From Chrysomallon squamiferum (lineage: Eukaryota > Animalia > Mollusca), in contig CM022679.1 of NCBI GenBank assembly GCA_012295275.1, positions 186,001 through 250,000 on the forward strand: a stretch of 64,000 nucleotides of DNA. The letters are read 5' to 3'. The notes below the pieces were generated by a model. It did no database searches. It had not been told where the DNA came from and was given only the letters and a program-made list of their open reading frames with translations. This document shows positions 1 to 64,000 of the stretch, piece after piece; the first letter of the stretch is position 1, and every line of letters starts with the position of its first letter. A program made the translations under genes and the position numbers.

Positions 1-1467
1 TTCTGCCTTGCTCAACAATTTGTGAACCATTTCCAGTTCTTTTTTCACTTCAGCAGTCAATTCACTCTCTGTGAGAAAGAAAAAAAAAATAATAATAATA
101 AAAAAAATAGTAGTAATAAAGAATTTAAAAAATGAAAATAAAAACAGCTGTAAAATAATCTAAATTAAAAAGCACATTACAGAAGTATTTTTTTTTGTTG
201 AGATATCAACATAGAGAAATATTTTATGAGTACAAACAAATACCTAAAAATAGCTTCCCAAACGATTATGTTATTTATCACAACATAAATCTTTACTGAA
301 AATAGTGTATGACTAAACAAAACCTGTCTTTTGTGAAAATGTTCCTGATGCTTTTATACAACAAGTATCCAACTTGCTTCAGATTACTCACAACAATTCA
401 ATTTAAAAAAGATGAAAATTTGCCTTTCATGCATATTATTCAGGAAATATATATTGAGTTTCTTTGAATAATAAAATAAAAAGAACTGTCTGTTTATTAA
501 GTAAAGAAAAAATAAGTTAAAATATAACCAGCTGATTCTACAGGTGATGTGGATTCTTTCGGTGTTGTTTCAACATTTTCTCTCTTATTAATTTTTGGCC
601 TATAAGAGTTAAAAAAATATATACAAAACAAATTTATCAGAAAAATCATAACAAAGAAGTAACAATAAAAATAATTATCATCATAAAGTATATGTATATA
701 CATTTCATACATTTTTTGAATGATTTGTTGTGTTAAAGTTTTCAACAGCAATATAACTGCATACTTTAACAGTGTCTGTAGTTTTTATTATTTTTTTTTT
801 TATTTTGCTCTCAAGGCAAATAATATGTCAATATGGTTGATTTAATGAGATACAAGTCATTTTAAACAAACACACAAAAAACAATAGCAATACGATGAGT
901 ATTAAATCTAGTTGTGAGATAACACATCTATAAAAATATATTAAATTCATGTGTTTTAGATGAAACTTGAAAGTATCAGTTTTGTTACATCTGAATTACT
1001 CGTTATACCATGGCTTGAACAAGATATGATGTTCTCTGCAGATATATTCCAGCTGTTTCCTTTTGACTTCTATTTCTGCATTCAATTTCAGCAGCTGTTC
1101 TTCTAAACTAAAATGAAACATTATGACATATTTTTAATTTGTACTGAACGTGTTCAAATATATGAACGTATAGAAAAAGATGTAGTATATAATACTGGTT
1201 TGAAAAATGAAAAGAATATTAGTAAAACACAGTGGACATGAAATAGAAATTAAATATAGTAATATTGCAATAATTTCAAAATAAATATTATCTCCAGTGA
1301 TCACTCCTATGTTAAAAAATATTCATTATCAAAGATAGCTCTCTTTGAATCAAAGTTTGATGCTATACAAAATTACAAATTTAAAATTAAATTAGCACAT
1401 TTTATTTCTAAGTATTATTTATTTACTGTGGAAAATTATTATACTTCATTTACCATGTGATTTCCAT
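1..1467 (-). CDS. 5' part of a coiled-coil protein gene, TEDC2 (tubulin epsilon/delta complex 2)-like; runs off the window
   Basis: Phase-consistent GT-AG exons 1454-1467, 1009-1107, 529-599 and 1-68 give MEITCLEEQLLKLNAEIEVKRKQLEYICREHHILFKPWPKINKRENVETTPKESTSPVESAESELTAEVKKELEMVHKLLSKAE. The pattern (helix ending in W, low-complexity linker, KELE..L.KA) recalls the TEDC2 N-terminus. The exon model is better supported than the name. Confidence 0.55.
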
Positions 1468-1673
1468 AACAAACTGATATTTCTTTAAACAGCATATAAG
1501 CTTAGTTTCTTGTTTCTTTTAATACAGTTGTCCTTAGCACTTTGAAATCGGCAGAAACATGCAGAATGTTTCTCGGTGACAACATCCGATAAAAATCGGA
1601 CAGTTTCGTACAGGATCGGAACTAATCTATTCCACCTTCGGCTAACATACGGGTTACTTAGAGTACTTGCAAA
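1468..1673. promoter_or_regulatory. Compact bidirectional promoter (TEDC2-like / SAFB)
   Basis: About 206 bp between divergent ATGs; locally CpG-rich relative to the flanks; YY1-type AAAATGGCG overlaps the SAFB start; X-box-like GTTTCTCGGTGAC near 1568. Confidence 0.65.
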
Positions 1674-15033
<13,360 letters not shown>

Positions 15034-15848
15034 GAAGAGATGTCTGCACAGTGCTAGGTTGCTGAGAGTTGTGATGTACAGTGAAGTCAGGTGTTCAGTG
15101 ATGATTTCACTCTAAATTAAGTGACTGTTTACTGCTATCATGATTTAACACATTTGTTAAAATTCTGCTTTCTGAAGCAAAACATACTTTTATCTGTATT
15201 TTCATCTTAATTACTCTTTCCATTTTTATTTCTTTATGGTGGCAGTGAAATGTGTAAAGAAAGAACATTTTTCATTATACTTGGTGTTCATTAAACTGCT
15301 GCTACTGATAAACTTTCATGAGATCCCTTGTTCTGTAAACAAATTTTAAAATTTGATTTCTGATTTTGGCTTTGTGATCCTCTTTGTTATACAGATGTTG
15401 CTTGTCTATCCTATTGGAAATTACTGCAAATCTATAAAATAATGCAGAAAATTTACAGATTATCCTGATTCTTATTTGTTAAAAAATAAGTGTTAAATGT
15501 GAATGCCTGAATCCTGTATATTAAAATTGTAATTACTGGCATTGTTTTATGTTAAATGTAAAAATATTTTTTAGAATTTAGAATAAACTGTTATTTTGAA
15601 TAATTGTAGATGTTTTGTGTTTTCTTGAGTGGAGTTTCCTTGTTACATAACTGAAGTGCACAACAAATACTGAAATATTTGTTTTCTGTCAGGGAAATGT
15701 ATCTTAGATTTCTTTCAAAGTTTGGGATGAAATGTGGTAGATGGTGTCAGAATTAAATTCTATGTAGTGAAGTCACACCAGTTGACTAATTATTATATAT
15801 TCTTTTTTATCTTTCTGTTCTTTACCTTTATTAGCTGGTGGTTTTTTA

Positions 15849-15967
15849 ACTGAAATATGCATACATTTTGTGACACAAAAACTAGTTACAATTTCATTAG
15901 ATTATTTTCACTGAAATATGCATACATTTTGTGACACAAAAACTAGTTAGAATTTCATTAGATTATT
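15849..15967. repeat. ~61 bp direct tandem duplication between the SAFB and tektin 3' ends
   Basis: actgaaatatgcatacattttgtgacacaaaaactagtta(c/g)aatttcattagattatt occurs twice. Confidence 0.9.
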
Positions 15968-16698
15968 ATTACTATAGATTATTTTCACAACTGTTACTGT
16001 GTACTAAGAGTGATCTATAATTTTGTTATAACCTGGAACCTGGCTTTATAATCATTATTTTTGTATACAGTACTAGGGGTGTAATTTAATAAATCCACAA
16101 AAAAACATTTGATGTATAGATTTATTTTATTGTATACATACAAATAACACATGTGCAATATTTAGTAAATATTTTAATACTGATAATGTATCTTCTCAGT
16201 GAACATTTTGTTTATTTATTGTTTATTTTTCATGAAAATACAATATAACCAACTGTGATTAAGGCAAGTCCGCTAAAGATATTGTTAAAATTTGAAAAAA
16301 CATCACATTTGGTTTTTCTTTCTAAATAAAAGCCACTGAGATCAACTTGGTAATTAAAAATAGCATTCACATACAAAACTTTTCAGAAAAAAGGATGCTA
16401 AATGTCTTCAGATCACAACCGGATTTTTCACATTTTAATAGTCTTTTCATTTATTCATAATTTTTCCAAATTATATTCTTCTTTCCAAAAAATGTGATTT
16501 TAAAGTTTAAAAGAGATTTTGTAGGGTTAATTTTCATTTTTCAAATAATCTACAGCTGGTGATAAGTGAAAAACTTTTATTTCATTTCAACAGATCACAA
16601 AGCTGTAATGCAAACTTAGGACAAAAATAGCCAAGAAGGAAAAAATTTAAAAAAATAAACTTCATATATGAAGGCATTGTTTCCATGACAACAAGATA

Positions 16699-19819
<3,121 letters not shown>

Positions 19820-19898
19820 ATTTCGTATGTTATACTGCTTTAATTCAAAACTTCAGACTCAACCTACAGCACCAGCATTAATGTAATAACCGACATAG

Positions 19899-19911
19899 GT
19901 TGCCTGGCAAT
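19899..19911. promoter_or_regulatory. RFX X-box in the tektin promoter
   Basis: GTTGCCTGGCAAT, 80 bp upstream of the ATG of a motile-cilia gene; close to the palindromic GTTGCCATGGCAAC consensus. Confidence 0.65.
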
Positions 19912-20908
19912 CCTATGCAACCAAACGGAGTTTTGTTGTCATGTCGCTATGACTCTAAGATAGCGCCCCCAAGCGCCTAAAATAAACAAGGGAAATAATT
20001 CTAAAAAGAATTAAATACCCTCTTTGGTGGAAATGAAAAATGTCTAATTTATTCGAATACTACTAAATAAATTTGGAAAAAAAACAACCAAAAAAACAAC
20101 AACAAACAAAAAAATAAAAAAATATACTAAAATTATATTGGTTTTAAGAAAAAGAAAAAAAAAACAAATTAGAAGAAAATATAAAAATATTATCTTTCCG
20201 GTTAACAATCCGTAGAAGCTAGTAGAAGATATGCGTAATTTAATTATGAGTCAATTTTTGATTTAGCAATACAGAACGCTAAACCAAAACTGTCATTGTT
20301 AATATATCATTCATCTAAGTGACTTCTGTTAGATTTGTTTATTATTTTTATTATTATTTCTTTTTAAAAATGTTTTGTCTTGATGAAATGGTACCAGTAT
20401 AAAGAAAAATCATCAGAACTACTTATTGTTTGGAGAAACAAGTTGCAATGTATAAAAGAAAACTTCATACTAATTATTACGTTAACTGTTACGTGTTTTG
20501 TTTAATTACAGGTTGATTATAATAATAAAGATAAATAAACTGATAAACGGTAAAAAATAAAATGAGTAATGTACGCTATGTATACATTTGTAATCACTGC
20601 TAACATTTCATCATTAGTGAACATTAATTAGTTCCTTATTAATTAACACACTACCAAGGCAACGTGTGTATGCTGTTTCAGATTAGAAGCTCGTCAACAA
20701 AGATGCTACGAGCAAAGAGCTAATAATTTCAATTTTTCCGTTCGTCTCTTATTTTCTAAAGTCAGTTCATCATAGAAATAATGCAGTTTTTGATGTATGC
20801 ATTTGTCACTATATGGTCGACATTTCGGCTTAACGAGAGATTCAATGTTAAGACTTCTTTCATAATGTAAACTCTATTCTAATACTTCTTCGTGAATTGC
20901 AGGGCATG

Positions 20909-21122
20909 CAGTGGGTCCAGAGGTCTGGTGATGCCCGGGGCCAACTCCTTTATTGTATACCCCAAAGACTCTAGTACTGAGAAATATTATGAGAAAGGAA
21001 GATATTTTGAATATGTTAACACAAATGAAACATAAAATATAAATCAACCAAATTTATTATTATTTTATCTGATTGGATTCCCAGGGCCACAGCCCCTTTG
21101 GCCCCACCTCACCACGCCATTG
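20909..21122 (+). mobile_element. hAT-like MITE, degenerate copy
   Basis: Alignable by eye to 33088-33342; ends CAGTGG...CCATTG; flanks AGGGCATG / GGGGCTTG match at 6 of 8 positions (decayed 8-bp TSD). Confidence 0.8.
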
Positions 21123-21394
21123 GGGGCTTGCAAATAATTTATCTCAAGACATTTATACATTTATTAACAATCGTTTGCAGAATTATTTTAAGAACAGAAG
21201 AATTGACAAAATCGATCATTTTAGTTTATGAAATTAACAACTGTAAGTTTATTATATATCACTAAAAATGGCATGATGGTCATTGTTTTTGATTTTGTCA
21301 TGTTAAATATAATTATTCACACACACACAATGTAACTCGCTGGCTTTCTAGCTAACAACGATGTCTAAAATAAAAATAAAAACATAACACTTGT

Positions 21395-21741
21395 CTGGTT
21401 TAAAACAATACACTTTATTGATAAAGGGCCACCCTGTGTTAGGTAGCAGTGAGCACTGTATTAAACCAGGCTGACAAATGCTACCCAATCAAGTCTTATT
21501 GTTGACTTTATCAGGCAGTGCAACTTTGGTCACCAACTACAAGCTATAACAAACCAGGTATGGGCAGAGGAAGCATGTACAAATTGATCAAAACATTGGC
21601 TTACGTGAACATGATGACGTCATTAAAAATTTGATTTATAACTACATATACAAAATGAATATGGCCTGATCATGACGAAAAAACATAAAACAGAATTAAA
21701 TGCCACAAAACTACCAAAGCACTGTTCAATGTTTAAGCAAC

Positions 21742-21774
<33 letters not shown>

Positions 21775-24700
21775 CTGTAATAAAATTGTAAGATTATAGG
21801 ATCATTTTAAATATTGTATTTTTTTCTTTGCAAAACTTGAGTACATGCTGAACTAAAGTTTACATTTAATAATAAAAACAACCCAAAAATATAAATGCTT
21901 TACCATACACTAAAGAGAATATTAAAATTAATTTTTGCCAAATCACAGAATCTCATATTTTTAGTAGTTTAAAAATTATCAACTGAAATATATCAAAACA
22001 ATTTTCATTCATTTTAATGTTTAACAAACAAAGAGAAAGAATTAAAAAAAAAAAAAAAAATCTTAAAATTATCAGTTTAAAAATGCTGTCTGGAAAAGGC
22101 ACATTAGAAACAGAAGTATTCAGAGATTAATAAGTTGAGGTGTGTACAAATTATTTATGTTTAAGATACTGCCAAAATGCCTTTTTAAATAGTAAATTCA
22201 TCATTAAAAAACATAAAAATTATTTATTTTCAATTTGAACACTTATTTTTTGCTACTTATAAAAACACTGAATGGCAGCAGAGGGGTAGATTATTTAGTT
22301 ATGTAGTATTATGCTTACAACAGCTGAATAAAACATTATTTACAAGATCAGTGTTCAGACTTCTTTCATAATTTAAACTTTGTTTTAATACTTCCTCATG
22401 ATTGACTTTTTTTTTCTTTTCTTTTTTTTTTTTTTTTTTACATTCCTGTGTTTGCTAATAATAAAGTAATCAGCATTTTAAAATTGTAAGAAAGAGGCAA
22501 CTTTTGATGATTTTTTTTTTTTAGATGTAACACAAGAAATTATTTCACTTAGAAAAGTAACATGCCTGTTTATCAGCGTTTAATTTCTCTATGTTTTATA
22601 TTTAGTACATTCTTCAGTCAGTGCTCACAAATTATCTAGCATCATGAAACATTTTCAACACTAGAAGTAACAGATAGTTTATCTGATAAACCATGGGGGT
22701 AAATATACCGTATTTAATTTATCATCATTAATAAAACATATTTTGATGCCAATAACTGTCTTTATTTATGTTGATCAAGTTATTTTCTTGCAGTGAAATT
22801 GTCATTTTATTAGATTACTGCATTTGTTATCCTACTTTATTATTAGCAAACACTGTATACATTAAAAAAACAAAAACAATAATCACTGAAGAATACAAAA
22901 TGTATTTAGACTGTAACACCAAGTTTTAAATAACGTCACTGGGCACCATTTTTAGAAATGATATAAGTGAAAAAAAAAAAAAAAATAATAAAAAAAAAAT
23001 ATATATATGATTTTTTTTATTATAGTTTAAATATTTTGTAAATACATAACCAGAGATACAAAATTGTGTAGGCAGCCCAGCAAAGCAAAAATTTATATGT
23101 AACTCGAAGCAGTGTTCTGTGTACAATTATAGACACACATACACAGTAATAAACATTTGTACAGCAAACTGTAAATAACATCCTTTCAAGTCAATATTTC
23201 TTTTCAAAAGCACTGCTACAGTCATTAGGTATTTATTGTTATCAAAATACTCAAATTATGACACCACAAATTTGGGCATAATTTATTATTTAGAAAAAAA
23301 ATGATTTTACAACACAAAACATTGTACACATCCATTATCAAAACACAATAAAAAATATACTTATGTAAAATTACTAGATGCAGTTTGTAATATTGATAAA
23401 TTTTCAATTTTACATGGTTGTCACTATTTTTCCAGTAACTGAAATATATAAATTATAATAATATGAATGCCAATAATTATAACCTTTCACTTCTGTTTTG
23501 ACAGATAACACTCACTTGAAAGGCGCACACAAGATGAAGTTAATTATACACTGTTTACATGAACTGTTTTGTAGATTACACACTGATTACACAACTAACA
23601 TAGACAGCAGGAAGACTGAACACATACACACACATACACAAAATAATAATAAAAAGTAACATAAAAAACAAAACAATAAAAAAAAGAAGACGGTGGAAGT
23701 AGAATGAATATATGTGTTTTGAAAATAAGTGAACATTCATGACACTAAGTTAATGGTGATGTGAAGCAGGCCACACACTCACTGTCAGACTGAAAACAAC
23801 TGGAGACAAGTAACACACTGGGATTATGCAAAACTTTCAAATCATATAGCTAAATCTATTTAATAATAATAATAAAATTAAAAATATTTTGTCTTTTTGT
23901 TTTTTATTTTTAATTTAATAAGAAATTTAAAACTGCACAATTATTAAAACATATTTCTTTGTTCATTTTAGATGTGTTGAGACATGATTTGATTCTGCAA
24001 TCAATATTTCATTAACAATGTAAATGTCAGCAATATTTACATAAAAAATGGTCACTTGCTGCCTAAATTTTTATTGTAATTTTTATTTGTTAGTCAAGAA
24101 AAATAAAATGCTTCCATTTCTGCCATCTTTTCTTACTGATGTCACAGTTCTACATATTGCTTTTTATTTAAATGAATGATGGATGAACAGAGTTGATTGT
24201 AAATTTAATATACTGCAGAATAAGACATATTTATAATTGATGACTGACATATTTAAATTCCATTGGATGATTCAGAATTCAAAAAAGGAAAAAAGAAAAA
24301 GTGTGTGCCATCTGTTTCATATTTTAATTTCCAGTGTAAATTGGGTACAACAGTAATGAAAAAGAAATTTGATGACTAAAACAAACATGAGTGGGGGGTG
24401 TATGCTGCAGGCTGGATCGGTGAATATATGACCATTTTAAAGAGAGAGAGAGACGAAAAATGAGGTGCATGATTTGTAACGAACACATTCTTTTTACACA
24501 TGATAAAAGAGGCATTTACTAATTAGAACACGGAATTAAAACAAGTTCTGGATGATGAAAGATGTCACAGTCCAGAAAAAAGCTCAATACATTATTTATG
24601 CTTCAGAAATGACATTTACCACTGACAAGTGAAAACAATAAAAAAGTAACAAAAATCAAAAATAAATAATCCTTTGAAAAGTAACAGATGAGATTATGTC

Positions 24701-26080
24701 AAACATAAAATTTGAAAATCATAACAGGAGTACAGTAATGTTTACATGTAGCCAGTAAATAATCCAAGTCAAGATTTTATTTACAGTATTGAAAAATACA
24801 CATTCCTACTTCTTAGTACACAACAAATGATTCAAAAATTGTTACAATTATAAATGGTATATTTATAATAAAAAAATATAAAATAAATAAAATATAATAA
24901 TATAATAAAAAGAGAATTAATAACCCCTCAAAAATTCATATAGCTAATAAAATGAAACAGCTCATCATAAAAATGATTTCTTTTACAGCATATAATTAAA
25001 AAAAAATAAAAAATAAGAAAACAGTGATAAAAAAATAAATAATACTTATAAAATAAACAAATAGAGGGGGCAAGTGAAAAATAGAGACTGGTAAAAAAAA
25101 ATGTTTTCTTTGTGCATTTGTCAAAGTGAGTAAAAGGCAAATTTACAAAGTTGTTACTGGGTAACATACAGCTGTTTATTGCAGTAAAGTTTAAAATAAC
25201 TACACACATATCTACAACTTGGAAATCCACCCTCATCAAAATGGTGGAATGTCAGAGGACTAGAAACTGCCCAAAGTTAAATTTTCTTTATTTCATTTAC
25301 ACATTTCATTTATTATGTTTTTATTTCTGAAAACAAATTAACATACTGGCCTTTGTTTTTCACTGTGTGTAGACAAACACACTTCTTCACATGCAGTGAA
25401 GTTTACATCAGTAAATAACTAAGCTGGCATGTTTCAACTTCACTGCACTCTATCATGCAATTTATAAAATGATGAATACAAGTACATATTACTTCAGTTT
25501 CATTTCCCATTAACAACACAATCTAAAAAAAAAAAAAAAAAACATCCCCCAAAATCCTGTACTTGAAATAACCAGTGATGAAAATTTCAAACAATGAACA
25601 AGTTTAAAAATGTGATAATTTCAGCTGTACTGAACAACAACTCAACATAGTTTAACAAGTTTAAAAAATTCTTCACAGAAATCCTGCAAAAAACTGGTTT
25701 TACAGACAGATGAGTCAGTGAACTGGCTGTTCATGATAAATAATGAAACGTGTAAAACATGAGCACTAAAAAATTTTTACAAAATGTTTCTAAGTACTTC
25801 TAATTTTCTTTAACCCTTTCAGCACTGTCTAGATTTTTAAAAACATCCAAAATACACCTGTTCTCTAACGAACAAAAATCAGTGAAATGTTTAATATTTC
25901 CAGTTGTTGTATTGAAGGTTTCTCCAGTGTATATCTCTAACACTCAGTGATGTGAGTGACAGTGCTAAGAGGGTCAAAACCTCAGAGTTTTCTCCTGTCA
26001 ATCTCGTGATGTTACACTGTTAACTAACAAACATTGTTAAAACTCTCATTGTTGTTAAAACATCTCATTGCACTCATCTA
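21395..26080 (-). other. Probable long 3'UTR of FoxK
   Basis: No exon-like ORFs. Minus-strand AATAAA at ~21414-21419 is followed by GT/T-rich sequence; multiple TGTAAATA elements. The true end is inferred. Confidence 0.55.
25814..25973. mobile_element. piggyBac-like MITE (~160 bp) in the FoxK 3'UTR
   Basis: TTAA-CCCTTTCAGCACTGTC ... GACAGTGCTAAGAGGG-TCAA: imperfect TIRs with CCC/GGG termini and a TTAA-type target site. Confidence 0.6.
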
Positions 26081-32110
<6,030 letters not shown>

Positions 32111-32863
32111 TGAATATAATATTAAGACCTTTAATAATACATCAAGATGTTTGACTGGAAAAATAAATTCGTATATTTTGTATGTGTGTATGTATATTTG
32201 CTTTAACCAGAAGCTTGTTATGTAAAAAGCTACAAATTAAAATAAATAAATAAATAAAAACTTAATTGATATCTTGTTAATTTATTAACACTGAAATATC
32301 ACGTTTAGTTAATAAATTAGACCTACAGTTTTTATTTGTTTGTTTATTTTTACAACCTTTACTCATAATTGGAAAAAAGAACAACTATAGCGTTAATTTA
32401 AATGAATTGCTCACCTTTTCTTATTAAAACATATAATCATATTTTTAAATTTATACCCTGAAAGATATTTCCTCCCTGTGTTGATTATTAACATTTAATC
32501 TCGAAATAAATAATAGTAAACTAGAATATAGTACTTTCTTTTCGCCGGGCCTGTGTGCGTCATGTTTGACCTAGATTTAATGTGACCCACATTCAGGGAA
32601 TTATTTATAACCTGTTGTTGTTGTTTACTATTATTGCGGTGACATACTGCCGGAAAACAAGTTATATTCTTTTAATAGCAAAAACTGTAATGAAAGATAA
32701 TCTATGTAATGAATGTTATTATTAATAATTTTATGGTTATTGTTGAAAATACACCAAAAGGTTGTTCTCAGACATACATGCTCGGCCTCAGTCACACCAC
32801 ATCATAGCACATGCGCGTGCTCACACTATACTGTAGCATATTCATCTATCCATACATGTATCC

Positions 32864-32902
<39 letters not shown>

Positions 32903-33087
32903 TATGTTGTTGTTATTGTTTGTTTTTGCGTGTGCGTGTGGGTAGAGACATAGATGAAATTATTCATGATTCAATTATATTTTAGAACATTATTATAGGT
33001 CTAAAATATGGTGTTAACCATTTTCACCATAATATTCATTTACCATATTAAATTTAACCCACAAAAATTAATAAATAAATAAATAAT

Positions 33088-33342
33088 CAGTGGCGTGCAG
33101 AGGTCTGGTGATGCCCGGGGGCAACTCCTTTATTGTATGTCCCAAAGACTAAAGTATAAGGCTTAGCACTGAGATATATTATAAGAAAGGAAGATATTTT
33201 GAATATGTAAACATAAAATAAACACTTTATTTGATTTAAATATAAATCAACCAAATTTATTAAGTTTTTTTCTCTGATTGGATGCACCCCATTTGGATGC
33301 CTTGGGCCACCGCCCCTTCGGCCCCACCTCTGCACGCCACTA
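33088..33342 (+). mobile_element. hAT-like MITE, best-preserved copy
   Basis: Perfect 16-bp inverted repeats AGTGGCGTGCAGAGGT / ACCTCTGCACGCCACT; 8-bp flanking direct repeat TAAATAAT; no coding capacity; two further copies in the window. Confidence 0.85.
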
Positions 33343-33399
33343 TAAATAATATATATATCTGTATGTGTGTGTGTTTGTTAGTAAAAAAAAAAATAAAAA

Positions 33400-33421
33400 A
33401 AAAATAATAATAATAATAAAA

Positions 33422-33510
<89 letters not shown>

Positions 33511-33607
33511 TAGAATTTGTCTTTCCTGAGTAGTTTGGTGGGAGTATATACACTACAAGGTATTGTTACTACATATTATTAGTTTATTACCATAATATAT
33601 TTATCTG

Positions 33608-33657
<50 letters not shown>
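33400..33657. repeat. (AAT)n/(AAAT)n and (TG)n microsatellites
   Basis: Arrays at ~33400-33510 and ~33609-33657. Confidence 0.9.
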
Positions 33658-33660
<3 letters not shown>

Positions 33661-33899
33661 CCGGCATATAATTGTTTTTTCATTTAGAATGTCTTTTTAA
33701 AAATGTTTGGAATTAGTTGGTTTATTATATAAAACAGAATGCAATATTCCTAACTGAAAGGCTGCTTTTATTTGCGTAATAACAGTAGAAGATTAGGTTA
33801 AATTTTGTTTTCACAGTTCAGTTATCTCCCCATTAACTGAGGATATTTTTTTTTTTTTCTGTTGACTTGGCGGCGCTGTTTTTGATAGGCATCCATATT

Positions 33900-33914
33900 G
33901 TTGTCAAGGGCAAC
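33900..33914. promoter_or_regulatory. RFX X-box in the CFAP52 promoter
   Basis: GTTGTCAAGGGCAAC about 90 bp upstream of the ATG at 34002; a weaker site GTTGACTTGGCGGC at 33861. Confidence 0.6.
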
Positions 33915-34001
33915 AACAGCAAATGTTAGACGCAGCTTGTTGTGGAAATCATTGAATGAACAGTTAACAAACTTCGGTATTTCGCGTTTCAATCAGGAAG
34001 G

Positions 34002-37000
34002 ATGACGACAGACGTTGTTCCTTTGCAGCTAAATGGGATTATTGGATTTAATGGTAATAATGTTCATTTTTGAATTGTTTTCTGTTTCTATATATTTTGG
34101 TTAATTTTGACAATTTGATGGGTTAATATCCAAACAGTTGTAAGTTAAAAAAATTCAAGTTGCAAATGTATTGTTATATATTTATGAAAATAACGTTTCT
34201 GCAGTTTAGATTAAAACTTATACCAGTAAGTGAGTAACTTTTATATATATTAACACAAAGTACTAATTTTTGTTTATTTTATTATTATCATTAAAATACA
34301 TTTTGTTTTGTGATGTAAATGGTAGAACTTAACTATGGCGATAACTCATTGTGTATTCATATAATATTTACTGTGATTACTTTAAAGGAACTATTTTATG
34401 TTATGCTAAAAACTATTAATAAAAAAACTAACTAATAATACTAATAAAATAAAATAGTAAAAAAAATAGAAATAATAAAATTAAATAATTTTGATATTTT
34501 TACAAGCAGTAATGGTTTTCCTTAATTATTTTTAACAAAGGTAAGAAATAATAATTTTGAAATTTAACTTGAAAAAAATGTGGCAATATTTTCTACTAAA
34601 TTATATTTGTTAAAACTGACCATAATACCAAAACATTTTATTTATTAAAGGGGCAGTACCTTGTGGCCTCAAAGTTCATACAGATCGCCAGCACTTAGTG
34701 TATCCTCTTGGCTGTAACATTGTCATAGAAGACATCACCAAGGATGGAATGGGTGCACCGCAAATCCTGGCCGAACATACAAATGATGTAACCTGTCTTT
34801 GTATTTCTAATGTTGATGGAAGGTATTTGGCTTCTGGACAGGTCACTCACATGGGATTCAAGGTAAAACCTTTGTTGTTATAATTTCAATTTTTATTCTT
34901 AATTACCATCTTCTTTTTTTTTCATTTTATGTACAGTTATGTAGTACATGTTAAGTAATTATCTTTCTTTTCTATGTATGACATTTTTGCTTTGAAAATG
35001 TAGGAATAATTTTCTTTTGTTGACAGGCCACCATTATTATCTGGGACTATCATACCAAGAAGCCCATTCATAAAATGTCACTTCACAAAGTCAAAGTGGA
35101 AGCCCTGACATTTTCTAAGAATGATCGTTATTTGATTACTCTAGGAGGTCAGGATGATGGATCGTAAGTAATCTAAAACATATCATTTCATCATCAACAC
35201 TTCTTTTGTTATTATTTTTATTTTACTATAAATAGAATCTTCATCAGTATTATTACTATTGTTAAAAATGCTTAATGAAATAACATATATTCATTATACA
35301 AGAATCTTCAAATAATATTTGTATGTTCTGTTCATAATTTGGGAATGTAATTCTGTATTAGTACAATGTAATTTGGGATGTGTCTGTAGTGTGCTATTCT
35401 TTTCCAATTCTGAACACAATTTATTCACTATTTGTGTTAGTAGTTGTAATTTGGGATGTAGCTATATGAAATATTTGTGTTTGTAGGGTTGTAATTTGGG
35501 ATGTGGCTATATGAAATATTTGTGTTTGTAGGGTTGTATTTTGAGATGTGGCTATTATATGAAATATTTGTTTGTAGGGTTGTAATATGGAATGTGGATG
35601 TAATATGAAATATTTGTGTTTGTAGGGTTGTAATTTGGGATGTGGCTACAGGTGAGGCAATATGTGGCTCACCAGCACAACACAAGAGTTCAGGAAACAC
35701 ATACTGTGTTATCCCATCCAATGTCAGTGATGATGTGTTTGCTACTGGTGGAGAGTGAGTTTATCTATGTGTTCACAAATACTAAAACATCTTTTGCTAT
35801 TGTATACATCCAGTATGTTTATAAATGTTAAAAATATCTTTTACAAATAGCAGCATTTTAAACTAACTGATTACAAATATTTAAAATCTCTTTTGACCAT
35901 ACACACTTGAGAATACTTACTTTTTCAAAAGTTGTTTCATTCTAGTTAATATTATATCTTTATAAGTTACAGAAGTTATAAGTTCTCTCTTAATTTTTTT
36001 AAGTTCACTTTTTTTGGTTAGGTTTTAAAGTAGCTGAATTAAAAAGTAATATGAAAACTGAGCTGTATGAGAAATGAAGCATGTTAAATATGTTTACAGC
36101 AACACACTTCGAGTTTGGCAGATTGATCTAGAGAACAGAAAGATCCGACCCACTGATGTGACAATGGGTGGAATAAAGAGAATTATCACTTGTATGCAGG
36201 TAAGTCTACTACAGACATATTTCAAAGTCCATTCTTTTACCTGCAAAAGAAAAAAGATAGAAATGTATGATGCATTGAGTTAATTACATTTCAGATGTTT
36301 GAATGGTTAAATATTTTTGCCTTACAGATGGTTGATGAAGTTTCCCCAGCGTTTTTCTTCTGTGGGACAACAACAGGTGATGTCCTGGCTATCAACATGG
36401 ATTCTTATCGCCTCGCCTTCCTGGTCCCAGAGAAAGAGAAATTCAGTCTTGGCATCACAGCACTGACGTTTATCCGTGCAGACTGCTCTGTACAGAAGAA
36501 GGAAGGAAACAAACAAATGTTGCCTGTGTACGAGTTTCTCATTGGTGCTGGAGATGGCACACTTGGTCAGTACAACATTAAAGTGACCATCACTGGCAAC
36601 AAGATGAAGACTTCATTTACACACAGGTCAAACACAAAGTAAGTTTTGTACAACACATTTACACAGGTCAAACTCAAAAAAACTTTTGTTATTTGTTGTA
36701 AGTTCTGAACAATACATTTACGCACGTCAAACACAATCTTTTTAGTTGTATGTAAATACTGTACAACGCAAATACACACTGGTCAAACACAAAAGTAAAT
36801 TTTGTTATTTATTGTAAGTAATGTACAACTAGTTTTTACCCATGTATTTGCCATTATGTTTTCTTTCTCTCTTGACTATTTGTGATATTTTTACTGTTTC
36901 TTATTTTTCATTAAAGTAAATTTTGTTACTAATGAGTTGAAAATAGAAATTTAAAATATATTTTGTCTTATTTACTATTTACAGACCATGGAAGGACACG

Positions 37001-39971
37001 TCACTGCTGACAAAAACAAGTCCACTAACTTCCATTGCACTGAGAGGTGCAGGTCACCAGGTCTGTTTGTTTTTTTCTTTCTATTAAATTCCACCTGACA
37101 ACAAAGGCGGTTGATTTGTAGTTGAAACCAAATAATACTGAAAATTTATCAAATGGTTATTGATTGTGTTGTGCTTGTATGAACATACAATTATTATTAT
37201 CTCACTTTCAACTAATGAAAAAAACAAAGTATATTCAGAAGTTTTTAATTTTTTTATCAGTTCTTTGTTGGTCGTGCCAACTCTCAACTGTACAGATTCA
37301 ACTACTCAGAAATGGTCTGTGAACTGAAAAAAACTTGTCATTCCAAGAGAGTGAATGACGTTTTGTTTCCACAGTAAGTTTAACTTTTATAGCAGAATCT
37401 AATTGCATTCATTACTACATAATTGCAAATAGCCATAATAAAGCATCATTTACTTTTTGTATGACTATTTTTCACTCATTTATTTATATATCCGTGCTTT
37501 TATCTTACACAAAGACAGGAATTCATTGTGTGAACGTATTTACTTCTCTGTCTTCATCTGTTCATTTAGTTTATCATTACAGGTATACTTTAAGATGTAT
37601 ACATAGTCTTTTATAGATTATTTGACACACTTTAATAAGAAATGTATAAAACTATAGGGTATACAAAATATGTATAGTGTATTTTTTAAGAAATACAACT
37701 TTTATTAAGAAGTCTGCAATGGTATATCTGTGCATTCACTGATATTATTTGGATGTCAGTGTACTTATTTATGTATTCAGTGTGACTGTTTGTGTTTTAG
37801 TATGATTATCTGTGTTTCAGTGCAACCTCAGATCTCATTGTAACCTGTCAACATGAAGAGATTCGAATCTGGAATCTGCAGAATGGAAAAGAAATCCGTC
37901 GACATCGTGTAGCTAACATGACCTGTAACGCCATTGATCTTACCAAATGTGGTACAACTATTATTAGTGGTAAGATTTCACTTTCAAACTTGTAATAATA
38001 AATCATGTTTATCTTATTTTTTTAATTTACTGTGAAAAAATCCTGACACCTGAAATGTAAAATTTAAACTGGTGTCTATGATCTTGTGTAATAATGATGA
38101 CTGAAATGGGAAACAGTAGAGCAGTGAAGAGGACTGATATCATAAGATATCACATCATGTGTTAAGACTTAACCATATTTTAATATACAGTGATTTAATT
38201 ATTTTTTAATTTTTAAACATTAAATTCATTTTTTCAGCATGGGGAGATGGCAAGATTCGTGCCTATGGCTTTGACAACAAAGAGACAAATATGTATGAAA
38301 AGTTTACTATCAATGATGCACATCACAAAGGAGTGACAGCCATTGCCTGCACAGGAGATGGTCAGCGCATTGTGAGTGGAGGAGGTGAGGGACAAGTCCG
38401 GATCTGGAGAGTTAACAGGAACATTGACACTCGTGGAAAAACCTTTTACAGCTCAGAGCTGGTGGCCAACATGAAGGAACACAAGGGGACAGTGTCAGCC
38501 ATTAAGATTCACAGCAACGACAGAGAGTGTGCATCTGCCAGCACTGATGGAACTTGCATCATCTGGGATCTTGTGTATGTCTTACTTGTCTTACATTGCC
38601 ATTCAGATAGGCCATTATTCTGCACTCTTCCATCGTGCACATTTACCTGACATCAGCTCATGTCTCTCCATAAAACCTGCTCTCTTTATCAGTCTGACAT
38701 CATCCTACATGTCTATCAACCTGACATCCATCCTACGCAGTGCAATATGACATCATTACACCTGTCTATCTGTGTGATATCTTCCTGCATGTGTCAATCT
38801 GATGTCATCCTATGTCTATCAATCTGACATCATACTATATGTCTATCAATCTGACATCGTCCTCCACCTCTATCAGTCTGACATCATTCTATATCTCTAT
38901 CAGTCTGACATCATCCTCCACCTCTATCAGTCTGACGTCATCCTATATGTCTATCACTGACATCATCTTACATGTCTATCAATATGGCATCAATTTTACC
39001 TCTATCAATTCTGACATGATTCTATATGTCTGTCCATTTGATGTCAGGTGTGTCTCTGTATCTTCAGGCATATATCTGACATCCGTCAATACAAATACTC
39101 AGCCAATCTGCCATTTGCAACCTTGTCCATCTTTCCATCTGTCACAATACACTTTTTGTATTAATAGATTTCAACTGAATACACAGAACAATGTTTTTGA
39201 TATTTTGATGTTTTTTCAATGTACAAATTTTTGTTACAGGACACAGGTGAGAAATCAAGTGATGTTTGCCAACACACTGTTTTACTGTGTGTCATATGGG
39301 GGACCAAGCAGCTGTCACATTGTCACTAGTGGCACTGACCGCAAGATTGCCTACTGGGAGACGTATGATGGGTCTCTCATTCGTGAACTTGATGGAGCAG
39401 CGACTGGAGCTGTGTATTCACTTGACATGTCTCCTGATGGAAATTACTTTGTGACAGGTGGCGAGGAAAAACTTGTCAAGGTCAGTTTTAATCACTCATA
39501 ACAAAAGCCAATTATCGTAATGACTGCATTAAGCATAAGTTATCTTTAAAATGAACATCATAAATTATTACATAACTATCTTTAATAAATTATAGACCTC
39601 AGCATATATTTTGTTTGCATATGTACATTATTTCTTGTTCACAATTTGAAGAGTATTTCTACACAAATTTATTTTTATTTGTATTTTGTTTCTTTAAACA
39701 AACTGAAAAACTATTAAAATAAATTGTTATGTGTGTGTATTTTTGTAACTTGTGTAACTTTGTTTTTGGACAGGTATGGAAGTATAATGAAGGGGAAGTA
39801 ACTCATGTTGGAATTGGTCACAGTTCTACAATTGTGAAGGTACGTATCTGTCCACGTCAGCGATACATTGTCAGTGTGGGTACAGATGGCGCTATTCTTA
39901 TTTGGGAGTTTCCAGACATGTCTGGTGTTGGGGAACTCACACAAGCAATGGATAAACAGATTGACTTGTGA
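34002..39971 (+). CDS. CFAP52: Cilia- and flagella-associated protein 52 (WDR16), WD40 repeats; divergent
   Basis: LQLNGIIGFNG.VPCGLKVH...YPLGC; YLASGQVTHMGFKA; LHKVKVEALTFS; TLGGQDDGSVVIWD; IVTSGTDRKIAYWETYDGSLIRELDG; GEVTHVGIGHS. Twelve exons (34002-34053 ... 39774-39971). Confidence 0.92.
35335..35650 (+). repeat. ~45 bp tandem repeats of a CFAP52 intron-exon junction
   Basis: Unit gaaatatttgtgtttgtag|GGTTGTAATTTGGGATGTGGCTA, four good copies plus decayed ones. Confidence 0.92.
38680..39030. repeat. ~30 bp intronic minisatellite (TCTATCAATCTGACATCATCC-type)
   Basis: Visible tandem units; they generate the repetitive SISLTSS part of ORF 38812. Confidence 0.88.
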
Positions 39972-41054
39972 GTTAATGAACAATTCCTTACTACAAACGA
40001 AAAAGAAGACAAAATTTGTTTAGGAACACAGCATTACAAGTTTTGTTTAATACTTGATATAGATGTGAAGTATTGTGATATGTTTTATATTTTCTATGTA
40101 GTCATTTTTGACACTTCTCATAATGAACTATGTCACCATAACTCTTATTGTTTTCTTTCATTAAATTTATAAAAATATTATAGAACTTGTACATTGAATT
40201 TCAACACTTAGAAAATGAAATAAATATCTTCCACCTTTGTTTCTTTATGTTTATCTTCTTCGTTGAAGGTTAAAAATAACTATTCCAAGATCACACAATG
40301 TATTAGTCTCTTTTGTATTTTACTGTTTGATAAATTAAAAATAAATTAATTAAAACTTGATTATTTATTACAAACGACACAGATATGATCAATACAGATG
40401 AATGTTGTTTAATGGGATATTGAGAATGTAGAGATTTTTATCAATGATATAATTTTATTTATTGTTGTTAGTATAACAACATAATTTAAAATAGTAGAAC
40501 TAAGGAATTCAAAGCAGTTTATTAGATAATTACTAAACTATGTGAACTGTTATTAAGTACTTACAATTGTAACTATAACAACAATTATTTATTTATTTTC
40601 CTGCTTAAAATACATTTTTCTTAAGTTCTCCTTGAAATTTAATGAACAAAAATTCATTTAAGCTACACAACAACAGATTTTGATTTATCCAGTCTGATAA
40701 AAATAAACTAAAAAATAAATAAAACAATGAATTCTTTATTGACTTGTCTTTGACTTATATTTTCCAGCAATATATATTTGGGTTTGAATCGTCATGTGAT
40801 ATATATATTTTTAATTTATACTACATCATTTATTAATGTATGTGTCAGAAATAAAATATGAAAAATTTGTTCCTGTGTTTGTTTATTAACAATGTCAAAA
40901 TCACATCAGTCAATGAACATTTGAACTGATCTGTATAATATGCTGTTTTTAAATTCAAATGTTGCCTAAGTACATCAATATTTAACATGTTATAGTGGAA
41001 ACTGATACACAAATTAAATTGTAAGTTATTTAAAATATACACCTACAAACGAAA

Positions 41055-41090
<36 letters not shown>

Positions 41091-42581
41091 TAAATAAAAC
41101 TGTCGTCCATTAATTTCATATTACACAACACGACAGGCTACAGTAGAGGAAAAACGAAATAATTCACTAGCTTTTCATAAGATTAACGATAGCGATATCA
41201 CACTGCATACTAAAAGAGAAATGTCTGCAGACTTTTTTTTTGTGTTGGTTTGGAACAAACGGTCACACTGTTTTTAAAGTGAAATTCAAACGGTTTAAAC
41301 ATTTGTTCAACCACATATGTGTCATTTTGGTCAGAATATGTGTGTGTGTGTGTGTGTTCAAACACTACCTTTCGAAAAACGCTATGAATTTTTGTTCCAA
41401 CTCAACAGCCTACTTGTAGCAGACGATCAGATCACTTCCATCATCAAACAGAGGCTAGACCTGGAGAGTTCCGCCCCTCACTATACAGCACTCCGTTGCT
41501 GCAAAAGCTCCGGTATCTAACAAGCATTATGAAAAGGTTTTTTTTTTTTTTTAATTGTTGTTGTTTTTAGATTGGCCTCAGAAAAAATAAAACATATAAA
41601 TAAGCGTTTCAATTACCAAAGAAAATGATAATGATTATTTTATTGTATTTTATTTTCATCATTCACAAAAGTAAAAATGATGAGAAAAATTCCGCCAAGC
41701 TGACCTTGGCCTCCCTACTGGAACATGTTCACGAATGTCAGTGTACATAATGCATATGCCAGTCCTGAACAAAGTCATCAAACACACAAACTGCTGCTGA
41801 TGTATATTCAACTTTTGATACCGTCGGTTGTCGAACGCTAGATAGCGTTTGACATACTTTAAGATAATGGGTGGAATCAACTAAAGAAGAATAAGTATGT
41901 CAGACAACTTATTAATCGGAATGACGAAGTGATGATATATTTTTATTTAATCTTTGCGCTGATCACAATAAACAAAAGTAAGGGACATAGAGTACCAATG
42001 TTATGACATCCATGATGAACATATTTTAAATTTTACGTAAGTTGTATTTTAATATAAATTCTTTTTCATTTTAATGGTTTGTTGTTAATACGTTATATTT
42101 GTTTATAATTTTATATTCGCTACTCATGTTGCTTAAAATATTATTTCAACGAAAAGAAGAAGAAGAAAAAATCATATTACGTTATATATGAGAGATAACA
42201 ACATTTGACACAGAAATGACACCATCCTTGACAAAACGCATAAGCTGACACTGCAGTTGACAGTATACTTGGCAGAGCAGACAATACAATTGATATAGAA
42301 TTTTTAAGCACAGTATGTTGAAGTACAGAATTTATAATTTCATTATCATATAAAAATAATTTATTTTAATATTCTGCAGTAGATCTAACACTTCTGTAAC
42401 AGAAAGAACCTCTAACTAAATTCACTATACATTTTATATGTGAAATTTCTGACAGTATGTACTAAACTGATTTCATTAAGTGAACACTAATAATGTTTTT
42501 ATTTAAGTTTAGTCTGATGTGATAATACAACAAAAAACCCAACAAAAAGACAACATAAAAACCCAACAAAAAACCCTTGTT

Positions 42582-42783
42582 ATGACAGAATCTGAGAAAA
42601 CAGGTGAGATAATATATCATCCATTATTATTTCTATTGGTCACAAATAACAGTAACAACAACAGCTGTAATAATGTACATAAAGATGATAAATTCTGGAT
42701 TTAAATATTTAAAGTAAGCTTGAAATAACATTTCAAATGGAACAACATTTACATCTCTATAGTTATATACACAAATATATCAA

Positions 42784-42822
<39 letters not shown>

Positions 42823-45800
42823 CACACACACATACATACAGACCTACAATTGTACATACATGCAAACACAATTTCTAGAATGATAATAGCAGTTTGTACC
42901 TGTTGGAAATCATTGTTAAACATTCATTCAGTGTTTTACTGTTTATAATAATAATCTTCCAGAAAAAAAGAAGAAGTTATAAACAATATTTGAATATTTA
43001 GCATTTTTATGAAGTTTATTTTTCAACTTTCTAGTTGTTGAACTTCGTCCTAATTTGACAGAAGAGAGAAATCAGAATATCAGAGTTTTTCTTGACAGTG
43101 GACTTATGAAGATAATTCCTGGTAAAATCATAAAATAAATATAATTATTGACATTATCCTAATAGTTAAAAATAGCATTACAACTCAAACATTACAGATA
43201 TTTAAAACTTAATTTGTTGAATGTGTATAATGAATCTACTGACTTCTAGATTTTAGAGCACATAATTAAATTGTTTTGTTTATTCCATTAATGTGTTATT
43301 ATATATTTTTTTCACTTCAGAAGTTACAAATACTGAGAATGATGAAGTAAAAAGAGAATTTATCTGTGTTGTTAAAAAAGAGTGTGATGAAAATGAGGAC
43401 AGTGTTAATATGTCAACTAACTGGATTAAGAGAGAGCCAGTAGATATTATACCACAAACCTGTCCTTGGGTTAAAACGGAACCAGTAGAACCATCAAATG
43501 TTTACCTATCCACAGAGGTGGATGTTGGGAGGGTGGGGGAATTAGATCAGTTGGTGAAAAGAGAATCACTAGATTATGATGAGGACAATACAGAATTAAA
43601 CTAGTAAGTATGTTGTCTACTTGAGTTTTGTGTTTGTGTTTTTAGCATACTAGATCTTGTATTCAGAAGTTTGTGTGCTAGTTCTTGTGCCATCTGTTTG
43701 TGACTAGATGTTGTATTAATGTGTTCATGTACTAGTTCTTGAGAGTATGTATTTGTGTATTAGTTGTTGTGTCAGTGTGTTTGTGTACTAGATCTTGTGT
43801 CAGTGTTTTTGTGTACTAGTTCTTGTGCTCATGTGTTTGTGTACTACCTCTTGTGTTGATGTGTTTGTGTACTACCTCTTGTGTTCATCTGTTTGTGTAC
43901 TACCTCTTGTGTTTATGTGTTTGTATACTAGTTCTTGTGTTCATGTGTTTGTGTACTAGTTCTTGTGTCAGTGTGTTTGTGTACTAGTTCTTGTGTTCAT
44001 GTGTTAGTGTACTAGTTCTTGTGTTCATGTGTTAGTGTACTAGTTCTTGTGTCAGTGTGTTTGTGTACTAGTTCTTGTGTCCATGTGTTTGTGTCCCTGT
44101 TCTTGTGTTCATGTGTTTGTGTTCTAGTTGTTGTGTTCATGTGTTAGTGTACTAGCTCTTGTGTTCATGTGTTTGTGTACTAGCTCTTGTGTTCATGTGT
44201 TTGTGTACTAGATCTTGTGTTCATGTGTTTGTGTACTAGCTCTTGTGTTCATGTGTTTGTGTACTACCTCTTGTGTTCATGTGTTTGTGTACTACCTCGT
44301 GTTCATGTGTTTGTATACTAGTTCTTGTGTTCATGTGTTTGTGTACTAGTTCTTGTGTTCATGTGTTTGTGTACTAGTTCATGTGTTCATGTGTTTGTGT
44401 CCCTGTTCTTGTGTTCTAGTTGTTGTGTTCATGTGTTAGTGTACTAGCTCTTGTGTTCATGTGTTTGTGTACTAGCTCTTGTGTTCATGTGTTTGTGTAC
44501 TAGATCTTGTGTTCATGTGTTTGTGTACTACCTCATGTTCATGTGTTTGTATACTAGTTTTTGTGTTCATGTGTTTGTGTACTAGTTCTTGTGTTCATGT
44601 GTTTGTGTACTAGTTCATGTGTTCATGTGTTTGTGTACTAGTTCTTGTGTTCATGTGTTTGTGTACTAGTTTGTGTGTTCATGTGTTTGTGTACCAGTTC
44701 TTGTTTTCATGTATTTTGTACTAGATCATGTGTTTGTGTCCAAACAGTCAGAGGGTGAATGAGAAAACTACATTTAGAAACAATCAAATATTGAACTGAA
44801 TTAGCTACTTGAATTTAGTTTTTCTGTTGCACAGAGGTTGTGGATGAGTGAGTGAGTGTGTGTGTGTTTTGTGTGTGTGTTTTGTGTGCATGTGTGTGTT
44901 TTGTATGCATGTATATATACATTTTCTCTCTCAGTGACTGGCAGAAATAATTGAATGGTGTTTATTATTCATGTCACAGTTTAATGTTATTTACCAGTGT
45001 TACAATATATGAATTATTTATGTTACATATATAGTTTTAATTTTAGTGAAAAACAAGAAGAAGAAGAAGTTATTGAATCAAACTGTCTAAAAGATCGGAT
45101 TTACCTCCCTTATAATATTCCTCTCTTGAAACCAGAAGGACACTTTAACTCTGAAGTTGTTGTCGCCAATGTTTCTGCTGATATCACACACTGTAAATCA
45201 AAGTTTGCTGTGTTGTCTCTAGCTGATGGGAAACAAGTGACTGTCCCTCTGTCCTTGTTTGAAAACCAACCAAGTGAGACTAAGTTTGTTGTCAAATAAT
45301 TCTTGTGCGGAAGCCATATTATCAAGAAAAATTGTAACATTCATACTACTTGTGTCATTGACATATTTTTCATTCAAAGTTATAAACTAAAGTTCACTGA
45401 AATATAAAGGTTAAAAAAAAAAAAAAAAAATTATATGAGTTTTTCGCTGAAATATTTGAAATGTCTCTCTTAGATCATTCCTTAATTTTCTGATGATCTG
45501 TTGATATTCAGTTTTCATTTTATAATAAAATAATGTATTACTGAACATTTTTAATGGTAATACATAAACAAATATTAAAAAATTAAATAAGCTGTGATTA
45601 GTTGAAGGATGAAATTAACAAATATTTAATTTCTTAGAGCACTTACATTATTACATATATTTTCCAAAAAATGTATAAATCTATTAAAAAAAACCTGAAT
45701 GAATGAAATAACATTTAACTTCAGTATTATTATTGCTCATGTAAAACGTTCATTATTTATTTTATAACTGTATGTTAGTTTTTTCAAATGTAATAACATT

Positions 45801-48800
45801 ATTTTGAATCATTACTTTTAATAAATGTCGACTAAAGAAGAAGAAAAAATAATTATAAATAAATGAATAACTGACTAACTAACTACCTAAATAAATAAAT
45901 GAATATATAATGTTGGTTATAATTGTTTGTTATGTGTTTAAAGTTTGTTTGTTTCAGCTCAGTGTATCAATAAGTTGACATTTCTGAATCGGAATCCTGA
46001 GATGCCAGCTGTGTTAAACCCACCAGGTGACATTTTAAATATTTTATAAAACATAAATAAATACGTTTATTTTAATTTAGGATTTTAACTTTAATTTTTT
46101 TAGTTAATTTATTTATTTAATTATTATTTTTCCTTTTCTTTTTTTTTTAGATCTTCATCCGTGTATTTTGAAGAGAAACATTTGGGCACCACGCGATGGT
46201 TTTACAACAATTAAAAATATTCCATTAAGCAAGTATGAAGTTATACAGTTTATATGAGGCAGTAGATTTGTAATTACTTTTAGACTGTTTTGAGAAATAT
46301 AGAGTAAATCTGTTACATAATTTGTTACTCACTGACGTCAGTATTTGTTTAAAACTGCAAACAGATAAATAAAATGTGAAATAATCCTCACAAAATTTTC
46401 ACACTTTTAATTCTTTTATATTATTTTAAGAAAAGTCACTTTTTATATATTACTTGTTGATAAACTGTTACACTGTAAGTTAGTTGTTGAACTGACCTAG
46501 GTTGTGGGTAGTTTGTAAAACAGTTGGTTTTAAAAGATGAGATGTCTATAAGTCGGAACATGTTGCTGTACAATAAAACTTCTCCAACAGTGACATTATT
46601 TTAGAATTAGATTGTATAAATGGTCTTCAGTTAAAAGTTAATGTATTGACTGCTAGCTTTAAGCTGTATTTCAGTTGTGAAAGTCCAGGAAGAACACATG
46701 ATTTTAAAGAAAAGACCAAGAATGGAATATATCAACACATCAGTCATTCTTAGAAAACACAAAGAAAAACTGAGGTATATGATCAAAAGAAAGAAAGCCA
46801 GTTTAGAAGAGAAGATTCAGCAGGAAGTGAATGTAAATTTACAGATTTTATTAAATTTATGACAAGTGTTGTTTAAGAATGTCCACACACAGTCTGACTG
46901 TGATGGGGAATGAAATATAAGAACATCTCTGAGTGAAATCATTTTGACGTAACATGTTATACAATTTGAATTTTCTCTCATTATTTCTCTTTCTTAAACT
47001 TTGTATTTTAGCAAGAGGTAGCAGATGCAGTCAGAGAACGAGATTTTCTGAAGAAAGAAGAAATAAAACGAAGACGTTTGAGTGAATCTGACTCACAGCT
47101 GTGTCATTTGTGTAAGAAACAAATAGATGAAACAGAGTAAGTGTATTATTGTGACACACACATATATATATATATACATATGCACACACACATGTATATA
47201 CAAACATACATAGGGGTCATTCCGTGTCAAATCACCCAAAAAAAAAAGAAATTTAAACCCGACCGTCTCAGATTTTTATGAAACTTGGTATACTTGTTGA
47301 CTGGGATCCCACAGCACCAAATATGAAATTTTAGCTCAATCAGACCAGTGGTGTGGGAGATACGGCCCTCTGAATTTTGAGATTTTTGCCAAAAATGGGT
47401 GTGACCACCAACCTTAGAACCCTCATATCTCAGGAACTACTGGGCCAATCTTCATAAAATTGGTATTGTTAGAAAGGCAAAATGACAAGGATACCAAATC
47501 TGCCATTTTTGTTTAGTTTGGAAAATATTGGAGTACCTTGACCTTTTGACCTTTGCTATGACCGTGAAATTGACCGTGTGGATCACGTGATCTTGAGATG
47601 ACCTTTATTGAAATTTAATCTCCCACATGTTAACTAAAACATATAAAAGTTTCCTGGGTATAATATTTTTTGTTTAGCCACAATATAGATTTAAAAAATG
47701 CACATACATGAAAATAACACCTTTTCAGCCATTAACATCTGATTAACTAAAACCTGAATGATCAATTCTGGATGCTAGGAATCACCATCTCTCTTGATCA
47801 TCGAGTAAGACATTGTAGGCCTACATGTATGCATAAAGTTCACATATAAAAGTTTCCTGGGTATAATATTTTTTATATATTTTTATGTGTCTGTATGTAT
47901 GTATACATGTGTATGTGAGTGTGTACACATAAACACACACACACACTCACAAACATATATATACTCATACATTGCTACCTGCTAATAAGCAATCAAATTG
48001 AAAATGAATTTAAAAACAAAAATTTAACAAGATATCACACACAAGGTTAGAGACATTTCTGTTTCTGTAGATTGTTTGTGGACTGTGAACTCTGCTCAGC
48101 CTGGTTTCATGGTTCGTGTGTTGGTCTCACTACTGTAACATATCTCAAGTACATGGAAGCTTTCCTCTGTAAAGAGTGTAAAGAACAGCAAGACAGCACA
48201 TACCAGCAACTTCACTGTATTTGTAGAACACCTCTAGATGATGGAAAGTAAGTCTTAATTTTAAACTTTGCAAAATTCTACATTTGAAAGGAAATCTGAA
48301 TTTCGAACTTTGTAAGAATTTCGAGAATTTAATTGCAAGTTTCTTGGGAAGAAAAGTTGTTTCTCTTTTTGGTAGTTTTTATTATATTGTTATTTTTTTT
48401 ATACCTATAAATAAAACTGAATGTGTTATTAGAATATTGAAATTAGCTTAAATAAATGGTGTAATCGACGATCACTTGTCTCAGTTTAGAGATCTACACT
48501 AAAAGTGATTTCTAGAATAAAACACACAGCTGTACTCTGACTATAGTTTGTAGATGCAACTAGTGTTAATACTGTCATAGAAGTTTGGCAGGTATGAGCT
48601 GATCACTGGAACAGTTCATTTACAACATAAGAATATAAAGATGGTTTTGATTGTTTCAGGTTTTACGTAGGCTGTGATGAGTGTCAGGGCTGGTTTCACG
48701 GATCATGTGTGGGCATCACTGAAGAAAGAGCCAACAAAATAGACTTCTATACGTGTCCTCTCTGTCTGGGAAAGAAAAAAGATGTGAAAAAAAAACATTT

Positions 48801-49613
48801 CTTAACAGACTCTGATTATGAGAGGCTTTGGGATCTTGTTTGTAATGTTAAGGTATGAGAAATGATGTTGTTAGTTTTTTTATGTCACTACCAGTATGAA
48901 ACCTGATACTGCTTCATACTGCATGTTTTACTGGACTTTCTTGTCTTTCACACAGTATTTAGTTATTAAATTACTAAGTAGTGTTATGGATTTTAAATGA
49001 AAATATAGTATTGCTAGTTTTAAATGACACTTATAAATTTTGTTTCAGAATCACAAGATGTCAAAAACACTCAAAGTTACAAATGTCACAGCTGAAGATC
49101 CTCATGGTTATGTTGTAGAAACTCGAACTGTAGGTTTGTTAAATTTTGTAAATTTTAAATATACTCAGTGGTTTGTTATACTTTGTAATATAGACATATT
49201 AAATATATCCAGTGGGCATTATATTTTGTAAACCTGATATATTTTAAATATACTCAATGGGTTTATTATATTTTCAGATAATAAAAAGATTAGTTACTTT
49301 GCAAGATACTGTAATTTTTAGCTTTAATAATTATTAATAGGTTTGTTATATTTTGTAATAGTTGGTGTGTTATATTCTAAAAAATACAGTAGGTATATTA
49401 TTGAAAAATGTGTTTTTAACTTCAGATCTGAGTGTTGTTGAAAAGAGACTTATTTTAAAACATTACGACACACTTGCTGACTTTGTACATGACATGACAA
49501 CGATGTTTCACAACTGCAGAATGAAACACACGAGCAGTTCAGCACCGTATCAGTGTGCAGAAATCCTAGAATCTTTCTTTGTTCAGAGACTGAAATCACT
49601 GAGAATAAAATAA
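42582..49613 (+). CDS. Partial, divergent BPTF/NURF301 paralog: novel N-terminus + coiled coil + 2 PHD fingers + degenerate bromodomain
   Basis: Exons ~42582-42603, 43035-43121, 43321-43603, 45047-45273, 45958-46027, 46151-46232, 46664/46675-46832, 47012-47136, 48071-48247, 48660-48852, 49049-49133 and 49426-49613 can be joined in frame. [28 protein letters not shown] matches the BPTF coiled coil; two Cys4-His-Cys3 PHDs; DLSVVEKRL...HNCR...[16 protein letters not shown]. The start codon and the 46151 exon junctions are uncertain. Confidence 0.82.
43620..44740. repeat. ~1.1 kb intronic minisatellite, 28 bp unit TGTGTTCATGTGTTTGTGTACTAGTTCT
   Basis: Tandem units, homogeneous in the centre and decayed at the edges; begins just after a splice donor. 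Confidence 0.96.
47213..47875. mobile_element. Non-autonomous DNA-transposon remnant in an intron of the BPTF paralog
   Basis: Abrupt compositional shift starting GGGGTCATTCCGTGTCAAATCACCC inside a (CA/TA) microsatellite; atgaaacttggta and accttgaccttttgacc motifs; internal ~30-bp duplication. Second terminus not found. Confidence 0.5.
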
Positions 49614-49614
49614 T

Positions 49615-49935
49615 ACAGTGATCATTATCTTATCATCAATGTCTTCATCATTGTCTTATCATCTGTATGGTGATCGTTATTTTATCATCAGTATAGTGAT
49701 TATTATCATGTCATCGGTATGATCATTTTATTATCAGTATAGTGATAATTATTTTACCATCAGTATAGTGATCATTATATTATCAATATGGTGATCATTA
49801 TCTTATCAGTATAGTGATCATTACCATAACAGTATAGCTATCATTATTTTATCATCAGTATAGTGATCATTATCTTATCATCAGTGTATTGATCGTTATT
49901 GTATCATCAGTATTGTGACTTTGTTTTATCATCAT
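49615..49935. repeat. ~23-26 bp minisatellite immediately after the stop codon (3'UTR)
   Basis: Repeats of cagtatagtgatcattattttatcat. Confidence 0.88.
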
Positions 49936-51526
49936 TAGAGGTTATGAAAATTGCACTATGTAATTAGTGAGATTACTTTAATCATCACTTTTGATCTTGT
50001 TATAACTTGTTAAATTATCTTATTTTCTAATTGGTAAATATTTTATAATTTATTACGAGTAATAATACACGTTTCAGTTACTAAGGTTAATAGTGATGTT
50101 TGTTCAATGGATTTTAACAGCACAGTCATTTCACATTTAAGTAGGTTATCTTCAATCTCAAATTGTGTCATCATGTCTTCTGATAAATAAACTACAATTT
50201 ATTTAATATATAAAGATTATGAAACTGCAGATGTTACATGGATAATACAGTTAATTTTAAAAAACATGATGTTATTAATATGTATTTATACTGTGAGGAC
50301 ATAATGTACTACATATAAAACACACTTTGATGAGGTGACTGTGCTAAATGAAAACTTTGAAAATGTTAACTTTCATATATACAACATTTTATTAATTTTG
50401 AGTTTTTGTTTCTTAAAGAGCTGCTTGTGATAATTATTTTGAGTGTGTGAGACAGTGATTTAAAGTAAATTATCAGTTTGTGAGTTACAAGCAAATTAAA
50501 CACAAGTTTATGATAATTATGACTAATTGTCTTATTGTTAGTATATGCAAACATGTGCATATGTGTTTAACTGTTTCTTTGATCAGTGCACTTTGTCAAA
50601 TCTGAAACTTTTAAAAGTTAACTTTATGAAAATGTTCTCATTTGAACGCACAAAGCATTCTGTTTTAACATAATATTTAACATTTAATTACAGCTTTTGG
50701 CATTTTAATGTTCACTGACGGAATTGTTCATTGTTTTAAACTGTTTTGTTTGTTAAATCAGCAACTTTGTGTGTTATTATTTGGCATTAGCTAAAATACA
50801 TTAAAAAATAGATGTGATGATGATGATAAATTAATATCAACAACAACAGTAATAATAAATTAAAATTTTATATAAACTGATTCTGTATGCTATTTTTAAA
50901 ACATGTTGGCAATTTTTATTTATTTTATATATTTATATATCTGTCTTGCTGTATGTCTGTCTGTTTAAATGATATTAATACTGTTATTGAACTGAAATGT
51001 TAATAAATGTTTGACTGTCGATTTTTGAGTCTGTTTAAAGAAACAAAATGGTATGTTTTAAAAAGATGAAATCAGTTAGAAATGGATTATTAAATTATTA
51101 GTGTTTAATTTTTCAGAGAATCTGGAATGTTTTTCAGGTATTTATCATTATTTATTTTATAAATTCATTAGACTTGTTCCTAAATACATGTCACAAACCT
51201 ATACATAAAAAATGTTAATATTAATTAATTAAAAATTTGTTTCATTTCAAATATAAATCTGAAATGTATGGCTTTGGGGCTATTTTCTGTTATAGGCAAT
51301 TCCCCAGTTATCAATGAATGTTACCCCAAAAAAAAAAAAAAATATTGAAAATGGTGAACATCCTGTATTTAAAAACTCAAAACATAGCACACATTTTGTG
51401 CAGAAAGTATCACACTATATTTAATTTATAATTCATGGTAAAATTCTAGAACTCTCAGAAATTTAAAATGATTCCATCACACCTATTTGACCAAATATAT
51501 CTGCCAAAACTTACCCTGTTATCAAA

Positions 51527-52030
51527 AACTGGAAAGTGTTCTCTGAGAACTGTCACATAATTAAGCTAACCTTTATATAAATAAAATATATTACACTATC
51601 AAAATTAAAGACTGTAAAGTATTCTGTGAGACCTATCACGTAATTAAACTAACCTGTATATAAATAAAATCTGTTAAAGAAACTATCAATATTAAAGACT
51701 GGAAAGTGTTCTCTGAGAACTATCACGTAATTAAGCTAAGAGTATATAAATAAAATATATTACACAAACTATCAATATTAAAGACTGTGAAGTGTTCTCT
51801 GAGAACTTCACGTAATTAAGCTAAGAGTATATAAATAAAATATATTACACAAACTATCAATATTAAAGACAGTAAAATGTTCTCTGAGAACTATCACATA
51901 ATTATCCAACAGCATATATATATAATATATTACACAAACTATCAATATTAAAGACTGGAAAGTGTTCTCTGAGAACTATCACGTAATTAAGCCAACAGTA
52001 TATAAATAAAATATATTACACAAACTATCA
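51527..52030. repeat. ~85 bp tandem repeat, about 6 copies, upstream of ATG12
   Basis: Unit aaagactggaaagtgttctctgagaactatcacgtaattaagc...tattacacaaactatcaatatt. Confidence 0.93.
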
Positions 52031-52332
52031 GCAAACTGATTGAAGCATAATGCGCGCATACATCACACAAACGAATGAACCATATACTTTTTCTTTCAAG
52101 AAAATACATACTTTTAAGATTAAAAATAAAATAATTGGCGTTAAGTGGTGTTGGTCATTCATCGGGGTAAACTCACACAAACATGCACGAACATAAACAC
52201 ACACGTCAATTTTAAATTGTCAGTTTTACTTTAACGATTTAGGTCATGGAAAAGCACGGAGGAAAGATTTAAAAATAAAATAAATAGAACAGAATGCAAT
52301 AAAATGCAATAAAATAAAAAATAGTTAAAAAG

Positions 52333-52363
<31 letters not shown>

Positions 52364-52552
52364 GTGTAAAACATCATAAAATAGTTTGACCGGAAATGAA
52401 TGTGAAAATGCATTTTGAGGAAGTCAACTTTAATTCCAGAAATCCATATTAAATTTTCAGATGCTGGCGAAAATAAATTCATATGCTGAACAAACTTATT
52501 TATTTGTTTCTTTTATAACTGGAATACTGTGATCCACACTTGAGGAATTTAG

Positions 52553-54121
52553 ATGACGGAGAACAGGGTTTTAAATGCTGCGGAACATAAAACCAAATCT
52601 AGTTATTTTGTGACGATGTCTGATGCGGAAGAACAATCGTCTACTTCTAAACTAAGCAATGAAACGCCACTTCATACAGACGATAAAAGTAGTGACACAT
52701 CATCAACAGATCAAGCACAGACCATAGACTCACAAAATAAAGGAAGTCCCAAACTTACGAAGTCTAAGATTGATAAAAGCACCAAGGGAGATAAAGGTTT
52801 AGTCTAAAATAACGATAATAAAATTACTTATTAATTTAGTGTTTACTATATTATATATAATAATAACCGAGTATATATGTAATTTGAATATTAGTTTTAA
52901 AATCATTTTTGGTTTATTCATTGCAAAAGGCGCACTCTGTCAGTTACTCATAATCGTGACTACAATAACTAATCCATAACATACATACAAAATTAAGGTC
53001 ACTTTGCAATAATTTTAATAAATGGATGGATATATTTATGCATTTCATCTTGATCATTATTTATATCTATCTGAGTATTAAAAAAAATATATATATATAT
53101 ATATATATATGTAGAAATAATAATAATCATCATCATCATAATAATTAAAAAATATAAATAAATGTTACTTTTTTAAACATTTTCTTTTAATGATTTTTAT
53201 TGTTTCAGTTGATATCTTGTTAAAAGCTACAGGAGATGCACCAATTCTGAAAACAAAAAAATGGTCAGTTTTTCGAACAAAAAAAATAAATTGGGTGTGT
53301 GAATTTATCAAAAAATTGATGAAGTTGAATTCCTCTGATTCTCTGGTGAGTTTTATTATATTTTGACTGATTTCATTGTTAACATTTGTGTAATTTGTAA
53401 GTTTCATTATTGATGACATTTTACATGTGACATATCTGTTTCCATTTCACAAGCTAGACTTACCAACTTTCTTAGTAGCAAGGAATCTTTTCTGTGCACT
53501 CAGACATGAGGTTTAATGTTTGCCTAAGATATAAATGAGTTTTTAATTTGTAACTTACTGCAGAAGTGTTGTTTTCAGTTTTTCTATGTGAACCAGTCTT
53601 TTTCACCATCCCCGGACACAGAGGTTGGAGTTCTGTTTGATGTGAGTACAGTTAAATCTCTACATTATTTCTTTTGTAACACCAGTGAAATAAATTAGCA
53701 TCTACATTTGATATTAAGAAAAACAAATTGAAAACAGAGAATATCAGTTTCTGAGTTACTAAAACATTCATCTGACAATAATTTTGTTTTGTAACTGGAT
53801 TTTTTATTATGCTTAGCCAATATTTGCAACTCAGTGAAGACATTCTGTGGACAGTTTCATAACGTCAAATATAATTAAATATAATAAACTGTAACAATTA
53901 ATAGTAATATTTTCAACTTGGCATCAAAATCTTCATTTTTAATTTTTTTCTGATAAACATTAAGCAGAGTTTAACTTTTGTTAAGATATTGATTTCTATA
54001 CATTTTACACATTATAATTTTTTTTTATAGTAGAGAATGATTATTTTTATTTTTATTTCAGTGTTTTGGAAGTGATGGAAAGTTAGTTTTACATTACTGT
54101 CGGAGCCAGGCATGGGGCTGA
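52553..54121 (+). CDS. ATG12: Ubiquitin-like autophagy protein ATG12
   Basis: Exons ~52553(or ATG 52616)-52796, 53209-53345, 53579-53641, 54062-54121: KVDILLKATGDAPILKTKKW...LFFYVNQSFSPSPD...CFGSDGKLVLHYCRSQAWG-stop, with the terminal Gly. Confidence 0.96.
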
Positions 54122-55425
54122 TACATTATCTGAAGCTAATATATTTTAATTTACATTAAAGTGACAGAGGGACTAAAATGTTAGTTTTTATTTAACTGTG
54201 ATCAGTTGTCTGGCAACAACATATTTATTGTTAAATTTAAAATTGTATACATTTAAGATTTCGAAAACCTGCAAGTATTTAATACGATACAGATATGTGT
54301 TATTTGATATCACTGAAATCGTACTTTAAAATCAAAGTGCTAATGATTGTACCTGATTACAGGATAATATTTCATTACACAATAATTAATAATAAATCTT
54401 ATGTTTTCTTTGCTTTAATACTACAGAATGAAATATTAAAATAAATAGATGTGTTTTAAAATAATCAAATGCAATGTATTTATGTTGAGTACAAATGATT
54501 ATTTGTTGATGTGAAATTTGAAAAATAGTTGAAACTAATGTGCTAAAGATTTGAACCTGAAAATGCAAAATACATTTATAACAACAATGTTGTCAGTGCT
54601 GATTTCATCTTTATAAAGAAAAGAAAATATTTATGAACAATGGTTTTAATATATTATTTTTTATTTATTTACAACATATTTTATCCATATACTTATGTAC
54701 ATTATATGCAACTGAGTTTCTTCATTATCACTGGTTTTTCATGATTCAGCAATTAATATTATAAATAAAGAAAAAAGAAAGAAGAGAAGAAAAAACAAAC
54801 AAAAAACCACCTGAAAACAAAAGTCAAATAAAAAAATGTCTTAATAAATTACACGCTGAAATGTGTTTATCTGATTTTAAATACAAAATAGGAACATTCC
54901 TCTAAATTATTGCCATCTTTTAAAATTTAAACACTTTATAAACTACAAGAGGTTTCCAAACAAAGATATTTAATGTAGATATTAAAAGAAATATATATTA
55001 ATATGAAATTTTCCACAGTAACTACTTTATAAATTTGTTTGAAATGGCTATCAAAAATAATCATCTATCAACAACTAGTGATGGACACAGCTGTATGATT
55101 TGTATTTTTTTAAATGTGACCAGCACTTTGAATTTAAGAAGCAGCATTTGACAATTACAAATGTTTGAAATTTTGAACTGCCTCAGACTTCAATTAAAAC
55201 AAACATTGAAATGAACAATTCCTTTAGATCCACAGAAAAGGAAATGCTCAGTTAACAGTTACCCTTCAAGTTTAATTCATTCACATAAGTAGACTACTTC
55301 AAGAGCTGGTGAACCTTGTGAGTATGAAAAAATGCTGACTCTGATGTATCCTGTTATTTCACACACTGTGTTAACGTTCAGTTGAGTCGTGTAAAAGAAT
55401 TCTACATCTCATCCAGTGAGTCACA

Positions 55426-57898
55426 TCACGATGCTTCCACTGCCTCCACTGGTCGTTTCTCAGACCGTTTCTTTTCTGAAGAACAATTAAAACATATATC
55501 TTGTTCTAAAAATAGCAGAACAAACACATTTAGTTATTTTACAGACAACAATCTGAATCAGGCTGATTCATTCACCTCACTACAGTACTTCTTCAGTGGT
55601 TTTTCTAATTGGTAAAGATACATTGAAACAGAATTTTTTTTTTAAACTGATTTTACTATTTTTTATTTTTATTTTTGTAAAATGTTTATATGTGTATATA
55701 TTTTTATATAAATACTAGTCTAAACACATAATAAAAACAGTTTTAATTTCTAACCTCCGATTTTGTCACCAGGCACTTCTGGTAAAATCAGTTTTTCTCC
55801 ATCTCCAGCAACTTCGGGCAAACTCTCCTGTAAAACAATTTTTAAACATTTTACATACACTGCAAATACATGGCCATACACATACATAATTTATGAATCT
55901 ATACACACACTATAAATACATGAGCATACACACACTAAAAATTCATGAACATTACACATAAACATTATATATTCTAAATATATAAACATGCACTGTAAGT
56001 CTACATAAGTAGTGTAAATTATAATTAAATTTATATAAATAATGTGAAGTATAAGTTATTTTAAATGTATAAACATATACACAGTAAATCCAAATCTTTG
56101 TGTGTAACACTAAATATGTAAAAAAATTATATACCTTGATAATTTCATCTAGTTCATTGAGTACGTCCTGTTCATCTTCCTCTGTCAAACCACCAGACAA
56201 CAATTCATCAATTTCCTAAAATATCAACAGAGATATCAATAAACTGCATTATCATCTTTCTTTATAACACAAATATCAATAAACATGTTATCAACTTTCA
56301 TTATAACACAAATATCAATAAACTTGTTATCAACTTTCTTTATAACAAACATCAATGAACTTTTTATAAACTTTCTTTATAACACAAATATCAATAAACT
56401 TGTTACCAACTTTCATTTTAACACAAATATCAATAAACTTGTTATAAACTTTCACTATAACACAAACATCAATAAACTTGTTATCAACATTCTTTATAAC
56501 AAAATATCAATGAACTTGTTATCAACATTCTTTATAACAAACATCAATAAACTTGTTATCAACATTCTTTAAACATAAATAACTGCACTAATATAATAAT
56601 AAATAATAAAATTTTAGGAATCAATCTTTCTGGCTTTGTTTACAAGTAAAATGAGATGTTACCTTTGAATAAAGTCTTGTGTGAAACCTTCATTTAATGT
56701 AAACACTTGAACATTTGTTGTTAAACTTACTCTTTGATATTCAATTCCTTCTCTTGTTTCGTCCATTATTCTTTCTACATTCTCTAAAGAAATGAGCTGA
56801 AATTAAAGGTTTATAATCTGTGTGTTAAATAAGAAAATGAAAAAAGTTAAGTAAATTAATTTACATTCTGATACAAAACAATACATAACAAACATCTTTT
56901 AAAGACATATGTGAACAAAACTGAGAAACTACAACAGAATATGTTTTGTGACACAACCAGCACAATGTAACTATAAAACATTTGTCAGTATATTGATAAT
57001 CAAAAACCTTTTCCCAAATTCTCACCTGCTATTTCATGTTGTTTTATGTTCAATGTTTTAGTACCAAGTATACAAGGAAACTGAATCTTTTAATATGATT
57101 ATTTACAACCTTATCAAAGCTGAAATACTGAATTTAATTTATTTATGTGTTAGTTACATTTAATAATTTACATGTAACAAGTTTTATGAAACACAAATGG
57201 TGTACCTGGTGCATTTTTTTGAGAGAAGCGTTTCCAATCTGGAGACCTTTCACAACTTCTGCTTCTATTTGAGCGAATTCTAAATCATGAACCTAGAGAA
57301 AGAAATACATTACAATAACAATAACAATAATATATATATATATATATATGTTTCAAACATTCACTGCCATTAATTACATTTATGTAGTATAAAAATAAAA
57401 ATAAAATACATTTATATAGTAGGAATTATAAGGAAGTGTGTACAGTGTGAATTATAAGTAAGTCTACAGACAGTGTGAATTAAAAGAGGTATACAGTGTG
57501 AATTATAATTAAGTCCATATAGGCCATGTGAATTACAATTAAGTTTACATAGACAGTGTGAATTGTAAGTACATTTATACACAGTGTGAATTGTAAGTCA
57601 GGTTATACTGATAGTGTGAATTGTAAGTAAGTTTATACAAATAGTGTGAATTGTAAGTAAGTTTATACAGATAGTGTGAATTGTAAGTAACTACCACACC
57701 ATTCACATGTATCAAAAGATACTGAGTAATAATCAGAACACCATACACATTATGTAAAGAATAACAACTCCCACCAACCAATTGTTGTATATTTTCTAAC
57801 TGTATGTCTGTTTTCTGAAGCAAGCCTTCCTGAAATTTCTTCTTTCTTAATAATAATTTGGCTTTTCTGAAAAGAAAAGAAATAATAATAATTAAATA

Positions 57899-57961
<63 letters not shown>

Positions 57962-58961
57962 AAAATAAAAAAATTAATAAAAATTTAGTAAAACAATGCA
58001 AAACAGTTAAAAAAAAGCATTTAAGCATGTAATATAATTTTGTATTAATGTAACTAATACGTAATGAACATGTTACAGTTATTTTAAACAAATTATTTAC
58101 TAATTTATGCATAATTTTAAAATAGTTTTAAAATACATTAATTAAATTAATTTACATATAAGGTCTTGCTTAAAATAATTTTATAAAACCATTTAAATTT
58201 TAAAAAGTAAATAATATAAATAATTATATTTAAAAAAAAAATTAAAATCCATTATTATATTACTCACTCAGTTTTTCCAAAACCATTTAACATTTTAAAA
58301 AGTAAATAATATAAATAATTACATTTAAAAAAAAAAATTAAAATCCATTATTATATTACTCACTCAGTTTTTCCTTCTTTGAGTAGCAAACGAGCAACAT
58401 TTCTTTCTTTTTCTAAATTAGCATTTATTTTCTTCTGATATTGTTTAAGACTGTCACGCTGTTGTTTCAGTTGCTGGAATAAAAAAAAAAAAAAAAAAAA
58501 TAAGAACAAAAATAAACTAAACAGCTGTAAGACTGGTAACACTTTTTACGAATTATATCGGTGTTCAGACTGTAATGTTTCATGAATATCGGTATCCTGC
58601 ATCAATTTGATCAAATCAAGTCTATAGCAGCGATGTTGTATTATAATTTATATATAATATTTATATGAACAGCGTAATTTATATGAGTTATTATATAGGC
58701 GTGACTAAATATATATTTGTGCGTGCATATATGTGTAAAATGAACGCGAACCTGACCTGTAGCCATATAATGATATATCTAATTAATTATATTGCAATTT
58801 ACACAGCTTCCTACTTTTAGAGTAAAAAAAAAAAAAAAAAAAAATGTGGTTACTTATATATTTTCTTATCATGTGCTAAGTTGTCATAAACTAACTAGAA
58901 TAGCCTTGTCTTGCTCTGTAACTCTAGATGTCTTATCTTTTTTTCCAAAGAGATTTCCCAT
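55426..58961 (-). CDS. CHMP6: Charged multivesicular body protein 6 (Vps20, ESCRT-III)
   Basis: MGNLFGKKDKTSRVTEQDKAILQLKQQRDSLKQYQKKI (myristoylation Gly2), KAKLLLRKKKFQE, DLEFAQIE, LSGGLTEEDEQDVLNEL; eight exons. Confidence 0.95.
56225..56570. repeat. ~40 bp minisatellite at a CHMP6 splice acceptor
   Basis: Repeats of aacacaaatatcaataaacttgttatcaactttc(t/a)ttat. Confidence 0.9.
57440..57690. repeat. ~30 bp minisatellite in a CHMP6 intron
   Basis: Repeats of agtgtgaattgtaagtaagtttatacag. Confidence 0.88.
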
Positions 58962-59167
58962 CCTGTTAGGCTTAGCTTAAAATATTTGTTATCTTATTTT
59001 ACACACATTATTTTCATCTTTTAACCGGAAGGATGTACTTACGAACTAGCAACGGGGTAAACATTTGTTTGTGCTTTCATTGGTCCTTCGTACCGTGTAT
59101 TTCATGAATTATGCACGTGTATATCACAACATTTTTTTATAGACGTGTTAGGTGACGTTTCTCGGTC

Positions 59168-59198
<31 letters not shown>

Positions 59199-59660
59199 AG
59201 AAGAAGAAAAAAAAAGAAGAAAAAACAGACAGATAAAAGAAGACAAACTTGAAACTAAAAATCTGTCGCTTAGTCTGACATCGTAAGACAGCTATAAAAC
59301 GCAAATTAAAACAGTATAATATAAATATATAAATTTAACGACTATTTTTTGTTTTCTTTGTCACAGAAATTATAGTCAAAGAAGACAAAATATTAACAAA
59401 TTAGCAGAATCTTCTGTATGTATTCAGGGACATATTTGGAGATGAAATATTTTTTGATACTGGTGTCACTGAGGACTGGCTAGAACGAATAATGCCATTT
59501 GCATGAGACGAAGTACTAACCACAAAACCAATAGCTCTAGCCGAACGTAGAAACCAGACGTACAAACATACGCCTACATGTGGAGAGAGAGAGAGAGTAA
59601 AACGTTCAGTAACAATTCGTGTATTTTTCTTTTATTTATTTATTTATTTATTTATTTTAG
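58962..59660. promoter_or_regulatory. Divergent promoter region CHMP6 / PIG-X
   Basis: Head-to-head genes; CpG-enriched; ETS ACCGGAAG (~59024), reverse CCAAT (~59079), E-box CACGTG (~59115). Confidence 0.55.
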
Positions 59661-59671
59661 GAAACTGTCAT

Positions 59672-61878
59672 ATGGACGTGACACGTATGTTAAAAAACGT
59701 CATGATGTGTACTGTCCTGTTTGTTAACTATGTCACTAGTGACAAGCCTCGTTTAAAAAGACATCTAACAAAAAATGGATTCCATAGGTTTGAATTAAAA
59801 TTATATATATGTAATTAATATTACAAAATAAGGATGTTTATTTTAAAACTTTCAGTAATATACAAACTAAGTAAATATTTGACTGTTTTAACAGGATTAA
59901 TTTTAATTCATATAGAAACAAATTTGATGCTAAATAATGTTTACATCTTAATATAATTGGATAAAATGTACATCATAGTAAATAATTTGATTTTAGTTAA
60001 ATATAATTAAGAGCTATTTTTTCAGAGGTTCGAAGTAATTTATAATTTGTTGCTTAAGTGCTGAGCTGTATGAAGGAACACTATTTAGATATATATATAT
60101 ATGATAACAGTAACCTATGGTTTGAAAAGTCATCAAATATAAAATCATATCAGATAAAGTTAATATTAAAAGGTTAGATGAAGTTAAATTAAAATGTTAG
60201 ATATTGTTAATATTAAATGTTAGATATTGTTCATATTAAACTGTTAGAAATTATGTTCATATTAAAATGTTAGATAGAGTTAATATTAAAATGTATTTTC
60301 AGAGATCTGGTAACACATGTTGAGTGGGAGATGACAGCATTTCTTGGAGCTGTGTTGGAAAACTGTAATTTACTTTTAAAAGAGACATTGCCAGCTGCAG
60401 TGTACGTTGATCCATTTCAGTTCAACTCTCTTCAGCCCTTTGGAGGACCACAGGTGCTTTTGAAAAAAAAAAACATTTCTTAATCCTTTGCACTCCATTT
60501 TTATTTGTGACTGAATTAAAATGACATGAGGTTTCAAAAAATATTCCTACAAAGTGATTGTGGAATATAATCAGTGTTATAATTACATATTCATTTTGTT
60601 AATTATAAAATCTTGTTCCAGCCATACTGAGGCTGTGCATGTGTGTACTGTATGTGGGATGGTGCACATAAAAAATAACTTGCTGCTCACTGGAAAGATG
60701 ATTTCCACTCTTGTTATCTGACAGAGTAAAGCACATCTGATGTCATGTAAGTAAAATGTGTCATTAAGCATTTCCTTCCTACAATTAGAAATAAAGTATG
60801 CAATGTTTATTTTAGGTTTTAATCGACCAGAAAGTTGACATAGAAACCCCTGAGTACAGTTCCTCACCACTGACTCTGTATGTATTCATACGCCTGTATA
60901 CAGTGCACAGAGGAATACAGAAACACATGACCAACGTCAGCCTGCCACTACATGTGAGATATCATCGTCCCTCCAACAGGCAGGGTTTGGAGTACGTGAA
61001 CACAGTAATTAACAACCCAGAAGTTTTCACCAACTGTTCTGTGGAAGGTAAAATCGGTGACGTTCTTAAGATACAATTAAACTCAAAACATTTCCTAAAT
61101 AATTTATATGCATGAAAATATCTAAATAACAGTCAGTTGAATGTGGACAGCCACGTGTTTAAATATTGCAAATTTCATCGTTTTTATTTGCTTAAGTGTT
61201 AATAAATGTGTTATGTAAAATATATTGTTACATAAACTAAATGTATTCTTATATAAATTAAATGTGTTGTATAATAAATAAATGTCTTGTTACATAAAAT
61301 AAATAAATGTGTTATTATATAAAAAAATGTGTTCTTATATAAAATAAACGTATTGTTATGTAAAATAAATAAATGTGTTATTACATAAAATAAATAATGT
61401 CTTGTTAAAGGTTCTGAAGGTCTGGCTGTATTGGCCTGTGATTATCTCAATACCTCTCTCTGCTGGTGGCATCAACATCCAACACAATCAGTAAATTTTT
61501 TATTTTTAAAATGTATTTTCATGATGTATATCAGAGCTCATACCAGCAAATCATATGAAATGAAATGTTTCTAAAAAGTACAAGTATTAGAATCAATTTT
61601 TAAATTAAAATGTTTTGATTGTAACTTGTACTTCATTTATAGATTAAATATAAGATTATTTAATTTATAAAAATAATTTGAAATTTGTTTGGAATATATT
61701 CTATAAATTTTTTATATTACAGATCTCTAGTGCCATTAAAATAACAGTTCCTGTTGGTCAGAAGAGTCACATGACATTGGTTGTCATAGGAACACTGTTG
61801 GTAACTGTTGCAGGTTGTCTGTTTGTTGTTTATACAGTGATTACCAAAGACTTGACAATGAAGAAAAAGAAAACCTAA
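59672..61878 (+). CDS. PIGX: GPI mannosyltransferase I stabilising subunit PIG-X (PBN1)
   Basis: Signal peptide; GFHRDL, ETLPAAVYVDPFQ, VDIETPEY, LPLHVRYHRP, VPVG + transmembrane helix + KKKKT di-lysine tail. Exons ~59672-59788, 60303-60453, 60816-61048, 61411-61490, 61723-61878. Confidence 0.9.
60619..60738 (+). ncRNA. Candidate intronic box H/ACA snoRNA
   Basis: GC-richer island in a PIG-X intron: hairpin, ACATAA (H box, 60666-60671), hairpin, ACA (60733-60735) + 3 nt; ends 77 nt upstream of the acceptor. Folded by eye only. Confidence 0.4.
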
Positions 61879-62745
61879 ACATTTCTGAATTAGGTGATGT
61901 GAATGTTGCTGAATGTCACCAAATAAGTTATCTTTATTTTTAATTTATTTATTTTTTTTTTTTCATGCAAAGAACTTCATTTTCAGTTGTGTTGGTTGTT
62001 ACTGTTTACTTCATTATATTTATAATTATATTATTTTGAAATAAAGATTTTATTTGTTAACTTTTTTTTATCCAATTATTGCTGAAATTAAGACAAAATC
62101 TAAAAAAATAAAGCATTTTAGAAATACTTGTCAATAGATGAAAATGGTTATTAACACAAATATTCTTTAAGAATAAACTGAATAATGCTATTATACTGAT
62201 TTCACTGATACAGAAGAGAAAATGTCTCACAAAAGTGAAAGACAACCATCTGATATTTCAGTTTCTCTCTAATAATTTACCTATCTGAGCACATCTCTAT
62301 CATATCTATTTGTTTTTATCATATTTTATTGCTATTCATTGTAAAAATATGCCTTTACATTAACTGAATCATAAAATGAAAAGATTGATTTGTCATGGAT
62401 ACTATTTGCAAAGTAAATCTGTTGATGGATACAAAACAAACAAGATGTATACTGTAGATCTATAAAATGAATTTATTTGCATGTGTAATGAAAAATTTAT
62501 AATTGCTTTTATTACCTATAATACACTGAGGAGTGTGAATGCCAGTTTGTTATGTACAAATAAACAAATGTTGACAGCATGCATTCTTCCCAGGCAATGA
62601 CGAGCTTAAATAAATAACAAATGCTCCTAAAGGTGAAAAAAGTAACAAATGCACTGATACGATATACAGATGAAATGAAAAAGTTGATTGGTATGACAAG
62701 GTTTTGCTACACTCTACGTTTCCAGTCTGTACAGTAATAAATAAT

Positions 62746-63895
62746 TCAGAATCTTTCCCGCATGGATTTTAATCTCTGAGCAAAAAATGTTTCCAACACC
62801 TCAGCACACTGGAAAAACGGAGAGTCATGTGGGTTGTAGAAACGACAATTGTCAAATATTTTTGTAACATCTTTTACGAAATCATTGAGTTTCTTGTACA
62901 TCTTTGAATTAAGTCGCTTCTCCACAGTAGACAAATCTGAAATAAAACATTTTTAAATTTCAGTTTAAACAGTGACATCTGTACACTTCAGTTTAAACAC
63001 AGTAACATTTATACACATCAGTTTAAACACAGTAACATTTATACACATCAGTTTAAACACAGTAACATTTGTATGCTTCAGTTTAAACAGTAACATCTAT
63101 ACACTTCAGTTTAAACAGAGTAACATTTATAAATAACAAAAACACACATTTTGTAAAACAAAATCAGTCTGTTTTTAATCCTCTGACAATTTGTTTCTTT
63201 ATGTTAAAAAACCCTCCAACAAAAGAAAAATATCAAAGTAAGTTAATACTACAGATTGATTGTTAAATTCAAGAATGAAACTTTTTAATGTTGATTCACT
63301 CACCCATGGGATCTTTGACAACTTGATAATAATCAGGGACTTCCTTGGGGTCCACGGGTTCCAAAAATGGCCATGCCATCTTGTGTGACTGGAAAAAATA
63401 CGTATATTTTAAGAATTTTTTTACTCTTTTCATTAGACAGTAAACAATCATTGATAAATAAAAAAAATATTCCAATTGGTTAGATATTTTCTTCTTTATT
63501 ACTGTTTCAGTATTGAACACTGAAACATATAATTTAACAAAATACTGTTTTTATTACTTTGTACTAACAGATCAGTTTTATGTACAAAGAATACCTGCTG
63601 TATTTTCTTTAAAATTCTGTTTTCTCTGTTTTTCATATTTAACAAAATACTGTTTTTATTCCTGTGCCCTAACAGATCAAAGTTTTATATACAAAATACC
63701 TGCAGACTTCTGAGTAGTCGTCTGAGACATTCATACTCCTTGTCAGTGAGAGACTGCTGTGTAATAGGAGACTGCATCTCCTTCTGCTCACAGTTTGGAC
63801 ACAGGTAAGTGTCCATGCGGTCAGCCTCCTGTTTTGAGATCCCTACACACTCACCATGAAACCAGTCTTGACAGCGGTCACATCCAATGTAAAAT
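62746..63895 (-). CDS. BPTF: 3' end of nucleosome-remodeling factor subunit BPTF/NURF301 (last PHD + bromodomain); the gene continues beyond the window
   Basis: Exons 63700-63895, 63304-63388, 62746-62936: [18 protein letters not shown]...; [37 protein letters not shown]...[26 protein letters not shown]. Confidence 0.95.
62958..63130. repeat. ~30 bp minisatellite at the last BPTF acceptor
   Basis: Repeats of tcagtttaaacacagtaacatttatacac. Confidence 0.9.
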
Positions 63896-64000
63896 CTTAA
63901 AACAAAATTTTAACATCAATCACATCCAGTGAAAAATCTTAATAAAACAAAATTTTAACATCAATCACATCCAATGTAAAATCTTAATAAAACAAAATAT

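Follow-up and report, generated by a model that had tools for sequence, protein, structure and literature searches.

The PHD finger and bromodomain of BPTF form the textbook bivalent histone reader, which is also a drug target; a helical linker parts the two domains, unlike the packed cassette of TRIM28. The ZA-loop tyrosine, the asparagine and the aromatic residue preceding that asparagine have roles in the acetyl-lysine pocket (PMC3326523), the cage residues of the BPTF PHD finger are identified (PMC4225485 and PMC8246079), and the BPTF null mutants include F154A, which abolishes acetyl-lysine binding, and W32E (10.64898/2026.10.09.758058). BPTF acts together with ISWI by way of its DDT domain (PMC6752949), and the complex still assembles when NURF301 lacks its C-terminus (PMC2705796). 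In Caenorhabditis, NURF-1.D (Yin) is a DDT-less C-terminal BPTF product that in some species has a gene of its own, as with the split gene nurf-1-2 (PMC6752949). The C. elegans D isoform is essential and its histone reading by PHD finger and bromodomain is dispensable; it is thought to act via a 207-aa shared region and is proposed to oppose the ISWI-binding form (PMC6752949). The bromodomains of MLL1, TRIM28/KAP1 and SP140 represent a PHD-adjacent fold without a canonical acetyl-lysine pocket, which is used as a scaffold, as an allosteric partner or for accepting SUMO (PMC3326523 and PMC8303718). Both DDT-less BPTF products and non-reading bromodomains are already known.

Here we describe a partial BPTF paralog in a 64,000-nucleotide stretch of the Chrysomallon squamiferum genome (contig CM022679.1, positions 186,001 to 250,000; hereafter the window), which also contains the 3' part of the parent gene (Table 1). 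A duplicated BPTF reader cassette with rewritten, conserved pockets beside an intact parent was not found in the literature searches, which covered titles and main texts, and the main text of PMC7895826 does not contain 'BPTF', 'bromodomain' or 'PHD finger'.

Table 1. Features of the BPTF paralog and of its parent in the window.
Feature	Position	Strand	Remarks
Paralog gene	42582-49613	+	12 exons, 564 aa when the frame is read with X at the break
Exon 1 (coding, ATG 42582)	42582..42603	+	Matches the beginning of P0001 from G. aegis; GT donor
Exon 2 (N-terminal hairpin-like motif, conserved)	43035..43121	+	17/29 identical to P0001
Exon 3 (acidic, predicted disordered, psi-K-x-E motifs)	43321..43603	+	Final 30 nt form the loose contig end that precedes 45047 in X1, X2, X4
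Exon 4	45047..45273	+	RNA contigs; joint 45273-45958, GT..AG, 3/3 RNA runs
Exon 5	45958..46026	+	RNA contigs; 2/23 identical to P0001
Exon 6	46151..46232	+	RNA contigs; raw joint 46239-46684 resolves to 46232-46675
Exon 7 (BPTF-derived coil begins; extra base 46683)	46675..46832	+	RNA contigs; coil profile 19.4 bits
Exon 8 (coil end, PHD-A first half)	47012..47136	+	Joint 46832-47012 in 3/3 RNA runs
Exon 9 (PHD-A remainder, PHD-B start; Y10H, Y17L)	48071..48247	+	First 30 nt are the loose end after 47136 in X1, X2, X4; Pfam PHD
Exon 10 (PHD-B remainder, linker, helix Z)	48660..48852	+	Pfam PHD; 46/64 identical to P0001; putative splice
Exon 11 (rewritten ZA loop)	49049..49133	+	20/29 identical to P0001, 8/29 to window BPTF; putative splice
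Exon 12 (helices A-C and BC loop of the bromodomain; stop)	49426..49613	+	Pfam Bromodomain; 77% to P0001; putative splice
Parent BPTF last exon	62746..62936	-	
Parent BPTF ZA-loop exon (canonical pocket residues)	63304..63388	-	
Parent BPTF PHD-B exon	63700..63895	-	Gene continues past the window edge

The paralog is a copy of the 3' exons of BPTF. Its C-terminal coil-PHD-PHD-bromodomain region is of BPTF descent (best PDB match 2F6J, E 4e-48), and it groups with mollusc BPTFs with support of 98/96. As a preceding sequence-only reading of this DNA had claimed, the last three exons of the paralog (193, 85 and 188 nt; 48660-49613, plus strand) match those of BPTF (196, 85 and 191 nt; minus strand), with agreeing phases. 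Their ends are GT-AG, and the reading's claims of an inverted orientation and a gap of about 13 kb were likewise borne out. Since intron positions are common to copy and parent, the copy was made at the DNA level, again in agreement with that reading. Between the introns themselves blastn detected no similarity, all three matches lying in exons. Three whole genes, ATG12, a Snf7-type gene and PIG-X, separate copy from parent, which are therefore not a simple head-to-head tandem pair. The paralog shares with BPTF/NURF301 the pre-PHD coil, two PHD fingers, the bromodomain and the layout of the last three exons, but is 564-586 aa long compared with approximately 2600-3000 for the parent, neither DDT nor any further domain of the BPTF N-terminus was found in it, the WPF motif, the ZA and BC tyrosines, Y10 and Y17 are replaced, and it evolves faster, with 48 unique changes against 6 for BPTF in relative-rate counts.

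The gene extends further than had been thought. The gene does not begin at position 46664, from which the feature had been said to run, and splicing does not use an acceptor there, as RNA contigs join 46232 to 46675; upstream of 46675 they contain three further exons and then the end of a fourth at 43603, and the remaining 5' extension to the ATG at 42582 comes from homology to the Gigantopelta aegis protein. This RNA evidence is drawn from contigs. Four RNA-labelled runs of one study each have 0.30-0.36 of the sampled 45000-50200 words, and run X5 has 0.88. Contigs of X1, X2, X4 and X5 were placed on 44750-47150, and the splice counts given as 3/3 refer to X1, X2 and X4. Splice support from RNA, a check suggested with the sequence-only reading, was obtained in all three of these runs, where spliced contigs link exons 3-9; none of these joints occurs in the X5 contigs. 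The frame is open in RNA contigs across exons 4-8. Exons 10-12 have indirect support: of the word share of X1 (0.36), sequence left of 47150 explains only 0.18, and the expected share rises to 0.28 when exons 9-12 are added and to 0.40 with a UTR. One X4 contig extends 746 letters beyond exon 8, where exons 9-12 sum to 643, and upstream of exon 4 contig X4-9 continues for 771 letters, compared with 392 coding nt in exons 1-3.

One of these joints was initially placed at 46239-46684, where it had two mismatches and a single intervening letter. It equals 46232-46675 minus one base, because just two positions distinguish the two seven-letter flanks and the exon's first eight letters make up the loose end preceding 46684. 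Base 46683 of the window is extra relative to all four runs: contigs of X1, X2 and X5 are without it, and in X1, X2 and X4 the contigs that are spliced read one letter shorter across it. Given the true splice and this extra base, the window letters as printed shift frame and reach a stop at codon 283, so the description of the paralog as intact-looking does not hold for the window's own letters, although the runs lack the extra base. The extra base is either an error in the assembly or a null allele carried by the haplotype that was assembled.

We found a full-length ortholog, P0001, in the deep-sea snail G. aegis (XP_041363891.1, LOC121379372, 586 aa, annotated 'uncharacterized protein'). It was recovered via the last exon (77%) and aligns over the whole model, with 299/550 residues identical (54%); it differs from the window copy by keeping Asn148. 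An ENA contig contributed P0111, a last-exon piece of a third copy that is 83-85% identical to P0001. No further ortholog was found in three word searches (14, 4224 and 36 candidates) or among the best 150 of 3726 HMMER matches in 1.84 billion representatives, searches that would miss unannotated copies or those hidden within 50% clusters, and in two metagenome scans for the ortholog DNA locus none of the 32 and 117 pattern matches was confirmed. Phylogenetic trees joined the paralog copies at 100/100 on a stem measuring some 2.5-2.9 changes per column, with tips of 0-0.37, the longest being that of the window copy (0.34-0.37, compared with 0-0.05 for G. aegis). This combination of a long stem and short tips indicates that rewiring came first and conservation afterwards. 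The window's BPTF groups with Lottia (support 87/83-91). The long tip of the window copy speaks against a simple version of this history, and so does an AU test, which rejected a sister relationship between the paralog and the BPTF of the window (p=0.018); for a six-row mollusc clade the test gave p=0.059 and no rejection, and both results are unsure because of long branches. In PMC7895826, internal splits of the G. aegis family are dated to 40-116 Ma.

Comparison of the window copy with P0001 showed that PHD-B is the best-conserved region (39/48 identical), with values of 49/62 for the bromodomain helices, 31/49 for PHD-A, 15/24 for the ZA loop, 31/65 for the coil and 96/268 for the N-terminus; the difference between ZA loop and N-terminus has p=0.015. 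The lower conservation of the coil relative to PHD-B and the bromodomain helices points to the folded domains as the parts of most importance. Identity in exons 9-12 is 69-79%, and every zinc-ligand position of the PHD fingers aligns with its G. aegis counterpart. Across the ZA-loop exon the orthologs are closer to each other (20/29) than to the window's BPTF (8/29 and 7/29), so the rewrite itself is conserved, and at 21 of the 104 sites that are invariant in three mollusc BPTFs both orthologs carry the identical new residue. Between the paralog and the window's BPTF, pN is 0.34 and pS 0.84, the latter being saturated, and when neutral evolution to 44-51% identity was simulated 2000 times with substitutions only, the frame stayed open in 0-4 runs. 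These results support purifying selection, with constraint on the C-terminal half, and agree with the earlier proposal that the frame has been maintained. The open RNA-contig frame, the full-length ortholog and the constraint speak against a pseudogene, for which disabling lesions in the population and a lack of constraint would be expected; the window letters contain one frameshifting base. The gene is very probably functional in its lineage.

To compare pocket residues we used the numbering of 2F6J and 204 aligned rows, of which 85 distinct rows span all key sites and 83 of these are not the paralog. In both orthologs W91-P92-F93 has become K-T-L, residues found as W in 59, P in 78 and F in 81 of the 83 other rows. 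Y105, a tyrosine in 75 of these rows, is lost in both orthologs (G, or P by alignment), and Y147, aromatic in 77, is K in all three copies. Hence the ZA-loop Pro-Phe, the ZA-helix tyrosine and the aromatic residue before the asparagine, which mark a canonical reader, are T-L, G/P and K. P92, F93, Y105 and the PHD residue Y17 are all absent from both orthologs but present in 78, 81, 75 and 81 of the other rows, and the joint absence of P92, F93 and Y105 recurs in just one of the 83. The site of F154 is P in the window and V in each of the other two copies, and is F in only 41 of the 83 rows. The loop peptides quoted in the sequence-only reading are correct, and the ZA loop is indeed rewritten at the same length, with the new residues fixed in both species. 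The loss of the asparagine (CRFYN to CRMKH) applies to the window copy, which has His, and not to the paralog generally: P0001 and P0111 retain N148, as do 73 of the 83 other rows. From these replacements we infer that the bromodomain pocket would be unable to hold acetyl-lysine in the canonical manner and that the bundle may instead provide a protein-contact surface.

Contrary to what had been proposed, the loss is not selective for the bromodomain. PHD-B of both species has H in place of Y10 and L in place of Y17, sites that are aromatic in 81/83 and Y in 81/83 of the other rows, respectively, so that the four-residue cage of an H3K4me3-reading PHD finger (Y10, Y17, Y23 and W32) reads H, L, Y and W in both orthologs. 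PHD-A is altered too, with its first cysteine displaced by one place and G25 replaced by D in both species. The claim that the ligand pocket was lost therefore stands in that loss of canonical acetyl-lysine binding is probable, and is weakened in that the changes extend beyond the bromodomain. Because PHD-B has kept Y23, G25, D27 and W32, it probably still docks the H3 tail, weakly or with altered methyl preference.

Both zinc fingers and the four-helix bundle of a canonical bromodomain are predicted to fold, as the earlier reading had expected from a maintained fold. An AlphaFold2 model of P0001, built from 42 relatives that are mostly BPTFs and hence leaning to BPTF, contains a long helix (301-353), both fingers and the four helices, the helices having pLDDT values mostly >90. 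The ZA loop is modelled at 56-70 pLDDT and the short ZA helix is absent. TM scores against isolated BPTF bromodomains were 0.75-0.88, and the Atlas's own model, which also keeps the bundle, gave 0.81. The paralog coil corresponds to the BPTF pre-PHD coil and matches a profile of 62 BPTF coils at 28.5 and 19.4 bits; a C. briggsae D-like protein matches the same profile at 14.8 bits. Papers on a binding partner of this coil were not found in our literature search. In the N-terminus, residues 1-270 are predicted to be disordered, exons 3-4 match no Pfam family, and residues 1-290 gave no usable Atlas feature match. The only Pfam families above cut-off in P0001 are PHD and Bromodomain, and the N-terminal 258-280 aa gave no match in four of five long BPTF rows and one short, weak match in the Argopecten isoforms, in keeping with the earlier statement that no DDT/ISWI-binding N-terminus is recognisable. 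That weak match pairs G. aegis residues 10-49 with a mid-BPTF hairpin (Argopecten BPTF 1924-1963) at 32.0 bits, more than any of 1000 shuffles (maximum 27.7); profile comparisons lent it no support, with HMM scores of -0.5 and -2.3 bits, PSSM p values of 0.02-0.1 and an hhalign probability of 0.7%, and the window copy gives no match. In the P0001 model, the hairpin-like motif of exon 2 forms strands at 30-32 and at 38-40.

Taken together, we favour, with a probability of about 0.45, a reading in which this spliced gene, conserved in G. aegis, would encode a mark-blind chromatin adaptor that tunes NURF via the retained BPTF coil. With both the bromodomain and PHD-B pockets changed, acetyl and methyl marks would not be read canonically, and without a DDT region the protein should be unable to build the NURF remodeller. 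Its coil would bind whatever the BPTF pre-PHD coil binds, and this, together with residual H3 docking, may dampen NURF or redirect it at certain loci, in the manner proposed for NURF-1.D. Of the roles suggested earlier, a decoy competing for histone marks is weakened, since it would require the very pockets this protein has changed. NURF antagonism by capture of ISWI is disfavoured as well, because NURF301 truncated at its C-terminus still forms NURF (PMC2705796) and a C-terminal paralog should not capture ISWI; antagonism might instead act via the retained coil. The architecture fits a NURF-1.D-type antagonist, which would oppose the DDT-bearing form genetically via a shared region that binds transcription factors. 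The origins differ: in Caenorhabditis the gene was split and about 200 aa were duplicated (PMC6752949), whereas in the snail the PHD-bromodomain exons were duplicated and the parent keeps the canonical ones, and the C. briggsae proteins, unlike the snail paralog, keep the PHD cage, ZA tyrosine and asparagine. Compared with the bromodomains of MLL1, TRIM28 and SP140, which are of unrelated origin, the paralog descends from a well-studied reader whose intact gene, the parent, lies 13 kb away, its ZA loop is unchanged in length, and two of the three copies retain Asn. The lower conservation of the coil, the asparagine in G. aegis and P0111, the frameshift in the window copy and the restriction of the RNA support to contigs of one study stand against the adaptor reading.

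The new residues could alternatively belong to a re-programmed reader, in which the new ZA loop and His/Leu cage form pockets for a different ligand, such as another acyl mark, a lower or absent degree of H3K4 methylation, or a non-histone peptide. This is consistent with the fixation of new residues at unchanged loop length, with the 21 shared replacements, the retained Asn148 and the strong conservation of PHD-B. Moreover, a PHD cage containing His can bind H3K4me3 pH-dependently, as in DIDO1 (PMC8246079), and a single Y17E is the mutant solved with H3K4me2 (title of PDB 2RI7). We nevertheless regard such a reader as rather unlikely, as the ZA loop is modelled with low confidence and lacks the short ZA helix, the window copy has lost the Asn, and the ligand is only hypothetical. 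A broader version, that the snail lineage rebuilt both BPTF pockets in one burst and then froze them, yielding a new-ligand cassette and an independently evolved, free-standing NURF antagonist parallel to nematode Yin, appears unlikely. Retained acetyl-lysine reading, by which the protein would simply compete for BPTF's nucleosomes, is highly improbable: Asn is present in G. aegis and P0111, and W91 and F154 vary among true BPTFs, but P92, F93, Y105 and Y147, structural and pocket residues across bromodomains (PMC3326523), have been lost together, and P92, F93 and Y105 are jointly absent from just one of the 83 other rows.

The N-terminus raises the prospect of a SUMO platform independent of NURF, a PHD-bromodomain cassette that, as in TRIM28 and SP140, promotes SUMO attachment and recruits silencing factors. 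The SUMO consensus psi-K-x-E occurs six times in the N-terminus of the window copy (shuffle mean 0.62; 0/5000 shuffles as high) and twice in that of G. aegis (p=0.03), one motif being at an aligned position. However, such motifs are common among nuclear proteins and here sit in the disordered N-terminus, off the bromodomain, and the BPTF spacing of PHD finger and bromodomain is unlike the packed TRIM28 cassette. Thus, even though the PHD fingers of TRIM28 and SP140 drive SUMOylation of the adjacent bromodomain (PMC8303718), we consider this quite unlikely. Decay of a once-useful duplicate under relaxed selection in the window's lineage would account for the frameshifting base, the longer tip with its extra pocket changes N148H and F154P, and the partial retention of introns 6 and 7 in low-depth contigs; yet the extra base is absent from all four runs, the zinc-ligand positions and exons 9-12 are conserved with G. 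aegis, and neutral drift would have brought stops in the simulations, so that decay is very unlikely.

The paralog is a lineage-restricted variant on known themes and not a new class of system. Its predicted fold is that of the intact parent nearby, whereas its pocket residues have changed and have since been conserved; this natural copy and its parent provide a pair for probing bromodomain roles besides acetyl-lysine reading. With it one can also ask whether NURF antagonists that lack DDT arise repeatedly.

Exon 7 of the BPTF C-terminal paralog carries a single surplus base in the assembly, at window position 46683, relative to all four of the runs compared (the three RNA-labelled runs with spliced contigs, X1, X2 and X4, and X5, which shows none of those splice joints). 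This base, which shifts the reading frame of the exon, reflects either an assembly error or a null allele. Between 45618 and 47150, X5 and the window differed by three substitutions and five small indels, all of them intronic apart from 46683. Many repeat contigs were drawn to the stretch at 45860-45910.

Low-depth RNA contigs also covered intronic sequence of the paralog. A 169-letter contig from X4 spans 44750-44837 within intron 3, reaching a GT, and this segment is possibly an alternative exon or an alternative first exon. Retention was observed for the 3' part of intron 6 (46363-46705; X1, X2 and partly X4) and for intron 7 (46838-47028; X1). Read by eye, 47215-47840 in intron 8 is unlike its surroundings in composition and contains a duplicated internal 27-mer, resembling an inserted repeat. 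Among the neighbouring genes, we take the WD40 gene to be CFAP52-like and the Snf7-type gene to be CHMP6-like.

Neighbouring genes across 19265-62000, with Pfam support, and long intronic tandem arrays (window coordinates)
Feature	Position	Strand	Basis or unit
Tektin gene	within 19265-62000	-	Pfam
FHA + forkhead gene, FOXK type	within 19265-62000	-	Pfam
WD40 gene	within 19265-62000	+	Pfam
ATG12	within 19265-62000	+	Pfam
Snf7-type gene	within 19265-62000	-	Pfam
PIG-X	within 19265-62000	+	Pfam
Long intronic tandem array	43648-44734		28-nt units
Long intronic tandem array	12787-14419		13-nt units

In the BPTF-family comparison, pairwise alignment showed 7-8 altered pocket positions in each of four other BPTF-like proteins, P0094, P0123, P0023 and P0101, which may be independent degenerate copies or may reflect alignment error. 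Five Anopheles records of 728-808 aa (P0005-P0009) hold only the C-terminal part of BPTF, with canonical pockets, and represent either split genes or split annotations. Finally, the central part of invertebrate BPTFs contains a conserved double-hairpin-like motif, 40 residues long, which was found in P0034 (about residues 1938-1977) and 16 other BPTF rows.
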